DNA from: Acidobacteriota bacterium
GTDB lineage: Bacteria; Acidobacteriota; Thermoanaerobaculia; Gp7-AA8
Direction: 5' to 3'
Length of the DNA stretch: 64,000 nt
Assembly: GCA_019244185.1 (NCBI GenBank)
Contig: JAFATB010000025.1
Location: 160,001 to 224,000, forward strand
Under the pieces are notes generated by a model. It ran no database searches. It had not been told where the DNA came from and saw only the letters and a list, made by a program, of their open reading frames with translations. This document shows positions 1 to 64,000 of the stretch, piece after piece (position 1 is the stretch's first letter; each line of letters opens with the position of its first letter). A program made the position numbers and the translations under genes.

Positions 1-205
1 GCTCGTCCGTCATGTCCTGCCGCGCGATGCCGACGATGGTCTGTCCCTGCGGCAGCAGGCCGTCGTGCGCGAGCATGTACAGACCGGGGATCAGCTTGCG
101 CTGCGTCAGGTCGCCCGAGGCGCCGAAGATCACGAGGCACGACGGATCGGGCACGCGCTCCTGTTCGAGCCCCTGCCGCAGAGGATTGGCGTCGACGGTG
201 GTCAT
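1..205 (-). CDS. zwf: glucose-6-phosphate 1-dehydrogenase, N-terminal part (runs off window)
   Basis: Not in the ORF track. Manual translation gives [43 protein letters not shown], the G6PDH GxxGDLxxRKLxPxLY motif. Confidence 0.92.
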
Positions 206-263
206 CGGACGCATTGTATGTCGCGCCTCTGCTGCTCTTCGCGTCTGCTATGCTCCGTTTCCC

Positions 264-1559
264 ATGACGTGGCAATACGTTCCGCGCGTCGCCGTCATCC
301 GCGGTCTGCGCACTCCCTTCGCGAAGTCCGGCACGCATTACGCCCACCTCTCCGCGCTCGACCTCGGCAAGCTCGTCGTCGCCGAGCTCGTGCAGCGCTC
401 CGGCATCGACCCGTCCGAAGTGCAGGAGCTCGTCTACGGAAACGTCATCCCGTCGGTGAAAGCGCCGAACATCGCCCGCGAGGTGATCCTCGGCACCGGA
501 CTGCCGCGCAAGATCCCCGGCTACACCGTCGGTAAGGCGTGCGCGTCGGCGAACCAGGCCATCACGTCGGCGTCCGATCTCATCGCGCGCGGCTACGCGG
601 ACACCGTGATCGCCGGCGGCGCGGAGTCGCTTTCCGACGTGCCGATTCTCTTCTCGAAGAATTTCGCTGACGCGCTTGTGAGCGCGAGCAAGCAGAAGAG
701 CATGAGCGGCAAGCTCGGCGCGTTCTCGAAAATCCGTCCGAAAGATCTCGCGCCCGACGCGCCGGCGATCGCGGAGTCGACTACCGGCCTCACCATGGGC
801 GAGTCGGCCGAGAAGATGGCCAAGGAAAACGGCATCACGCGCGAGGCGCAGGACAAGTTCGCCCTGCAGAGCCACCAGCGTGCCGCGGAAGCGACGGCCA
901 GCGGACGGTTCAAAGACGAAGTGATGACCGTCGTCGTGCCGCCGGGGTTCGACAACGTCGTCGAAACCGACAACCTCATTCGCGCCGACTCGACGCTGGA
1001 AGGTCTCGCGAAACTGCGGCCGGTCTTCGACCGCAAATACGGCACGATCACCGCCGGAAATGCCTCGCCGCTCACCGACGGCGCGTCCGCGGTGCTGCTG
1101 ATGTCCGAGGAGAAAGCGAAAGCGCTCGGCATCAAGCCGATCGGCTTCATCCGCAGCTACGCGTATGCCGCGACGGATCCGTTCGACCAACTGCTGCAAG
1201 GCCCCGTCTTCGCGCTGCCGACCGCGCTCGAGCGCGCGAAAGTGAAGCTCGAAGACATCGGCGTCATCGAAATGCACGAAGCCTTCGCCGCGCAGGTGCT
1301 CTCCAACATCCAATGGATCGGCTCCAGGAAAATCGCCCAGGAAAAACTCGGCCGCTCCGAAGCGATCGGCGAGATCGATCCCGAAACGATCAACCGCACC
1401 GGCGGCTCGATCGCATTAGGCCACCCCTTCGGCGCAACCGGCGCCCGCATTGTGACCACGGTCTGCAATGAACTGCAGCGCACAGGACAACAGTACGGAT
1501 TGGTGACCGTCTGCGCGGCAGGCGGCATTGGGGTGGCGATGGTGTTGGAGCGGGAGTAG
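264..1559 (+). CDS. fadI: acetyl-CoA C-acyltransferase (thiolase, FadI-like)
   Basis: Motifs RTPF, KACASAN (catalytic Cys), NASPLTDGASA, HEAFA, GGSIALGHPFGATG and CAAGG. Start trimmed to ATG 264. Confidence 0.88.
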   Translation: MTWQYVPRVAVIRGLRTPFAKSGTHYAHLSALDLGKLVVAELVQRSGIDPSEVQELVYGNVIPSVKAPNIAREVILGTGLPRKIPGYTVGKACASANQAITSASDLIARGYADTVIAGGAESLSDVPILFSKNFADALVSASKQKSMSGKLGAFSKIRPKDLAPDAPAIAESTTGLTMGESAEKMAKENGITREAQDKFALQSHQRAAEATASGRFKDEVMTVVVPPGFDNVVETDNLIRADSTLEGLAKLRPVFDRKYGTITAGNASPLTDGASAVLLMSEEKAKALGIKPIGFIRSYAYAATDPFDQLLQGPVFALPTALERAKVKLEDIGVIEMHEAFAAQVLSNIQWIGSRKIAQEKLGRSEAIGEIDPETINRTGGSIALGHPFGATGARIVTTVCNELQRTGQQYGLVTVCAAGGIGVAMVLERE

Positions 1560-1572
1560 GGAGCGCTCCGCA

Positions 1573-2409
1573 TCACGCCGTCATGGCCAGGTGCAGATAG
1601 AACTCCTCCACTCGCCTCTGCAGCGTGGCTTTGTCGACGCCGCCGAGTAATTCTCCCGGATCCCACAATCCCACTTCATTGAGGTGATCCGCCGGGATCG
1701 GGAAATCGAGTTGTTCGACCGGCTTCGCGGCGCCATCCGAAACGAGCGTCGGCACCCAACGCTGCGAGCTCACCGGCACGATGCCGTCGCTCGGCCCTTC
1801 ATCGCGATCGAGTTGGATCCATGTCGGCTGCAGGAGCGGGGTGGTGCGCCGCAAGTCTTCGGAGGCGGCGACGGCTCGATAGCGCACGCCGTTGGCGACC
1901 TCGCGGGCGCGGATCGTGTCATTGAACGCACGGCACGCGCCGGTGGTGAGGTCGCGGAACCCCTGCAGGTCGATGATCGGCCGCAGCGCGGCGATCAGCA
2001 AGCCGCCGCCAAGACCGAACGCCCGATCGCCTGACGTCGTACCGTGGTGCGGCGTGCCGACCGTGGTGAGACAGCTGATGCGCGCCGCGATCTCCGGATG
2101 GTCCGCGATGACCTTGCGCGCGTCGAGACCGCCCATGCTGTGGCCGATGATGTGAATTTTCTCGGACGCCGACGCGAGCGCCGCGATCACCGACTGCAGC
2201 CGCAATCGCAGATCCGCCGCGCGCTGTTCGAGCGAGCCGGCGAAATTCACGGCCGGCTCGTCGACGACGAAGCCGTGCGCGCGCAGAAAGTCGCCGATGC
2301 CGTTGAAGTAGCGCGGGCCGACCTCGAGATCGAAATCGCGCTTGAAGACGACGCTCAACTGATCGAACCGGAAGATCCCATGCGCGAGAACGACGCTCCT
2401 CGTCACCAT
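1573..2409 (-). CDS. triacylglycerol lipase-like alpha/beta hydrolase
   Basis: VVLAHG oxyanion motif, GHSMGG nucleophile elbow, TPHHG, DGIV and DHLNEVG. GGAGG precedes ATG 2409. Confidence 0.85.
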   Translation of the reverse strand: MVTRSVVLAHGIFRFDQLSVVFKRDFDLEVGPRYFNGIGDFLRAHGFVVDEPAVNFAGSLEQRAADLRLRLQSVIAALASASEKIHIIGHSMGGLDARKVIADHPEIAARISCLTTVGTPHHGTTSGDRAFGLGGGLLIAALRPIIDLQGFRDLTTGACRAFNDTIRAREVANGVRYRAVAASEDLRRTTPLLQPTWIQLDRDEGPSDGIVPVSSQRWVPTLVSDGAAKPVEQLDFPIPADHLNEVGLWDPGELLGGVDKATLQRRVEEFYLHLAMTA

Positions 2410-2464
2410 TGCAACCTCCATTGATTGGAGAGACGACGCGCGCGAATTCCTGAAATGCGCTACC

Positions 2465-5023
2465 TCAAATCGGCAGCCAATACGAAATCTTCACCAGAAA
2501 TACGTCCTGCGACGGGGCGGTGGGAATCGCGCGCAGGTCGCGGTGCAGGCGGAAGTCGCCGAAGGGCACGGTATCCGCGCGGTTTTCGTTCCACACCACA
2601 TAGAGCGCCGAGCCGGGGCGGAACTCCCATCTTGCGACGGCGCTGCCGCGGACGCTGCGGAAGTTGAAGTCGGGGTCGGGGGTGGTGGGCGTGTAGGGCG
2701 TGTAGTCGTCGCTGCGGGCGCGCACGAGCGCGTGGTAATCGTGGTAATCGCCGCTGGCGACGAAAGGCTGCATGTAGAGCTGGAAGGACAGGCGCGGACT
2801 GACCGTCCAGTCGACGCGCGTGCCGAGCTCGAAGGAACGCTGTTCGAGATTGGAGAAGACGTAGCGGCGATTGAAGGTCTCGACCGCGGTCGCGTCGGCG
2901 AACTGCGTCACGTATTGATGCTCGTCGTGCAGGCGCGTGATGTAGGGCGCGACGCTCAAGAGCAGGTTCGATGCAGGGCGATAGTTGAACGTGATGCCGC
3001 CGCCGTGGCTGTACGTGCCGTCGTCGAATTGTTCGAGGTGACTGTTGAAATTGAGATAGACGCGCTTGCGGTCGTCGGTATTGAGCGTGAGATCGGAGCT
3101 CCAGTACGACGGCGTGCGCACGAGCGGGCCGCCGCGCGTGGCCTGATCGGAGAACGCGCTCGGCGCCACGTACAGCGTCGCCTCGTAATTCCAGTAGGAC
3201 TGCAGCGTGGTCGTCGTGTCGAACGTGACGCCGCGGTCGAGCGGATCGCCGCCGAAATTGCGGTTGTCCCAGACACCGAACCAGAAGTCGTGCTCGCGCA
3301 GATGCTTCGTCGGCGTCTCGTTGACGTATTGCACGACCGCGTGCGACGAGATCATGTCCGTGCGCTGCATGAAGCCGACGTCGTTCGTTTCGAAGCCGGG
3401 CGAGAACGCCTGCACCTGCAGGTTCGGGCGCCAGCGGCCGGTCTGTTTCGACAGCATGCCGCGTCCCGACCAGCCGGTGAGCGACGTGCGCGTCGGATCG
3501 AACTCGACGTAATCGGCGTCGGGCCGCTGGTAATAGCGCGCCGGTGCGAGCTGCGTCGCCGCGATCGCTTCTTCGCTGCCGCCGACGCGTGTGCCGGCGC
3601 CCGACCATTCGAGCACCCACTGCTTCTGATGGAGCCACGTATAGCCATCGGTGCCGATCGTCAGCGCGCTCGAACGCAGATCGTTCGCGAGCTCGTTCGG
3701 CAACCGGCGCTCGACGTTCGTCACGACGAAGCCGACACGCGTGTCGCCCATCTCCTTCGTGCTGCGCGCGACGAAGTAGTTCGTCATCGGCTCGACCTGC
3801 TGGCGACCGGTAACGGTTCCATCCGCGAAGCGCGCGCGCTCGGCGTCGGTGAGCGCGTCGAGCACGCCGACGGACCAGCCGTTGCCGAGCTTGCCGGTGA
3901 CTTTCGCGGCGCCGAGGATCGTGGTCTCGCCGGGAGCGTCGACGAAGTCGGCGTCGATGAAGCCTTGAGGCTGGCGGCCGATGCGGCGCGAGTAGAACAC
4001 GCGCGGCGCGAAGAAGAACGAGAAGTGACTCCGCGCGGGAGAGTCGCCGAACGCGAAGATGTTCAGGCCTTCGGTGAAGAACGGCCGCTTCTCCGGATAG
4101 AACGTCTCGAACTGGCTGAGATTCACGACCGCGGGATCGACCTCGACCTGGCCGAAGTCGGGATTGATCGTGCCGGTGAGCGTCAGCGTCGAGCTGAGCG
4201 CGTATTTGAGATCGAGCCCCGCGTCCATGCGATGTTCGCGCGCATCGAGAAACGGATTCGCGCGATCGGCACGCGTACGGACGTCGGAACGCGCCACGCC
4301 GTACGGCACGAGCTCGAGCGGACGCTCACGGTGGATGCCCTCGATCCCGTCGAGATCGGCAAAGTGCGAGACGAAGCCGGTCTGTCCTTTCGGCGTGTTG
4401 ACGATGCGCACCCACTCGTTGTTGCGCGTGGTGCGGCGCGTGATGTTGATGCCCCACACGTGGCTCGCCTTCTCCGGAAAGCGCAGCTGCGAGAACGGCA
4501 CGCGCACTTCCGCGATCCAGCCGTCGGCGACGATCTTAGTCGCGGAATCCCACACCGCGTCCCAGCTCACGTCCTCGCCGATGTCGTTGTAGAGGATCGA
4601 GTCGAGCTGCACGTTCGCCGGCGTGATCGTGAACGCGGCGCCGGAGAGGCGGTCGTGCTGCGAATCGATGTTGATCGATAGAAAGTCGTACGTCCCGAAG
4701 TTGTCGCGGCGCACGAGTTGCGCGGTCGGTTTCCCGGGATCGGTCATCTTCGCGCCGACGTAGATGGCCTTGTCGTCGTAGACGATGCGGATGCTGGTCG
4801 GCATCGTCGGCGGCTTGCCGTCATCGGGATCGTGCTGCGTGAACGCCGTGAACTCCGGCGCCGACTGCCACGCCGCGTCGGAGAGATCGCCGTCGATGAC
4901 CGGCGGCGTCGCCACGCGCACCGCGTGCAGCGTCGGATGTTCCGGCCAGTTCGCCGCGTGGAGCAGCGGCGCGGACAGAAGCGCGAACGAGAGCGAGATC
5001 GCAAACGGCAGTCGGCGCAGCAT
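2465..5023 (-). CDS. CBM9-like + DUF5916 outer-membrane protein
   Basis: Signal peptide, PVIDGDLSDAAW (CBM9-like), NPDFGQVEVD and PEKRPFF (DUF5916-type), C-terminal FLVKISYW beta-signal-like end. Confidence 0.8.
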   Translation of the reverse strand: MLRRLPFAISLSFALLSAPLLHAANWPEHPTLHAVRVATPPVIDGDLSDAAWQSAPEFTAFTQHDPDDGKPPTMPTSIRIVYDDKAIYVGAKMTDPGKPTAQLVRRDNFGTYDFLSINIDSQHDRLSGAAFTITPANVQLDSILYNDIGEDVSWDAVWDSATKIVADGWIAEVRVPFSQLRFPEKASHVWGINITRRTTRNNEWVRIVNTPKGQTGFVSHFADLDGIEGIHRERPLELVPYGVARSDVRTRADRANPFLDAREHRMDAGLDLKYALSSTLTLTGTINPDFGQVEVDPAVVNLSQFETFYPEKRPFFTEGLNIFAFGDSPARSHFSFFFAPRVFYSRRIGRQPQGFIDADFVDAPGETTILGAAKVTGKLGNGWSVGVLDALTDAERARFADGTVTGRQQVEPMTNYFVARSTKEMGDTRVGFVVTNVERRLPNELANDLRSSALTIGTDGYTWLHQKQWVLEWSGAGTRVGGSEEAIAATQLAPARYYQRPDADYVEFDPTRTSLTGWSGRGMLSKQTGRWRPNLQVQAFSPGFETNDVGFMQRTDMISSHAVVQYVNETPTKHLREHDFWFGVWDNRNFGGDPLDRGVTFDTTTTLQSYWNYEATLYVAPSAFSDQATRGGPLVRTPSYWSSDLTLNTDDRKRVYLNFNSHLEQFDDGTYSHGGGITFNYRPASNLLLSVAPYITRLHDEHQYVTQFADATAVETFNRRYVFSNLEQRSFELGTRVDWTVSPRLSFQLYMQPFVASGDYHDYHALVRARSDDYTPYTPTTPDPDFNFRSVRGSAVARWEFRPGSALYVVWNENRADTVPFGDFRLHRDLRAIPTAPSQDVFLVKISYWLPI

Positions 5024-5096
5024 GGTCTTGTGCGCGCATTGTCGCAGAGCGCCGCGCGGCCAACGTTCCAATCCGGTGGCGGTACACTGGCGAGTT

Positions 5097-7139
5097 GTGA
5101 AAGTGATCCGCGCCGTTTGTCCGCACGACTGCCCCGACACCTGCGCGATGCTCGTGACGGTCGAGGACGGCCGCGCCATCCGCCTCGGCGGCGATCCCGA
5201 GCATCCCGTCACGCAGGGCTTTCTCTGCACGAAGGTCGCGAAGTACCTCGAGCGGACGTATCACGAAGGACGCCTGCTGTACCCGCAGATCCGCACCGGC
5301 GCGAAAGGCGAAGGAACGTTCCGGCGCGCGACGTGGGACGAGGCGCTCGAGCTCATCGCCACGCGGCTGCAGCGCGTCATCGACACCGACGGCGCGCAGG
5401 CGATCCTCCCCTACTCGTACGCGGGAACGATGGGACTCTTGCAGGGCGAGTCGATGGACCGCCGCTTCTTTCAGCGCATCGGCGCGTCGCTGCTCGACCG
5501 CACCATCTGCGCGAGCGCCGGCGCGGAAGCATTGAACGTGACGTACGGCACGCGCATGGGACCCGACCCGCAGGACATCGTCGACGCGAAGCTCATCATC
5601 CTGTGGGGCACCAACACGCTCACGGCGAACCCGCATCTCTGGCCGTTCGTGCGGCGTGCGAAAGCGAACGGCGCGACGACGATCTGCATCGATCCGCTGC
5701 GCACGCGCACGGCCGTCGCGTGCGACGAGCACATCGCGATTCGTCCCGGCACCGACGCGGCGCTGGCGCTCGCGATCGCGCACGTGCTCTTCCGCGACGG
5801 TCTCGACGATCGCGGCTACCTCGAATCGATGGCCGTCGGCTGGGAAGGTCTGCGCGAACGCGTGCTCGCCGAGTACTCGCCCGAGCGCGTCGCGCCGATC
5901 TGCCGCATCCCGGTCGAGACGATCGAGCACCTCGCGCGTCGCTACGGCACCACGCGCCCGACGTTCATCCGCGTCAACTACGGATTGCAGCGACACGCCG
6001 GCGGCGGCTCCGCGGTGCGCGCGATCTCGATCCTGCCCGCGATCACGGGCGCGTGGGACGACGCGGGCGGCGGCGTGCTGCTGTCGACGTCGGGCACCTT
6101 CTCCGCGATCGACTACGCGTATCTGCAGCGCCCCGACTTCACGCCCGCCGGCACGCGCACGATCAACATGTCGCGCCTCGGCGAAGCGCTGACGCGCATC
6201 GACGATCCGCCGGTGAAGGCGCTCGTCGTCTACAACTCGAATCCCGGCGCCGTCGCGCCCGATCGCGAGAACGTCCTCGCCGGACTGCGCCGCGACGATC
6301 TCTTCACGGTCGTCCTCGAACACTTCCAGACCGACACCGCCGACTACGCGGACGTGCTGCTGCCGGCCACGACGCAGCTCGAGCACGACGACCTGCACAA
6401 GGCCTATGGTCACACCTACGTGATGTTCAACCAGGCCGCGATCGCGCCGCTCGGCGAGGCGCTGCCGAACACCGAGATCTTCCGCCGCATCGCCGCGCGC
6501 ATGGGCTTGCGCGATCCGGAGCTGCAGGAGAGCGACGAGTCGATGATGCGCGGCGCGCTGCGGCACCTGCCGTTCACGCTCGACGAGTTGCGCGACAAAG
6601 CGTCGATCCGCCTCGACATCGGCTCGCCGCATCTGCCGTATCGGCGCGGCGCGCGGCTGTCGACGCCGAGCGGCAAGATCGAGATCGCCTCCGAGCGCGC
6701 CGTCGCGCACGGACTCGATCTGCTCCCCGAATATGTTCCGCCGTACGAATCCGAAGAGCGCGATCCCGAGCTCGTGCGGCGCTTTCCGCTCGCGTTGCTC
6801 TCGCCGCCCGCGCATTCGTTTCTCAACTCGACCTTCGTCAACGTAGCGTCGCTGCGGCGCGCCGCGGGCAAGCCGACGCTCGAGATTCACGCCGACGACG
6901 CGAGCGCGCGCGGCATCGCGAACGGCGTGCAGGTCTCGATCTTCAACGATCGTGGCGCGTTCGTGGCCGAGGCGGTCGTCACCGATCGCGTGCGCCCGGG
7001 CGTCGTCTCCGCGCCGTCGGTCTGGTGGCCGAAGCTCACCGGCGGCACGAACGCGAATCACACGACGTCGCAGGCGGTGACCGACATCGGCGGCGGCGCC
7101 ACGTTCTACGACAACCTCGTCGACGTGCGCGCGGTGTAG
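5097..7139 (+). CDS. molybdopterin-dependent oxidoreductase
   Basis: N-terminal CPHDCPDTC...LCTK Fe-S motif, IRPGTD, TDTADYADVLLPA and a C-terminal molybdopterin dinucleotide-binding domain. GTG start inferred. Confidence 0.88.
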   Translation: MKVIRAVCPHDCPDTCAMLVTVEDGRAIRLGGDPEHPVTQGFLCTKVAKYLERTYHEGRLLYPQIRTGAKGEGTFRRATWDEALELIATRLQRVIDTDGAQAILPYSYAGTMGLLQGESMDRRFFQRIGASLLDRTICASAGAEALNVTYGTRMGPDPQDIVDAKLIILWGTNTLTANPHLWPFVRRAKANGATTICIDPLRTRTAVACDEHIAIRPGTDAALALAIAHVLFRDGLDDRGYLESMAVGWEGLRERVLAEYSPERVAPICRIPVETIEHLARRYGTTRPTFIRVNYGLQRHAGGGSAVRAISILPAITGAWDDAGGGVLLSTSGTFSAIDYAYLQRPDFTPAGTRTINMSRLGEALTRIDDPPVKALVVYNSNPGAVAPDRENVLAGLRRDDLFTVVLEHFQTDTADYADVLLPATTQLEHDDLHKAYGHTYVMFNQAAIAPLGEALPNTEIFRRIAARMGLRDPELQESDESMMRGALRHLPFTLDELRDKASIRLDIGSPHLPYRRGARLSTPSGKIEIASERAVAHGLDLLPEYVPPYESEERDPELVRRFPLALLSPPAHSFLNSTFVNVASLRRAAGKPTLEIHADDASARGIANGVQVSIFNDRGAFVAEAVVTDRVRPGVVSAPSVWWPKLTGGTNANHTTSQAVTDIGGGATFYDNLVDVRAV

Positions 7140-7150
7140 CGTTTCCGCCG

Positions 7151-7804
7151 ATGCATCGCAATCTGCACCTCGCGTTCGCCGCGCTCCTCGTCTGGTCTCT
7201 CGCGCTCCTCGGCGTGCGGATGATCTACTCGCACTCGTTCTGGTTCCTCTTCCTCATCTGGAACCTCTTCCTCGCCGTGATCCCGTACGTCGCCGCCGTC
7301 GCCTTCGAGCGCACACGGCGCGTCGTGCTGCAGGCGTGCGCGTTCGTCGTCTGGATCCTCTTCCTGCCGAACGCGCCGTATCTCGTCACCGACTTCATTC
7401 ACCTTCGTCCGCACGCGGCGATTCCGCTCTGGTACGACGTGCTGCTGCTGATGTCGTGCGCCGGCACGGGACTGCTCCTCGGCTACGCGTCCGTGCTCCT
7501 CGTGCAGAACGTCATCGCGCGGAAGCACGGTGCGCGCGCCGGGTGGTGCGTGGCCGTCGTCGCGCTCGTGCTCTCCGCGTACGGCATCTATCTCGGCCGT
7601 TTCCTGCGCTTCAACAGCTGGGAAGCGCTGACCGATCCGCTGCCGCTCTTTGCCGACATCGCCCATCAGCTGACGAATCCGCTCAGCCATCCGAAGACGT
7701 TCGCGGTGACGCTGCTCTTCGGCGTCACGCTCACGCTGGGCTACTTCGCGCTGCACGCGTTCGCGCCGGGCGTTCCGCGGCAGCGTTTTTCCGACAGGCG
7801 GTGA
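7151..7804 (+). CDS. DUF1361-like membrane protein
   Basis: Hydrophobic protein with WNLFLA, FLPNAPYLVTDFIHL and GIYLGRFLRFNSW motifs. It is the C-terminal part of track ORF 4718..7804. Confidence 0.8.
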   Translation: MHRNLHLAFAALLVWSLALLGVRMIYSHSFWFLFLIWNLFLAVIPYVAAVAFERTRRVVLQACAFVVWILFLPNAPYLVTDFIHLRPHAAIPLWYDVLLLMSCAGTGLLLGYASVLLVQNVIARKHGARAGWCVAVVALVLSAYGIYLGRFLRFNSWEALTDPLPLFADIAHQLTNPLSHPKTFAVTLLFGVTLTLGYFALHAFAPGVPRQRFSDRR

Positions 7805-7822
7805 GCTACACTTCGCCCGCGC

Positions 7823-8614
7823 ATGCTCCCGTACGTGTTCTCGGTTTCGCTGGTGCTCATCGCCTGGCTCGCGGTCGTCACGCTGAACGAGACGCGCGGC
7901 CTGCTGCGCTGCGATCGCTTCCCGAACGACGTCGTGAAGTGGATCGCCTACGTCTGGCTCGGCGCGTTCATGCTGCTGCTGGCGACGCTCGTCACGGGCG
8001 CGGCGCGGCATCCGGCCACGACGAAGCAGCTCGCCTCGACGCCGTTCTACCAGGTCTTCGCGCTGCACGCGCTGCTCGTGATCTTTCTCCTCGGCTGGTG
8101 GCTGATGACGAACCGTCCGCCGCTGCGCGAGTTCCTGAACATCCGCCACGAACGCCCCGCGGAAGTGGTCGCCATCGGCGTGAGCGTCGGAGTCGGCGGC
8201 TGGATCGTGACGCTGATGCTGGCGCTGCTCATCGCGCTCATCCTGCGCTTCGCCGGCGCGCTCGACGAACAGGCACAGCCGCCGGCGATGATCGGCTTCA
8301 TGGCCGCGATGCCGCTGTGGAAGAAAGCGCTGATCGTGCTTTCGGCGATGACCATCGAAGAGGCATTCTTCCGCTCGTTCCTGCAGAAGCGCATCGGCCT
8401 CATCGCCTCGACGCTGCTCTTCGCGCTCGCGCACTTCACGTACGGCAATCCGCTGCTGCTGATCGGCGTCGCCATCATCTCGCTGATCATCGGCTTCACG
8501 TTCTATCGCACGAAGAACGTGCTGCCCGGCGTCATCGCGCACGGCGTCTTCGACGCGGTGCAGCTCTTCATCATCGTGCCGATCGCCTACCGGATGATCG
8601 GCGCCGGAGCGTGA
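7823..8614 (+). CDS. CPBP (CAAX/Abi) intramembrane metalloprotease
   Basis: EEAFFR, FALAH and HGVFD motifs within multiple TM helices. Confidence 0.85.
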   Translation: MLPYVFSVSLVLIAWLAVVTLNETRGLLRCDRFPNDVVKWIAYVWLGAFMLLLATLVTGAARHPATTKQLASTPFYQVFALHALLVIFLLGWWLMTNRPPLREFLNIRHERPAEVVAIGVSVGVGGWIVTLMLALLIALILRFAGALDEQAQPPAMIGFMAAMPLWKKALIVLSAMTIEEAFFRSFLQKRIGLIASTLLFALAHFTYGNPLLLIGVAIISLIIGFTFYRTKNVLPGVIAHGVFDAVQLFIIVPIAYRMIGAGA

Positions 8615-8621
8615 CGAGAGC

Positions 8622-9152
8622 GTGACCACATCCGCGTACGCCGAGGTCGTGCAGTTGCTCGAGGGCGACACGCCGATCGCGAGGGACGACGTGCGGCGGT
8701 GGATCGAGACCGGCGACCTGCTGACGTGGAGCGCGGTGTACGAGTTGACGCGCACGGAATGGTCGCGCATCACACCCGAGATTCCCACCGAGGAACAGAT
8801 CGGGTTCATGCGGCGGTATCTGTTGCGCTGCATCGAAGAGAATCCGACGCCCGGCCATTACCTGCACGGTGGCTTCCAGGCGGCGTGGGAGCTCGCCGCG
8901 TCGCTCAAGCATTGGCGGCGTCTCGAAGCGAAGCGCCAGGGGGCGCTCCTTCGCGGCGTCGCGGTCGACCTCGAGAAAGCGTACCGGCGCGCCGATGCGG
9001 CGACGCAGAACCGCATCCTGTGCGGCGTGCTCGAACACGCGTTCGAAGATCCCGCGCTGCGTCCGTACTTCAGCAGCTGGGAGCGCGATCCGGAACTCCG
9101 CGAGATCTACCGGCTCGCCCTCGAATGGGGCGCGGCGCACGAAGACCGCTGA
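8622..9152 (+). CDS. hypothetical protein
   Basis: Globular 176-aa ORF, co-oriented with upstream genes, host-like codon usage. Confidence 0.65.
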   Translation: MTTSAYAEVVQLLEGDTPIARDDVRRWIETGDLLTWSAVYELTRTEWSRITPEIPTEEQIGFMRRYLLRCIEENPTPGHYLHGGFQAAWELAASLKHWRRLEAKRQGALLRGVAVDLEKAYRRADAATQNRILCGVLEHAFEDPALRPYFSSWERDPELREIYRLALEWGAAHEDR

Positions 9153-9158
9153 GCGGGG

Positions 9159-10583
9159 TTACTGCTCGCTGACCACGACGCCGTCGCCTTCGAAGCGGAT
9201 CTTGAAGCCGGGCGGCGTACCTTCCGCGGCCTCGATCATCACGTTCTCGAGCGACTTGTCGTCGACGACCGTGGCGATGAGATTGCCGGTCCACGCCACG
9301 AGCGCGTTCGAGGAGATCGACAGCGGATACTCACGCGTCACGCGCAGCGTCAGCGGCTCGATCGACGTCGAGATCGCGAGCGAGCCCTTGCCGAAGATCT
9401 TCACCGTATCGATCTTGCGCTGATACGACGCATCGTAGATCGGCTCGACGCGATACGTGAGCGAGTCTTCGAGTGCGAGGAGATTGCTGCCCTCGATGTA
9501 GATGAACTCGTCGTTGAGATCGAGGAGGAACGTCTTGCGCCCTTTCTCGTAGACGAAGATCTTCCCCTGTCCGACGGCCTTCACGAGCGTCTGCGCGGTC
9601 GTACCGACGAGCGCGGATTCGGCCACGAACTTGAGGTTGCCGGAGTAGCTCGACACCGTGCCGCGCTTCACGTGCACGCTGCGCGCGAAGTTGATCTCGA
9701 GGAAGCCGTTCTCGTGCAGCGCGAAAGTCTTCGACGCGCCTTCGATCTTGCGCGCGACGTCGATGTGCTTCGCCTCGACGTGCTGCGGCTCGTCGACGGC
9801 GTCCTGCAGCTTGCGCGCGGCGGTGATCGCGGCGGGATCCTGTACGGCCGGAACGGGCTCGGTGATCGGATTGCTGCGCGGCTTCGGCGGCAGCGCGACC
9901 GTCTGCGTGACGACGGGCGTCTGCGGCAGCGTTGGCGTCGGCACCATGCCCGGTTGCGTGTGCGTCGGGATCGACGCCGTATCGTCGTTCGTCAGCGCGC
10001 GGACTTTTTGTGTCGTGCTTTGCGTCACGCTCGGCGCTTTCGGCGGAGCGGGTGGCGGAGCCGCAGGCGCGGCAGCCGGCGGCGGCGCGGCGGGTCGCGA
10101 CGTCGGGCGCATCTCCGCTTCGACTTCGCGCATCAGCTTGTCCGCGCCGGCGAACTTCAGGTGCTCGAGCGCGAGGCCGAACTTCTTCTTCTGGCGATAG
10201 AGCAGGCCGAGGTAGAGGTGCGACTTCGCGTAATTCGGACGCAGCTCGATCGCGCGGCTGAGGAACTGTTCGGCGTCGTCGAGCTTTCCCTGCTTGAAGA
10301 GGATCAGGCCGAGGTTCGAGTGCAGGATGAAGACATTCGGATTCTCGGTGATGAGCCTCCGGTAAATGACCTCGGCTTCCGGAAACGCGTTCGTCTTGAA
10401 GTAGACCAGGCCGAGAAGGTTGAGCACGTCGGCGTCGTCGGGGCGCAGGCGCTGCGCCGCTTCGAGCTCGCGGCGCGCTTCCGCGTAGCGTCCCTCCTGG
10501 AAAGCCTCGCGGCCACGGTTGTAATGCAGGAGGAAAACGCCCTGATCGAAAGGCGGCGCGACTGCCGGTTCACGCTCAGGCAT
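9159..10583 (-). CDS. TPR repeat + AIM24-like domain protein
   Basis: N-terminal TPR repeats (NLLGLVYFK, SNLGLILFK), Pro/Thr-rich linker, C-terminal AIM24-like beta domain ending FEGDGVVVSEQ. Confidence 0.75.
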   Translation of the reverse strand: MPEREPAVAPPFDQGVFLLHYNRGREAFQEGRYAEARRELEAAQRLRPDDADVLNLLGLVYFKTNAFPEAEVIYRRLITENPNVFILHSNLGLILFKQGKLDDAEQFLSRAIELRPNYAKSHLYLGLLYRQKKKFGLALEHLKFAGADKLMREVEAEMRPTSRPAAPPPAAAPAAPPPAPPKAPSVTQSTTQKVRALTNDDTASIPTHTQPGMVPTPTLPQTPVVTQTVALPPKPRSNPITEPVPAVQDPAAITAARKLQDAVDEPQHVEAKHIDVARKIEGASKTFALHENGFLEINFARSVHVKRGTVSSYSGNLKFVAESALVGTTAQTLVKAVGQGKIFVYEKGRKTFLLDLNDEFIYIEGSNLLALEDSLTYRVEPIYDASYQRKIDTVKIFGKGSLAISTSIEPLTLRVTREYPLSISSNALVAWTGNLIATVVDDKSLENVMIEAAEGTPPGFKIRFEGDGVVVSEQ

Positions 10584-10604
10584 GTGCGAGCGCGATTCTA
10601 CAGC

Positions 10605-11294
10605 CTAATGCGTACCGAGATATTTCATCCCCGGAATGAGCGCCGGCACCATCGACTGCATGAACTGCGCGCCGAAGCCCCCTTTGAGCTTCGGTCCGCC
10701 GCGGCGTGCGGCGAAGATCACCGCGCGGTCCGACGAAGCGCCGTACGGCTTGCCGGAGTACACCGTCATCGCGCGGCGCACGTACTCGGTCGTCTCCGCG
10801 TACGGCGGCACGCCGCCGTACTTCAGCACCGCGCCTTCGCCGGCGTTGTACGCGGCGAGCACGCGCGGCAGGTCTTCGCGGAAGAGCTCCATGAGATACG
10901 AGAGGTACTGCACGCCGCCGGAGATGTTCTGCTCGGGATCGTGGATACGCGAGACGCCAAAACGCCGCGCCGTCTCCGGCATCAGCTGCATCAGTCCGCG
11001 CGCGCCTTTGTGCGAGACGCACTGCGGATCGAAATCGGATTCCACCTGAATCACCGCGCGCACCAGCGTCGCATCGACGTTGTACTGATCGGCGTAGCGC
11101 TGGATGATCTTGTCGAACTTCGAATGCCGGTCATGGCGTGCGGCGAGCCAGTGCAGATCGGAGAGATGCGGGTTCGTCGAGCCGCCGACGTTGTAGATCA
11201 CCTTCGAGCCGTCGGCCTTGATGCCGAGGCGAACGTCGGCGCCGACGGATGCGGCGAGCAGTGCGCTGCAGGCGATGGCGGCGATGACGCGCAT
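10605..11294 (-). CDS. lytic transglycosylase (SLT domain), secreted
   Basis: Signal peptide plus AVIQVES, GARGLMQLMP and LAAYNAG motifs. Confidence 0.92.
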   Translation of the reverse strand: MRVIAAIACSALLAASVGADVRLGIKADGSKVIYNVGGSTNPHLSDLHWLAARHDRHSKFDKIIQRYADQYNVDATLVRAVIQVESDFDPQCVSHKGARGLMQLMPETARRFGVSRIHDPEQNISGGVQYLSYLMELFREDLPRVLAAYNAGEGAVLKYGGVPPYAETTEYVRRAMTVYSGKPYGASSDRAVIFAARRGGPKLKGGFGAQFMQSMVPALIPGMKYLGTH

Positions 11295-11328
11295 TGCCGA
11301 AGATCGTACCACGGCGGAAAATGGCGCC

Positions 11329-11649
11329 ATGTCGTTCCGCCCGATGCAGGATGAAGTCGACGCGTGGATCTCGCAGTTCGAGGAAGGCTACTTCCCGCCG
11401 CTGCCGATGCTCGCGCGTCTCACCGAGGAAGTCGGCGAGCTCGCGCGCGCGCTGATGCATTACTACGGCGGCAAAAAGCCGAAGGAAGGTGAAGCGCACG
11501 GCGACGTCGGCGAGGAAATCGTCGACGCGATCTTCGTCCTCATCTGCCTCGCGAACTCGCTGAACATCGACCTCGATGCGCGCTTCGCGCAGATGATGGA
11601 GAAGTACCGCACGCGCGACGCGGAGCGCTGGACGAAGAAGCGCGTCTGA
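11329..11649 (+). CDS. MazG-like nucleotide pyrophosphohydrolase (YpjD-like)
   Basis: ARLTEEVGELAR...EEIVD...LAN motif. Confidence 0.88.
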   Translation: MSFRPMQDEVDAWISQFEEGYFPPLPMLARLTEEVGELARALMHYYGGKKPKEGEAHGDVGEEIVDAIFVLICLANSLNIDLDARFAQMMEKYRTRDAERWTKKRV

Positions 11650-11793
11650 CGGAAAACCGCGAGTTTTCTCCGAATCTCGTGGATTTGCGCTATCATCCTT
11701 CCATCCAAAAAACAGTTGTACTGCTCGCACCGCCGGCGCACGCCGGGGCCGAAGCGAGCATTCACCGGTCGACGCTGACCAAGGAGACCTTCG

Positions 11794-12165
11794 ATGGACG
11801 GCTTGCTGCGAGCGCTGATCAAGACCGTGCGCCGCCGTCTGCGCGCGGACGAGGAAGTGACGGTGGAAGCCGTCACGAAAGAACTGGGCTACACGCGGCA
11901 GTACATCTCGGGCCGCTTCCATCGCACGACCGGTCGCCTGCTCAGCCAGTTCCTCAAAGAGAAGCGACTCGAGAAAGCGGCGCGGCTGCTGAAAGCCGGC
12001 AACGTCCGCGTCTCGCAGGTCGCGCGCCGCTGCGGCTTCGATTCGGAGAACTACTTCCGCCAGCAGTTCCGCCTGCGCTACGGGATGTCGCCGCGCCAGT
12101 TCCGGACGAGCGGCACGTTGCGCGCGGCACCGCGGCGGATGCCGATCGCGATGGCTACTGCGTGA
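11794..12165 (+). CDS. AraC-family HTH regulator (DNA-binding domain only)
   Basis: RLEKAARLL...VSQVARRCGFDSENYFRQQFRLRYGMSPRQFR. AAGGAG RBS upstream. Confidence 0.88.
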   Translation: MDGLLRALIKTVRRRLRADEEVTVEAVTKELGYTRQYISGRFHRTTGRLLSQFLKEKRLEKAARLLKAGNVRVSQVARRCGFDSENYFRQQFRLRYGMSPRQFRTSGTLRAAPRRMPIAMATA

Positions 12166-12772
12166 CGCGCAGCGGCACGTCGAAGGCCGCCTCGATCCAC
12201 AGATAGCGCAGCGTGTTCGCGTCGTGCGCGCGCGTGCCGAGCGCGTAGCGCAGAAACAACAGCGTGCGCCGCAACGCGGAATGCGGCGCCGCCCGCTCGG
12301 CGAGATGGGCACGATGCTCGTCCGCCGTCGCGAACGTCACCGAGCGCAGCGGATGCGCGAGCCGCACGACGCTCCCCTGCACCGTCACCTCATCCCACTG
12401 CCCTTTGTTCGCGTGACGCAGATAGTTGCGGCGATGGAAGAAGCGCACTTCGCCGTCATCGGCGCCGACGTGCAGCGGCTTCCCCGCGTAAATCGGCAGC
12501 GCGCGAATGCGAAAGCCGCGCGCCTTCGCCGCGCTCGCCGCGTCGAAGAGCTCCTGCGCCAGCGCGTCGTCGACGGTCTCACGCTCGCGCACGATCAGGA
12601 TCCAGTCCGCGCTCGCGGCGTCCACCGCACGATTGAACTCCGCGCGATGCTTCGAAAGCGCGTCGCGCGGCGGGATGTCGAGCACGAGCTGTTCGACATG
12701 CTCGAAGCGCGTCGTCAGCGCCTGCAACTCCTCGGCATGCACATGGCCGAGGGCGATGATCGAGAGACGCAC
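12155..12772 (-). CDS. degenerate GT2-like protein
   Basis: FNRAVDAASADWILIV...VRFFHR...RLAHPL resembles WaaE-type GT2, but the DxD motif is missing. Confidence 0.5.
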   Translation of the reverse strand: MRLSIIALGHVHAEELQALTTRFEHVEQLVLDIPPRDALSKHRAEFNRAVDAASADWILIVRERETVDDALAQELFDAASAAKARGFRIRALPIYAGKPLHVGADDGEVRFFHRRNYLRHANKGQWDEVTVQGSVVRLAHPLRSVTFATADEHRAHLAERAAPHSALRRTLLFLRYALGTRAHDANTLRYLWIEAAFDVPLRVTQ

Positions 12773-12786
12773 GGCCGCAACGCGCC

Positions 12787-13575
12787 TTAGTCGCCGACGT
12801 CTTCGCGCACGCGCACGATGCGCACCGCGCGTCCGGTCGTCTCGTCGACCTCGATGAGCACGCCGGAGAGGCGGATGTCGCGCTTCGCGACCTCGAGCTT
12901 GCGCGGCGTGTTCATGAGAAACCGATGCAGCGCCTCGTCGGGACGAAAGCCGATCACCGAGTCGTACGCGCCGGTCATGCCGACGTCCGTCTGATACGCG
13001 GTGCCGTTCGGCAGGATGCGCTCGTCCGCCGTCGGCACGTGCGTGTGCGTGCCGACGACGGCGGAGACGCGACCGTCGAGATAGCGGCCGAACGCCTGCT
13101 TCTCCGACGACGCCTCGCCGTGGATGTCGACGATGATCACCTTCGCCGCGCCGCCGAGCTCCGCGAGCTCGCGGTCGGCGCAGTAGAACGGGTTGTCGAT
13201 CGGCGGCATGAACACGTTGCCCATGAACTGCAGCACCGCCACGTTCACGCCGCCCGCCGTCTGCCGCACGACTTTCCCCTTGCCCGGATTTCCGGCCGGA
13301 TAGTTCGCCGGCCGGATCACCTGCGGGTACTGGTCGTAGTTGTCGACGAAGTCCTTCTTGTCCCAGATGTGATTGCCCGACGTGTACGCGTTGATGGGCA
13401 GGTCCGACAGCTCTTCGATGATGGCCTCGGTCACGCCGAAGCCGCCCGCCGCGTTCTCGATGTTCACGATCGTGAAATCGACGCGCTCGCGGTCGACGAC
13501 CGTCTCGAGCTTCTGCCGCAGCGCACGGCGTCCCGGCTGCCCGACGACGTCACCGATGTAGAGGATGTTGACCAT
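12787..13575 (-). CDS. ymdB: YmdB-family metallophosphoesterase
   Basis: GDVVG, ENAAGG, TSGNH, DIHGEASSEK, GTHTHVPTAD and TDVGMTG. Canonical position after rny. Confidence 0.92.
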   Translation of the reverse strand: MVNILYIGDVVGQPGRRALRQKLETVVDRERVDFTIVNIENAAGGFGVTEAIIEELSDLPINAYTSGNHIWDKKDFVDNYDQYPQVIRPANYPAGNPGKGKVVRQTAGGVNVAVLQFMGNVFMPPIDNPFYCADRELAELGGAAKVIIVDIHGEASSEKQAFGRYLDGRVSAVVGTHTHVPTADERILPNGTAYQTDVGMTGAYDSVIGFRPDEALHRFLMNTPRKLEVAKRDIRLSGVLIEVDETTGRAVRIVRVREDVGD

Positions 13576-13578
13576 GAA

Positions 13579-15150
13579 TTACTTCGCGTACTCCGTCGCG
13601 CGCATCTCGCGGATCACCGTGACTTTGATCTGTCCCGGGTACTGCAGCTCGGACTCGATCTTCCGCGCCACGTCCTTCGAGAGCCAGATCGACTGCTCGT
13701 CGGTGATCTTCTCCGAGTTCACGATGATGCGAAGCTCGCGCCCTGCCTGAATGGCGAAGCTCTTCGAGACGCCGTCCATCGAGTTCGCGATCGACTCGAG
13801 CCGTTCCAGACGATGCACGTAGTTCTCGAGAATCTCACGCCGCGCGCCGGGGCGTGCCGCGGAGAGCGCGTCGGCGGCGTTGACGAGCACGGCTTCGACC
13901 GTCGTCGGATCGTAGTCGCCGTGATGGCACTCCATCGCGTGGATGATCTCGCGCTTCTCGCCGTACTTGTCGAGCACCTGGCGGCCGAGCTCGAGATGCG
14001 TGCCTTCCATCTCGCGGTCGATCGCCTTGCCGATGTCGTGCAGTAGTCCGCCGCGCTTCGCGATGGTGTCGTTGACGCCGAGCTCCACGGCCATGAGCGC
14101 CGCGAGTTGCGCGACTTCGAGCGAATGCACGAGCACGTTCTGGCCGTACGACGTGCGGTAGCGCAGACGGCCGAGGAGCTTGAGGATCTCCGGATGGATG
14201 TCGGTGATGCCGAGCGAGAACGCCGCGGCCTCGCCCTCCTCGAAGAGCTTCTGGTCGAGCTCCTGCCGGACCTTGTCGACGAGCTCCTCGATGCGCGCAG
14301 GATGAATGCGGCCGTCCTGCATGAGGCGCTCGAGCGAAATGCGCGCGATCTCGCGGCGGATCGGATCGAAGCCGGAGAGGATGACCGCTTCCGGCGTGTC
14401 GTCGACGATGAGGTCGACGCCGGTCGCGAGCTCGAGCGCGCGGATGTTGCGTCCCTCGCGGCCGATGATGCGGCCCTTCATGTCTTCACTCGGTAGATCG
14501 ACGACGGAGACGGTGTTCTCGGCGACGTAATCCGAGGCCATGCGCTGGATGGCCATGCCGAGGATCTTCTTCGCCTTCTGGTTGCCGAGCTCCGTGGCCT
14601 CGCTCTCGATGCGCTTGATGATGTTCGCGGCTTCGAGCTTCGCTTCGTTCTCGATGCCGCGGATCAGCTCGCGCTTGGCCTCGTCGACGGTGAGGCCGGC
14701 CACTTGTTCGAGGCGGTGGCGCTGCGCTTCGACGAGCTCGTCGAGCTCTGTCTCGCGCGCTTCGACGCGCTTTTCGCGGTCGCCGAGGCTGCGGTCGCGC
14801 TTCTCGACTTCCGTGATGCGGCTGTCGATCTGCTGCGTTTTCTTGTCGAGGCTTTCTTCTTTCTGCTGCAGGCGCCGTTCGACCGACTTGATTTCGTCGC
14901 GGCGCTGCTGCGCCTGCTTGTCGAACTCCGAGCGCATCTGGAGGAGTTTTTCCTTCGCCTCCAGATTGGCTTCTTTGACGCGCGCCTCGGCCTGCTTCTT
15001 CGCGTCGTCGACGATGCGGTCCGCGGTGCGGCGCGCTTCTTCGAGCTGCGCCTCCGCGCGCTTGCGGTAGATGGCTGACCAGACGGCAGCCAACACGACG
15101 GCGAGGACGATTCCTACGCCGATCGCGATCAAGACCTGGATGATGTTCAT
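13579..15150 (-). CDS. rny: ribonuclease Y
   Basis: N-terminal TM and coiled coil, KH domain ([13 protein letters not shown]), HD domain (LLHDIGK), [12 protein letters not shown]. Confidence 0.97.
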
Positions 15151-15190
15151 CAAACCTCCGCGTCGGGAGGCTTGCGCTGAAGAGGAAAGA

Positions 15191-15400
15191 TTTCGGAGTA
15201 CCCCGCCTGAGCCGTGTGGAGGATTCTTACCTGAACCTGTACATGACAGGTGGGCGCCCTACTCGTGCCGTTTTGGCTACCTTCTGAGGTCCCACTGCGG
15301 GACGAAGGCGTGCACGCGACCCGAGACGCGAGCTACCCGAGATAAGAAGTACGGTTCAAGTGCTAGATCGTGCATCACGAACTCTGCAGGGCCTCCGAAA
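15191..15400 (-). ncRNA. ssrS: 6S RNA
   Basis: About 210 nt between zapA and rny, the conserved 6S location. Ends are self-complementary (TTTCGGAG...CTCCGAAA). Internal pairings CCCTGC/GCGGGG and TGAACC/GGTTCA fit the 6S rod structure. Confidence 0.85.
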
Positions 15401-15423
15401 CGATTACGACTACGTCAGTTTGC

Positions 15424-15726
15424 TCAGCCTATTACCTCGCTGAGACGATCTGATATTTCCTCTGTTCTCTCGATCCAAATTCCCGCGGCATCCTCCCGCT
15501 GTCTCCGGTATCTCGAGAACTCGTCGGCTATGTTGAGAGCCGCCAGGATGGCGATTTTCATCGGGTCGACCGTGGCAACCTGCGACGCGACCTCACGCAT
15601 CCGGGCATCGACAAACCGCGCAAGCTCCTCTAAATAGTCCGGGTTTCCCTCGCCGCGAACGTTGTACGTCTGACCGAAGATCTCGACGCCAGTCGAGGCG
15701 TTGGTCGAGTCGTATTTCGCGTCCAT
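15424..15726 (-). CDS. zapA: cell division protein ZapA
   Basis: VEIFGQTYNV...LARFVDARM...IAILAALNIADE. Confidence 0.92.
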   Translation of the reverse strand: MDAKYDSTNASTGVEIFGQTYNVRGEGNPDYLEELARFVDARMREVASQVATVDPMKIAILAALNIADEFSRYRRQREDAAGIWIERTEEISDRLSEVIG

Positions 15727-15914
15727 GGAGAAAGTTAACCCGAGACGGCGCGGATTATAGCAGGAGTCGCGCGCCGTTCACTCCGCACCGCTGCCGGACG
15801 CGCCGCGAGGGTCCGCGGCGTCTCGCCCTACGACATGAAAACGGCCGCCGGCGCCGCGCAATCGCGCCTAATGTGACCTCGTCCGCGCATGGTCTCAGGC
15901 ATAATCTCCCCATC

Positions 15915-15943
15915 TTGCTTACGCCCGATTACCGCCGTAACTT
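15915..15943 (+). promoter_or_regulatory. putative sigma70 promoter of the imuA operon with overlapping palindrome
   Basis: TTGCTT-17bp-TAACTT. A TTAC-N4-GTAA palindrome at 15929-15940 overlaps the -10 box. Confidence 0.5.
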
Positions 15944-15952
15944 ATGGGAGTC

Positions 15953-16840
15953 ATGTCCGCCACAGCGCGCTCTTTTCTAAGACAGACTTCCCTCCTCGAC
16001 CTCGAGGCGGAACGCCCGAAACCCACCCTTCCCGCTTCTCCACAAAATGTAGAGAAGTCCCTGCAGAGAGAAGACGTTGCACGCCTTCGCGCGTCGCTCC
16101 AGGGCACCGCCGCGGCGAAGGTGATGAACGCCACCGAGCTCCTCCGCGCGCTCGAGAAAGAACGCCGCGATGAGCTCATCCCGACGACGCTCGATCCGTT
16201 CGACGAGCTCCTCGGCGGCGGACTGCCGCGCGGGAAGATGGTCGAGCTCACCGGACGCCGCGGCGCCGGCCGCTTCTCGATCGTCCTCTCCGCCCTCGCC
16301 GCCGCGACCAGTATGGGCGAAGCAGCCGTGCTCGTCGATCTCGGCGATCACCTCGACCCGCAGCTCGCCGAGGCGAATGGTGTGGATCTGCGCCGCCTGC
16401 TCTGGATCCGCCCGAAGACGCTCAAGCAGGCGGTGATGAGCGTCGAGATGATCGCCGCGACCGGCTTTCAACTCGTCGTGCTCGACACGGGACTGCACCC
16501 GATGCGCGGACGCCGCGTGCCCGACGCCGCATGGGTGCGCCTCGCGCGGACCGCGGAAGCCCACGGCGCGGCGATGCTCGTCTCGACGCCGTACCCGCTC
16601 ACCGGCACCGCCTCGGAAGCCGTGATCGTCGCCGAACGCACCCGCGCGCAATGGCTCGGCCGCGGCGCCGCTCCCCGCGTCCTCGCCGGAATGACGACCG
16701 TGCTGCGCCTCGAGAAGCACCGCCACCGCAAGCCCGGCACCCACGCGACGCTGACGCTGCGCGCCGAAGACGCCGTGCCGCCGACCGCGGCCGTGCGGCA
16801 GATGGATGAGCTGAGCCCGCGCGAGAGGAAGCGTGCGTGA
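15953..16840 (+). CDS. imuA: ImuA / RecA-like mutagenesis cassette protein
   Basis: LLGGGLPRGKMVEL, degenerate Walker A (GRRGAGRFS), GVDLRRLLWIRP, LVVLD. First gene before imuB-dnaE2. Confidence 0.8.
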   Translation: MSATARSFLRQTSLLDLEAERPKPTLPASPQNVEKSLQREDVARLRASLQGTAAAKVMNATELLRALEKERRDELIPTTLDPFDELLGGGLPRGKMVELTGRRGAGRFSIVLSALAAATSMGEAAVLVDLGDHLDPQLAEANGVDLRRLLWIRPKTLKQAVMSVEMIAATGFQLVVLDTGLHPMRGRRVPDAAWVRLARTAEAHGAAMLVSTPYPLTGTASEAVIVAERTRAQWLGRGAAPRVLAGMTTVLRLEKHRHRKPGTHATLTLRAEDAVPPTAAVRQMDELSPRERKRA

Positions 16841-16859
16841 GGGGACTCAGGACGCACGC

Positions 16860-17200
16860 ATGAGTCGCATCGCCTACCTCGACGCGCCGCGCCTTCACGC
16901 GCCGCGCTCCACGCCACGCGTCCGTGCGGCCGCAGCCACGCGCCGCGCGCCGTTCCGCGTCGAACGCGCGCGCTGCTCCCCGCGCGCCAGTGAAGCCGCG
17001 TCGCGCACGAGGATGCGCGGATGAGCCGCATCGCCTGCATCCACACGCTGCGTCTCCACGCGCGGCACTCTGCTCTCGCCGCACACGCGACGCCGCGCGC
17101 GCGGAGGTCCGCAGCGATACGCCGCGAGCTCCGCGTCGAACGCGCGCGCTGCTCCCCGCGCGCCACCGCGGCCGCCTCGCGCACGAGGACGCGCGGATGA
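16860..17200 (+). repeat. two imperfect tandem units, each starting with a copy of the imuB 5' end and forming ATGA-coupled mini-ORFs
   Basis: ATGAG(T/C)CGCATCGCCT at 16860, 17021 and 17197. Both units share CCGCGTCGAACGCGCGCGCTGCTCCCCGCGCGCCA and TCGCGCACGAGGA(T/C)GCGCGGATGA. Confidence 0.85.
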
Positions 17201-18705
17201 GCCGCATCGCCTGCATCCATGTCCCTCTCTTCCCCCTTGCCGCGCGGCTGCGCAGCGAGCCGGATCTGCTCAACGAGGCGCTCGCGATCGTCGAAGGCAA
17301 CGGGGGCGGCGCGCATGTCGTCGCGGCCACGCGGCGCGCGCGGACGAAAGGCATCCGTCCCGGCCTCTCGCTCGCGCAAGCGCGCTCGATCCTGCCGAAG
17401 CTGATCGCGCGCGGACGCGACGTCGAATGCGAGCGCACGGCGCAGGAAGCGCTGCTCGAAGTCGCGGAGACGTTCTCGCCGCGCGTCGAGGACGCCGGCG
17501 ACGGCATGGTCTTCATCGACGTCGCGGGGATGGAGCGCCACTTCGCCGACGAGACGGAGCTCGCGAAAGCAGCCATCCGCGCCGCTGACAGCGTCGGACT
17601 GCCCGCGCGCTGCGGCATCGCCGCGAGCAAGCTCGCCGCGCGCGTCGCGGCCGAGCTGCCGAAATCGCCGACCATCGTCGCGCCCGGCGAGGAAGCGAAG
17701 TTCCTCGCGCCGCTGCCGCTCGTGCGCCTCTCGCCGGAGCTCGACGCCGCGTCGACGTTGCAACGCTGGGGACTCTCGTCGATCGGTGACCTCGCGCGCC
17801 TCCCCGAATCGGAAGTCGCCTCGCGCCTCGGCGAGCTCGGACGCGAGCTGCATTACGCCGCGCGCGGCATCGATCCGCGTCCGCTCATCCCGCGCGCGCT
17901 GCCGCCGGAGTTCCGCGAAGGGATGGAGCTCGAATGGCCGCTCGTCGCGCTCGATCCCTTCCTCTTCATCGCGTCGTCCGCGCTCGACCGCCTCGCGAAG
18001 CGCCTCGAGATGCAAGGCCTCGCCTGCCGCCGTCTCGAGCTGACGATGAACCTCGAGCCGGACGGCTTTCACGCGCGCGGCATCGACCTCCCCGCGCCGA
18101 CACGCGACGTGAAGACGATGCTCACGCTGCTGCGGCTCGATCTCGAGAAGACGCCGCCGGGCGCGCCGGTCGTCGGCTTCTCGCTCGTCGCGCATCCCGA
18201 CCGCCCGCGCCGCGCGCAGCTGTCGCTCTTCGGTCCCGCGGCGCTGTCGCCGGAGAAGCTCGCCACGACGATCGCGAAGCTCGTGGCCATGCTCGGCGAC
18301 GAGCGCGTCGGCGTCCCGATGACCGTCGACGGACATCTCCCCGACCGCTACGCCATCGGCGCGTACGAGCCTCCGCCGCCGCCCGAGCTGCGCCGCAAGC
18401 CGCGCAAGAGCCGCGGCCTTCTCGCCGTGCGCGTCTTCCGCCCGCCGATCCCGATCGAAGTCCTCACCCGCCCCTCCCGCCCCGGCGAGCCGGGCGAAGT
18501 GCAGATCACCGCCCTCCGGGGCGAAGGCGACCTCTCCGGCGACGTCCGCACCTGCGCCGGCCCCTGGCAATGCGAGGAAGGCTGGTGGCGCGACACCCCG
18601 CTCGACCGCGCGTACTGGGACGTCGAGCTGTCGCGAGGCAAGAGCTACCGGGTGTATCGGGATGGAGGGGAGAGCGGGTGGTATGTGGAGGCGGGGTACG
18701 AGTAG
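17197..18705 (+). CDS. imuB: ImuB, inactive Y-family DNA polymerase
   Basis: MSRIACIHVPLFPL, FSPRVE, FLAPLPL, QLSLF beta-clamp motif, GPW..EEGWW..RAYWDV tail. Confidence 0.9.
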   Translation: MSRIACIHVPLFPLAARLRSEPDLLNEALAIVEGNGGGAHVVAATRRARTKGIRPGLSLAQARSILPKLIARGRDVECERTAQEALLEVAETFSPRVEDAGDGMVFIDVAGMERHFADETELAKAAIRAADSVGLPARCGIAASKLAARVAAELPKSPTIVAPGEEAKFLAPLPLVRLSPELDAASTLQRWGLSSIGDLARLPESEVASRLGELGRELHYAARGIDPRPLIPRALPPEFREGMELEWPLVALDPFLFIASSALDRLAKRLEMQGLACRRLELTMNLEPDGFHARGIDLPAPTRDVKTMLTLLRLDLEKTPPGAPVVGFSLVAHPDRPRRAQLSLFGPAALSPEKLATTIAKLVAMLGDERVGVPMTVDGHLPDRYAIGAYEPPPPPELRRKPRKSRGLLAVRVFRPPIPIEVLTRPSRPGEPGEVQITALRGEGDLSGDVRTCAGPWQCEEGWWRDTPLDRAYWDVELSRGKSYRVYRDGGESGWYVEAGYE

Positions 18706-18720
18706 GGGATATGGGGAGTA

Positions 18721-19174
18721 GAGAAAAAGCTGAATGAAGAACGCAGAACGCAGAATGAAGAATTGAGAAATGAAGGATATTCATGAGCGGACGTTCGAGT
18801 TTGCGTGCCGCGTCGTGCGGCTGCATCAGGCGCTGATGAAACGTCGCGGTGCGGATCGGACGATTGCGAACCAATTGCTGCGTGCTGCGACCAGCGTTGG
18901 ATCCAATCTCGAAGAAGCCAAGGCGGGACAGAGTCGCGCGGACTTCCTCGCGAAAGCACGCATCTCGCTCAAAGAAGCACGTGAGTCGCACTATTGGCTG
19001 CGCCTCATCGAAGCAACGGAGTTACTCGCCGCGAAACAGATTCACCCGCTCACGGAAGAAGCCAACGAGATCGTCGCCGTCCTGACCGCAATCATCAAAA
19101 AAGCCAGCACGTCCCCTCGTCCCCTTTCTTAATTCTTCATTCTGCGTTCTGCGTTCTTCATTCGGTTTTCTCTC
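18721..19174 (+). mobile_element. palindromic heptamer-repeat element carrying a four-helix-bundle gene (full copy A)
   Basis: 50-bp inverted arms at 18721-18770 and 19125-19174, 46/50 complementary, built from GAATGAA/GAACGCA units. They enclose one ORF and sit between imuB and dnaE2. Mobility is inferred. Confidence 0.7.
18770..19132 (+). CDS. four helix bundle protein (23S rRNA IVS protein / Avd-like family)
   Basis: ERTFEFA...IANQLLRAATSVGSNLEEA...SRADF..K..ISLKEARESHYWLRLI is the family signature. Lower GC than its neighbours. Confidence 0.9.
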   Translation: MKDIHERTFEFACRVVRLHQALMKRRGADRTIANQLLRAATSVGSNLEEAKAGQSRADFLAKARISLKEARESHYWLRLIEATELLAAKQIHPLTEEANEIVAVLTAIIKKASTSPRPLS

Positions 19175-19175
19175 C

Positions 19176-22100
19176 ATGCTCGTCCCCTTCCGTCCCCGCC
19201 CTCGCCACCCCCTCCGCCCCTACGCCGAGCTCCGCGCCTCCTCTTCCTTCTCCTTTCTCAACGGCGCCTCGCTCCCCGAGGACCTCGTCTACCACGGGCT
19301 CGAACGCGGGCTCGAGGCGATGGCGATCGTCGATGCGAATGGGCTCTACGGTGCGCCGCGGTTTCATACGGCGGCAAAGAAAAACGGGATGCGGGCGATC
19401 ATCGGGGCGGAGCTGACGCTCGATGAAACGAAAACGGGCTTGCGCGTCGCCACGCCGCCGCGCGAGGTGCGGGTCACGGTGCTCGTCGAGAACCGCGCGG
19501 GCTACAAGAACCTCTGCAAGCTGCTGACGGCGGGCGCGCTCGGGCGGCCGAAAGGCGAAGCGCGCTACACGTGGGAGCTCATCGAGCAGTACGCGGGCGG
19601 ACTGCGGTGTCTCACGGGCGGCGATGAAGGTCCGATCGCGGACGTCGCGAACGCGGAAACGGCACTGCACAAGATCAGCGGCATCTTTCCGGGACGTACG
19701 CACGTCGAGCTGCAGCGGCATCAGCGGCGCGACGAAGAGCATCGGAACATCGCCCTCGTCGATCTCGCGCGGCGCCTGCGTCTGCCGCTCCTCGCCACGA
19801 ACGGTGTCCGCTACGCGCGCCGCGAAGACAAGGAGCTGCACGACATCCTCACCTGCATCCGCGAGGGGCGCAACGTCGACACCGCCGGCCGGCTCCTCGG
19901 CGTCAACCGCGAACGCCACATCAAGAGCGCCGCCGAGATGACCGCGCTCTTCGCCGACTTGCCCGAAGCCATCGACGGAGCGTGGGAGCTCGCGAACACG
20001 CTCGACTTCACGCTCTCGGACCTCGGCTATCAGTTTCCCGACTACCCGCTTCCTCCGGGCGAGACGAACGACTCGTTTCTGCGCAAGATCACGTGGAACT
20101 CCGCCAAGGCGCGGTTTCGTCCGCTGACCGGCAAGGCGCAGCTGCAGCTCGAGAAAGAGCTGAACATGATCGAGAAGCTGCAGCTCGCCGGCTACTTCCT
20201 CATCGTCTGGGACATCGTGCAGTTCTGCAACCGCGAGAAGATCCTCGTGCAGGGGCGCGGCTCCGCGGCGAACAGCGCCGTGTGCTACGCGCTCGGCATC
20301 ACCGCGGTCGATCCCGTGAAGATGGACCTGCTCTTCGAGCGCTTCCTCTCCGAAGAGCGCGGCGAGTGGCCGGACATCGATCTCGATCTGCCGTCCGGCA
20401 GCCAGCGCGAGCGCGTCATCCAGCACGTCTACGAGCGCTACGGACAGCACGGCGCGGCGATGACGGCGAACGTCATCACATACCGCGACCGCAGCGCCGC
20501 GCGCGAAGTCGGCAAGTCGCTCGGCTTCTCGCTCGAACAGGCGGACAAACTCTCGAAGTGCGTCAGCACCTGGAACTTCGGCGAGATCCGCGAAAAGATC
20601 GAGAACCTGCCCGAACAGCTCGCGCTGAGCGGCTTCGATCCCGAGGACCTGCGCGTGCAGCACTTCATGCGGTTGTATCTGCAGATCCAGAATCTGCCGC
20701 GGCACATGGGGCAGCATTCGGGCGGAATGGTGCTCGCGAAAGGGCGCCTCGACGAGGTCGTGCCGCTCGAGCCGGCGTCGATGCCGGGTCGCGTCGTCAT
20801 TCAATGGGATAAGGAAGACTGCGCCGATCTCGGCATCATCAAAGTCGATCTCCTCGGCCTGGGGATGCTCGCCGCGATCGAAGAGATGATCCCGACGATC
20901 GCCACGTGCGAGAAGAAGGAAGTCGATCTCGCGCATCTGCCGGAGAACGATCCGCGCGTCTACAAGATGCTCAACGAGGCCGACACCATCGGCATGTTCC
21001 AGGTCGAGAGCCGCGCGCAGATGGCGTCGCTGCCCCGCAATGCTCCGAAGTGTTTCTACGACATCGTCGTGCAGGTCGCCATCATCCGACCCGGTCCGAT
21101 CGTCGGCGGCATGATCAAGCCGTTCTTCGATAGGCGCCAGGGCCGCGCGCTGGTCGAGTATCCGCATCCGTGTCTCGAGCCGATCCTCGCGCGCACGCTC
21201 GGCGTGCCGCTGTTTCAGGAGCAGCTCTTGCGCATCGCCATGGTCGCCGCGGGCTTCACCGGCGGCGAGGCGGAAGAGCTGCGGCGCGCGATGGGCTTCA
21301 AGCGCTCGATGGACCGCATGCGCGACATCGAGACGCGGCTCCGCGACGGCATGACGAAGAACGGAATCGGTGAGGCCGCGCAGGATCAGATCGTGAAGTC
21401 GATCACCTCGTTCGCGCTCTACGGCTTCCCCGAGTCGCACGCGGCGAGCTTCGCGCTCATCGCGTATGCGAGCGCGTACCTCAAGGCGCATCATCCCGCC
21501 GCGTTCTACATGGCGCTGCTCAACGCGTGGCCGATGGGCTTCTATCATCCGGCCACGCTGATCAAAGACGCGCAGCGTCACGGCGTGAAGGTGTTTCCCG
21601 TCGACGTCAACAAATCCGGCTGGAAGTGTTGCTGGGAAAACAACGGCGTGCGCCTCGGCTTCCGCTTCGTCAAAGGACTGCGCGAGTCGAGCGGACGCCG
21701 CGTCGAAGCGGCGCAGCCGTTCACGGGCACGGACGATCTCGCGCGCCGCGCCGCGCTGCGCGACGATCAGCTGACGAAGCTCGCCTACGCCGGCGCGCTC
21801 GCAACGTTCGGCATGACGCGGCGCGCCGCGCTCTGGCAGGCGTCATACGCGGCGAAGGATGCGGGCGAGCTGTTCGAACGCGCGCCGGAAGCGCAGCAGG
21901 ACTCGCCGCTGCCGGAGATGTCGATGGTCGAGGAGACACTGACCGACTACCAGTCGATGGAGCTCACCACCGGCCGGCATCTCCTCGAGCACTTCCGCCC
22001 GCGGCTGCGCAAGGAAGGCGTGCTGACCGCGACGCAGCTGAAACAGGTGCCGAACGGCAGCCGCGTCGTCACCGCCGGCGCGGTCATCGTCCGCCAGCGT

Positions 22101-22331
22101 CCCGGCACCGCGAAAGGCTTCGTCTTCCTCACGCTCGAAGACGAGACCGGCCTCTCGCAGGCCATCGTCAATCCACCGCTCTTCGCCGAACAGCGCACCA
22201 CCATTCTCGCCAACTCCGGCCTCATCGTCGAAGGCATCGTGCAGAACCAGGAAGGACAAGCCTCCGTGCGCGCGGAACGTTTCTGGCCGCTCGACGGCAT
22301 GCACGACGTGCAGAGCTACGACTTTCACTGA
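19176..22331 (+). CDS. dnaE2: error-prone DNA polymerase DnaE2
   Basis: YAEL..SSFSFLNGASLPEDL, QGRGSAANSAVC, PDIDLD, FQVESRAQM, YGFPESHAASF, RQRPGTAKG and C-terminal SYDFH. Confidence 0.96.
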   Translation: MLVPFRPRPRHPLRPYAELRASSSFSFLNGASLPEDLVYHGLERGLEAMAIVDANGLYGAPRFHTAAKKNGMRAIIGAELTLDETKTGLRVATPPREVRVTVLVENRAGYKNLCKLLTAGALGRPKGEARYTWELIEQYAGGLRCLTGGDEGPIADVANAETALHKISGIFPGRTHVELQRHQRRDEEHRNIALVDLARRLRLPLLATNGVRYARREDKELHDILTCIREGRNVDTAGRLLGVNRERHIKSAAEMTALFADLPEAIDGAWELANTLDFTLSDLGYQFPDYPLPPGETNDSFLRKITWNSAKARFRPLTGKAQLQLEKELNMIEKLQLAGYFLIVWDIVQFCNREKILVQGRGSAANSAVCYALGITAVDPVKMDLLFERFLSEERGEWPDIDLDLPSGSQRERVIQHVYERYGQHGAAMTANVITYRDRSAAREVGKSLGFSLEQADKLSKCVSTWNFGEIREKIENLPEQLALSGFDPEDLRVQHFMRLYLQIQNLPRHMGQHSGGMVLAKGRLDEVVPLEPASMPGRVVIQWDKEDCADLGIIKVDLLGLGMLAAIEEMIPTIATCEKKEVDLAHLPENDPRVYKMLNEADTIGMFQVESRAQMASLPRNAPKCFYDIVVQVAIIRPGPIVGGMIKPFFDRRQGRALVEYPHPCLEPILARTLGVPLFQEQLLRIAMVAAGFTGGEAEELRRAMGFKRSMDRMRDIETRLRDGMTKNGIGEAAQDQIVKSITSFALYGFPESHAASFALIAYASAYLKAHHPAAFYMALLNAWPMGFYHPATLIKDAQRHGVKVFPVDVNKSGWKCCWENNGVRLGFRFVKGLRESSGRRVEAAQPFTGTDDLARRAALRDDQLTKLAYAGALATFGMTRRAALWQASYAAKDAGELFERAPEAQQDSPLPEMSMVEETLTDYQSMELTTGRHLLEHFRPRLRKEGVLTATQLKQVPNGSRVVTAGAVIVRQRPGTAKGFVFLTLEDETGLSQAIVNPPLFAEQRTTILANSGLIVEGIVQNQEGQASVRAERFWPLDGMHDVQSYDFH

Positions 22332-22386
22332 CGCGCCGGCGCCGATCGGCAAGCGCACAGATTCGAGGGCGCTTACAATCGTGTGC

Positions 22387-23460
22387 ATGAGCACGAATCC
22401 GCTCGTGCCGGTCACGCCGGTCGCGGTCTCGCCCGAGCCGCGGCGGCGGATCGCGTGGGAAGAAGCGGTGGCGTACGCGATCATCGGCGCGCTGGTGCTC
22501 TTCGCGCTGATGCAGCACCTCGCGGCGGCCGTGATCGTCGGCCTGATGCTCTACCGCATCCTCGACCGCTTGTCCGAGCGCTTCCGCGGGCGCATGTCGC
22601 ACGGCGTCGTGCGTCCGCTGGCGTTGCTGATCGTGACGACGGCGACGGCGGCGATCGTCGCGGCGGCGGTCGCGCTCATCGTGACGATGCTGCGCCGCGG
22701 CGCCGCGAACGTGCCGGAGATGATGGAGCGCATGGCCGAGATCCTCGGATCGGTGCGGCTGTGGCTCGGCGGGCTCGGACGGCAGTTCATCCCCGAAGTG
22801 ATGACCGATGCCGAAGACTTCAAGGCGGTGATCGTGGCGTGGCTGAAGACGCACGCGCAGACGCTGCGCGCCGGCAGCGTGTGGCTGGGCATCGGCCTGG
22901 TGCACATGATCATGGGCAGTCTCATGGCGATCCTGGTCTTCTTCCGCCATGTCACGCATCACGATTCCGAGGATCGCGGACCGCTGGCGCGCCACCTCGT
23001 GGAGAAAGTGGGGCGCTTCGCGGAGGCGTTCTCGCAGATCGCCGTGGCGCAGGTGAAGATCTCGGCGGTCAACACTTCGCTCACCGGCATCTACCTGCTC
23101 GTCGTGCTGCCGCTGTTCGGAATCGAGATTCCGTTCCGCACCACGCTGGTCGTGATCACCTTCCTCTGCGGCCTCATCCCGGTGCTCGGCAACCTCATCT
23201 CGAACACCGTCATCACGATTCTGTCGATGGGCGTCTCGATGGGCACCGCGTTCGCGTCGCTCGCGTTTCTCGTCGTCATCCACAAGCTCGAGTACCTGAT
23301 CAACTCGCGCATCGTGGGCGGCGAGACGGACTCGCAGGCGTGGGAGATCCTCCTGGCGATCATCGTCGGCGAGGCGGCGTTCGGCGTGAGCGGCGTAGTC
23401 ATGGCGCCGATCGTTTACGCATTCATCAAGCGCGAGCTGCGCGAACACGCGCTCGTTTAG
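22387..23460 (+). CDS. AI-2E family transporter
   Basis: Multi-TM protein with AQVKIS, GLIPVLGNLISN and HKLEYLINSRIVG. Confidence 0.85.
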   Translation: MSTNPLVPVTPVAVSPEPRRRIAWEEAVAYAIIGALVLFALMQHLAAAVIVGLMLYRILDRLSERFRGRMSHGVVRPLALLIVTTATAAIVAAAVALIVTMLRRGAANVPEMMERMAEILGSVRLWLGGLGRQFIPEVMTDAEDFKAVIVAWLKTHAQTLRAGSVWLGIGLVHMIMGSLMAILVFFRHVTHHDSEDRGPLARHLVEKVGRFAEAFSQIAVAQVKISAVNTSLTGIYLLVVLPLFGIEIPFRTTLVVITFLCGLIPVLGNLISNTVITILSMGVSMGTAFASLAFLVVIHKLEYLINSRIVGGETDSQAWEILLAIIVGEAAFGVSGVVMAPIVYAFIKRELREHALV

Positions 23461-23485
23461 CCGATAATGTCGGCGAGAGGTCCAA

Positions 23486-25546
23486 ATGCTCCGATTCGAT
23501 CGATGGGTGGGCGTGGTGTGCGCGGTGGCGCTGCCGTGGATTGCGGCGGCGCAGAACAAGCTCGTGATCGCGGGCGGCGTTTACGAAGACCGTCCGGCGC
23601 TGGCCGTGCGCGGCAACTTCACGCCCATCCGCAACGCGGCGGTGAAGCTCTATCGCGGCGGCGCATATCTCTCGTCGACGCGCACCGACGCGGCCGGCCT
23701 CTACGCGTTCCCGCTCGTGAGCGGCGGCGAGTACACGGTGGCGATCGACTCGCGCTCGTTCGGTGAGAACGCGTGGGCGGAACAGACCTTCGGCCCCTCG
23801 GGCGCGCGCTGCGCGCAGCCCGACGGCTCGACGCGCATGCAGTTCTTCGAAGGCGCATGCTTCGGCGGAAAGAGTGGCGCGAGCGACGACGCGTCGACAC
23901 TCGCCACGTCCGAGCACATCGCCGTCGTCACCGTGCGCGACACGCCGGCCACCGCCGTCGACTTCGCGTTCAGCTACGACGTCGTGACCTCGACGAATGA
24001 CGGCGAGCGCATCCAGGGCTCGCTCCGCCAGTTCCTCCTCAACGCCAACGCGATCGGCGGACCCGATCGCATGCGCTTCGTGCCCACCTCACGCGCGCCC
24101 GAGCAGCGGCAGCCGATCGTCGGCGTGCCGCCGCGCTGGTGGATGATCACGTGCCTGTCGCCGCTGCCGCAGTTGCAGGACGCCGACACGGTCGTCGATG
24201 GCAGCGCGTACAACTTTCTCTCCCCCGACACGTTCGCGAATCCGAACCCCGGCCGCCTCGGCGAGCCTCCGACGCTGAAGGCCGAGGATCGCTCCGCGCA
24301 GCGCATCGAAAAGCCGGAGCTCGAGATCGTCGCCAGCGGACCCGAAGGTCTCGTCTGCAACGCGCGTTGCGTCGTGTACGGTCTCGCGCTGCACGGCGCG
24401 CCCGCGGCCATCGTCACGCGCGCCGACGCGCGCGTCGAGAACGTGATCCTCGGCGGCGCGCCCGACGCCGCGTACACGCAGAACGGCGAAGTCGGACTGC
24501 AGGTGGAGCGCGGCACGACGATCGCGCGGCAGGTGCTCGTCACCGCGCAGACGCGCGGCGGCGTGATCGTCGCGCCCGGCGCGCGCATCGACGCCGAACA
24601 TCTCGACGTCAGCCGCTGTGGCGGTCCCGAGACCGGCGGCGGCATCGTGCTGCTCTCCGACGGCTCGTCGATCCGCGCGTCCGTCGTCACGCAGAATCCC
24701 GGCGCGGGCGTGCTCGTCGGCTCCGGACAGTCACCGGCGAGCGGCAACACCATCGACGGCAACACGATCAGCTCGAACCAGGCCGGCATCATTCTGTGGG
24801 CCGGCTCGTCGCGCAACACGGTCACGCACAACGACATCATGTGGAACCGTCTCGGCGGCGTGACCATCGCGCCGTACACGAACGCGCCGCCGCACGAGAA
24901 CCGCCTCAGCGCGAACCGCTTCGACGAGAACGGTCTCCGCCCGATCATCCTCAACCTCGGCAGCACCGATCCGAACGTGCTCGCGCGCAGCGAGGGCTCG
25001 TGCAACTCCATCGCGAACGCCGCGAACCTCGGCATCGCGCCGCCGCAGATCACCAGCGTGCAGATGGTCACCGACAACGGCAACGCCGTGCGCGTCGTCG
25101 TACGCGGCAAAGCGTGCCGCGGCCAGATCGTCGAGCTGTATCAGTCCTTCGTGACATCCGGCGTGCGCGAGGAATCGCCCGACCTGCCGCGCGTCCGCAA
25201 CGAGAAGAACAGCCGCGGCGAGACGCTGACGAACGACAACCGCACGCAGGGACTGCCGTCCATCGGCGAGTTCAACTACGTCGGCGCGACGAACGCCGGC
25301 GCCGACGGGACGTTCGAAGCCTCGTTCCCGCTCGTCGACACCAACGGCATGCCGCGCGACAACGGAAACGCGCAGAAGAGCGAGACGAACGAGGAGACCG
25401 ACATCTGGGCGCGCGACCTCCTGCGCGGCGCGCATCCGAACGAGCGCGCGTTCTCCGCCGTCGCCATCGATCCCGTGGGCAACACGTCGGAGATGAGCGT
25501 GCGCAGGCAGGTGGACCGCTCAAAAGAGGAGCGCGCAGAAAGATAG
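23486..25546 (+). CDS. secreted right-handed beta-helix repeat protein with N-terminal SdrD-B-like domain
   Basis: Signal peptide, TRTDAAGLYAF, VTSTND...GSLRQF, Asn-ladder repeats (GNTIDGNTISSN, RNTVTHNDIMWN), GNTSEMS end. Confidence 0.7.
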   Translation: MLRFDRWVGVVCAVALPWIAAAQNKLVIAGGVYEDRPALAVRGNFTPIRNAAVKLYRGGAYLSSTRTDAAGLYAFPLVSGGEYTVAIDSRSFGENAWAEQTFGPSGARCAQPDGSTRMQFFEGACFGGKSGASDDASTLATSEHIAVVTVRDTPATAVDFAFSYDVVTSTNDGERIQGSLRQFLLNANAIGGPDRMRFVPTSRAPEQRQPIVGVPPRWWMITCLSPLPQLQDADTVVDGSAYNFLSPDTFANPNPGRLGEPPTLKAEDRSAQRIEKPELEIVASGPEGLVCNARCVVYGLALHGAPAAIVTRADARVENVILGGAPDAAYTQNGEVGLQVERGTTIARQVLVTAQTRGGVIVAPGARIDAEHLDVSRCGGPETGGGIVLLSDGSSIRASVVTQNPGAGVLVGSGQSPASGNTIDGNTISSNQAGIILWAGSSRNTVTHNDIMWNRLGGVTIAPYTNAPPHENRLSANRFDENGLRPIILNLGSTDPNVLARSEGSCNSIANAANLGIAPPQITSVQMVTDNGNAVRVVVRGKACRGQIVELYQSFVTSGVREESPDLPRVRNEKNSRGETLTNDNRTQGLPSIGEFNYVGATNAGADGTFEASFPLVDTNGMPRDNGNAQKSETNEETDIWARDLLRGAHPNERAFSAVAIDPVGNTSEMSVRRQVDRSKEERAER

Positions 25547-25557
25547 CTGCGCGCTCG

Positions 25558-25968
25558 CTACCGCCGCGCGAGCCGCTGCACCACGCGCGTCGTCAGCCGC
25601 AGCATCGTCAACGCGATCCCGCGCGCGCGGCGCACGCGCACGCGGCGGCCGTCGCGTTCGGCAAATGCCACGCGGCCGAGGAGCTGATCGAATGAAGCGG
25701 GAGGATCGTCGGCGGGCGCGTTGTCGCCTCGCGTGACGAGCGTCGTCGCATCGATGCGCAGCACGCGGTGCGCGGTGAGGCCGCGGGCGGCGCGGGTGAG
25801 CACGACGTCGCCGCGCGCGATCGACGCGGGATGCGCGGGCACGACGTGCAGCAGATCGTCGCCGTGAATCAGCGGATGCATGCTGTCGCCGCGCGCGCGG
25901 AACTGCACCTCGTGGCCTCGCCCGAGAAGATCGGCGATGAGATCCGCGGCATCGACCGCGGAGGTCAT
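25558..25968 (-). CDS. S24/S26-family peptidase
   Basis: FRARGDSMHPLI..GD, GDVVL...AHRV (Ser-His), TRGDN. ATGA-coupled to the upstream gene. Confidence 0.85.
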   Translation of the reverse strand: MTSAVDAADLIADLLGRGHEVQFRARGDSMHPLIHGDDLLHVVPAHPASIARGDVVLTRAARGLTAHRVLRIDATTLVTRGDNAPADDPPASFDQLLGRVAFAERDGRRVRVRRARGIALTMLRLTTRVVQRLARR

Positions 25969-26846
25969 GACGCGGCGCCGCCGAGGACGAGCTCGATGAC
26001 GCTCGGGTCGCGTACGAACTGCAGCTCGCGCACGGCCACGCGCGACGCGAGCCGTTGCAGGAAGCCGAGCGTGAAGTCGAGCGCGTGCGCATCGTGGAAG
26101 AGCGGAAACGTGCAGCGGAAGAGACGCGCCACCGCTTCCGCGTCGCTGAGATCGCGCAGCGCATTCGATGTCGCCTGCGTCAGCAGATACACGCCGGCCA
26201 GCGGCACGCCCGTGTTGATCGAGAGCTCCGCCTCGCCGTGCCACGGCGTGCCGTACATCCAGTACGCGCCGTCGCGCTCGCGGACGATCACGCGGTCGTC
26301 GCTGACGATCGCGGCCGCGGTTCCTTCCCACAGCCGCGCGGTGGTCGTCTTCCCCGCGCCGGAGACGCCGACGAAGAGCTGGCCGCGGCCTTCGCCGTCG
26401 ATGACGCCGCACGAATGCAGTTCCACGCCGCGGCCGCGCGCGAGCAGGTTCGCGACGAGCACTTCATCGAGCGGATAGTCGAGCGGATTGAGCGAGGCGA
26501 CGTCGGGACGCAGCTGAATCGTTCCGCGCGCGAACTCCGCATCGAACGTCGCGATCTTGTACGGCGTATCGCCGAAGGCTTCCGATCGGCAGTCGATGCG
26601 GAAGCCGTCGCCGTCGCGGTAGAGGCGCCAGACCGCGTCGGAATCGAAGATCAGCTCCGCGGGCGGCGGAGGGGACGCGTCCATCAGCACGACGTCGAGC
26701 GTGAGATCCGGCGTCACGCCGGAGACGGACTGCGGCGGCACGAGGAACCGGCTCACCGGCTCGTGCCACTTCCACGCGATGCGCTCGTCCTCGCAGCGCA
26801 CGGCGATGGTGATCGCCGCGATCTGCAGGAACGACGCGCGCGGCAC
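25965..26846 (-). CDS. HPr kinase-like P-loop protein
   Basis: LHSCGV, GVSGAGKTT Walker A, SDDRVIVR and YGTPWHG. Confidence 0.8.
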   Translation of the reverse strand: MPRASFLQIAAITIAVRCEDERIAWKWHEPVSRFLVPPQSVSGVTPDLTLDVVLMDASPPPPAELIFDSDAVWRLYRDGDGFRIDCRSEAFGDTPYKIATFDAEFARGTIQLRPDVASLNPLDYPLDEVLVANLLARGRGVELHSCGVIDGEGRGQLFVGVSGAGKTTTARLWEGTAAAIVSDDRVIVRERDGAYWMYGTPWHGEAELSINTGVPLAGVYLLTQATSNALRDLSDAEAVARLFRCTFPLFHDAHALDFTLGFLQRLASRVAVRELQFVRDPSVIELVLGGAAS

Positions 26847-27031
26847 TACGAGCCTTTGCTGAAGCAGTTCGTGACGCTCTGGCAGCCGATGCCGCTGGGG
26901 CCGGTCGAGGAGGTCGACTTGCAGAAGCCGAGGACGGCTTCCTCGGGGCGCAGCGGAAAGCGGGTCACTACCGGCTTCTCGTACGGCTTTTTGTCGTCGC
27001 GGGTTCCGGGTTGCCTTGGCTTGGTCATCAT
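26846..27031 (-). CDS. putative RiPP precursor peptide (61 aa)
   Basis: AAGAGGGG RBS. Leader KKPYEKPVV..PLRPEEAVL carries a YxxP RRE-binding-type motif. Cys/Ser/Gly-rich core GFCKSTSSTGPSGIGCQSVTNCFSKGS. Confidence 0.8.
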   Translation of the reverse strand: MMTKPRQPGTRDDKKPYEKPVVTRFPLRPEEAVLGFCKSTSSTGPSGIGCQSVTNCFSKGS

Positions 27032-27047
27032 TCCCCTCTTCGAACTG

Positions 27048-28310
27048 CTATCGAGCGTGACAGCTGCCGCACGAGCCGCTGCCGCATGCGGATGCGGCTG
27101 CCACGGCTGCCGGCGTCGCGGCGATCGTCGCCGCCACGTCACGTCCACCAGAGTGTACTCGTTCCACGAGATCCATGAGCTCGCCGCGGTGCGAGCCGTC
27201 GGGGCAGTACTCGCAATCGCCGTGCTCGGGCACTGCCACCTCGAACACTTCCGCGCGCAGATGCGCGGTGCGGCAGAGGAAGTCGACCGGCGCCTCGGGA
27301 TCGCCCGTTTCGAGCTCCGCGTTCGCCGCGCACGAGCCGCAGAGCGACTTGAGCGCGCAGCGCGTGCACTTCGTCACGCGCGTCGTCGGACGCTTGCGGA
27401 CGTTCTGCAGAAAGTGCTCCCACCCTTCGCGCACCGAGCCGTCGCGCACGTTGTACTTGTCGACGTGCGACAGCACGCAGATGGTCATGTCGCCGTACGG
27501 ATCGATGGCGAACGAGTTCACGCCGCCGCCGCATTCGTACAGCATGCGCGTCTCGCCTTCGGCCGGCAGCGGCGGCGCGCATTCGACCGCGAGGCGCCGC
27601 CATTCGGAGATGCGCTCCGGATCGTCGAGATCGAGCGCGACGACGTCCGCGGGCGAGAGCCGCACCGCGAGCGGGCTCGACGAGCAGTCGATGCGCGGAT
27701 TGATCATCGGGTCGAACTTGAACTCGACGCCGAGCTCCTCGGCGAAGCGCTTCATCGACGGGATCTCGTGCTTGTTGATCGTCAGCGCGACCGTCTTCAG
27801 TTTCAGCGGCAGCTTGCGATCGAGCAGCAGATGAATGCCGCGGATGCACTTCTCGAACGAGCCGGGGATGCCGGTCAGCGACTCGTAGGTCGCTTTCGTG
27901 CGGCCGTAGAGCGTGATCTCGATGTCGAACGGCGGATGCTCGACGAGGAAGTCGGCGATGCGTTCCGTGATCAGCGTGCCGTTCGTGAACAGCGTGATCA
28001 GGAAGCCTTTGTCTTTCGCGTAGCGGTAGATCTCGAGGAAATCCGCGCGCGCGAAAATCTCGCCGCCGCTGAAGAGCAGCCAGAGGCAGCCGAGCTCGAA
28101 GAGCTCGTCGAGGACGCGCTTGTGCTCTTCCGTCGACAGCTCGCGGCGCCGCGCGGCGCCGTCGTTCATCGGCAGGTTGTTGTAGCAGTGCGCGCATTCG
28201 AGCGGGCAGCGGTTCGTGATCTCGATCGTGCCGCTCACCGGAAGGCGCAGCGGATTCACTTCCTCGAAGACGATGCGGCTGAAGTCGGTGTAAGCCTGGG
28301 TCTCGATCAT
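27048..28310 (-). CDS. radical SAM / SPASM domain peptide maturase
   Basis: CPLECAHC (CX3CX2C), SGGE, FTNG, SPASM cysteines CGGG...C...CTRCALKSLCGSC...C. Confidence 0.92.
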   Translation of the reverse strand: MIETQAYTDFSRIVFEEVNPLRLPVSGTIEITNRCPLECAHCYNNLPMNDGAARRRELSTEEHKRVLDELFELGCLWLLFSGGEIFARADFLEIYRYAKDKGFLITLFTNGTLITERIADFLVEHPPFDIEITLYGRTKATYESLTGIPGSFEKCIRGIHLLLDRKLPLKLKTVALTINKHEIPSMKRFAEELGVEFKFDPMINPRIDCSSSPLAVRLSPADVVALDLDDPERISEWRRLAVECAPPLPAEGETRMLYECGGGVNSFAIDPYGDMTICVLSHVDKYNVRDGSVREGWEHFLQNVRKRPTTRVTKCTRCALKSLCGSCAANAELETGDPEAPVDFLCRTAHLRAEVFEVAVPEHGDCEYCPDGSHRGELMDLVERVHSGGRDVAATIAATPAAVAAASACGSGSCGSCHAR

Positions 28311-28624
28311 CGCGACGTCACCACCTCGGATACCAGCGACACTGCTGCCAAGTCCGTCAGCGTCTGTACGACGTCGGCGGATGCGGTCGCTTCATCGACG
28401 TCGTATTCGCCGCAGAGCTCGGCCGCGATCGCATCGACGGAACGCGTGCCGTCGGCCAGTTCCCAGATGCGCGCGGCGACGGGCGAGAGCGTGTAGACGA
28501 AGTCGAGGTTGCCGACGTTGTTCCGCACCGGCACGAGGATCGACTCGGCGCCCACCTTCCGGCAGACCACGTCCGCCGTGCGCCGAAATACATAAGTCCC
28601 ATCGATCTCAATCGTTTCCGGCAT
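28307..28624 (-). CDS. PqqD-family RiPP recognition element
   Basis: ESILVP...YTLSPVAARIWELADG..SV..I...LC.EYDVD...A..DV. Confidence 0.9.
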   Translation of the reverse strand: MPETIEIDGTYVFRRTADVVCRKVGAESILVPVRNNVGNLDFVYTLSPVAARIWELADGTRSVDAIAAELCGEYDVDEATASADVVQTLTDLAAVSLVSEVVTSR

Positions 28625-28664
28625 GTCCCTCGACCCGGTTTGCATGATGCCACAGCGCGCGTGA

Positions 28665-29261
28665 TTATGGCGTGCGCGAATTCGTCAGCGCGTCGATCTT
28701 CGCGGCCAGCACGAAGTCGCTGCGCGTGAGCCCGTCGATCTTGTGCGTCCACGTCGTGACGCGCACTTTGCCCCACGCGAGAAGAATATCGGGGTGATGT
28801 CCCTCGTCCTCCGCAACGGCGCCGACGCGGTTCGTGAACGCGAGCGCCTGCGCGAAATCGGGGAAGCGGAACTCCTTCTCGAGATGATGTCCGTCGACGA
28901 CCTTCCAGTCGCCGCCGAGCTCGCGCGTCAGCGATGCGAGCTCTTCGCCGGCGAGCGGCGGGACGCCGCCGCGGCAGGGAACGCACTTTTCGGAAGCCAG
29001 CGTGTTCATCGGATGTCCTTCCCTCTCTCCGTCGACATAGGCGCGGAATCGTTCCGGATCGACGGCGTGCCGGAAAACGTCGCGGCCGTCGATGCGGATC
29101 ACCGGAACGTCGTCGGTGTAGCGCAGGCGGAGCTCCGGATCGCCGTCGATATCGACTTCGGCAATGCGCACCGCGACGCCCGAGGCGCGGATTGCGGCTT
29201 TCGCCTTTTCGCACAGCGAGCAGCCGGCGCGTGTGAACAGCGTCACGTCGACGCGTTTCAT
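28665..29261 (-). CDS. glutaredoxin-like (DUF836-type) domain fused to pterin-4-alpha-carbinolamine dehydratase
   Basis: N-half has RAGCSLC, EVDID and DVPVI. C-half has CVPC, EGHHPDI and WTHKIDGLTRSDFVLAAKID. No stop codon separates them. Confidence 0.8.
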   Translation of the reverse strand: MKRVDVTLFTRAGCSLCEKAKAAIRASGVAVRIAEVDIDGDPELRLRYTDDVPVIRIDGRDVFRHAVDPERFRAYVDGEREGHPMNTLASEKCVPCRGGVPPLAGEELASLTRELGGDWKVVDGHHLEKEFRFPDFAQALAFTNRVGAVAEDEGHHPDILLAWGKVRVTTWTHKIDGLTRSDFVLAAKIDALTNSRTP

Positions 29262-29305
29262 CGGCTGCTACGATACCGCTTTCCCCGATTGAGAAAGGAG
29301 CCGGT

Positions 29306-30145
29306 ATGTTCTCTCCCAGGCTCGTCTTCCCGCTTCTCCTCGGCATCGCCGCATCCGCGTTGGCGGCCGACCACGCCAGCGGCACGTACACCGTCAACGG
29401 CAAGACGGTGACGCTCGACCACGTCTACGCCGTCCCCCGCGAGAATCCGTTCGACAAGACAAAGACCGACACGCTGGTGATCCTCACCGACCGGGCGCTC
29501 ACCGCGGACGCGCTGCGCGACGACTTTGGTCTCATGGAGATCAAAGGCCTCAACGCCGTCGCGGTGCAGATCACCGGCGACAAAGAGATCGTCAGCGGCA
29601 TGCTCTACAGCGGCGCGTTCTCGAAGATGAGCAACATCTCCGCGACCGGCATGCACAAGCTGACGACGACCGTCTTCACGCCGTCGCACATCGCCGGCAG
29701 TTTGTCGGCGGATCCGAGTGACTTCTTCGACGAGCACTACGCGTACAAGGCCGACTTTGACGTCACCGTCGCGGCGCCGGCCGCGCTCGTCGTGCCACCG
29801 CCGAAAGGCACGCCGCTCGCGGCGGGCGGCGGCGAGCCCGGCAAAGCGTACGACGCGTACCGCAAAGTGCTCGCGTCGGGCGACCTCGCCGCGCTGCGCA
29901 AGGCGGTGAGCGCCGAGCGCGCGAAGGCGATGGACGATCCCGATTTCCTCAAGATGCTGCCGATGATCCAGGCGATGGAGCCGAAGAACGTGAAGATCAC
30001 GAGCGGCGCGGTCGACGGCGACCACGCGACGCTGCTCGTCACGGCCAGGGACGAGCACGAGACCTCGACCGGCACGGTGACGATGGTCCGCGAGCACGGC
30101 GTCTGGCGCGTCGCGGACGAGAGCTGGAAAGGCAGCATGAACTGA
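29306..30145 (+). CDS. secreted hypothetical protein
   Basis: AAAGGAG RBS, signal peptide (ASALA), C-terminal NTF2-like-looking domain ending MVREHGVWRV. Confidence 0.7.
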   Translation: MFSPRLVFPLLLGIAASALAADHASGTYTVNGKTVTLDHVYAVPRENPFDKTKTDTLVILTDRALTADALRDDFGLMEIKGLNAVAVQITGDKEIVSGMLYSGAFSKMSNISATGMHKLTTTVFTPSHIAGSLSADPSDFFDEHYAYKADFDVTVAAPAALVVPPPKGTPLAAGGGEPGKAYDAYRKVLASGDLAALRKAVSAERAKAMDDPDFLKMLPMIQAMEPKNVKITSGAVDGDHATLLVTARDEHETSTGTVTMVREHGVWRVADESWKGSMN

Positions 30146-30248
30146 CTCCGCCCAATCCCGCCGCGGGAGCTAGGAAAGCGCGCCGAAAACGCCGGGCGGA
30201 CGCCGCCGTGGCAAACGGTTTGCTTTCCTCCCGCGGCGGAGGTTGTTG

Positions 30249-30638
30249 GTGTCGGAGCGGCTCAAAGGCAGGATTCTCGTCGTCGATGATGACGACGCCA
30301 TTCGCACGATGGTCGAGCGGGTGTTGCGGCGCGAAAAGTACGATGTCGACAGCGCGCGCGACGGTTTCGAGGCGATCGAAAAGCTCAGCCATCAGGACTA
30401 CGGCACGATCCTTCTCGATCTGATGATGCCTCGCGTCGACGGCCACGGCGTTCTGCGGTTCCTCGAGACCAGCACCCCCACGCCGCCGCGCGTCATCATC
30501 ATGACCGCGAACATGCAGCAGGCCGGCGACTCCGCCAAAGCGAAGCCGGTCTTCCGCATCCTCTCCAAGCCGTTCGACATCCGCCAGCTCGTCTCGCACG
30601 TCGCGGAGTGTCATTCGCTGACGACCGAGACGACCTAG
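30249..30638 (+). CDS. single-domain response regulator
   Basis: ILVVDDD, LLDLMMP, IIMTA and KPF. GGAGG precedes GTG. Confidence 0.9.
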   Translation: MSERLKGRILVVDDDDAIRTMVERVLRREKYDVDSARDGFEAIEKLSHQDYGTILLDLMMPRVDGHGVLRFLETSTPTPPRVIIMTANMQQAGDSAKAKPVFRILSKPFDIRQLVSHVAECHSLTTETT

Positions 30639-30686
30639 CGTTTCGGAACGCGCGTTCCGGCCCGTCGTTTGCTCTGGTGGAGTGCG

Positions 30687-30878
30687 ATGTCTTCTCTCAC
30701 TACACTCGTCGTCGTTCTCATCGCGATTGCCGTGGCGCTGGCGATCGGTCTCGCCCTCGCCTACGTTCCGATGCGCCTGCTCGTCGGCCAGATGGCGCGC
30801 AACATCACGCAGTTCATCCAGCGGCAGCGCGAGCGCCGCGCCGTGCAGCGCGGCACGCCCGACCGGCGCCGGACGTAA
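30687..30878 (+). CDS. small single-pass membrane protein
   Basis: GGAG RBS, hydrophobic N-half, basic ERR...DRR tail. Confidence 0.6.
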   Translation: MSSLTTLVVVLIAIAVALAIGLALAYVPMRLLVGQMARNITQFIQRQRERRAVQRGTPDRRRT

Positions 30879-30894
30879 CGGTCGTGGTGGGGTT

Positions 30895-31497
30895 CTAGAG
30901 CGACTTCTCGATCGCCTGGCGCAGCTCGTCGTCGTTCGGCTCGATCGCGCCGTACTTTTTCCAGATCACGCGTCCGCTGCGATCGACGATCGCGGAGGTC
31001 GGCAGCACCGACGTCTGGAAGAGTCCGGCGATCCGTCCTTCCGCATCGATGGCCACGGGATAGGTCATCTTGTTCTGCGCGACGAACTGCTTGACCGAGT
31101 CGGGAGCGCCTTCGTCGACGCTGATGCCCACCACTTCGAAGCCGCGCGCGCCGTACTTCGACTGCAGCGTCTGCAACTCCGGGATCTCGTAGCGGCACGG
31201 GCCGCACCACGTCGCCCAGATGTTGAGCAGCACGACCTTGTCGCGATGCGACGTGAGCTCGAACTTCGAGCCGTCGAGCGACGTGGCCGCGTACTCCGGC
31301 ATCGTGCTGCCGACGTCGAGCGCCGCGGGCTCGGCCGCGGCCGCGCCACGACTCGCCGGCTCGGCGCCGGTGCTCGTCGTCGCGGCGGACGAGGTCGTCG
31401 CGGCCGCGGGCGCCGTCGTCGACGCGGCTTTCTCTCCGCGCTTGCACGCGGCGAGCAGCACGACGGCGGCGAGCGAGACGCTGACGAGTTTTCTCAA
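30895..31497 (-). CDS. TlpA-family thiol:disulfide oxidoreductase lipoprotein
   Basis: Lipobox LAAC, NIWATWCGPC, cis-Pro LPTS. Confidence 0.9.
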   Translation of the reverse strand: MRKLVSVSLAAVVLLAACKRGEKAASTTAPAAATTSSAATTSTGAEPASRGAAAAEPAALDVGSTMPEYAATSLDGSKFELTSHRDKVVLLNIWATWCGPCRYEIPELQTLQSKYGARGFEVVGISVDEGAPDSVKQFVAQNKMTYPVAIDAEGRIAGLFQTSVLPTSAIVDRSGRVIWKKYGAIEPNDDELRQAIEKSL

Positions 31498-31513
31498 ATG
31501 ATGCGGACGAGGA

Positions 31514-32167
31514 CTACTTCTTCTCCTCGTCCGGCTTCCCCTTCTTGATCACTTCCGGCTCGGCCGTTCCGGCCGCGCCTTCCGCCGTCGCATCCGTCAC
31601 CTCGGCACGCGCATGCGTGACGCCGACGACGACGCGCTCGGGATCATCGAGCACCTTTACGCCCTCGGGCAGCTTGAGGTCCTTGATGCGGAAGTAGTCG
31701 TGGCTGCCGAGCGGCGCGACGTCCACTTCGATCGAATCGGGGATCGCATTCGGGAGGCACTCGACGTGGAGCTCGCGCACCTGAAAGTCGAGCAGGCCGC
31801 CTTCCTTCACGCCCGCCGCGGTGCCGCTCACGTGCACCGGCACGGTCACGCGCACCACCTCGTCCATCACCACGCGGACGAAGTCGATGTGCGTCATCTT
31901 GCGGGAGATCGGATCGATGGTGAGATCCTTGATCATCGCGTGGCGCTGCTGATCGCTGCCCGCCATCTTCAGCAGGAACACCGAGCGGATGCCGTGCTCG
32001 CTCTTCTGAACGAGTTCCGACACCGCCTTGCGATCGACGGCGATCGCCACCGGCTCGCGGTGGCCGCCATAAACGACCGCCGGGACTTTGCCTTCGCGGC
32101 GCAGCTTCTTCGCCACTTCCTTGCCGGTTTGCTCGCGGCGATTGACTTCCAACGTGACCTCAGCCAT
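31514..32167 (-). CDS. rplY: 50S ribosomal protein L25 / CTC
   Basis: KKLRREGKVPAVVYG, HIDF, GVKEGG, CLPNAIP. AGGAG RBS, downstream of prs. Confidence 0.95.
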   Translation of the reverse strand: MAEVTLEVNRREQTGKEVAKKLRREGKVPAVVYGGHREPVAIAVDRKAVSELVQKSEHGIRSVFLLKMAGSDQQRHAMIKDLTIDPISRKMTHIDFVRVVMDEVVRVTVPVHVSGTAAGVKEGGLLDFQVRELHVECLPNAIPDSIEVDVAPLGSHDYFRIKDLKLPEGVKVLDDPERVVVGVTHARAEVTDATAEGAAGTAEPEVIKKGKPDEEKK

Positions 32168-32235
32168 TTGCTGACTCCTGTGCGTAGTTAGACAGAACGC
32201 GGTAAAGCGTTGAAAACGGGACGTTATTCCCGCGC

Positions 32236-33180
32236 TTACATCTCGAAGAGGCTCGAGACGGAATCCTCGTTGTGGATGCGCTTGATGGCTTCGGCCAGCA
32301 GGCTCGCGATCGACAGCGTCCGCAGCTTCGGGCAGTCCGCTTCCTTCTCCTGCGTCGGAATGCTGTTCGTCGTGATGACCTGGTCGAGGCTGCACGTGTT
32401 GATGCGCTGGATCGCGGGACCCGAGAGCACCGCGTGCGTGCACGCCGCCGAGATCGACTTCGCGCCTTTGTCGAACAGCGCCTGCACCGAGTGAATGAGC
32501 GTGCCCGCGGTGTCGATGATGTCGTCGACGATGAAGACGTTGCGCCCTTCGACCTCGCCGATGATGTTCATCACCTCGGTCTGATTCTTCGCGAAGCGCC
32601 GCTTGTCGATGATGGCCAGCGACGCGCCGAGGCGTTTCGCGTACGCACGCGCGCGCTCCACGCCGCCCGCGTCGGGAGAGACGATGGTGAGATTGTCGAG
32701 GTCCATCGACTTGAAATGACCGACGATGACCGGCGCGGCGAAGAGATGGTCGACCGGGATGTTGAAGAAGCCCTGGATCTGCGCGGCGTGCAGATCGAGC
32801 GTGAGCACGCGGTCGGCGCCGGCGGTGCTGATGAGGTCCGCGGCGAGCTTCGCGGTGATCGGCACGCGCGGCTTGTCCTTGCGGTCCTGCCGCGCGTAGC
32901 CGTAGTACGGGATGACGGCGGTGACGCGTTTGGCCGAGGAGCGCTTGAATGCGTCGAGCATGATCAAGAGCTCCATGAGGTGATCGTTGACCGACGGCGG
33001 ACAGGTCGGCTGGATCACGAACACGTCGGCGCCGCGGACGTTCTCGTCGATCTGCACGTAATGTTCGCCGTCGGAGAAGCTGTACAGCGTCACGTGCCCG
33101 AGCCCGACGCCAAGGCATGCGCCGATCTCTTCGGCGAGTGCTGGGTGGGATCGACCGGAGAAGATTTTGAGCTCGGTCAA
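32236..33180 (-). CDS. prs: ribose-phosphate pyrophosphokinase
   Basis: FSDGE, PYYGYARQDRK, DLHAAQIQGFF, VSPDAGG and VDDIIDTAGT. TTG start inferred. Confidence 0.96.
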   Translation of the reverse strand: MTELKIFSGRSHPALAEEIGACLGVGLGHVTLYSFSDGEHYVQIDENVRGADVFVIQPTCPPSVNDHLMELLIMLDAFKRSSAKRVTAVIPYYGYARQDRKDKPRVPITAKLAADLISTAGADRVLTLDLHAAQIQGFFNIPVDHLFAAPVIVGHFKSMDLDNLTIVSPDAGGVERARAYAKRLGASLAIIDKRRFAKNQTEVMNIIGEVEGRNVFIVDDIIDTAGTLIHSVQALFDKGAKSISAACTHAVLSGPAIQRINTCSLDQVITTNSIPTQEKEADCPKLRTLSIASLLAEAIKRIHNEDSVSSLFEM

Positions 33181-33220
33181 AGCGGCGGTGATTATAACGG
33201 TGCGTGCAACGACGGATGCA

Positions 33221-34963
33221 ATGACTGACGAACGCGCGATCGACGTCCTGCTGGAGACGGTTTCCGATGCCGTGTGGATCGTCGCGCCTTCGCTCGAGGT
33301 CGTGCGCGCGAACGCGCCGTTCGCCGCGCTCGCCATCGACATGCGCGAGCCGTGGTGGCGCGACCTCTGCGCGCGCGTGCTCGCCGGACGCGGCGTCGCG
33401 GCTCCCGCACGCATCGGCGAGCGCACGTACGCGATCACGGCTAATCCGCTGCAAGAAAACGCCGGCGCGGTCTTCGTCGCGCGCGAGCTCACCGAGACGC
33501 GCGTCGAACGCGACGACCTGCTCGAGCTCGCGGTCACGCGAATCTTCGCGACGGACAAGCCGCTCGCGGCAACGCTCGTGGACGTGCTCGAGTTTCTCTG
33601 CGAGAGCGACGGCTGGGATTACGGCGCGCTGCGCATCGGAAGCGACGCGGCGCCGCCCGCGGCACCGATTGCGACACCGATAGCGACACCGATAGCGACA
33701 TGGACGCGCCCCGACGCGAACGTCGATCTCGCCGAGGCGCCGGCGACGGTCTCGCTGCGCGCCGCCGACCGGCTCGTCGGCGTGCTCGAGCTGCGGCCGT
33801 CGCGCGGCGGACATCCGCGCGCGCTCGAACGCGCCGGCGGCTCACTCGCGCGGCTCATCGAGCGACACAGACTCCTCGAAGCGATCGAGCGCAAAGGACA
33901 GGAGTGGAGCCTCACCTTCGATGCGATCGAGCTGCCGATCTTCATCACGCGCGTCGACGGCACGATCGCGCGCGTGAACCGCGCCGCGCGCGACCTCGCC
34001 GGCGCGGAGTTCGAGTCGGTCGTCGGACGCCCGATCGCCATCGACGCGCGCGAGCCGTGGCGCACGCTCGCCGACGTCGTCGCCGCCGTGCGCGACAGCC
34101 GCACGCCGTGCACCGCCCAGCTCACCGACAACACGCGCACGTGGGACGTCAGCGCGAGCTGGTTCCGCTCCGCGAGCGACGACGACGAGCGAGTCATCAT
34201 CGTCATGCGCGACGTCACGACCGTCATCGAGCTGCAGGAGTCGGTGCGCCGCGGCGAGCAGCTCGCCGCGCTCGGCGAGCTCGTGGCCGGCGTCGCGCAC
34301 GAGGTGCGCAATCCGATCTTCGGCATGGGCCTCACCGTCGACGCGCTGCAGAGCATGCTGCCGGATGACGACGACTTCAACGAGCTCGCCGGCGTGCTGC
34401 GCACGTGGCTCGACCGCCTCAACCGCCTCATGGAATCGCTGCTCGAATACGGCCGCACGTGGACGCTCGAACTGCGCGGCGGCACGCTCGGCGACGTCCT
34501 GCCGCCGGTCATCGACGGCTGCCGGCAGATCGCCGCGCAGTCGTCCGTCGCCATCGAGACGGCGATCGAGCCCGATCTCGCGATGCTGCTCGATCCGAGC
34601 CGCCTCACGCACGCGTTCGAGAACCTCATCACGAACGCGATCCAGCATTCGAGCGCGGGCGATCGCGTCGTGATCTCCGCGCGCGCGCTCCGCGACGGCG
34701 GACGCGACGTCATCGAATGCGCCGTGCGCGACGAAGGTCCCGGCTTTTCGCCGTCCGATCTTCCGCGCGTCTTTCAGCCGTTCTTCACGCGCCGCCGCGG
34801 CGGCACCGGGCTCGGACTGTCGATCGTGCAGCGGATCGTGGATGAGCACGGTGGCACCGTCAGTGCAGGAAACGCCGAAGGCGGCGGAGCCGTTGTTACG
34901 ATGCGTTTCCCTGCATGGCGCGAATGGTCCACGACACGAACGAACGAACCCACCACATCCTGA
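33221..34963 (+). CDS. PAS/GAF sensor histidine kinase
   Basis: AGVAHEVRNP H-box, NLITNA, DEGPG, FQPFFT and GTGLGL. Confidence 0.9.
   Translation: MTDERAIDVLLETVSDAVWIVAPSLEVVRANAPFAALAIDMREPWWRDLCARVLAGRGVAAPARIGERTYAITANPLQENAGAVFVARELTETRVERDDLLELAVTRIFATDKPLAATLVDVLEFLCESDGWDYGALRIGSDAAPPAAPIATPIATPIATWTRPDANVDLAEAPATVSLRAADRLVGVLELRPSRGGHPRALERAGGSLARLIERHRLLEAIERKGQEWSLTFDAIELPIFITRVDGTIARVNRAARDLAGAEFESVVGRPIAIDAREPWRTLADVVAAVRDSRTPCTAQLTDNTRTWDVSASWFRSASDDDERVIIVMRDVTTVIELQESVRRGEQLAALGELVAGVAHEVRNPIFGMGLTVDALQSMLPDDDDFNELAGVLRTWLDRLNRLMESLLEYGRTWTLELRGGTLGDVLPPVIDGCRQIAAQSSVAIETAIEPDLAMLLDPSRLTHAFENLITNAIQHSSAGDRVVISARALRDGGRDVIECAVRDEGPGFSPSDLPRVFQPFFTRRRGGTGLGLSIVQRIVDEHGGTVSAGNAEGGGAVVTMRFPAWREWSTTRTNEPTTS
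33662..33700 (+). repeat. in-frame 12-bp tandem repeat (PIAT x3)
   Basis: GCACCGATT GCGACACCGATA GCGACACCGATA GCGACA inside the kinase gene. Confidence 0.75.
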
Positions 34964-35319
34964 TCGTCGACGACGAGGAACTGATCGTCCTCGCGATGCG
35001 CAAGTACTTCGAAGGCCTCGGCTACCGCGTCGATGCCGCGCACGAGCTCGAGGAGGCGCAGGCGCTGCTCGCCAACCGCGCCTACGACCTCGTCATCGCC
35101 GACCTCCGCCTCACCGGCATCGGCGGCGTCGAAGGCCTGCAGATCGTCTCCGACGTCCACCAGCGCCACGCGCACACGCGGGTCATCCTGCTCAGCGCAT
35201 TCGGCACGCCGGAGATCGAGCGCGAGTCGTACAACCGCGGCGCCGACGCGTTCCTCCACAAGCCGAAGGCGATGATGGAGATCGCGAACGTGGCCATGAA
35301 TCTGCTCGAGCAGAGCTGA
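34924..35319 (+). CDS. single-domain response regulator
   Basis: ILIVDDE, VIADLRL, ILLSA and HKP. Confidence 0.9.
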   Translation: MVHDTNERTHHILIVDDEELIVLAMRKYFEGLGYRVDAAHELEEAQALLANRAYDLVIADLRLTGIGGVEGLQIVSDVHQRHAHTRVILLSAFGTPEIERESYNRGADAFLHKPKAMMEIANVAMNLLEQS

Positions 35320-36068
35320 TGAGCGAATCGGCGCTCAACCGCATCCTGCAACCCGGCGGCATCACGCCCGTCTATCAGCCGCTCTTCCGCGCCGCCGGCG
35401 CGACGATCCGCATGCACGGACTGGAGTGCCTCTCGCGCGGTCCGCGCGGCACGAACTTCGAGTCGGCGAACGTGCTCTTCGAATACGTGCGGCTCAAGCG
35501 CGAGGAGTCGCTCGTCGACCGCGCGTGCGTCGCCGCGGCGCTGCGCGGCGCGTCGTCGCTGCCGCAGGGACTCGCGCTCACGATCAACGTGCACGCGTCG
35601 ACGCTGGGACGCGACCACGCGTTCCTGCCGTTCCTCACGTCGACCGCCGCCGCCACCGGCATCGAGCTCTCGCGCGTCACCGTCGACATCGTCGAGCACG
35701 CGCCGCCGTGGGACGGCGTGAGCTTTCTCGCCGCGATCGCGCAGCTCCGCGACCTCGGCGCCACGATCGCCCTCGACGACGTCGGCCTCGGGCAATCGAA
35801 CTTCAAGATGCTGCTCGACGTGAAGCCCGACTACCTGAAGCTCGACCGCTACTTCGTCGAGTCGTGCGCGCACGACCGCGAGCGTCGCGCCGTCATCGCC
35901 GCGCTGCAACAGCTCGCGCGCGAGTTCCACGCGGAGCTCGTCGCCGAGGGCGTGACGACGAAAGAGGATGCCGAGACGCTGCAGCAGCTCGGCATCACGC
36001 TCATGCAGGGCTTCTTCTTCGCGGAGCCGCTCACGCTCGAACAGGCGCAGGCGTTCTTCCGCGGCTGA
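35319..36068 (+). CDS. EAL-domain c-di-GMP phosphodiesterase
   Basis: PVYQP, ECLSR (EAL variant), IALDDVG, YLKLD, VAEGV and MQGFFF. Confidence 0.88.
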   Translation: MSESALNRILQPGGITPVYQPLFRAAGATIRMHGLECLSRGPRGTNFESANVLFEYVRLKREESLVDRACVAAALRGASSLPQGLALTINVHASTLGRDHAFLPFLTSTAAATGIELSRVTVDIVEHAPPWDGVSFLAAIAQLRDLGATIALDDVGLGQSNFKMLLDVKPDYLKLDRYFVESCAHDRERRAVIAALQQLAREFHAELVAEGVTTKEDAETLQQLGITLMQGFFFAEPLTLEQAQAFFRG

Positions 36069-36093
36069 CGCGGCGCTCGGCGATGCGCGCCGC

Positions 36094-36366
36094 TTACTGC
36101 GGCATCCACATCGACTGCGCGGCGATCAGCTCCACGTCGCCCGGCAGCGGCAGCAGCGCGGAGGCTTTCGTGAAGAACGCCAGTCCCTTGTAGCTGGTGA
36201 CGTAGCGATGTCCCGGCTGAAAGAAACGCGGCGCGGAGTACACGACCAGCGCTTCCTTCTGTTTCTGCACGAGCCGGAGAAAGGCGTCCGGCTCGACGCG
36301 CACGAGCGTGCCGGACGCTTTGATCGCCGCGATGATCGCGGCGGCGGCTGCGGCTCCCGCGGTCAC
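36094..36366 (-). CDS. small hypothetical protein
   Basis: AAAAIIAAIKASGTLVRVEP...YVTSYKGLAFFTK. GTGA-coupled to the upstream small gene. Confidence 0.7.
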   Translation of the reverse strand: MTAGAAAAAAIIAAIKASGTLVRVEPDAFLRLVQKQKEALVVYSAPRFFQPGHRYVTSYKGLAFFTKASALLPLPGDVELIAAQSMWMPQ

Positions 36367-36539
36367 GGTTCCTCGGTGACGACGGGGCCGTCGAGCGGCT
36401 CCATGCCTTCGAGATCGGGATCGCCTCCGGAGGCGATCTGGTTCTTGCGGTCGGCGCGGCGCGCCGCCTTCATCTGCTGCTTCTCGCGTTTGGCTTGTTC
36501 ACGCTGACGCTTCACGACGGACGGTCTCGGTTTTGCCAA
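36363..36539 (-). CDS. small basic/acidic hypothetical protein
   Basis: CAGGAG RBS before TTG. Sequence KRQREQAKREKQQMKAARR...GDPDLEG. Confidence 0.65.
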   Translation of the reverse strand: MAKPRPSVVKRQREQAKREKQQMKAARRADRKNQIASGGDPDLEGMEPLDGPVVTEEP

Positions 36540-36559
36540 TGGCGACGTTCTCCTGAAAT

Positions 36560-36589
36560 GCAAAGAGCAGGATCGCTCCTGCTCTTTGC
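36560..36589. promoter_or_regulatory. perfect 13-bp hairpin in a divergent intergenic region
   Basis: GCAAAGAGCAGGA-TCGC-TCCTGCTCTTTGC. Confidence 0.6.
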
Positions 36590-36683
36590 TGTGGTTTGTG
36601 CTGCGATTAGATCACGTTTGCGGCATTTCTCCGGAAAAACCGGCGCGCGCGACAGACCAACGGTCGTGAAAGGAGAAACGCTC

Positions 36684-37952
36684 ATGAAAGAAGTGATCTA
36701 CGAGGTCAACGACGTCAACACGACTCTGCAGGCCAACCTGCTCCGCGTCACCGCGGCAGGCGAGACCACGACCACCGGCTGGAGCGGCGGCGAGCTCCGC
36801 TTCGACGGACGGGAAGACGACACCCTCGTCTTCACCTTCGTCGCCACGCCGCCGGAAGGCATCATCATCCCCATCTTCACGCCGATCGAGTCCGCGCCGT
36901 TCGAGATCCCGCTGATGCCGCCGTTCTTCCCGCACTACGTCCGGGTGCGCGCGGCGCACAACGAGATCCGCGTGGCCATCGGCAAGGAGCTGGTCTACGA
37001 GGTGACGAGCGGCACCGCCGTCGGACGCGGCCCCGCGATCGAAGTCTCCGCGAACGGCATGACCACCGAGAACGACTGGACGGATGCGGAGCTCGTGCTG
37101 CAGCCCGGCTGCCGTTACGAGTACTGGTTCATGGCGCGACGCGGCGGCGCGCTTCCCGTGCTGACGCCGATCGCCGCCGGTCCCGAGGAGACGCTCGTGC
37201 GCCTGCCGTATCCGCAGCAGGTCGCGATCAAAGCGCGCACGAACAAGATCGACGTCGGCGTCAACGACGCGGAGAAACAGCGGATCCTGCACGTCGATGC
37301 GGCGCACGCGAAGCTCAGCGGCAACATGCTCGTCGTCGAAGCGCACGGAGAAACCTCGACCGCCGGCTGGAGCGAGCCGGAGCTGCGCCTCGCCAGCAGC
37401 AGCGAAGAGACGTACATCTTCGACTTCGTCGCGCTGCCGCCGAACGGCCCCGTCGCGCAGGTCCTCACGCCGATCTCCGTGCGCGGCGAGTTCGGCCCGA
37501 TGAATCTGCCGTTCAACGCGAAGGTCATCGTGCGCGCGGAACTGAACGAGGTCGTCGCATCCCAGGACGCACAGCGCCCCGCTGATGCGAACGCGCAGAA
37601 GGAGCTCGTCTACCGCGTCGACAGCGTCGAAGCGTCGTGGAACGGGCAGTACGTGGAGACGAAGGCGAACGGGATCGTCGTCTCGAGCGGCTACACGCAG
37701 CCCGAGTTGCGCCTGCTCCGCCGCACGAACGACACGATCTTCTTCTCGTTCCTCGCGCTGCGGCCGCAAGGTCCCGCGATTCCGGTCATCGAAGAGATCA
37801 GCGCCTCCGCGTCGACCGGCCCGGAGATGCCGCTCTTCCCGAGCTTCGTGGTCGTGTTCAGCGCGACGAACGCGAAACGCGTGCGGATCGAGAACGCCGC
37901 CGCCGCAACGGCGAAGAAATCGTCGTCGAAGCAGCCGCAGGCCAGCGCGTAG
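36684..37952 (+). CDS. protein with four tandem ~90-100 aa repeats, unknown function
   Basis: AAAGGAG RBS. Units begin KEVIYEV, KELVYEV, KQRILHV and KELVYRV, each with G.T...(G/D)W/Y..ELxL..F.F.A..P.G....TPI. Confidence 0.8.
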   Translation: MKEVIYEVNDVNTTLQANLLRVTAAGETTTTGWSGGELRFDGREDDTLVFTFVATPPEGIIIPIFTPIESAPFEIPLMPPFFPHYVRVRAAHNEIRVAIGKELVYEVTSGTAVGRGPAIEVSANGMTTENDWTDAELVLQPGCRYEYWFMARRGGALPVLTPIAAGPEETLVRLPYPQQVAIKARTNKIDVGVNDAEKQRILHVDAAHAKLSGNMLVVEAHGETSTAGWSEPELRLASSSEETYIFDFVALPPNGPVAQVLTPISVRGEFGPMNLPFNAKVIVRAELNEVVASQDAQRPADANAQKELVYRVDSVEASWNGQYVETKANGIVVSSGYTQPELRLLRRTNDTIFFSFLALRPQGPAIPVIEEISASASTGPEMPLFPSFVVVFSATNAKRVRIENAAAATAKKSSSKQPQASA

Positions 37953-38048
37953 CCATCACCACGCAACGTCGTGCGGCGACGCTCGTCGCCGCACGACGGC
38001 ACGCGCGGCGGGTCCGGCAGCGCTCTTGCGTTCGCTCACGCGACGAGC

Positions 38049-39572
38049 GTGCTTCCCGAGGACGAGACTCCCGACCCGAACACCCCCACGAACGCGGCCA
38101 CCAGCGACGTCGGACGCCAGACCTTTCGCGCGGCGGCGTGGGGCTTCGTCGCCGCGGCCGGCAAGCGCGTGTTCACGCTCGTCGGACTGATGCTCCTCGC
38201 GCGCGTGCTCGAGCCGCACGAGTTCGGCGTCATCGGCTTCGCGATGCTCTACCTGACGATGGTCGAAGTGGTCGGCGACCTCGGCACCGGCGAGGCGCTC
38301 GTCTACTGGCCGGAACGACGCGACGACGCAACGCAGGTCACGTTCCTCGTCAACGTCGCTGCCGGCATCTTCTGGTCGCTCACGTCGCTCCTCGTCGCGC
38401 CGCTCGTCGCCGGTTTCTTTCACGAACCGAACGGCGCGATCGTGCTGCGCGTCCTCTCCGTCACGACGCTCATCAAGTTCCTCGGCAACACGCACGACGC
38501 GCTGGCGAAGAAGGACCTTCGCTTCCGCTCGCGCACCGGACCCGAGCTCGCGCTCACCGCCATCAAGTCCGCCGTCGCGCTCGTCCTCGCCTACCTCGGC
38601 TTCGGCGCGTGGAGTCTCGTGTGGGGCCACATCGCCGGCATCGCCGCCTGGACAATCCTGCTCTGGTTCATCATCCCGTGGCGTCCGTCGCTGCGCGTGC
38701 CGACGGACCTCCTCGCGCCGATGCTCCGTTACGGCCGCGGCATTCTCGCCGTCGAGCTGCTGGCCGCCTTCATGTTCTACGTCGACGTCGTCGGCGTCGG
38801 CCGCTACCTCGGCGTGACCGCGCTCGCGCTGTATCAGATGGCCTCGCGCATCCCCGACTCGAGCATCATGGTGCTGATCTGGGTCGCCGCGAGCGCGCTC
38901 TTCCCCGCGTTCGCGAAACTGCACGCCGAAGGCGCCGACATTCAGCGCGCGTACCTCGTCGCCACGCGCTGCATGGCCGCGATGACGCTCCCCGCGTGCC
39001 TCGGCCTCGCGTTCCTCGCGCGTCCGGTGATCCTCGTCTTCTTCGGCTCGCACTGGGCCGCGGCCGCGCCGATCCTTTCGATTCTCTCGATCTACGTCGG
39101 CTTCCGCGGCCTCGACGAAGTCGGCAACGTGCTCAAGGCGACGGGCCGCGTGCAGACGCTCGTCTGGCTGACGGTGGCGAAAGCGATCGCGCTCGTTCCC
39201 GCGATCCTCATCAGCGCGCGCATCAGCGCCCCCGCCGTCGCCGCCGCGCTGGCGATCGTCTACGGCGCCGGCACGCTGGTCACGACGGTGATCGCCGCGC
39301 GCGTCATTCACGTGCCGATCGGCGCGATCGCGCTCGCCTACGCGCGCAGCGCGGAGGCGGCGGCCGCGATGAGCCTCGCGCTGTACGGATGGATGCGCGT
39401 CTGCGGCCGCTTCGACGAGCTCGTGCAGCTCGCCGGAGGACTCCTGATCGGCGCCGCGGTTTATCTCGTCGCGCTGCGCCTCACCGACCCGGAGATTTTC
39501 GAGTGGCTGCGCAACGTGCTCAGGTCGAAGCGTAGCGCCGCGTCAGATGCTCTCGCAGCGACGCAATCATGA
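38049..39572 (+). CDS. Wzx/PST-family polysaccharide flippase
   Basis: LARVLEPHEFG, GFGAWSLVWG, LALYQMA and LFPAFAK, with many TMs. Start uncertain. Confidence 0.85.
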   Translation: MLPEDETPDPNTPTNAATSDVGRQTFRAAAWGFVAAAGKRVFTLVGLMLLARVLEPHEFGVIGFAMLYLTMVEVVGDLGTGEALVYWPERRDDATQVTFLVNVAAGIFWSLTSLLVAPLVAGFFHEPNGAIVLRVLSVTTLIKFLGNTHDALAKKDLRFRSRTGPELALTAIKSAVALVLAYLGFGAWSLVWGHIAGIAAWTILLWFIIPWRPSLRVPTDLLAPMLRYGRGILAVELLAAFMFYVDVVGVGRYLGVTALALYQMASRIPDSSIMVLIWVAASALFPAFAKLHAEGADIQRAYLVATRCMAAMTLPACLGLAFLARPVILVFFGSHWAAAAPILSILSIYVGFRGLDEVGNVLKATGRVQTLVWLTVAKAIALVPAILISARISAPAVAAALAIVYGAGTLVTTVIAARVIHVPIGAIALAYARSAEAAAAMSLALYGWMRVCGRFDELVQLAGGLLIGAAVYLVALRLTDPEIFEWLRNVLRSKRSAASDALAATQS

Positions 39573-41127
39573 CCTCGCGCGTCGCCTTCGACTCGAACGT
39601 ATGCGTCGCGTTCGCGATGCGCCACAACGCGATGCGGCCTTCCTTGCGCAGCGCGCGCACGGTCGGGCCGGCGCCGAGCATGAGCAGTTCGTAGCCGGGG
39701 TCGAATTGGGAGAAGACGAAGGTGAGCTGGCGGCCGGCGCCGACGATCGCGCGGAGGTTGCGCTCGATCGTGGGATCGCCTTTCTTCGGCTTTGCGAGGA
39801 GGCGCGCGCGGTCGATGACGGTGCGCACGATCGTCGACAGCGGCGTCTCGCGGCGGAAGAGGCGCTTCCAGCCGGCCAGCGTGCGCATCGAGCGGAGATA
39901 GCGCTGCCATTCGGAGTAGCTCGTCGTCGGTTGATCGAGCGACATGCCGCGCTGGTAGTCGAACGTCAGCGGGTTGATGACGATGCTCTCGACGATCGGC
40001 GCGCTCGCGAGTCCCGCGGCGGCGTGAAACGACGCGTGCGCGCCGGAGCAGACGCCGGCGAGGACGACGCGCGGCGCGTGCAGTCGCGCGACGACATCGG
40101 CGAGGACGTCGCTCGATTCCGGCAGGTACGGATCGTTTTCGCGCGCAACGTCGTCGATCACGCTGTCGCCGAGTCCCGGCAGATCGAAGCGCAGCGTGCG
40201 GAAGCCGGCCTGCGCGAGCGCGCGCGCGACGTGGACGTACAAGCGATTCGGTCCGACGTGATGCGTCGAGCCGGCGTTGACGAGCAGGATGGCCGGCGCG
40301 TCTGACTTGCGCGACGACGGCTCGCTCGCGATGCCGAAGATGCCGTCGAAACGTACGAACGATTCGCGCGCATCGCCGAAGGTCGCGGTCTCGCGCAACG
40401 CGCCGATTGGTTGCGCGCACTGCATCGCGTCGCCGCTCCACGCGATCAGCTGATCGACCGTGCGCGCGATCGCGTCATGCGGGACGACGGCGGAGTGCGG
40501 CGGCAGGAACATCTCGTCGAACCGTTCGCCGAGCGTCAGCACGCGTGTCGTGCGCGGCGCGCCGGGACTCAACGCGCCGAGGTCGCGCTGCGTCTCCTCG
40601 GTCACGACGAAGCCGCCCGGCTCGATCGAGCCGTCGGTCGACACGGCGTCGCGGTTGATGCCGGTGAGATGCAGCGCCTTCAGCTCGCGCGCGTACGCAC
40701 GGCCGCGCACCGGCGCCCACTGCACGAGGCAGTCGACGTCGTCGCGTTCGGCGGCGACGGCGGCGGCGAGGGTCGCGCCGAGGCGGATGCCGAGGAGGCC
40801 GATGCGCGGAGCGTGCGCGAGCGCGCGCAGCGTCGTCATCGCCGTGCCGATCGACGCGCTCCACGCGGCGACGCGCGCGGGATCTTCGTCGTCGCCGGCG
40901 GAGTCGCCGGTGCCGTCGTAGTCGAAGCGCAGCGCGGGAATGCCCGCGCGCGCGAGCGCGTCGGCGAGATGCCGCTCGGATCGATGACTGTTGACGTACT
41001 CGTGGCCGAGCGGCGGACAGATCACGATCGCGAGCTCGCGCTGCCGGCCGTCCGCCGGCGCGTGATACCACCCGAAGAGCGCGCGCGCATCGGGGCCAAA
41101 GTACAGCGGCGTGCGCGTGACGTTCAT
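39520..41127 (-). CDS. two-domain alpha/beta hydrolase-fold protein
   Basis: Two RFD..G.GDS motifs. Elbows are GIRLG and GVCSG. Confidence 0.8.
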   Translation of the reverse strand: MNVTRTPLYFGPDARALFGWYHAPADGRQRELAIVICPPLGHEYVNSHRSERHLADALARAGIPALRFDYDGTGDSAGDDEDPARVAAWSASIGTAMTTLRALAHAPRIGLLGIRLGATLAAAVAAERDDVDCLVQWAPVRGRAYARELKALHLTGINRDAVSTDGSIEPGGFVVTEETQRDLGALSPGAPRTTRVLTLGERFDEMFLPPHSAVVPHDAIARTVDQLIAWSGDAMQCAQPIGALRETATFGDARESFVRFDGIFGIASEPSSRKSDAPAILLVNAGSTHHVGPNRLYVHVARALAQAGFRTLRFDLPGLGDSVIDDVARENDPYLPESSDVLADVVARLHAPRVVLAGVCSGAHASFHAAAGLASAPIVESIVINPLTFDYQRGMSLDQPTTSYSEWQRYLRSMRTLAGWKRLFRRETPLSTIVRTVIDRARLLAKPKKGDPTIERNLRAIVGAGRQLTFVFSQFDPGYELLMLGAGPTVRALRKEGRIALWRIANATHTFESKATREVMIASLREHLTRRYAST

Positions 41128-43487
41128 GTGCGCACCGCAACCTTCACCGCGTCGGCGAGGTTCAGCGCCTCGAGGTAGCCATCGAATGCCGCGTTGCCGC
41201 GCAGACGAATCGTCTTCGCGCGGCCGGGCGCGACGTGCACATAGTCGTCGTCCATGGCGAAGCCGCGCGCGTCGATATGCGCGGCGTGGAGAAAGCGATC
41301 GCTCTGCAGCGTGACGAGCCAGTCGTCGCCGTCGCGTGCCGCTTCGGTGATGACGTTCGCGTTCGTCGCGTGCAGCGTTGGTGGCTGGGGAAAGTGAAAC
41401 GCCTCCGCGATCGCGATGTCGTCGACGAGCAGCGTGGCGATGGTGACGTCGTGCTGCGGCGCGCCGAAGCGATACGCGTAGCTCGTGTCGTGGAAGCCGC
41501 CGAGGAGCGCTTCGGCGGAGAACGACTGCGCGCTGCGAGGCGGGAGCGTGATGGGCGTCGACGCGCGTGCGACGACGACGTGGCCGTCGCGCAGCAGCGT
41601 GAGCTCGAGCGTCGCGTCGAGCGGCTCGGACGTTTCGTTGAGCGCGTGCGCGTAGATGCCGTTGAGACCTTCATCCGTCAGCACGATCGTGCGCGGCTGC
41701 CAGACGCGGCGCAGCGCGTAGTAGCACGCCTTCGGCGCGCCGCGGCTGTCGAGGATGCCCCAGCCGGCACCGGGCCAGAGATCGCGGAGGAACCACACGA
41801 GCGCGCCGCGGCACGTGCTGCCCGCGCGGCGCCATTCGGAGTACACCTGCGCCATCACCTCGCCGGTGACGACACGGCTCAGCGCGAGGTAGCGCGGCGC
41901 GTCGGCGTAGCGCAGCGCGTGCGGATCGACGCAGTAGTGCGCGCGCAGGTAGTGATCGCGCACGTCTTCGAAGTCCCAACCCGCGCCGCTGTCGCGCGGC
42001 GTGCGGCGTTTCCAGCGCGCGTCGAGCGGCGCGGGCGTCTCGCCGCCGAAGATTGCATCGACGACGTCACGCTCGGGAACGTTCGCGAAGCCGAGGCATT
42101 CCGGCGTGAAGCGCACGTCCGCGAGACGCACGTCGGACAAAGGCCGCAGGTATGCGCCGACGCCGTAGTAGTGCGCGAGTCCCGTGTTCGTCTGGAACGG
42201 CAGCACGCCTTCGCTGGGCGTCGACGGCACGTACACGGAGTCGTCGTGCAGTTCGGCGCAAAGCGCCGGCAGGACGTCGCCGAACAAGCGATTGCGCCAC
42301 GACTCGCGCGGCATGCCGAGCATCGCCGCCTGCTGTTCGACCTCGCTGTTGCCGCACCAGACGACGACCGACGGATGCGCGCGCAGACGGCGCAACTGCT
42401 GCGCGGCTTCGTCGCGGACGTTGGCGACGAACGTTTCGTCGTCCGCCGGATAGTCGAGATTCGCGAACGCGAAGTCCTGCCAGACGAGGATCCCGAGCTC
42501 GTCGCAGAGCGCGTAGAAAACGTCGTCCTCGTACGGCATCGTGCCGCCGACGCGGATCATGTTCGCGCCGGCGTCGCGCATCAGCGTCAGCGTCCGCGCG
42601 TAGTCGTCGCGCGTCGCGTTGAGCGACACGACATCGAGCGGCGTCCAGCACGCGCCGCGGCAGAAGAGCGGCTCGCCGTTGATGCGCAGGCCGAAGTCGC
42701 CGTCGCGTTCGACGCCGCGAAACCCCACGCTGCCGCAGTCGATCGTGCGGCCGTCGCGCAGCTCGAGGCGGCACGCGTAGAGCGCGGGCTCGCCGTGCGT
42801 GTGCGGCCACCAGAGGCGCGGCGCATCGATGCGCAGTGTCGCCGTGACGCGCTCACCGTCGACGTGCAGTTCCGCGCGCGCATCGCCGGCGACGAACGTC
42901 CCGCGCGCGTCGCCGGCGATCGAACACGACAGCGCGATCGTGCCGTCGACGCTCGTGCGCAGCTCGAGATCCCAGACGTCCGTCACTTCGATTGCGCGCC
43001 ACGGACCGACCGCGGGCACGGGCGGCGTCCAGCCGGGGATGCGTCCCATGAGCGTCGTGCGAACCCAGCGCAGTTGCTGCTGGCGCACGAGCTTCGTCTT
43101 CCAGCGCGGGCGCGGGCGCTTTTTCGCGAGCGCCGCGTTCAGCGAGCGGAAGCAGATCGCGAGCTCGTGCGGCGCGCGTTCGCGCTCGCGCAGATCGACG
43201 CGATGCCGCACGAACATGTTCTCCGACTGCACGACGCGCTCGCCGTCGAGCCACACCTCCGCGAGCGTCGCCAGGCCGTGCAGCACGAGCACCGCGCCGG
43301 CGTCGTCGAACGTCGTCCGATACCACCAGTCGCGGTCGTCGGGATCGAACGGCGGCTCGTAGCCGGTGTCGAGCGCTTGCGCGACCGTGCCGGGGACGCG
43401 CGCGTCGCGCCAGTCCAGCGAGAGCGCGTCGAGTTGTCGCGGATCGCACGCCGCGTTCGGCTCGGCCGGCGCCAGCGACCACCGCAT
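41124..43487 (-). CDS. GH2 beta-mannosidase-like glycoside hydrolase
   Basis: GLATLA, NMF, LWWPH, NMIRVGG, LCDELGILVWQDF, HPSVVVWCGNSE and HYYG. Confidence 0.88.
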   Translation of the reverse strand: MRWSLAPAEPNAACDPRQLDALSLDWRDARVPGTVAQALDTGYEPPFDPDDRDWWYRTTFDDAGAVLVLHGLATLAEVWLDGERVVQSENMFVRHRVDLRERERAPHELAICFRSLNAALAKKRPRPRWKTKLVRQQQLRWVRTTLMGRIPGWTPPVPAVGPWRAIEVTDVWDLELRTSVDGTIALSCSIAGDARGTFVAGDARAELHVDGERVTATLRIDAPRLWWPHTHGEPALYACRLELRDGRTIDCGSVGFRGVERDGDFGLRINGEPLFCRGACWTPLDVVSLNATRDDYARTLTLMRDAGANMIRVGGTMPYEDDVFYALCDELGILVWQDFAFANLDYPADDETFVANVRDEAAQQLRRLRAHPSVVVWCGNSEVEQQAAMLGMPRESWRNRLFGDVLPALCAELHDDSVYVPSTPSEGVLPFQTNTGLAHYYGVGAYLRPLSDVRLADVRFTPECLGFANVPERDVVDAIFGGETPAPLDARWKRRTPRDSGAGWDFEDVRDHYLRAHYCVDPHALRYADAPRYLALSRVVTGEVMAQVYSEWRRAGSTCRGALVWFLRDLWPGAGWGILDSRGAPKACYYALRRVWQPRTIVLTDEGLNGIYAHALNETSEPLDATLELTLLRDGHVVVARASTPITLPPRSAQSFSAEALLGGFHDTSYAYRFGAPQHDVTIATLLVDDIAIAEAFHFPQPPTLHATNANVITEAARDGDDWLVTLQSDRFLHAAHIDARGFAMDDDYVHVAPGRAKTIRLRGNAAFDGYLEALNLADAVKVAVRT

Positions 43488-44450
43488 TTACGCGAACCTC
43501 GATCGCAGCGCGCCGATCCCCTGCTCCCACCGCTCGCCCATCGCATCGAGCGGCGCGAGCTCGAGCGGCTTGCGCCGCGCCATCGCCCGCGCGAGCTGGA
43601 ACTGAAACGTCTTGGCCGACTCCGCGATGTCGAGAAACGCGCGCGTCGCCTCATCGAGCTCCGCCTCGCCGTTCGCGGCGAGCCACTGCAGGTACGTCGC
43701 GGAGAGCTCGAAGCACGCGCCGTACTGCCGCAGCGTCGCGAACGAGTACGCGTGAAACGTGTCGAGGCTCTCGTCGAGCAGATGTTCCAGATCGCGTTCG
43801 AAGCGCGCGCGGAACGCCGCGAACGGATTCGCGCGCGGCACGAGGCGCAGGTGTTTGCGCAACAACGCCCGCGACGTTGCGACGAGGTCGCGTTCCGGCC
43901 GCTCGCGCACTTTCACGAACTCCGCGTATGGCGGCAGCACCACGTCGTCGCGCGGGCGGTCGAGGCGCAGCACGTTGACGAAGTCGTCGCCTTCGAGCCG
44001 GTAGTAGCCCTGATTGTGAAAGTAGCCGAGGATGCGCTGCGCGACGTCGATCTCCATCACCGCGACCGTCGACTTCACGTGCGCGGTGCGGTACGCGGTG
44101 CCGGCGGTGTCGGGGAGATGAAAGGAGTCGAGCTCGATGAGCACGGGACGTCCGCGTCCGACCTGCTCCTCGAGGTGCGCGACCGCGGGACGCCACAGCG
44201 CGAGCTCCTGCACGTCGAGTCCGTAGAGCTCGTAGAGATCGAGCAGCGGGAACTTGAAGAACGTCCACTGATCGCCTTCGAAGTCGATGGCGAACGTAAA
44301 CGGCAGCGCCGCGATCGGCTCGTGTCCGAGCGCGTGCAGCAATTCGATCCAAACGTCGACGTAGCAGTTCGTCTCCGCCCAGATGCGATCGCCGCCGTGA
44401 ATGGCGTGGCGCTGGTACGTCGCCGGATCGAGCGGCAGGACCTGCTTCAT
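43488..44450 (-). CDS. DUF1839-family protein
   Basis: ETNCYVDVWIELL, DFEGDQWTFFKFP, LPDTAGT and GYFHNQGY. Usual neighbour of aa:CP ligases. Confidence 0.8.
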   Translation of the reverse strand: MKQVLPLDPATYQRHAIHGGDRIWAETNCYVDVWIELLHALGHEPIAALPFTFAIDFEGDQWTFFKFPLLDLYELYGLDVQELALWRPAVAHLEEQVGRGRPVLIELDSFHLPDTAGTAYRTAHVKSTVAVMEIDVAQRILGYFHNQGYYRLEGDDFVNVLRLDRPRDDVVLPPYAEFVKVRERPERDLVATSRALLRKHLRLVPRANPFAAFRARFERDLEHLLDESLDTFHAYSFATLRQYGACFELSATYLQWLAANGEAELDEATRAFLDIAESAKTFQFQLARAMARRKPLELAPLDAMGERWEQGIGALRSRFA

Positions 44451-45367
44451 AGCTCCAGCACCGCGCGCACCGGCGCCGGCCAGCGCGCCGGCTCGAAGCC
44501 GTGCCGCGCGAAGAGCGCCAGCGCGATGCGCTCGAGGCCGAAGCCGATGCAGGCCGTATGCGCGACCTCGCCGTCCGCGGTGCGGATGTCGAAGGCGCCG
44601 CCGAAGTGATCGAGGTGGTAGTTGCAGGAGACGATCGCGGTCGGCTTGTCGGGATTGGCGACGGTGGCGACGAGCTCGTACTTGAGCGTCTGCTCGCGCT
44701 GCGTCGCGGCCATCACCCGTCCGCCGCGGCCGAAAAACGGATCGTTCGCGACGACCGGCTTCGCGTCGAGGCCGACCGCGTGCAGCATCTCCTCGCCGCG
44801 CGTGAGCCAGAAGTTGCGGTGCGCGAGCGCCTCGTCCGGCGTGCCGAGGCGGACGTACTCGCGCTGTCGGAAACACTGCATGCGCGCGGGATCGTCGGAG
44901 GGTTCGTGCCGGAAGACGAACGACCGCAGATCGACGGTGCGCCCGCCCGGCGGCAACGTGCCGGTCGCCGTCGGGTAGAGCGGATAGCACGCGGCGGGGA
45001 TGAGCACCGTTTCCGCCGCCCGTAACTCTTTGCTCCAATCCTCCCCTGCTTCTTTCCGCCGGGCCAGCTCCATGGCGTGCCGTTCATCCCCCAAAAACGA
45101 ATGCACGGAGCCGAGGAGGTTCGGGAACGTCTCGAGGTGATCGGTCTTGCCGTACGTGTCGCGGCTGAGCAGCGGCGGGAAGCGCATGACTTCCGGCGAC
45201 AGATGCGCGCCCATGCGCGTGACGTATGCCTCGAAGTGTTCGACGACGCCTTCGAAGACGCCGCCCAACCCGTAGAGGCCGCGCACGCCGGAGGGAATCA
45301 GCAGCCGCGCGTCGATGAGGGCCGAGAGATAGCGCTGGTACACGTCGTCGAGCGCATCGGCCGCCAT
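44447..45367 (-). CDS. amino acid--[acyl-carrier-protein] ligase (atypical SerRS homolog)
   Basis: PAACYPLYP, FRHEPS, RMQCFRQREYV, NDPFFGRGG, SCNYH and HTACIGFGLER. No tRNA-binding domain. Confidence 0.9.
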   Translation of the reverse strand: MAADALDDVYQRYLSALIDARLLIPSGVRGLYGLGGVFEGVVEHFEAYVTRMGAHLSPEVMRFPPLLSRDTYGKTDHLETFPNLLGSVHSFLGDERHAMELARRKEAGEDWSKELRAAETVLIPAACYPLYPTATGTLPPGGRTVDLRSFVFRHEPSDDPARMQCFRQREYVRLGTPDEALAHRNFWLTRGEEMLHAVGLDAKPVVANDPFFGRGGRVMAATQREQTLKYELVATVANPDKPTAIVSCNYHLDHFGGAFDIRTADGEVAHTACIGFGLERIALALFARHGFEPARWPAPVRAVLEL

Positions 45368-45369
45368 CG

Positions 45370-46560
45370 TCAGGCCTCCTTCAGCGCCAGCAGCATCGTC
45401 GCGTTGTGCGCGAGGATGCGGTCGTTGTTCACCATCAGCGCCGCGCCGTACGCGTCGCGCAGGTGCCGGCCGAGGGTGAACTTCGAGTCGTTGCGGTAGC
45501 CGTGCAGGCCGCAGATCAGCATCGCCTTGCCGACGATGTCGACGACGAGCTGCGACGACGAGAGCTTGAGGTTGTTGATGCGCGTGGCGAAGCCGAAGCT
45601 CTTGAAGGCGTCGGCGTCGTCCGCCTCCAGCAGCCGCGCGTATTCGGCGACCGCGCTCTGCACGTTGTTGCGCATGCCGTTGAGCACGATGTCGACTTCG
45701 CCGAGGCGCAGACTCGACATCGGCGGCAGCTGCGGGTTCTTGCGAGCTTCTCCGCGGACGAACGCGCGCGCGCGGCCCACCGCATCCGCGGCGATGCCGA
45801 GCCACAGCGACGACCAGACGATGTGCGAGACGGGATGCATGGTCTGGCTGAGAATCGCGTCGAACGGCGTCGGGATGATCTGCTCGGCCGCGCCTTCGGA
45901 GCTGAGCGTGTAGCCGGAGCTGCACGTGCCGCGGAAGCCGAGCGTGTCCCACGCCGAGAGCGCCTCGAGCTGCGTTTCGCCGCGACGCACGAGCACGTGG
46001 ACTTGATCGCTGGATGCGGCGTCCGGCGTGCGGCGGCTGGTCACGAGAATCGCATCCGCTTGTTCGCCGTACGAAATGACCGGCGCTTTCTTGACGAGGC
46101 GGAAGCGGTCGCCGTCGACTTCGATCGCGCAGATGCTCGAGCGCAGATCGCCGCCGACGCCGAGCTCGGTCGTCGCGGACGCGATGAGCAGCTGCTGATC
46201 GACGAGCTCGCGCAGGTAATGTTCGAAGAAGCGCGAGCCGCGCGCGTGATGCACGATGCACGCGACCTGAATCTGGTGCATCGCGAAGATCATCGCCGTC
46301 GACGCGCAGTAGTGCCCGAGCGCCTCGCACACCTTGCTGATGTCCGCGATCGACAGTCCGAGTCCGCCATACGCCTCGGGCACATACGCGCTGAGCAGTT
46401 GCAGCTCGCGCAACGCGGCGATCGATTCGTGCGGAAACCGCGCGGCGTCGTCCACCGCGTCCGCCGCCGGCGCGATGACTTCCCTTCCGACCCGATGCAC
46501 CTCGGACAGCAGCGCGCCGAACTCGGGGGCCACAGCCGTGCGCGGCCGCAAGCTCGCCAT
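45370..46560 (-). CDS. acyl-CoA/acyl-ACP dehydrogenase
   Basis: VPEAYGGLG, AMHQIQ, ASATTE, WDTLGFRGT and RHLRD. Confidence 0.88.
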   Translation of the reverse strand: MASLRPRTAVAPEFGALLSEVHRVGREVIAPAADAVDDAARFPHESIAALRELQLLSAYVPEAYGGLGLSIADISKVCEALGHYCASTAMIFAMHQIQVACIVHHARGSRFFEHYLRELVDQQLLIASATTELGVGGDLRSSICAIEVDGDRFRLVKKAPVISYGEQADAILVTSRRTPDAASSDQVHVLVRRGETQLEALSAWDTLGFRGTCSSGYTLSSEGAAEQIIPTPFDAILSQTMHPVSHIVWSSLWLGIAADAVGRARAFVRGEARKNPQLPPMSSLRLGEVDIVLNGMRNNVQSAVAEYARLLEADDADAFKSFGFATRINNLKLSSSQLVVDIVGKAMLICGLHGYRNDSKFTLGRHLRDAYGAALMVNNDRILAHNATMLLALKEA

Positions 46561-46562
46561 CG

Positions 46563-46817
46563 TCAGACCAGCACGGGCTTCGCGGCGAGCTGTTCGACCG
46601 CGGCGGCGAGCGATGCGATGCTGCCGAACGTGCGGCGGCTGAGCATGTTGTCGGGAAACTCGATGTCGAACCCGTCCTCCAGCGCCAGCATCAATCCGAC
46701 CGTCGCCAGCGACGTGAGCCCCGCCTGATACAGATCGCTGTCATCGGCCAGCTCCGCCACCGGCACGGAGAGACGACCGTGCTGCGAGACGATCTCGCGA
46801 ACTCTCTCGGCGTACAT
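46563..46817 (-). CDS. acyl/aminoacyl carrier protein
   Basis: DLYQAGLTSL (Ppant Ser), LEDGFDIEFPD. GGAGG RBS. Confidence 0.9.
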   Translation of the reverse strand: MYAERVREIVSQHGRLSVPVAELADDSDLYQAGLTSLATVGLMLALEDGFDIEFPDNMLSRRTFGSIASLAAAVEQLAAKPVLV

Positions 46818-46893
46818 CCCACCTCCCTCTCAAGAATGCGAACGTACTGCGCTTTGGAAAGGAGGCGAGGGCAAGAGTTGTGCCGGGGAGATT

Positions 46894-47022
46894 GAAAAGC
46901 GAATGAAGAATGCAGAACGCAGAATGAAGAATGAAGAATTGTGGTGGGCCGCCGTTCGGCGGCCACGTCTCCCTCTTTCTTCATTCTGCGTTCTGCGTTC
47001 TGCGTTCTTCATTCATCTTTTC
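46894..47022. mobile_element. empty copy B of the heptamer palindromic element (MITE-like)
   Basis: GAAAAGC(GAATGAA GAATGCA GAACGCA GAATGAA GAATGAA)GAA, then a short spacer with its own GGCCGCCG-TT-CGGCGGCC hairpin, then the inverted arm. Confidence 0.7.
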
Positions 47023-48522
47023 TACCGCCCACCGCCCTCTCCCCGCGCGCTTCGCCTCGTACAGCGCCGCGTCCGCGCGCTGCTGCAGCGTTGCCGGCGT
47101 GTCGCCTTCGCGCGCGCAGGCGATGCCGCACGAGGCGCCGAGCATCCGCGTCGCGCCGCTGTAGCGGAAGGGAGTCGTCGCGAGACGGTCGTAGACCGAG
47201 GCGATGACCTGCTCCGCTTCGGCGAGGCTCGCGCGCGGGAAGAAGACGCCGAACTCGTCGCCGCCGAGGCGCGCGAAGATATCGGCGGGGCGCAGCTCTT
47301 TCTGGACGAGGCGGACGAACGTGCGCAGCGCGGCGTCGCCGGCGGCGTGTCCGAGCTCGTCGTTGATCGGCTTGAAGTAATCGAGGTCGAGCAGCGCGAG
47401 CGTGCCGCCGTCACCGATGCATTCGGCGAGCAGCTCGTCGAAACGGCGGCGGTTGACGATGCCGGTGAGCGCGTCGTGCGTGGCGAGCCGGCGCAGCTCT
47501 TCTTCGTCCGCGACGTCGTGCAGCGTGAGGATCGTCGACGTCTCGGCCTCGCCTGCAAAGCGGAACGGCACGCCGCTCGCGTCGTAGGGACGTTGCTTCA
47601 GCTCGACGCGCCGCGCCTCGAAGCGTTCCGAGCCGCGCCACCAGTCGCCGAGGAGCGGCGTGACGTCGGCGCCGAAATAGAGCTCGCCGAAGAGCTCCTC
47701 GGCGGCGCGGTTCGCGTAGAGCAGCTTCTGTTGCGCGCTGAGGATCAGCACCGCGTCCGGCACCGCATCGAATGCGGCTTTGAGGTAATGCTGCTCGGTG
47801 ACGTCCTCGAGGATGAGATACGCGTACGACGTCTCCTCGTGCTCGACCGTGTAGCAGCGCACGTTGGCCATGCGCGCGGCGCCGTCGACGTAGTGGACGG
47901 AGTACCACGCGGTGCCCGCGCCGCGCGCGACGAGCTGGTCGATGCGCTCCGGCTGCGAGAACTCGATGAGGCTGAAGAGATTCCGGTCGGTGGCGTAGTC
48001 GCTGCCGGTGACGAACTGCCGGCGGAACGCGTCGCTGCCGTCGACGATCTGCCGCGTCGTGCGGTCGACGAGCACGGACGGCAGCGGCGACGCGCGCAGG
48101 ACGTTCTGGAAGAGATTCTCCGCGTGCCGTTTCGCGCGGCGGTCCTGCGCCTGCTGCAACTCGCGCTCGACCGCGACGGCCAGGCGCGTCAGGCGATGCT
48201 TGAGAAGGTAATCGTGCGCGCCGCCTTTCATCAGCTCGACCGCGGTCTCCTCGCCGATCGCGCCGGAGACGACGAGGAACGGCAGGTCGAGGCGGTGCAT
48301 GCGATAGACGTCGAGCGCTTCCGGCGCGCTGAAGCGGGGCAGGTGATAGTCGCTGATGATCGCGTCCCACGCGGTGCCGTCGAGGAGCGCCGTCTCGAAG
48401 TCGTCGCGCGTCTCGACGCGCGTGACGTTCGGATCGAAGCCGCCGCGGCGCAGCTCGAGCGTGAGATGCGCGGCGTCGAGATCGGAGTCCTCGATGAGCA
48501 GCAGGCGCAGCGGCTTGGTCAT
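46981..48522 (-). CDS. REC-PAS-GGDEF diguanylate cyclase
   Basis: LLIEDS, ISDYHLP, HDALTG, DLDYFKPIND and ARLGGDEF. Confidence 0.92.
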   Translation of the reverse strand: MTKPLRLLLIEDSDLDAAHLTLELRRGGFDPNVTRVETRDDFETALLDGTAWDAIISDYHLPRFSAPEALDVYRMHRLDLPFLVVSGAIGEETAVELMKGGAHDYLLKHRLTRLAVAVERELQQAQDRRAKRHAENLFQNVLRASPLPSVLVDRTTRQIVDGSDAFRRQFVTGSDYATDRNLFSLIEFSQPERIDQLVARGAGTAWYSVHYVDGAARMANVRCYTVEHEETSYAYLILEDVTEQHYLKAAFDAVPDAVLILSAQQKLLYANRAAEELFGELYFGADVTPLLGDWWRGSERFEARRVELKQRPYDASGVPFRFAGEAETSTILTLHDVADEEELRRLATHDALTGIVNRRRFDELLAECIGDGGTLALLDLDYFKPINDELGHAAGDAALRTFVRLVQKELRPADIFARLGGDEFGVFFPRASLAEAEQVIASVYDRLATTPFRYSGATRMLGASCGIACAREGDTPATLQQRADAALYEAKRAGRGRWAVEKMNEERRTQNAE

Positions 48523-49862
48523 GCAGCCGCGACGTCACCCGTGGTGAAAAACACCGTCGCTCCCTTCTCCACCTCGCCCTCCGCCCACGCCCGCCCGCCG
48601 TGGCGCTCGACGATCTTCTGCACCGTCGCCAGGCCGATGCCGGTGCCCTCGAACTCGCGCGCCGAATGCAGCCGCTGGAACGGGCGGAACATCTTCGCGG
48701 CGTGCGACGGATCGAAGCCCGCGCCGTTGTCGCGCACGTAGTACGCGCCGCCGGCGACGCCGAACTCGATGTGCGCCTCGTCGCGGTTACGCGTGAACTT
48801 CCACGCGTTGGCCATCAGGTTCTCGATGACCGCGCGCAGCAGGCGCTCGTCGCCGACGGCGCGCACGCTGTCGCGGATGTCGAACGTCACCGCGCGCGCG
48901 GGATTCGACTGCCGCAGCGAGTCGGCCACGCTCTGCGCGATGCGGCTGAGGTCCACCGGTTGCCGCTGCACGTCGAGCCGCGCGATGCGCGACATCTGCA
49001 GCAGCCCGTCGATGAGATCGCGCATCTGCCGGCAGCCCTCGCGGATCCAGCCGAGGTATTCGCGCGCGGTGTCGTCGAAGAGCTGCTTGTAGTCCATCTC
49101 CAGCGCCTGCGTGAAGCCGTCGATGGAGCCGAGCGGCGCGCGGAGATCGTGCGAGACGGAGAACGCGAACGCCTCGAGGTCTTTGTTCGCGGCTTCGAGC
49201 TCGATGGTGCGGCGGCGCAGCGTGAGCTCGCGCTCGTGCATCTGCGCGAGCAGGTCGTTGATCGCGCGCGAGAGACGTCCCAGTCCGTCGGGAACGTGCA
49301 GCGAGTACGACTGCTCGTGCGCCGCGCGATCGAGGACGTCGGCGGTCTGCGCGAGCGGCCTCGCCGCGGCGCGCGCGACGAGCTTGCCCGTCAGCACGCC
49401 GGCGAGCAGCGCGCCCAGCGCGGCGATGCCGAGAAGAAGGAGCGAGCGCGCGACCGCGGGCGCGAGCACGTCGGGCGTCGACTCGAGACAGAGCGTCGCC
49501 GGTCCGCCGCCGAACACGACCCCGCTGCAGGCCACCTGCGTCGGGAAGAGGCGCTGCGTGAGCGCGCGGAAGCGCGCCTCGTGCGGCGGGCGCTGGTAGT
49601 CGGCCACGCGCTCGCCGGTGGCTCGGTAGAGCTTCGCGGAGTCGACGACCGGCACCGCGTCGAGCGACGCGAGGAGCGGCGCGGGGTCGGAGCTCGTCGC
49701 GACGGCGGCGGAGACGATCGACGTCGCCGAGGCGAGGTCGCGTTTCGCCGACTGCTTCGCCTCGCCGATGACGAGCAGCGCTGCCGCCACGCCCGCGCCG
49801 AGAGCGATCGTCAGCGCGAGCGCGGCCATCGCGAGCGGAGCGAGTTTGTCGACGGAACGCAT
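48519..49862 (-). CDS. membrane sensor histidine kinase
   Basis: Two TMs, SVSHDLRAPL, NAWKFT, DNGAGF and GTGIGL. Confidence 0.92.
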   Translation of the reverse strand: MRSVDKLAPLAMAALALTIALGAGVAAALLVIGEAKQSAKRDLASATSIVSAAVATSSDPAPLLASLDAVPVVDSAKLYRATGERVADYQRPPHEARFRALTQRLFPTQVACSGVVFGGGPATLCLESTPDVLAPAVARSLLLLGIAALGALLAGVLTGKLVARAAARPLAQTADVLDRAAHEQSYSLHVPDGLGRLSRAINDLLAQMHERELTLRRRTIELEAANKDLEAFAFSVSHDLRAPLGSIDGFTQALEMDYKQLFDDTAREYLGWIREGCRQMRDLIDGLLQMSRIARLDVQRQPVDLSRIAQSVADSLRQSNPARAVTFDIRDSVRAVGDERLLRAVIENLMANAWKFTRNRDEAHIEFGVAGGAYYVRDNGAGFDPSHAAKMFRPFQRLHSAREFEGTGIGLATVQKIVERHGGRAWAEGEVEKGATVFFTTGDVAAA

Positions 49863-49941
49863 GATCGCGGGCGCATGACGCGCGTTTTTCGAGCGTCGCG
49901 TGCAAGAACTTCGCCGCGCACGCGCGCCCGCGATCGTGACC

Positions 49942-50490
49942 CTACGCCGTCGCCGTGACCGTCGCGCCGGGCGACGGGCTGCGCCTCCGCAGAATCGCCG
50001 CCGAGACGAGCGTGATCACGAGCCCCACCGGGAACGGCTCGATGAACACCGCCGCCGCGTTCGTGACCGGGTTGTCGAGCGTGGCTTTCATCCGCGCCAT
50101 CTCGGCGCGCTTCGCCGCGATCTGCGCTTCGGTCGCGCCCGCGCGCTGCATGTCCTTCACCTGGCTCGCGGTGTAGCGCTCCACGAAGTCGGGCATGAAG
50201 TTGAAGTAGATCACCTCCCACGTCGCGACGTAGAAGACGCACGAGATGAGCGTGATCAGGATGCCCACCGCGAACCCTCGGCCGAACGTGATCGTGCCGC
50301 CGTGGTTGTCGCGATACGTGCGGATGCCGAAGAACACCAGCAGCAGCGACAGCACGATGGCCGTGTAGCCGATGACCAGCCCCGTGTCGTTGTTGATGAT
50401 GTCTTTGTGGGCAAGCGGCATGGTGATGCACATCAGGCCGGACGAGATGACGCCGGAGATCAGGCCGAAGATCAGGACGATGCGTTTCAT
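49942..50490 (-). CDS. DUF4199-like membrane protein
   Basis: FFGIRTYRD..GGTITFGRGF..G, FMPDF and FPVGLVITL. Confidence 0.8.
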   Translation of the reverse strand: MKRIVLIFGLISGVISSGLMCITMPLAHKDIINNDTGLVIGYTAIVLSLLLVFFGIRTYRDNHGGTITFGRGFAVGILITLISCVFYVATWEVIYFNFMPDFVERYTASQVKDMQRAGATEAQIAAKRAEMARMKATLDNPVTNAAAVFIEPFPVGLVITLVSAAILRRRSPSPGATVTATA

Positions 50491-50547
50491 CGGTTTCGTT
50501 TCCTCGCTTTCGGCGCCCATCGTGAGGGCGCGGGCCGCTCGTTGTCG

Positions 50548-50585
50548 TCACCCGTTCGGGTGATTTCGGGTCAACCAACGGGTGA
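50548..50585. promoter_or_regulatory. tandem palindromic operator, probably for the adjacent LuxR protein
   Basis: TCACCCG-TT-CGGGTGA at 50548-50563 and a degenerate copy TCAACCAACGGGTGA at 50571-50585, upstream of the DUF4199 gene. Confidence 0.6.
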
Positions 50586-50597
50586 TTCGCACTCGAT

Positions 50598-51071
50598 TCA
50601 CGGGATGAGACCCAGACTCTTCGCCTTCTGCACGGCGTGCATGCGGCGGTTGACGCTCATCTTCTCGAAGAGCCGCGACGAGTGCGTCTTGACGGTGTTC
50701 TCCGAGACGAAGAGCTTCTCGGCGATCTCGCGGTTGCTCAGACCCTCGGCGATGAGGCCGAGGATTTCGTGCTCGCGCTGCGTGATCCCGAGCTCGCGGA
50801 GACGCTCGGCGTTGAGGACGAACGGTTCGCTCAGAGCAGCGGAGACCACCGGCGCCGGCGCCGGCACCTCGACCTCCTTCACCACCACGATCTCCTTCGG
50901 CCGCGTCCAGCGCAGCCCGAAGTAGATGCCGAGGGCCGTGAAGAGGATCGCCACGAGTCCGCCGTACAGCTCGGACGGATACTCGTGGATGAAATGCTTG
51001 TACTCGATGACCTTGAGGAACGCGATCAGCACGCCGCCGACGACGCCATAGAGGAGGACCCGTTTCGCCAC
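50598..51071 (-). CDS. membrane-anchored LuxR-family regulator
   Basis: Two N-terminal TMs. ITQREHEIL..IAEGLSNREIAEKLFVSENTVKTH. Confidence 0.9.
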   Translation of the reverse strand: MAKRVLLYGVVGGVLIAFLKVIEYKHFIHEYPSELYGGLVAILFTALGIYFGLRWTRPKEIVVVKEVEVPAPAPVVSAALSEPFVLNAERLRELGITQREHEILGLIAEGLSNREIAEKLFVSENTVKTHSSRLFEKMSVNRRMHAVQKAKSLGLIP

Positions 51072-51171
51072 GCGGCGATTATCGCAAGGCGCACGCGTCC
51101 GCGCGCGCGTGTTGCATGACATGCTTCTTGCAGCGCCCGCCTCAGCACTTCGGCTCGGGTTGAATGCAGTG

Positions 51172-52098
51172 ATGAACGGATCGCGGGCAGCTCGCCTGCT
51201 TCTCGGCCTCGCAACGAGCGCGCTCGCGTTGCGCTGCAGCGACGAGCGGCAGGCGGTCGCGGCGAATCCGCCGCGCATCGAGCTCCGCGCCACCGTCGCC
51301 AATCCGCAAACCGCCTCCGCCGTCGCGTCGATCGACGGCCGCATCGCGACGCTCGCCGTTGCCGAAGGCGCGCACGTCGAGCAAGGGCAGCTCCTGGCGA
51401 CGCTCGTCAATCCGTCCATCGAACGCGACCTCGCCTACGCGCGCGCGCAGGTCGCCGTCGCCGAACAGCGCCTCCGCGACGCGCGCAAGCCGATCGCCAC
51501 GTCCCTCATCCTCGGCGATGCCGGCGCCCGCGAGCGCGCATCGCAGGAGATCCTCAAGAACCGCGAGGCGCGCCGCGACCGCTACCGCGAGCTCTACGCG
51601 ACGCACGACGTGTCGAAGGAAGAGCTCGAGAACGCGGAGAACGAATACGCCGCCGCGCTCCGCGACTGGCTCGGCGAGCACGAGCGCGCGTCGATGAAGG
51701 TCGTGAGCACCGATACGAGCGTGCTGCAGCTCGAACTGGAGAAGGCGAAGGCGGAAGAGGCGTTCGTCGCCGACCGCAAGACGCTCCTCAACGTGACCGC
51801 GCCCCTCGCCGGCACCGTCACCCGCGTCCCCGTCCACCTCGGCGACAACGTCTTCACCCGCGACGCGATCGCCGACATCGCCAACACCCGCACCGCCGAG
51901 CTCCACGCCCCCATCGCCCCCGAGCTGACGAAGTACGTGCCCCCCGGCACGCTGGTGGAAGTCAAGGTGTTGACCGTCCCCCCTCGCGTGTTTCGCGTGC
52001 CCGTGAAGAGTGCGGCGAATGGAACGCTAGTCGTGGAAGTACCGAACCCCGAAGGGGCGGTGACGGGAGGGATGGGAGCGGTGGTGACGGTCAAATGA
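51172..52098 (+). CDS. HlyD/membrane-fusion periplasmic adaptor
   Basis: Split lipoyl motifs GRIATLAVAEGAHVEQGQLL and APLAGTVT around a coiled coil. Confidence 0.82.
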   Translation: MNGSRAARLLLGLATSALALRCSDERQAVAANPPRIELRATVANPQTASAVASIDGRIATLAVAEGAHVEQGQLLATLVNPSIERDLAYARAQVAVAEQRLRDARKPIATSLILGDAGARERASQEILKNREARRDRYRELYATHDVSKEELENAENEYAAALRDWLGEHERASMKVVSTDTSVLQLELEKAKAEEAFVADRKTLLNVTAPLAGTVTRVPVHLGDNVFTRDAIADIANTRTAELHAPIAPELTKYVPPGTLVEVKVLTVPPRVFRVPVKSAANGTLVVEVPNPEGAVTGGMGAVVTVK

Positions 52099-53486
52099 AA
52101 AAGCTGAATGAAGAATGCAGAACGCAGAATGAAGAATTGAGAAAGGGGAGCCCCAAGGCGCGAAGCGTCGTTCCCTTTTCTTCATTCTTCATTCTGCGTT
52201 CTGCATTCTTCATTCAGCTTTGTCTCCTCCCCCTCTCCGCCACAGCCGCTCCCCTCACCTTCCCCGCCGCGCTCGAACGCGCCATGCATCTGCGCGCGTC
52301 TGCTTCCACCTTCGCCGATCATGCGCAGGCGCTCGAGGGGCTGAACTTTCGCACGCTGCCGACGGTTCGCGCGGAGTCGGGGTTCAGCAGCGCGGAGAAT
52401 CTGAACCTCATCGCGCAGAACGTCACGCGCTTCGATGCGTTCACGGCGCTGATCAACGTCGACTATCCGTTGCTCAACGGCGGTGCGGATCGGCGGCATG
52501 TCGACGAGCTGAAAGCGGACGCGCAGATTCTGCGGCGGCGCGCCCTCGATGAGGCCGAGGACGTGTTTCGCGAGACGCTCGAAGCGTTCTCGGAGCTGTA
52601 CATCGCCGAGAAGCGCATGCAGTTGCTCGGAGACGGCTCGAAGCGCGCGGCGGAGCTGCGCGAGCGCGCCCACACGATGCTCGAGGCGGGACAGATCTCG
52701 AATGTCACCGCCGCGCAGTGGCAGGACGCGGCGCTCGCCGCCGAGTCGCAGATGGTCGACCTTCAGCTGCAGCGGCTCGAAGCGGAGACGCGCGTGAAGC
52801 AGCTCATCGGCGACACGGGTCAGGACGCGCTCGAAGTCTCGATCGATCTCGACGACCAGCCGATGCTGCGCGAGATCAAAGTCGACCAGCTCGTCGAGGC
52901 CGACGCCGCGGTCGCGACCGCGGAGCTCGTCGAGAACCGCAAGCGTCTCGCGCTCGAAGAAGCGATGGCGCTGCGCAAGCCGCAGGTGCTCCTCTCCGCG
53001 TTCGGCGGCGTGGCGTCCGTGCCGTCGACGTACAACACCGACGCGTCGAGCGGCACCTTCGGCATCTACGGCATGCGCGTCACGCTCGCCTTGCCGATGT
53101 TCGATGCCGCGGCCGCGCGCCGCGTCGCCGAGGCGCGGCTCGATCTCGAGGAAGCGCAGCGCGTCCGCAACGTCACCGCGGTCGCGACGCGCAACCGCAT
53201 CGACCTGCTCTGGCTCGCGGTCGCCGCGGCGGACCGTCGCATCGCGCTGCTCTCCGAAGCGGTCAACGTCGCACGCGAACGCGAGCAATCCGTCGCGCGG
53301 CTCGTCACCGCCGGCGTGCGTCCGGAAGCCGATCTCGTCGACGCGTCGAACGCGCTGGCGCGGCGCGAGAGCGATCTCCTCGCCGTGCGCGTCGACCGCT
53401 GGAAGCTGCAGCAGCGCGTGAAGTGGGGCGGCGCGGCGGTGTCGCAGGGCAGCTTCCTTGCGAAGACGCCGCCGGGTTTCCCGTGA
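52095..53486 (+). CDS. TolC-like outer-membrane protein
   Basis: PLTFPAALERA, LPTV, YPLLNGG and LPMFD in repeated TolC halves. ATGA-coupled to the adaptor. Confidence 0.78.
   Translation: MKKLNEECRTQNEELRKGSPKARSVVPFSSFFILRSAFFIQLCLLPLSATAAPLTFPAALERAMHLRASASTFADHAQALEGLNFRTLPTVRAESGFSSAENLNLIAQNVTRFDAFTALINVDYPLLNGGADRRHVDELKADAQILRRRALDEAEDVFRETLEAFSELYIAEKRMQLLGDGSKRAAELRERAHTMLEAGQISNVTAAQWQDAALAAESQMVDLQLQRLEAETRVKQLIGDTGQDALEVSIDLDDQPMLREIKVDQLVEADAAVATAELVENRKRLALEEAMALRKPQVLLSAFGGVASVPSTYNTDASSGTFGIYGMRVTLALPMFDAAAARRVAEARLDLEEAQRVRNVTAVATRNRIDLLWLAVAAADRRIALLSEAVNVAREREQSVARLVTAGVRPEADLVDASNALARRESDLLAVRVDRWKLQQRVKWGGAAVSQGSFLAKTPPGFP
52097..52221. mobile_element. empty copy C of the heptamer palindromic element, inside the tolC-like 5' end
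   Basis: Left arm 52097-52144 is 47/48 identical to 18723-18770. Inverted arm at about 52172-52221, with about 22 nt of loop. Confidence 0.75.
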
Positions 53487-54961
53487 TGCTCTCGGTGCTC
53501 ATGACCACCGAGGGGACGTACCCGTACAGCGCGGGCGGCGTCAGTACGTGGTGCGATGCGCTGCTGCGCAACACGCCGGAAGTGCGCTGGACGCTGCTGC
53601 CGCTGATGATGAACCCGCACATCGAGCAGACGTTCGAGCCGCCGCACAACGTGCGCAAGGTGCTCGATGTGCCGCTGTGGGGCATCGAAGAGCCGGCGGA
53701 GTTCAGCGACATCCCGTTCGCGCAGCTCTACGACCGCAAGCGCCGCACGACGACGGACGCGATCACGCGCGAGTTCCTGCCACCCTTTCGCGAGTTGCTT
53801 CGCGTCATCTGCGGACATCCCGGCGATGCGCCGGCGTTCGGCCGCGTGCTCGTCGCGCTCGAAGACTACTTCCGCGTCTACGACTACAACGAGACCTTCA
53901 AATCGCGGCCGGTGTGGGACGCGTTCCGCGAATCGGTCGAGCGCTTCAGCCGCGAGCAGATCGTGCGCGAGGCGCGGCCCGGTCCCGAGCATCAGCTGCC
54001 GTCGCTCTTCGATCTCACCGAGTCGCTGCGCTGGCTCTATCACTTCCTCATCGTGCTCAACGTGCGCGTGCCGAAGACGAGCGTCACGCATGCGACCGCC
54101 GCCGCGTTCTGCGGCATCCCGTGCATCACCGCGAAAGTGCGCCACGGCACGCCGATGCTGCTCACTGAGCACGGCGTCTACCTGCGCGAGCAGTACCTCT
54201 TCCTCTCGCGCTTCCGCCGCCTCTTCTTCTGCAAGCAGTTCCTGCTGAACCTCATCACCGCGGTCGTGCGCGCGAACTATCACTTCGCCGATCTCGTCGC
54301 GCCGGTCTGCCACTACAACACGCGCTGGGAAGTCGCGCACGAGACGCCGCCGCAGAAGATCCGCGTGATCTACAACGGCGTCGATCCCGATCGCTTCACG
54401 CCCGCGCCGAAAACGCACGGCGAGCCGCACGTCGTCGCCACGGCGCGCATCGATCCGCTGAAAGACATCGAGACGCTGCTGCGCGTCGCCGCGCGGCTGA
54501 AGACGACGCATCCGCGCGCGCGCTTCACGGTCTACGGCGCCGTCGCGGACGAGGCGTACTTCCGCCGCTGCGTCGCCCTGCAGAAGCACCTCGGCGTCAC
54601 CGACAGCGTGCACTTCGGCTCGGCCACCGACGACGTCGTGGCCGCGTATCGCGATGCCGACGTCGTACTGCTGACGAGCATCTCCGAGGCGTTCCCGTAC
54701 TCCGTGATTGAAGCGATGTCGTGCGAGAAGGCGGTGGTGGCGAGCGACGTCGGCGGCGTCGGCGAAGCGCTCGAAGGCTGCGGCGTGCTCGTGAAGCCGC
54801 GCGACGACGAGACGTTCGCCGCCGAAGTCGGCAAGCTTCTCGACGATCCTTCGCTCCGCACGCGCCTCGGCGCGAAGGCACGCGCGCGCGTGCTCGACGA
54901 GTTCCGCCTCGACCACACCATCGGGCGTTATCTCGAAACGTACCGGAGCCTCGCGGCATGA
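53486..54961 (+). CDS. pelF: PelF-like GT4 glycosyltransferase (DUF3492)
   Basis: TEGTYPYSAGGVSTW, LTEHGVY, ARIDPLKD and SISEAFPYSVIEAM. Confidence 0.85.
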   Translation: MLSVLMTTEGTYPYSAGGVSTWCDALLRNTPEVRWTLLPLMMNPHIEQTFEPPHNVRKVLDVPLWGIEEPAEFSDIPFAQLYDRKRRTTTDAITREFLPPFRELLRVICGHPGDAPAFGRVLVALEDYFRVYDYNETFKSRPVWDAFRESVERFSREQIVREARPGPEHQLPSLFDLTESLRWLYHFLIVLNVRVPKTSVTHATAAAFCGIPCITAKVRHGTPMLLTEHGVYLREQYLFLSRFRRLFFCKQFLLNLITAVVRANYHFADLVAPVCHYNTRWEVAHETPPQKIRVIYNGVDPDRFTPAPKTHGEPHVVATARIDPLKDIETLLRVAARLKTTHPRARFTVYGAVADEAYFRRCVALQKHLGVTDSVHFGSATDDVVAAYRDADVVLLTSISEAFPYSVIEAMSCEKAVVASDVGGVGEALEGCGVLVKPRDDETFAAEVGKLLDDPSLRTRLGAKARARVLDEFRLDHTIGRYLETYRSLAA

Positions 54962-56556
54962 GCGCGCATCCGCACGCATCCGCGGATGCCGTGCACGAGC
55001 TCGGGCAGCAGATCCTCGACCTCATCGGCATTCCGAAGGACGCGTGGGAGATCGCCGCGCAGCTCGAAGTCCTCGGCCTCCGCGACGCCGACGCGCGCGG
55101 CGACTACGGCGCGCGCGATCTGTTCGATTTGGCGCGGCGCATTTACGACGCCTTTCAGGAAGGCCGCTTCCGCTGGTTTGTGGAAGGAAGCGATGCCGGA
55201 GACACGGCCTCGCCGGTCGCGCGCTTCGTCCGGAATTACGTCACCGGCCTCACCTTCTCGCTGCCGATGGCGCTGCAGGCCGTGGCCATGCTCGCGTGGG
55301 GTTACGGCGTCTGGGGCGCGATCGACATGGACCTGCGCACCGGCTCGGCCATCGCGCTGGGATTCATCGCCAGCTACATCGTCACCGGCGGCTTCATGCA
55401 GAGCATCGTGCGCCGCGGACTGTTCTACGTCTATCAACAGGAAGAATGGCTCGCGCGCTGGACGGCGCTGCGCGCGTGGTCGATCGCGCTGCGCATCGTG
55501 CTCGGCCTGCTCGTGCCGGCGCTGCTGATCAACTTCCTCTTCGACATGCTGCCGTGGTCGATCGTGTTCACCGCGGCCGGCTACTACACCGCGCTGTCGG
55601 TGCTGTGGCTCAACTGGGCGCTGTTGTATCTCGTGCGGAAGACGTGGCTCTTCCTCGTCACGACCGCGATCGCGCTCGCGGCGGTGCTGGTCGCGGCGAA
55701 GCTGTTTCACGCGACGCCGATCGCCGCGAATGTGGTCGGTCTCACGGTGGCCGACGCGCTCAGCTTCGCGCTCGCGCTGCTCCATCTCAACCGCCTCGCG
55801 AATCGCAGCACGCGCACGAGCGCCGTCAATCCGCCGCGCCTGGCGGTGCTCGTCTACAGCACCTCGCGCTTCTTCATCTACGGCATGCTGTACAACACGT
55901 TCCTCTTCGCCGACCGGATCCTGGCGTGGACGTCGTCGACGGGACGCGAGGACTTTCCGCCGTACGGCTTCTGGCTCAACGTGCGGTACGAGCTCGGGAT
56001 GGACCTCGCGCTGATCGTGGTCATGCTGCTGAGCGGCGTCGTCGAGCACGCGGCGCAGCGCTTCTCCGAGTCGCTGATCCCCGACGAGAAACGCGTGAAG
56101 AGCCTCGACGCGCAGCGCTTCCTCGACGCCGCGCGCGCGACGCACGGCGCGCGGCAGCGCAGGCTCGGCGCGGCGTCCGCCGTCGCGCTGTTCGCCGCGG
56201 CGCTCGTGGCCATCGCGCTGCGCGGCTTGCCGTCGCTGCCGATCTACGACGCGCTGATCGCCACGACGACGACGCGCGTCTTCGTCGCCGCCGCGCTCGC
56301 GTACGTCGTGTTCCTCTTCGCGCTGCAGAACGTGCTCATGCTGCTGACGCTCTCGCGCGTCGAGCTGGTCGTGCGCGCGGTCGGCATCGCGCTCGTCGTG
56401 AACGTCACCGTCGGCTTCATCTGCAGCCGCGCCATCCACTACTCCGCCGCCGTCGCCGGACTCTGCGCCGGCGCGGTCGTCCTCGCCGTGCTCACCGAAC
56501 GCTCGATGCGCGCCGTCCTCGGCGCGCTCGACTATCACTACTACGCGGCCTACTGA
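54958..56556 (+). CDS. PelG-like polysaccharide transporter / membrane protein
   Basis: Many TMs, directly after pelF. LFADRILAW, YELGMD and terminal YYAAY. Assignment rests mainly on context. Confidence 0.6.
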   Translation: MSAHPHASADAVHELGQQILDLIGIPKDAWEIAAQLEVLGLRDADARGDYGARDLFDLARRIYDAFQEGRFRWFVEGSDAGDTASPVARFVRNYVTGLTFSLPMALQAVAMLAWGYGVWGAIDMDLRTGSAIALGFIASYIVTGGFMQSIVRRGLFYVYQQEEWLARWTALRAWSIALRIVLGLLVPALLINFLFDMLPWSIVFTAAGYYTALSVLWLNWALLYLVRKTWLFLVTTAIALAAVLVAAKLFHATPIAANVVGLTVADALSFALALLHLNRLANRSTRTSAVNPPRLAVLVYSTSRFFIYGMLYNTFLFADRILAWTSSTGREDFPPYGFWLNVRYELGMDLALIVVMLLSGVVEHAAQRFSESLIPDEKRVKSLDAQRFLDAARATHGARQRRLGAASAVALFAAALVAIALRGLPSLPIYDALIATTTTRVFVAAALAYVVFLFALQNVLMLLTLSRVELVVRAVGIALVVNVTVGFICSRAIHYSAAVAGLCAGAVVLAVLTERSMRAVLGALDYHYYAAY

Positions 56557-56558
56557 CG

Positions 56559-58622
56559 ATGTACGTTCTGCTCGGCATCGACGCGGTTTTGCGCATCACG
56601 GCGGCGCTGCTGTTCCTCTTCGTCGCCGTGCCGCGCCTCGCGCGTCCGCGCCCCGCCGCGCTCGACGGCATGCAGTGGTTCTGGTGGTGTCTCGGCGCCG
56701 GCATCACGCTCATCACGCTCGCCGGGCAGCTCTTCACGCTCGTCAACATCTTCTCCGCCGTCACGCTGCTCGTCGCGATCGCGGTGCTGATCATCGCCAT
56801 CCGCGCGCATCGCGGCGGCCGCACGGCGGTCGCGATCGTGCACGATCTCTATCGCGACGTCGTGCTGTTCTCGCTGAACGTCCTCGAAGGCCGCGTGAAC
56901 GTGCGCCGCCGCCTGCGCCGCGCGCGCCGCCGCGCCCGCGCGGCCCTCGGCGAGAACGTCGCCGGCCGGCGCTGGAGCGTCGCCGGCTGGAGCGCGCTCG
57001 TCGTCGTCGCCGCCGCGTTCCGCTTCTCACGTCCCTTCGCCACGCCGAACCTCGGCTTCTCCGACACCTACGTGCACCTCTACCTCGTGCGCCTGCTGCA
57101 GGAAGGACGTCAGGTCGACCCCGCGTGGGGGCCGTATCCGCGCGGCATGCACTTCCTGCTGCTCGCGATTCACGAGCTGACGAACATCGATCCGATCCTG
57201 CTGATGAACTTCTTCGGCGCCGCGGTCGGCGTGCTGATGACGCTCGCCGTCGCCGACGCCGCGCGGCGGCTCGCGCGCAATCTGCCCGCAGGTCTCGTCG
57301 CGGGCCTGCTCTTCGCGACCATGATCGGCGGCGGCCGGCAGTACTTCCTCTTCGGCGGCAGCATCGCCACGGACAACGTGGCTGAGGCGCAGCAGTTCAT
57401 CGGGATGAGCTACGGCCAGATTCCGGCGACGACGGCGGAGTTCGACGTGCTGCTGACCGTCTTCCAGCGCCAGACGGCGACGCTGCCGCAGGAGCTCGCG
57501 CTGGTGCTGCTGTTTCCCGCCGCGCTCTTTCTCTTCGCGTGGCTGACGTCGCGCTCGCGCTGGCATCTGTCGGGTTACGTCCTGTGCACGTCGGCGATCG
57601 CGGCGACGCATCCCGGCGTCGCCATTCCGCTCGTGCTGCTGTGCGGCGTGACCGTGCTCGCCGCGCGCGCGCCGTGGCGCGACATCGCGCGCGCCGCCGG
57701 CGCCGGCGCGGCCGGCATCGCCCTCGGGTCGACGTGGATGTTCGCGTTCCTCTTCTATCACCGCGTGCATGACCCCACGCAGCCGGTCGCGAGCGGCAGC
57801 GGCGTCGGCTCGACGGCGATGTACTACTTCCCGTTTCTGCGCGACGCCGAGAACGCGCGCATCGTCACGTGGGTCGCGATCACGCCGTTCCTCATCGCCT
57901 GCGCCGCGATCGCGGTCGTGCTGCTCGCGCGCGCCGCATTCGTGAAAGAGCATCGCGCGCCGCTCGTCTGGATTTCGGTCGCGTCGCTCGTCTTCACGCT
58001 GACCGAGCTCGCCTCGCGCTGGGGACTTCCCGAGCTCGTCGAGGTGCGGCGCAACGCGTCGTGGCTGGCGATGACGCTGGCGATTCTCATCGGCGTCGCG
58101 ATCGCGGAGCTCGCGCGCACGCGCGTCGCTGAAATCGCGGTGGTCGCGCTTCTCGTCGCGTGGCTATGGCGCGTGCCGTTGTCGGGCATCAACGATCGCC
58201 TGATCAACTACTCCGGCTACGGCGCGACGGCGTACGCGGTGTTGTCGATCGAGCGCTCGCTCGAGCCGTTCACGTGGACGCTCATCACGTACGGCCAGGA
58301 GTTCCCGATGGTCCTCGGCCGCGGCTTCCATCTCGCGGCCGCCGATTTTCTCGAGCAGTACGATCCCGAGCAGCAGCGCCTGCCGATCCCGACGCGCTAC
58401 GTCTTCATCGCCGTCGAGAAAGTGCCGCACCGCTTTCAGATCAACGCGTGGGCGGCGAAGTTCTCGCGCGCGGACATCGAGCAGCGGCTGCAGACGTGGT
58501 GCTTTCTCTACCAGCTCACGCACCGCGACATGCGCGTCTTCCTCGACGACGAGCACGTACGCGTCTACATGATCGAACGCAGTGCGGCGGATGTGCGCGC
58601 AATCGCGGAGAATGCGCGCTGA
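56559..58622 (+). CDS. large polytopic membrane protein, GT-C-like
   Basis: SDTYVHL and YPRGMH loop motifs, more than 12 TMs and a soluble C-terminal domain. Confidence 0.6.
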   Translation: MYVLLGIDAVLRITAALLFLFVAVPRLARPRPAALDGMQWFWWCLGAGITLITLAGQLFTLVNIFSAVTLLVAIAVLIIAIRAHRGGRTAVAIVHDLYRDVVLFSLNVLEGRVNVRRRLRRARRRARAALGENVAGRRWSVAGWSALVVVAAAFRFSRPFATPNLGFSDTYVHLYLVRLLQEGRQVDPAWGPYPRGMHFLLLAIHELTNIDPILLMNFFGAAVGVLMTLAVADAARRLARNLPAGLVAGLLFATMIGGGRQYFLFGGSIATDNVAEAQQFIGMSYGQIPATTAEFDVLLTVFQRQTATLPQELALVLLFPAALFLFAWLTSRSRWHLSGYVLCTSAIAATHPGVAIPLVLLCGVTVLAARAPWRDIARAAGAGAAGIALGSTWMFAFLFYHRVHDPTQPVASGSGVGSTAMYYFPFLRDAENARIVTWVAITPFLIACAAIAVVLLARAAFVKEHRAPLVWISVASLVFTLTELASRWGLPELVEVRRNASWLAMTLAILIGVAIAELARTRVAEIAVVALLVAWLWRVPLSGINDRLINYSGYGATAYAVLSIERSLEPFTWTLITYGQEFPMVLGRGFHLAAADFLEQYDPEQQRLPIPTRYVFIAVEKVPHRFQINAWAAKFSRADIEQRLQTWCFLYQLTHRDMRVFLDDEHVRVYMIERSAADVRAIAENAR

Positions 58623-59626
58623 TGGCATCGCGGCTGACGCTCAAGAGACATCCCGGCGCGCACGTGGTGGCGGTCGTGCCGGCGTACAACGTGGCCGAGG
58701 TACTGGGCGGCGTGTTGCGCGCGATCCCGCCGCTGTTCACGTCGATCATCGTCGTCGACGACGCCTCGCGCGACGACACGGCCGCGGTCGCGGAACGCTA
58801 CGCGCAACTCGACCCGCGCATCCTCGTCGTGCGGCACGAGACGAACCGCGGCGTCGGCGGCGCGATGATCACCGGCTTCGTGAAGGCGCTCGAATGGGGT
58901 GCGGATGTCGTGGTGAAGGTCGACGGCGACGGCCAGATGCCGCTGTGGATCGTCACCGATCTGATCGAGCCGCTCATCGACGGCAGCGCCGACTACACGA
59001 AAGGCAACCGCTTCCGCGATTTCGAAGCCATCCGCGCGATGCCGTTCGTGCGCCGCATCGGCAACGTCGCGCTGAGCTTCCTCGCGAAAGCCGCGACCGG
59101 CTACTGGCACTGCTTCGATCCGACCAACGGCTTCGTCGCGATCCGCGCGGACGTGCTCTCGCAACTCCCCCTGCGCAAGATCGACCCGACGTACTTTTTC
59201 GAGACGTCGATGCTCAGCCACCTCTACATCCTCGGCGCCGTCGTGAAGGAAGTGCCGATGCCCGCGCGCTACGCCGGCGAGCCGTCGAGCCTTTCCATCC
59301 CGCGCGTCATCCGCCAGTTCCCCGGACGCCTGCTCGCGTCGCTCGCGCGCCGCATCGTCCTCAAGAACTTCGTCTACGACTTCAACCTCGAATCGTTCCA
59401 GCTCCTCGCCGGCCTCCCCCTCCTCCTCGCCGGCCTCGTCTACGGCGGCTACAACTGGTGGTGGTACACGTCCCACAAGCTCGCCGCCCCCACGGGAACC
59501 GTCGTCCTCCCCGCCCTGGCCATCATGCTCGGCATGCAACTCCTCATCGCGGCCGTGAATCTGGATCTGCAGTCGATTCCGCGCGAGCCGCTGAATCACG
59601 GCGCGATCGGGGAGGGGGGCGGATGA
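58622..59626 (+). CDS. GT2 (DPM1-like polyprenol-phosphate) glycosyltransferase
   Basis: VVPAYN, VVDDASRD, NRGVGGA, KVDGDGQM, KGNRF and C-terminal TMs. Confidence 0.9.
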   Translation: MASRLTLKRHPGAHVVAVVPAYNVAEVLGGVLRAIPPLFTSIIVVDDASRDDTAAVAERYAQLDPRILVVRHETNRGVGGAMITGFVKALEWGADVVVKVDGDGQMPLWIVTDLIEPLIDGSADYTKGNRFRDFEAIRAMPFVRRIGNVALSFLAKAATGYWHCFDPTNGFVAIRADVLSQLPLRKIDPTYFFETSMLSHLYILGAVVKEVPMPARYAGEPSSLSIPRVIRQFPGRLLASLARRIVLKNFVYDFNLESFQLLAGLPLLLAGLVYGGYNWWWYTSHKLAAPTGTVVLPALAIMLGMQLLIAAVNLDLQSIPREPLNHGAIGEGGG

Positions 59627-59657
59627 TGGGCGGAAGTTTCATGCGCTGTTTCGTCCT

Positions 59658-60098
59658 TCAGAAGAGTTCCTCGGCCAACGCGACAATGATTCCCGCGGGC
59701 CCTCGCATGTAGCAGAGTCGGTACTTGTCCTCGTACTGAACCACCTCGCCGACGAGTTCGGCGCCGTGGCTGCGCAGGCGAGCGACCGTGTCGTCGACAC
59801 TGTCCACTGCGAACATGACGCTCCGAAGGCCCGGCGCGTTCGGCGGTGCGATCGCCGGTTCGATCCGGATCAGCGGTGGATTGTGAAACTTCGTCAGCTC
59901 GAGGCGGCCATGTCCATCCGGCGTACGCATCATGACGATGTCGACCCGAATGTTTTCGAGCGCGTTGACGCGGTCCACCCACGCACCTTCGATCGGCATT
60001 TCGCCTTCGAGCGTCATGCCGAGCGCCTTGAAAAACGCGATCGCTGCCGTGAGATCGTCGACGACGACGCTGATGTGATCCAGTCTTTTGATCGTCAT
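59658..60098 (-). CDS. VOC/glyoxalase family protein
   Basis: RLDHISVVVDDL..AIAFF..LG, RLELTKF and YRLCYMRGPAG. Confidence 0.9.
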   Translation of the reverse strand: MTIKRLDHISVVVDDLTAAIAFFKALGMTLEGEMPIEGAWVDRVNALENIRVDIVMMRTPDGHGRLELTKFHNPPLIRIEPAIAPPNAPGLRSVMFAVDSVDDTVARLRSHGAELVGEVVQYEDKYRLCYMRGPAGIIVALAEELF

Positions 60099-60184
60099 CT
60101 TCCTTGTATAGCAGAGGCCGTGCGGACGCGTGGAGATAGCGTCGCACCGCGGTCGCTGGCCACGCTCGTGCACTGAGCGAACGC

Positions 60185-61108
60185 ATGGGACGGGCGGCGA
60201 CGCATGACTCCGGCAGCAGCAACCTCGAGCGCTGGCTCTCGTGCATGCGCCGCGGGGACTTTGATGCGGCTTGGGAGATCAGCGATGTGAGTCTGCGCGA
60301 GCGGGCGGGCGTGCCTTGCTGGCATTTGCCGCGGCATCGGCAGACGGTGTGGAACGGCGCGCCTGTCGATGGGCAGCGCGTGCTCGTCCGCTGCTACCAC
60401 GGACTCGGCGATACGGTGCAGTTCGTCCGCTACATGCCGATGCTGCGCGAGCGCGCGAAGGAAGTGCTCGTGTGGGTACAGCCGTCGCTGATGCCGCTGC
60501 TGTTCGGACAGCCGGGGATCGACGCGCTGTTGCCGCTGCATGACGGCGTGCCCGCGGTCGACCTCGACGTAGACGTCGAGATCATGGAGCTCGCGCACGT
60601 GTTCCGCAGCAACGCGGAGACGCTGCCGTGTGCGATTCCGTATCTCGACGCCGAGCCGGCGACGCTGCCGGAGCACGACGGACTCGCCGTCGGCATCGTC
60701 TGGAAAGCAGGCAACTGGAACTCGAGCCGCTCGCTGCCGCCCGAAGAGCTCGACGCGCTCCTCGGCGTCGACGGCGTCACCTTCTTCTCGCTGCAGCGCG
60801 ACGAAACGCATCCGGACCTCGTCGCGCTTGACGGCGTCGACGATCCGGTCTCGACCGCGCGGCTCATGCGCGCGATGGACCTCGTCATTTCCGTCGACAC
60901 GTTTCCCGCGCATCTCGCGGGCGCGCTCGGCGTGCGCACGTGGACGCTGCTGCCGCTCGCGTGCGACTGGCGGTGGATGGACGCGCGCGACGACACGCCG
61001 TGGTATCCGACGATGCGGCTATTCCGGCAGCAGCGTGAGGGCGACTGGCGCGGCGTTCTCGCGCGGGTCGTGCGCGCGCTCGGTGAGCTGCGCGACGAAC
61101 GGCGCTGA
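60185..61108 (+). CDS. GT9-like glycosyltransferase-fold protein
   Basis: HGLGDTVQFVRY, VGIVWKAG, DLVISVDT..AHLAGALG and DWRW...PWYPTMRLFRQ. Confidence 0.75.
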   Translation: MGRAATHDSGSSNLERWLSCMRRGDFDAAWEISDVSLRERAGVPCWHLPRHRQTVWNGAPVDGQRVLVRCYHGLGDTVQFVRYMPMLRERAKEVLVWVQPSLMPLLFGQPGIDALLPLHDGVPAVDLDVDVEIMELAHVFRSNAETLPCAIPYLDAEPATLPEHDGLAVGIVWKAGNWNSSRSLPPEELDALLGVDGVTFFSLQRDETHPDLVALDGVDDPVSTARLMRAMDLVISVDTFPAHLAGALGVRTWTLLPLACDWRWMDARDDTPWYPTMRLFRQQREGDWRGVLARVVRALGELRDERR

Positions 61109-61831
61109 CGCCCGCGCGAACGACTCCCACGACACGCCGAATCGCCGCTCGTAAAACAGCTTCCCCTCGTGCGGCTTCTGCGTGAGCCGCGCGACGTCGA
61201 CGGGACGCGTGTGCTCGCGCTGCCCGAGCGCCAGCCGGATCAGCGCCTCGGGGAGAAGCCCCATCCACGTCGCGCGCTGCGAGTCGTAGAAGCGGCAGAG
61301 CAGCGCGATGCCGAACGCCTCCCGCAGCGTGATCTGCCGTCCCGTCCACGGGCCGCCGACGCGCAGCGGCGCGAGCGTATTGAAGAGCGGTCCCGGCAGA
61401 CGATGGCCGTGATACAGCGGCATCTCGTAGCACTTCGCGAGCACGCCACGCCGCGCCGCGAACGCCGCGGCCACGAGCTGCGACGCGTCGTGATCGGCGT
61501 GTCCGCCTTCCCACGCGAGACAGTAAATCTCGTCGACCGCTTCCGTGACGCGCGCGTCGAGCAGCGCCAGCGCGCGATCGAGCTGCTCGACGAGCTTTCC
61601 GTCCGGAATCCGCTCCTCGGAACCGATGAAGTGCACGCGGGCGAGGTCGACGCCGAGGTGCGCGAGGACGCGGCGGCTCTCGCGGTCGCGGGTGGCGGAA
61701 GGGATGCCCTTCCCTTCTCCGTCGGTGAGATACGCGCAGGAGACCGCCCGGCCGTTGCGCAGCGCGTAGGAGATCCGCGACGCGAACGCGATCTCGTCAT
61801 CCTGATGCGCGAAAACGAACAGTGCGTGCAT
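61019..61831 (-). CDS. PIG-L family N-deacetylase
   Basis: AHQDDE, LTDG and GGHADH motifs. Confidence 0.85.
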   Translation of the reverse strand: MHALFVFAHQDDEIAFASRISYALRNGRAVSCAYLTDGEGKGIPSATRDRESRRVLAHLGVDLARVHFIGSEERIPDGKLVEQLDRALALLDARVTEAVDEIYCLAWEGGHADHDASQLVAAAFAARRGVLAKCYEMPLYHGHRLPGPLFNTLAPLRVGGPWTGRQITLREAFGIALLCRFYDSQRATWMGLLPEALIRLALGQREHTRPVDVARLTQKPHEGKLFYERRFGVSWESFARASAPFVAQLTERAHDPRENAAPVALTLLPE

Positions 61832-62733
61832 CACAAGTGATCCGTGTCCGCCCACGTGAGCGCCCACCGCGCGTCCTGCAGCGCGGCCGCGGCGCGCGCA
61901 TCGAAGACGTTCACCAGCAGACGAAAACGATACGGCGACGGCATAAATCCCGACTTCACGAAGAACGGTAGTGCCGGATGTGCGCCCGACACCAGTGTCG
62001 CTGCGAGACGGATGCCCGCGGCGCGGCCGCGCGCGAGCGCCCGACGCAGCAACGCGCGCGCGGCGGACACGCGGCCGCGGCGCCACGCGACGTCGACGAC
62101 GGCGAGCGTGTCGTGTCCGCGCAGGCTCGCGCGGCGCGTGACGACGTACGCGTCGCCGTCCGCATCGATCGCGTACTTCCACCGCGGGCTCGCGGCGAAG
62201 CGCCAGGCCGGCTCGCGCTCGACGTGCACGTACGGCGCGAGCAGCGACTCCGCGATGGTTGCGTCGACGGGCGCGCTGACTTCCTCGAACGCGCGCGGCG
62301 TACGCGGCGACAGCGGACGCACGAGCAGCCACGTCGCGAGCGCCGGCGTCCAGCCGTTCGCGGTCATCGGCTGCAGCACGTGACCGCGAATTTGAAACGC
62401 GGTGCTGCAGTCGAGCGATGTGCGCAGCGCTTCGCGCGCGAACGCGGCGACGCGCGTGAAGAGCTGCTGCCGGCGGAACGCGGGATCGGTCATCGCGTCG
62501 ACCGCGAGCATCGAGCGCAGGCGCGCGTCGCCGACGACGAGCGTCTGCGGCACGAACCCCAGGTGCGCGACGGGACGTCCTTCGGCCTCGGCGACGAACA
62601 TCCGTCCGCGGCCGAACTCCCAGTCCCAGAAGCGCGGGTCCTGCTTTTCGATATCTTCGTGCGGAAAGCAGCGGCGGCGCAGCGCGAGAATCGCGTCGCG
62701 ATCCTCCGCGGTCGCCTCGCGGAAGTCGATCAT
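61831..62733 (-). CDS. GNAT-family N-acyltransferase
   Basis: FREAT.ED, FWDWEF, DAMTDPAFRRQQLF acetyl-CoA-binding loop, terminal ADTDHL. Confidence 0.8.
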   Translation of the reverse strand: MIDFREATAEDRDAILALRRRCFPHEDIEKQDPRFWDWEFGRGRMFVAEAEGRPVAHLGFVPQTLVVGDARLRSMLAVDAMTDPAFRRQQLFTRVAAFAREALRTSLDCSTAFQIRGHVLQPMTANGWTPALATWLLVRPLSPRTPRAFEEVSAPVDATIAESLLAPYVHVEREPAWRFAASPRWKYAIDADGDAYVVTRRASLRGHDTLAVVDVAWRRGRVSAARALLRRALARGRAAGIRLAATLVSGAHPALPFFVKSGFMPSPYRFRLLVNVFDARAAAALQDARWALTWADTDHL

Positions 62734-63839
62734 CGCGCGCGCCTCAGGATCGTCGCGGAGTTCGGCGGAATGACGATCGTGCCGCGCACGCGCGCGCCGG
62801 TCACCGCGTCGACGTACGTCTTCTCGTTTTCGACGCGCAGCGGTTTCGCGCCGCGGTTGATGCCGATGAAGCCGCGCTCGAAAAACCGATATGCGCCGCC
62901 GGGCGTGTCGATGCGCGGCTTCGCGCGTCCGAGGTCGAGGAAGAGCAAGTCCGACTCGAGCGGCGTGGCGAGGTCGGGAGGCGCGACGACCGCGCCGGCG
63001 CCGAAGAGGCGCGAGACGGCGATGAGCTCCGCGGCGAGACGCGGATCGTCGACGTAGTTGATGTGGGCGAAGCGGACGCGCGGATACGCGCGCTGCGCGG
63101 GCGCGATGAGGTGGCGCATGAGATACGACGTACTGTTCCAGCGGTCGCCGGGATCGTTCCACGGCCGCAGCACGAAGCGGCCGTTGCGCGGATACGTGAT
63201 CAGGCTCTCGCTCACGTCCCAGTCGGCGTACGGCAGGAAGTTCGCGGCGTCGCGATAGCCCTGATTCGTGACGATGACGCCGACGCTGCCGCGCAGCGCG
63301 TGCAGGAAGCGCGCGAACGCGACGTCGTAATCGACGTCGGGATGGCGCAGGCGGTACTCCGCGAGCGCGCGCGGATGGACGTTCTCCGCGGTGGTGGTGT
63401 CGAGAAAGACGCCGTCGTAGCCGATCGCGCGCAGGCGTTTCGCGAGCTGTTCCGCGCGTCCGCGCTCGTGCTCGGGCGACGCCGGATCGAAGTAGAACGC
63501 GTCCGCATCCTCCGCGCCGGCGTGGCCGCGCAGCGGCGCGCGGTTCAGCAGCGCCGACGGCGGAAGCGTGTGATGCCACGGCGTCGCGAGCGACGCGTAG
63601 TACGCGACGGACCATTCGTAGAGCGCGAGCTTCGTGCCGGCGCGATGCAGCGCGTCGACCTGCACGCGCGGCAGCGGATCGTGCGTGACGAGCACGTCGA
63701 AGCGCGAATACCACGCGAGCTCGTGCGCGGTGAGCGGCGTGCGGTAGTGAAAGGCGATGCCGCCGCGTGCGGCCGCGCTCGACGGAAACACCGCCGGCGC
63801 CGCGAGAGTGACGACGGCGGTCAATACGAGGGTCCGCAT
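62730..63839 (-). CDS. secreted TIM-barrel glycoside hydrolase, PelA/GH114-like
   Basis: Signal peptide, GYDGVFLDT, IVTNQGY, VSESL and HINY. Confidence 0.7.
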   Translation of the reverse strand: MRTLVLTAVVTLAAPAVFPSSAAARGGIAFHYRTPLTAHELAWYSRFDVLVTHDPLPRVQVDALHRAGTKLALYEWSVAYYASLATPWHHTLPPSALLNRAPLRGHAGAEDADAFYFDPASPEHERGRAEQLAKRLRAIGYDGVFLDTTTAENVHPRALAEYRLRHPDVDYDVAFARFLHALRGSVGVIVTNQGYRDAANFLPYADWDVSESLITYPRNGRFVLRPWNDPGDRWNSTSYLMRHLIAPAQRAYPRVRFAHINYVDDPRLAAELIAVSRLFGAGAVVAPPDLATPLESDLLFLDLGRAKPRIDTPGGAYRFFERGFIGINRGAKPLRVENEKTYVDAVTGARVRGTIVIPPNSATILRRAR

Positions 63840-63858
63840 CCGGTATCCTTCCGCCACG

Positions 63859-64000
63859 ATGCCGGATACCGTCGAGCAGGACAAGAGGGACGTGGCTGAT
63901 CGCATCGCCGCCCTCTCGCGCGTTTCTGAGCTGTTGCAGAGCGGCGGCACGGCGCGCGAGGCGATGCAGCGCGCGCTCGACGTCCTGCCCGAGATTCTTC
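63859..64000 (+). CDS. N-terminus of a protein running off the window (possibly a sensor)
   Basis: Open frame MPDTVEQDKRDVADRIAALSRVSELLQSGG... with TATCCT 9 nt upstream. Confidence 0.5.
   Translation, partial: MPDTVEQDKRDVADRIAALSRVSELLQSGGTAREAMQRALDVLPEIL

What the first reader, a model, noticed from the sequence alone, without database searches (positions are those of the whole stretch)
18721..19174. Four-helix-bundle gene caged in a 50-bp heptamer stem, with empty sister copies: candidate IVS-like mobile system acting in mRNA
Seen: the ORF 18770-19132 fills the loop of a 50-bp inverted repeat. The A of its ATG is the last base of the left arm and its TAA lies inside the right arm. The arms are GAATGAA/GAACGCA heptamers with 46/50 complementarity. 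Three of the four mismatches are G-U-compatible on the + (operon sense) strand, which points to selection on an RNA stem. The unit interrupts the normally adjacent imuB and dnaE2. The same arms recur without the gene at 46894-47022 and 52097-52221, and the latter left arm is 47/48 identical. Established: this protein family was first seen in 23S rRNA intervening sequences, which are stem-enclosed and excised by RNase III, and it is related to the RNA-binding DGR accessory protein Avd. Inference: a gene-carrying plus empty element family that spreads without any transposase in the window. It may fold out of, or be cleaved from, host mRNA.
Basis: partly seen in the sequence, partly recalled or inferred. 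Interest (0 to 1): 0.88.

Follow-up and report, generated by a model that had tools for sequence, protein, structure and literature searches.

The report
Hairpin-caged small gene, many empty copies
A small gene for an Avd-like four-helix protein sits inside a long hairpin built of seven-base repeats, the same hairpin without the gene is scattered 72 more times through this genome, and this caging proves to be the rule for the gene family across bacteria, pointing to a seemingly undescribed selfish or regulatory element.

Summary
A 120-aa PF05635/TIGR02436 ORF (18770-19132) fills the loop of a 50-nt, 46/50 inverted repeat made of GAATGAA/GAACGCA heptamers, between imuB and dnaE2.

It is the only PF05635 gene in this 5.3-Mb genome. 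It is also the only gene-bearing member of 73 such hairpins, plus 11 half-arms. 133 of the genome's 138 period-7 arrays are of this type.

The cage is general:
- 85 of 106 PF05635 genes in 41 related genomes lie between inverted tandem ~7-nt arrays.
- 37 of 78 genes from many phyla do too.
- 0 of 1000 random intervals do.

Each clade has its own unit. The 5' arm is G-rich in 116 of 125 cases.

The gene is old at this site. It occurs there in 7 other genomes, with dN/dS 0.07-0.30, while both arms changed unit together. Gene-less copies come and go at gene junctions.

No RAYT, reverse transcriptase or target duplication was found, and no RNA data exist.

Best reading: an IVS-type, REPIN-like hairpin family whose partner is an Avd-like RNA-binding protein. 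How it copies itself is unknown.

The parts
18721..18770 (+). Left (5') arm: outer GAGAAAAAGCT, then GAATGAA GAACGCA GAACGCA GAATGAA GAATTGA GAAA. Its last base is the A of the ATG.
   Evidence: The unit order equals the commonest unit at each of 5 positions in the 73 copies.
18770..19132 (+). ORF of 120 aa: PF05635/TIGR02436 four-helix-bundle protein with the R-x3-S-x3-N-x2-E motif. It is the only one in the genome.
   Evidence: AlphaFold pLDDT 94.8, four helices. Matches 2RLD, 2GSC and Avd 4DWL. dN/dS against orthologs 0.07-0.30.
19125..19174 (+). Right (3') arm, the complement of the left arm. It contains the last codons and the TAA of the ORF. The dnaE2 ATG (19176) follows one base after it.
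15944..16840 (+). imuA-like gene (RecA-fold), first gene of the cassette
16924..18705 (+). imuB-like gene (IMS domains). Its stop lies 15 nt before the left arm.
19176..22331 (+). dnaE2-like gene (PHP, Pol III alpha, finger, HHH, OB domains)
46894..47021 (.). Gene-less hairpin of the same family. Its loop holds a nested GC hairpin (GTGGTGGGCCGCC...GGCGGCC) that is shared with 4 other loci.
   Evidence: The orthologous spot in G021 holds other repeat elements.
52099..52222 (.). Gene-less hairpin of the same family, starting right after the TGA of the upstream gene. The site is empty in G023 and G017, where stop and start overlap, and holds a different heptamer hairpin in G011.

Best explanation
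The 454-bp unit is the single protein-coding member of a genome-wide family of heptamer-repeat hairpin elements. It is an IVS-type element outside rRNA, organised like a REPIN-RAYT system but with an Avd-like four-helix-bundle protein in place of a transposase.

Shown:
- Gene plus cage is one heritable unit.
- The cage of inverted tandem ~7-nt repeats, with a G-rich arm on the 5' side, is the normal state of PF05635 genes across bacteria.
- The gene has been kept at imuB-dnaE2 for a long time under purifying selection, while both arms switched unit together.
- Gene-less hairpins with the same unit order, and with loops shared between loci, are dispersed copies. They are present or absent at orthologous gene junctions in different species.

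Inferred:
- The element is transcribed within host operons. The arms fold into a roughly 50-60-bp RNA stem that loops the insert out and keeps the flanking cistrons close.
- That stem is a likely RNase III substrate, as in rRNA IVSs.
- The protein, probably a pentamer like its solved homologs, binds the repeat stem of its own family in cis and in trans, as Avd binds an RNA stem-loop.

Unknown: how new copies are made. There is no target duplication, no Y1 transposase and no reverse transcriptase in this genome.
For: Family in G000:
- 157 arms make 73 pairs plus 11 orphan arms. Loops are 11-52 nt in 72 pairs and 362 nt in the gene copy.
- 133 of all 138 period-7 arrays in the genome are of this unit type, and the genome holds exactly one PF05635 gene.
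- The master's arm equals the commonest unit at all 5 positions.
- The empties share the inner stem ...CGTCGTTCCCCTTTC with the 3' end of the ORF (by eye).
- Loops are shared between unlinked loci at up to 96% identity. 78 pairs reach 0.8 or more, against a shuffled maximum of 0.72.

Generality of the cage:
- Strict cage in 85 of 106 PF05635 genes (loose criterion 98) in 41 related genomes, against 0 (loose 11) of 1000 random intervals. The period is 7 in 62 of the 85.
- Strict cage in 37 of 78 loci (loose 56) from Acidobacteriota, Planctomycetota, Verrucomicrobiota, Bacteroidota, Proteobacteria, Clostridia, Desulfobacterota, Chloroflexota and others. The period is 7 in 61 of 78.
- By eye, 6 of 8 cyanobacterial or Azospirillum plasmid copies have inverted arrays.
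- Polarity: the 5' arm has G>C in 116 of 125 caged genes, and in 94 against 6 of 102 distinct units with 2 tied (binomial p 2e-21).

Age and function of the gene:
- The same gene lies between imuB and dnaE2 in G011, G010, G017, G023, G020, G027 and G026, with the different units GAATGCA, GAAGGCA, GAACGCA, GAAGTTC, GAACGAT and AGGGATC.
- dN/dS is 0.07-0.30.

Turnover of the gene-less copies:
- Site 52099 is empty in G023 and G017, filled in G000, and filled by a GGTTGTC hairpin in G011.
- At site 46894, G021 has other arrays.

Gene-repeat link:
- GAANGMA arrays are abundant only in G000, G023, G021, G011, G010, G017 and G007 (46-468 hits). The other 34 genomes have 4 or fewer.
- A GAANGMA-caged gene is found in 6 of those 7 genomes and in 0 of the other 34.

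Protein:
- Four-helix bundle with TM 0.83-0.91 to 2RLD, about 0.8 to 2GSC, and 0.74/0.81 to Avd 4DWL.
- The Avd pentamer contacts an 11-bp RNA stem-loop with all five protomers (bioRxiv 10.1101/2023.10.23.563531, passages).

Other:
- The Coxiella IVS has a 28-bp stem, the S23p ORF and tandem GACAGAT heptamers, and is excised by RNase III (PMC4990558, passages).
- RNase III is present in G000.
- Folds have z -7.5 to -16.9.
Against: - No RNA data exist, so transcription, folding and cleavage are all inferred.
- There is no sense-strand bias of stability or of G-U pairs (23 vs 24, 100 vs 102).
- The two arms of one element are only slightly more alike than arms of different elements: 0.503 against 0.461 +/- 0.018, with 34 of 2000 shuffles reaching the observed value.
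- Concerted change of both arms could come from template switching in quasi-palindromes (my own knowledge) without any selection on a stem.
- The gene-repeat link is not strict. GAACGAT arrays are abundant in 8 genomes, but a GAACGAT-caged gene was found in only 3 of them (G027, G001, G012). Some of these assemblies are fragmented.
- Many caged genes, for example those with AAATTGA arms in G005, G008 and G004, have no swarm of empty copies.
- The 7 GAANGMA genomes may form one clade, so they are not independent.
- One Pseudanabaena copy has its arrays in direct, not inverted, orientation, and one Calothrix copy has none.
- The protein has no recognisable catalytic domain.
- 23S genes of 3 relatives carry no IVS.
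Confidence: 0.55

Rival explanations
1. Host regulon rather than selfish element. The hairpins are cis-acting RNA elements in operon spacers, acting as stabilisers, processing sites or attenuators. The four-helix protein is their trans-acting binder and autoregulates through the same hairpin around its own gene.
For: - All 72 short copies are intergenic, and 48 lie between co-directional genes.
- 16 of those 48 lie in tight stop/start junctions.
- There is one gene and one repeat family in the genome.
- The protein is under purifying selection.
- The unit number per arm is narrowly kept: 6 units in 57 and 54 of 73 arms.
Against: - Copies are present or absent at orthologous sites, and different families occupy the same site.
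- Swarm sizes differ greatly between species of one genus, from 0 to 468 hits.
- Half-elements occur.
- Loops are copied between unrelated loci.
All of these look like turnover of a selfish repeat, not a conserved regulon.
Confidence: 0.2
2. Passenger gene. The hairpins are REP/MITE-like repeats moved by some unrelated host or transient enzyme. The PF05635 gene merely rides in, or is tolerated in, the loop and has no functional tie to the arms.
For: - The protein has no catalytic domain.
- Repeat swarms exist without a cognate caged gene: for GAACGAT, 5 of 8 genomes.
- Caged genes exist without swarms.
Against: - A passenger would not be caged in 85 of 106 and 37 of 78 cases in many phyla, each time with a different unit.
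- It would not keep the cage at one orthologous site while the unit changes.
- It would not show a 116-of-125 polarity rule.
- No Y1 transposase is found and there is no target duplication.
Confidence: 0.12
3. Mutasome accessory. The Avd-like protein works with ImuB/DnaE2, as Avd works with the error-prone DGR reverse transcriptase. The cage is incidental.
For: The gene is kept between imuB and dnaE2, on the same strand, in 8 of 41 genomes from two families of the order.
Against: - Most PF05635 genes in the same genomes lie elsewhere, equally caged.
- In 9 relatives of the genus, 1.3-42 kb of other DNA lies between imuB and dnaE2 without this gene.
- In G032 the two genes are about 27 nt apart (my arithmetic on the coordinates).
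Confidence: 0.05

Closest known systems
23S rRNA intervening sequences carrying an S23p/PF05635 ORF (Coxiella burnetii; Leptospira from recall)
   Same: A PF05635 ORF sits in the loop of a long stem formed by terminal inverted repeats. Tandem heptamers (GACAGAT x3, copy number varying between strains) lie just before the ATG, and the SD region lies in the stem (PMC4990558, passages).
   Different: Here the host is an mRNA spacer, not helix 25/45 of 23S rRNA. The 23S genes of 3 relatives are uninterrupted. The protein is under purifying selection, not decaying. There are 72 gene-less dispersed copies. RNase III excision is not shown here.
REPIN-RAYT (REPtron) systems
   Same: One vertically inherited single-copy gene is flanked by inverted copies of a repeat. 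That repeat also forms tens to hundreds of dispersed intergenic hairpins. Each gene clade has its own repeat type, and there is no target duplication (the REPIN features are from my own knowledge, and PMC3116915 was seen only in a search listing).
   Different: The gene encodes a four-helix bundle, not a Y1/HUH transposase, and no Y1_Tnp is found in the genome. The arms are tandem heptamers of variable number, not a single 20-30-nt palindrome.
Avd, the accessory protein of diversity-generating retroelements
   Same: The fold is the same (TM 0.74/0.81 to 4DWL, plus hits to the DGR RNP entries). The Avd pentamer binds an RNA stem-loop with all five protomers, and the 3' end of avd pairs with downstream RNA.
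   Different: There is no reverse transcriptase in the genome and no TR/VR. Sequence similarity is too low for PHROGs or for phage tblastn.
MITEs
   Same: Short, non-coding, hairpin-forming dispersed copies that look like deletion derivatives of one longer coding element.
   Different: No target-site duplication, no transposase in the long copy, and arms built of tandem repeats.
Cyanobacterial STRR heptamer arrays (from recall only)
   Same: Tandem heptanucleotide arrays in intergenic DNA. Nostoc, Aulosira, Trichormus and Scytonema PF05635 genes are flanked by AGGAGTC-type heptamers.
   Different: No link between STRR and PF05635 was tested here beyond 4 plasmids, which showed a few extra arrays. 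The STRR unit sequences were not checked against any source.

Membership tests
PF05635 / TIGR02436 four-helix-bundle protein ('23S rRNA IVP', 'S23 ribosomal protein' family) | Profile match above the curated cut-off | tested here: met
   PF05635 73.5 bits against 33.8. TIGR02436 89.4 bits against 24.
PF05635 / TIGR02436 four-helix-bundle protein ('23S rRNA IVP', 'S23 ribosomal protein' family) | Conserved motif R-x3-S-x3-N-x2-E (GxxRxxxSxxxNxxE in PMC3936711) | tested here: met
   Q35, R38, S42, N46 and E49 are invariant in alignment A1. The motif is quoted.
PF05635 / TIGR02436 four-helix-bundle protein ('23S rRNA IVP', 'S23 ribosomal protein' family) | Four-helix-bundle fold like 2RLD/2GSC | tested here: met
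   pLDDT 94.8 with helices 2-22, 28-51, 56-82 and 88-114. TM 0.83-0.91 to 2RLD.
PF05635 / TIGR02436 four-helix-bundle protein ('23S rRNA IVP', 'S23 ribosomal protein' family) | Homopentameric ring | not tested
   The entry 2RLD has 5 chains, but no oligomer was modelled here.
rRNA intervening sequence (IVS) | Inserted in a 23S (or 16S) rRNA helix | tested here: not met
   It lies between imuB and dnaE2. 23S is missing from this assembly. Four 23S genes of G027, G003 and G023 are 2960-2974 nt long and uninterrupted.
rRNA intervening sequence (IVS) | Long terminal stem enclosing the insert (and the ORF) | tested here: met
rRNA intervening sequence (IVS) | Excision by RNase III | not testable with these tools
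   An RNase III gene is present. No RNA run is available.
REPIN-RAYT system | Single-copy gene flanked by inverted copies of a repeat that is dispersed as hairpins | tested here: met
REPIN-RAYT system | The gene encodes a Y1/HUH transposase (RAYT) | tested here: not met
   The gene is PF05635. No Y1_Tnp match is found in the genome.
MITE | Target-site duplication and descent from a transposase-coding element | tested here: not met
   The longest shared flank word is 3.21 against 3.19 +/- 0.10 for shuffled partners. The long copy codes no transposase.
Diversity-generating retroelement | Reverse transcriptase with a TR/VR pair next to the Avd-like gene | tested here: not met
   No RVT_1 match is found in the genome.
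Intrinsic terminator | Short GC stem followed by a T run | tested here: not met
   The consensus scan of 15500-19700 finds no site at the arms. The two gene-less copies in the window were not scanned.

The most novel reading that the evidence does not exclude
PF05635 proteins are the cognate, unit-specific partners of a pan-bacterial class of heptamer-repeat hairpin elements, and may be the factor that maintains or spreads them. On this reading, one protein-repeat symbiosis shows up in several forms:
- classical rRNA IVSs;
- the '23S_rRNA_IVP' genes reported inside cas operons;
- REPIN-like swarms of gene-less hairpins;
- perhaps the long-unexplained cyanobacterial heptamer (STRR) arrays.

The system would run on a non-enzymatic-looking, Avd-like pentamer that reads a periodic stem. 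That would be a new way for a repeat family to persist without a transposase.
Probability: 0.3. Interest if true: 0.9.

Novelty: new variant of a known kind. Interest (0 to 1): 0.8.

Why it matters
The role of the ORF in rRNA intervening sequences, and how such elements arise and spread, has been open since the early 1990s. PMC4990558 (passages) still lists it as unclear.

This window gives that question a tractable form:
- a clean one-gene, one-repeat-family genome;
- a simple, countable rule (inverted tandem heptamers, G-rich arm on the 5' side) that holds for this gene family in many phyla;
- a natural series of orthologous loci in which the protein is conserved while the repeat unit changes.

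It also offers a plain explanation for why this family turns up inside cas operons. The copies there sit as caged inserts between cas10 and cmr3, and between cas6 and cas4.

It predicts a specific nucleic-acid ligand for a widespread protein of unknown function. In seven searches of the held library I found no paper stating the rule. Subscription journals and supplements were not seen.

Tried and rejected
- RNA evidence: no RNA holder is listed for this stretch.
- Laying four DNA runs: the 'joints' were simply the other hairpin copies of the genome. A related strain (X4) keeps the gene. No excised form could be told.
- Pentamer-matches-five-units idea: rejected, because the arms hold 6 GAA-units in 57 and 54 of 73 arms.
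- Target-site duplication: none.
- G-U or strand bias: none.
- Rfam: no family matches the hairpins; the only match in the window is 6S RNA.
- Terminator scan: nothing at the arms of the gene copy.
- PHROGs and PADLOC: no hit for the protein.
- A tblastn of a subfamily-A protein against the phage collection found nothing. The planned negative control on DGR Avd genes could therefore not be run.
- IVS in relatives' 23S: none in 4 genes. 23S is absent from this assembly.
- The strict one-to-one link between repeat swarm and caged gene failed for GAACGAT (3 of 8 genomes).
- Cyanobacterial plasmids: only a few extra AGGAGTC-type arrays beyond the genes themselves, so the STRR idea stays a recollection.
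- Transposases other than Y1 were not searched for.
- Supplementary files of papers were not opened. Supplements of PMC10053308 and PMC3936711 may list the contexts of PF05635 genes.
- The phylum (Acidobacteriota) is only a lead from the Atlas clusters.
Full report
WHAT IS THERE.

The described structure is real. Arms 18721-18770 and 19125-19174 are 50 nt long, 46/50 complementary and 354 nt apart. They consist of tandem heptamers (GAATGAA GAACGCA GAACGCA GAATGAA GAATTGA) and enclose ORF 18770-19132.

The ATG begins on the last base of the left arm and the TAA lies inside the right arm. The imuB-like ORF stops 15 nt before the left arm, and the dnaE2-like ORF starts one base after the right arm.

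The ORF is a PF05635/TIGR02436 protein. It has the family motif and a confidently predicted four-helix bundle (pLDDT 94.8). It superposes on BT_0352 (2RLD), Xcc0516 (2GSC) and, more weakly, on Avd (4DWL) and the DGR RNP entries.

As RNA the unit folds at -202 kcal/mol, z -7.5, with the arms as one long outer stem.

THE FAMILY IN THIS GENOME.

The window is G000:C2:160001-224000 of a 5.30-Mb, 26-contig, 67% GC assembly. The genome holds one PF05635 gene.

A search for (GAAYGMA)3 with up to 2 substitutions gave 157 arms: 73 left-right pairs and 11 orphan arms. 72 pairs have loops of 11-52 nt, and the 73rd is the gene copy with a 362-nt loop.

The consensus is AAAAGCT, five GAA-heptamers, GAAAGGGG, a variable GC-rich loop, and the mirror image. 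Of the 138 period-7 tandem arrays in the whole genome, 133 are of this type.

The master's left arm carries the commonest unit at each of the five positions. Arms have 6 GAA-initiated units in 57 (left) and 54 (right) of 73 elements.

With crude GC3-based gene calls, all short copies are intergenic. Only one is spanned by a stop-to-stop frame. Flanking genes are ++ in 28 cases, -- in 20, -+ in 13 and +- in 11. 16 of the 48 co-directional cases sit in tight stop/start junctions.

Loops are shared between unlinked loci at up to 96% identity. 78 pairs reach 0.8 or more, against a shuffled maximum of 0.72. Whole hairpins have therefore been copied. There is no target duplication. Several orphan arms are true half-elements.

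WHAT FAILS.

That is true for this copy, but not for the family. Among 47 co-directional copies the sense RNA is the more stable in 23 and the antisense in 24, and G-U pairs number 100 and 102.

The two arms of one element agree unit by unit in 50.3% of positions. Arms paired at random agree in 46.1 +/- 1.8%, and 34 of 2000 shuffles reach the observed value. This is weak covariation.

No RNA run holds the stretch. DNA contigs only show the other copies.

THE GENERAL RULE.

PF05635 genes occur in 36 of 41 related genomes. I fetched the flanks of 114 of them.

For each gene I scored the best inverted repeat across it and the tandem period of its arm. Of 106 genes with at least 150 nt on both sides:
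- 85 pass a strict test (score 36 or more, period 5-11 with at least 60% self-match);
- 98 pass a looser test;
- among 1000 random 315-nt intervals of G000, 0 pass the strict test and 11 the looser one;
- the period is 7 in 62 of the 85, 8 in 14, 9 in 4, 6 in 3 and 10 in 2.
Without the three loci from unpublished genomes the count is 83 of 103.

Almost every clade has its own unit: GAGGGCT, AGGGATC, CAGATCG, GGTTCCTCG, GGTTGCT, GGATTGA, AAATTGA and others.

A scan of one genome per species for relatives of subfamily A returned 80 loci from many phyla. Of 78 with adequate flanks, 37 pass the strict test and 56 the loose one. The best arm has period 7 in 61 and period 8 in 11.

By eye, 6 of 8 copies on cyanobacterial and Azospirillum plasmids have inverted heptamer arrays, one (Pseudanabaena) has long arrays in direct orientation, and one (Calothrix) has none.

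There is a polarity rule. The arm on the 5' side is the same on both strands of a palindrome, and it has G>C in 116 of 125 strictly caged genes. By distinct unit (102 in all, 2 tied) the count is 94 against 6 (p 2e-21), with pooled composition G 0.39 and C 0.15.

The published Coxiella IVS fits the rule. It has a 28-bp terminal stem, the S23p ORF, and three tandem GACAGAT heptamers before the ATG whose number varies between strains (PMC4990558, passages).

AGE OF THE GENE, TURNOVER OF THE ARMS.

An orthologous gene lies between imuB and dnaE2 in G011, G010, G017, G023 and G020 (same genus), and in G027 and G026 (another family of the order). dN/dS between the genus copies is 0.07-0.30, with dS above 1.

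At this one site the arms read GAATGAA/GAACGCA, GAATGCA, GAAGGCA, GAACGCA, GAAGTTC, GAACGAT and AGGGATC. Both arms always match each other. The C-terminal tails are Pro/Ser-rich and variable because the ORF reads into the C-rich arm.

In nine other relatives of the genus, 1.3-42 kb of other DNA lies between the two genes. In G032 they are about 27 nt apart (my arithmetic).

TURNOVER OF THE EMPTY COPIES.

At window 52099-52222, G023 and G017 have no element and an overlapping stop/start (GTGAAGTGATGC). G000 has the hairpin right after TGA. G011 has a hairpin of another unit (GGTTGTC/GACAACC) at the same junction.

At window 46894-47021, G021 has about 20 GGTTCCTCG repeats plus a GGTTGTC hairpin.

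GENE-REPEAT LINK.

GAANGMA arrays number 303 in G000, 468 in G023, 155 in G021, 106 in G011, 87 in G010, 80 in G017 and 46 in G007. The other 34 genomes have 4 or fewer, and the reversed-pattern control is 0 in all but G037 (3 hits).

A PF05635 gene caged by GAANGMA arms is present in six of the seven. G021's imuB-dnaE2 junction falls at contig ends. No such gene is present in the 34 others among all genes examined. These seven genomes may be one clade.

The second family tested is less tidy. GAACGAT arrays are abundant in G027, G020, G001, G015, G012, G003, G009 and G002, but a GAACGAT-caged gene was found only in G027, G001 and G012. Caged genes without any swarm are also common.

MECHANISM.

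Shown: a heritable gene-plus-cage unit, a conserved protein, dispersed copy-paste derivatives, and site polymorphism.

Absent from the assembly, which is 98.9% complete: a Y1 transposase and a reverse transcriptase. RNase III is present.

Inferred from homologs: the protein binds a structured RNA. The Avd pentamer grips an 11-bp stem-loop with all five protomers, with flipped bases in the crevices (bioRxiv 10.1101/2023.10.23.563531, passages). Long IVS stems are cut by RNase III.

The concerted change of both arms may need no selection. Slippage within arrays and template switching in quasi-palindromes would do it (my own knowledge).

I therefore rank the readings as follows:
- an IVS-type, REPIN-like selfish hairpin family with an Avd-like RNA-binding partner: 0.55;
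- a host regulon: 0.20;
- a passenger gene: 0.12;
- a mutasome accessory: 0.05.

LITERATURE.

Seven full-text searches found no paper that states the cage rule or describes gene-less swarms tied to PF05635.

The nearest statements are:
- the heptamer note in the Coxiella paper;
- the report of 23S_rRNA_IVP genes in cas loci (PMC3936711, passages);
- its listing among CRISPR-linked domains (PMC10910872, one figure legend);
- its presence in rRNA insertions of CPR bacteria (bioRxiv 10.1101/2024.02.27.582315, one passage).

PMC10053308 (passages) links PF05635 to Avd.

Noticed in passing
window 15196-15395 (-): 6S/SsrS RNA, 65.1 bits against a gathering score of 46.4. It overlaps the mechanical ORF 15071-15637, which is therefore probably not a gene.
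   Followed up: no
L246 (Picosynechococcus plasmid) and L247 (Pseudanabaena plasmid): Caged four-helix-bundle genes sit as inserts between cas10 and cmr3 and between cas6 and cas4. This may explain why the family is reported as 'CRISPR-associated'.
   Followed up: partly
L247, Pseudanabaena galeata plasmid: About 13 AAAGCTA units lie upstream and a long AAAAGCC array lies downstream of the gene, in direct rather than inverted orientation. This is an exception to the hairpin rule.
   Followed up: no
L096 (G021:C643), orthologous to window ~46890: About 20 tandem GGTTCCTCG 9-mers are followed by a GGTTGTC/GACAAC hairpin at the spot where G000 has its GAAYGMA hairpin. Arrays can grow like minisatellites, and the same site is used by different families.
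   Followed up: partly
G000:C14:270124-270158: A solitary right half-arm lies about 30 nt downstream of what looks like the 3' end of a tRNA gene (...GGTTCGAATCCCTCTCTCTCCGCCA). No tRNA scan was run.
   Followed up: no
G000:C12:146269-146544: Two hairpins 181 nt apart have identical 25-nt left flanks: a local tandem duplication that includes the element.
   Followed up: no
window 19125-19178: The dnaE2 ATG follows the right arm by one base and has no obvious Shine-Dalgarno sequence (TTTTCTCTCCATG). Its translation may depend on the folded or processed state of the hairpin.
   Followed up: no
loci L161-L240: Many units of subfamily-A genes from different phyla share an AGTG core (AGTGACA, AGTGGCT, AGTGGTC, AGTGGTT, TAGTGGA). 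This could mean shared recognition or transfer of whole elements.
   Followed up: no
G000:C2:247712-247735: One GAAGGCA x3 array, the unit typical of G023 and G010, occurs in G000. It is a possible relic of another family state.
   Followed up: no
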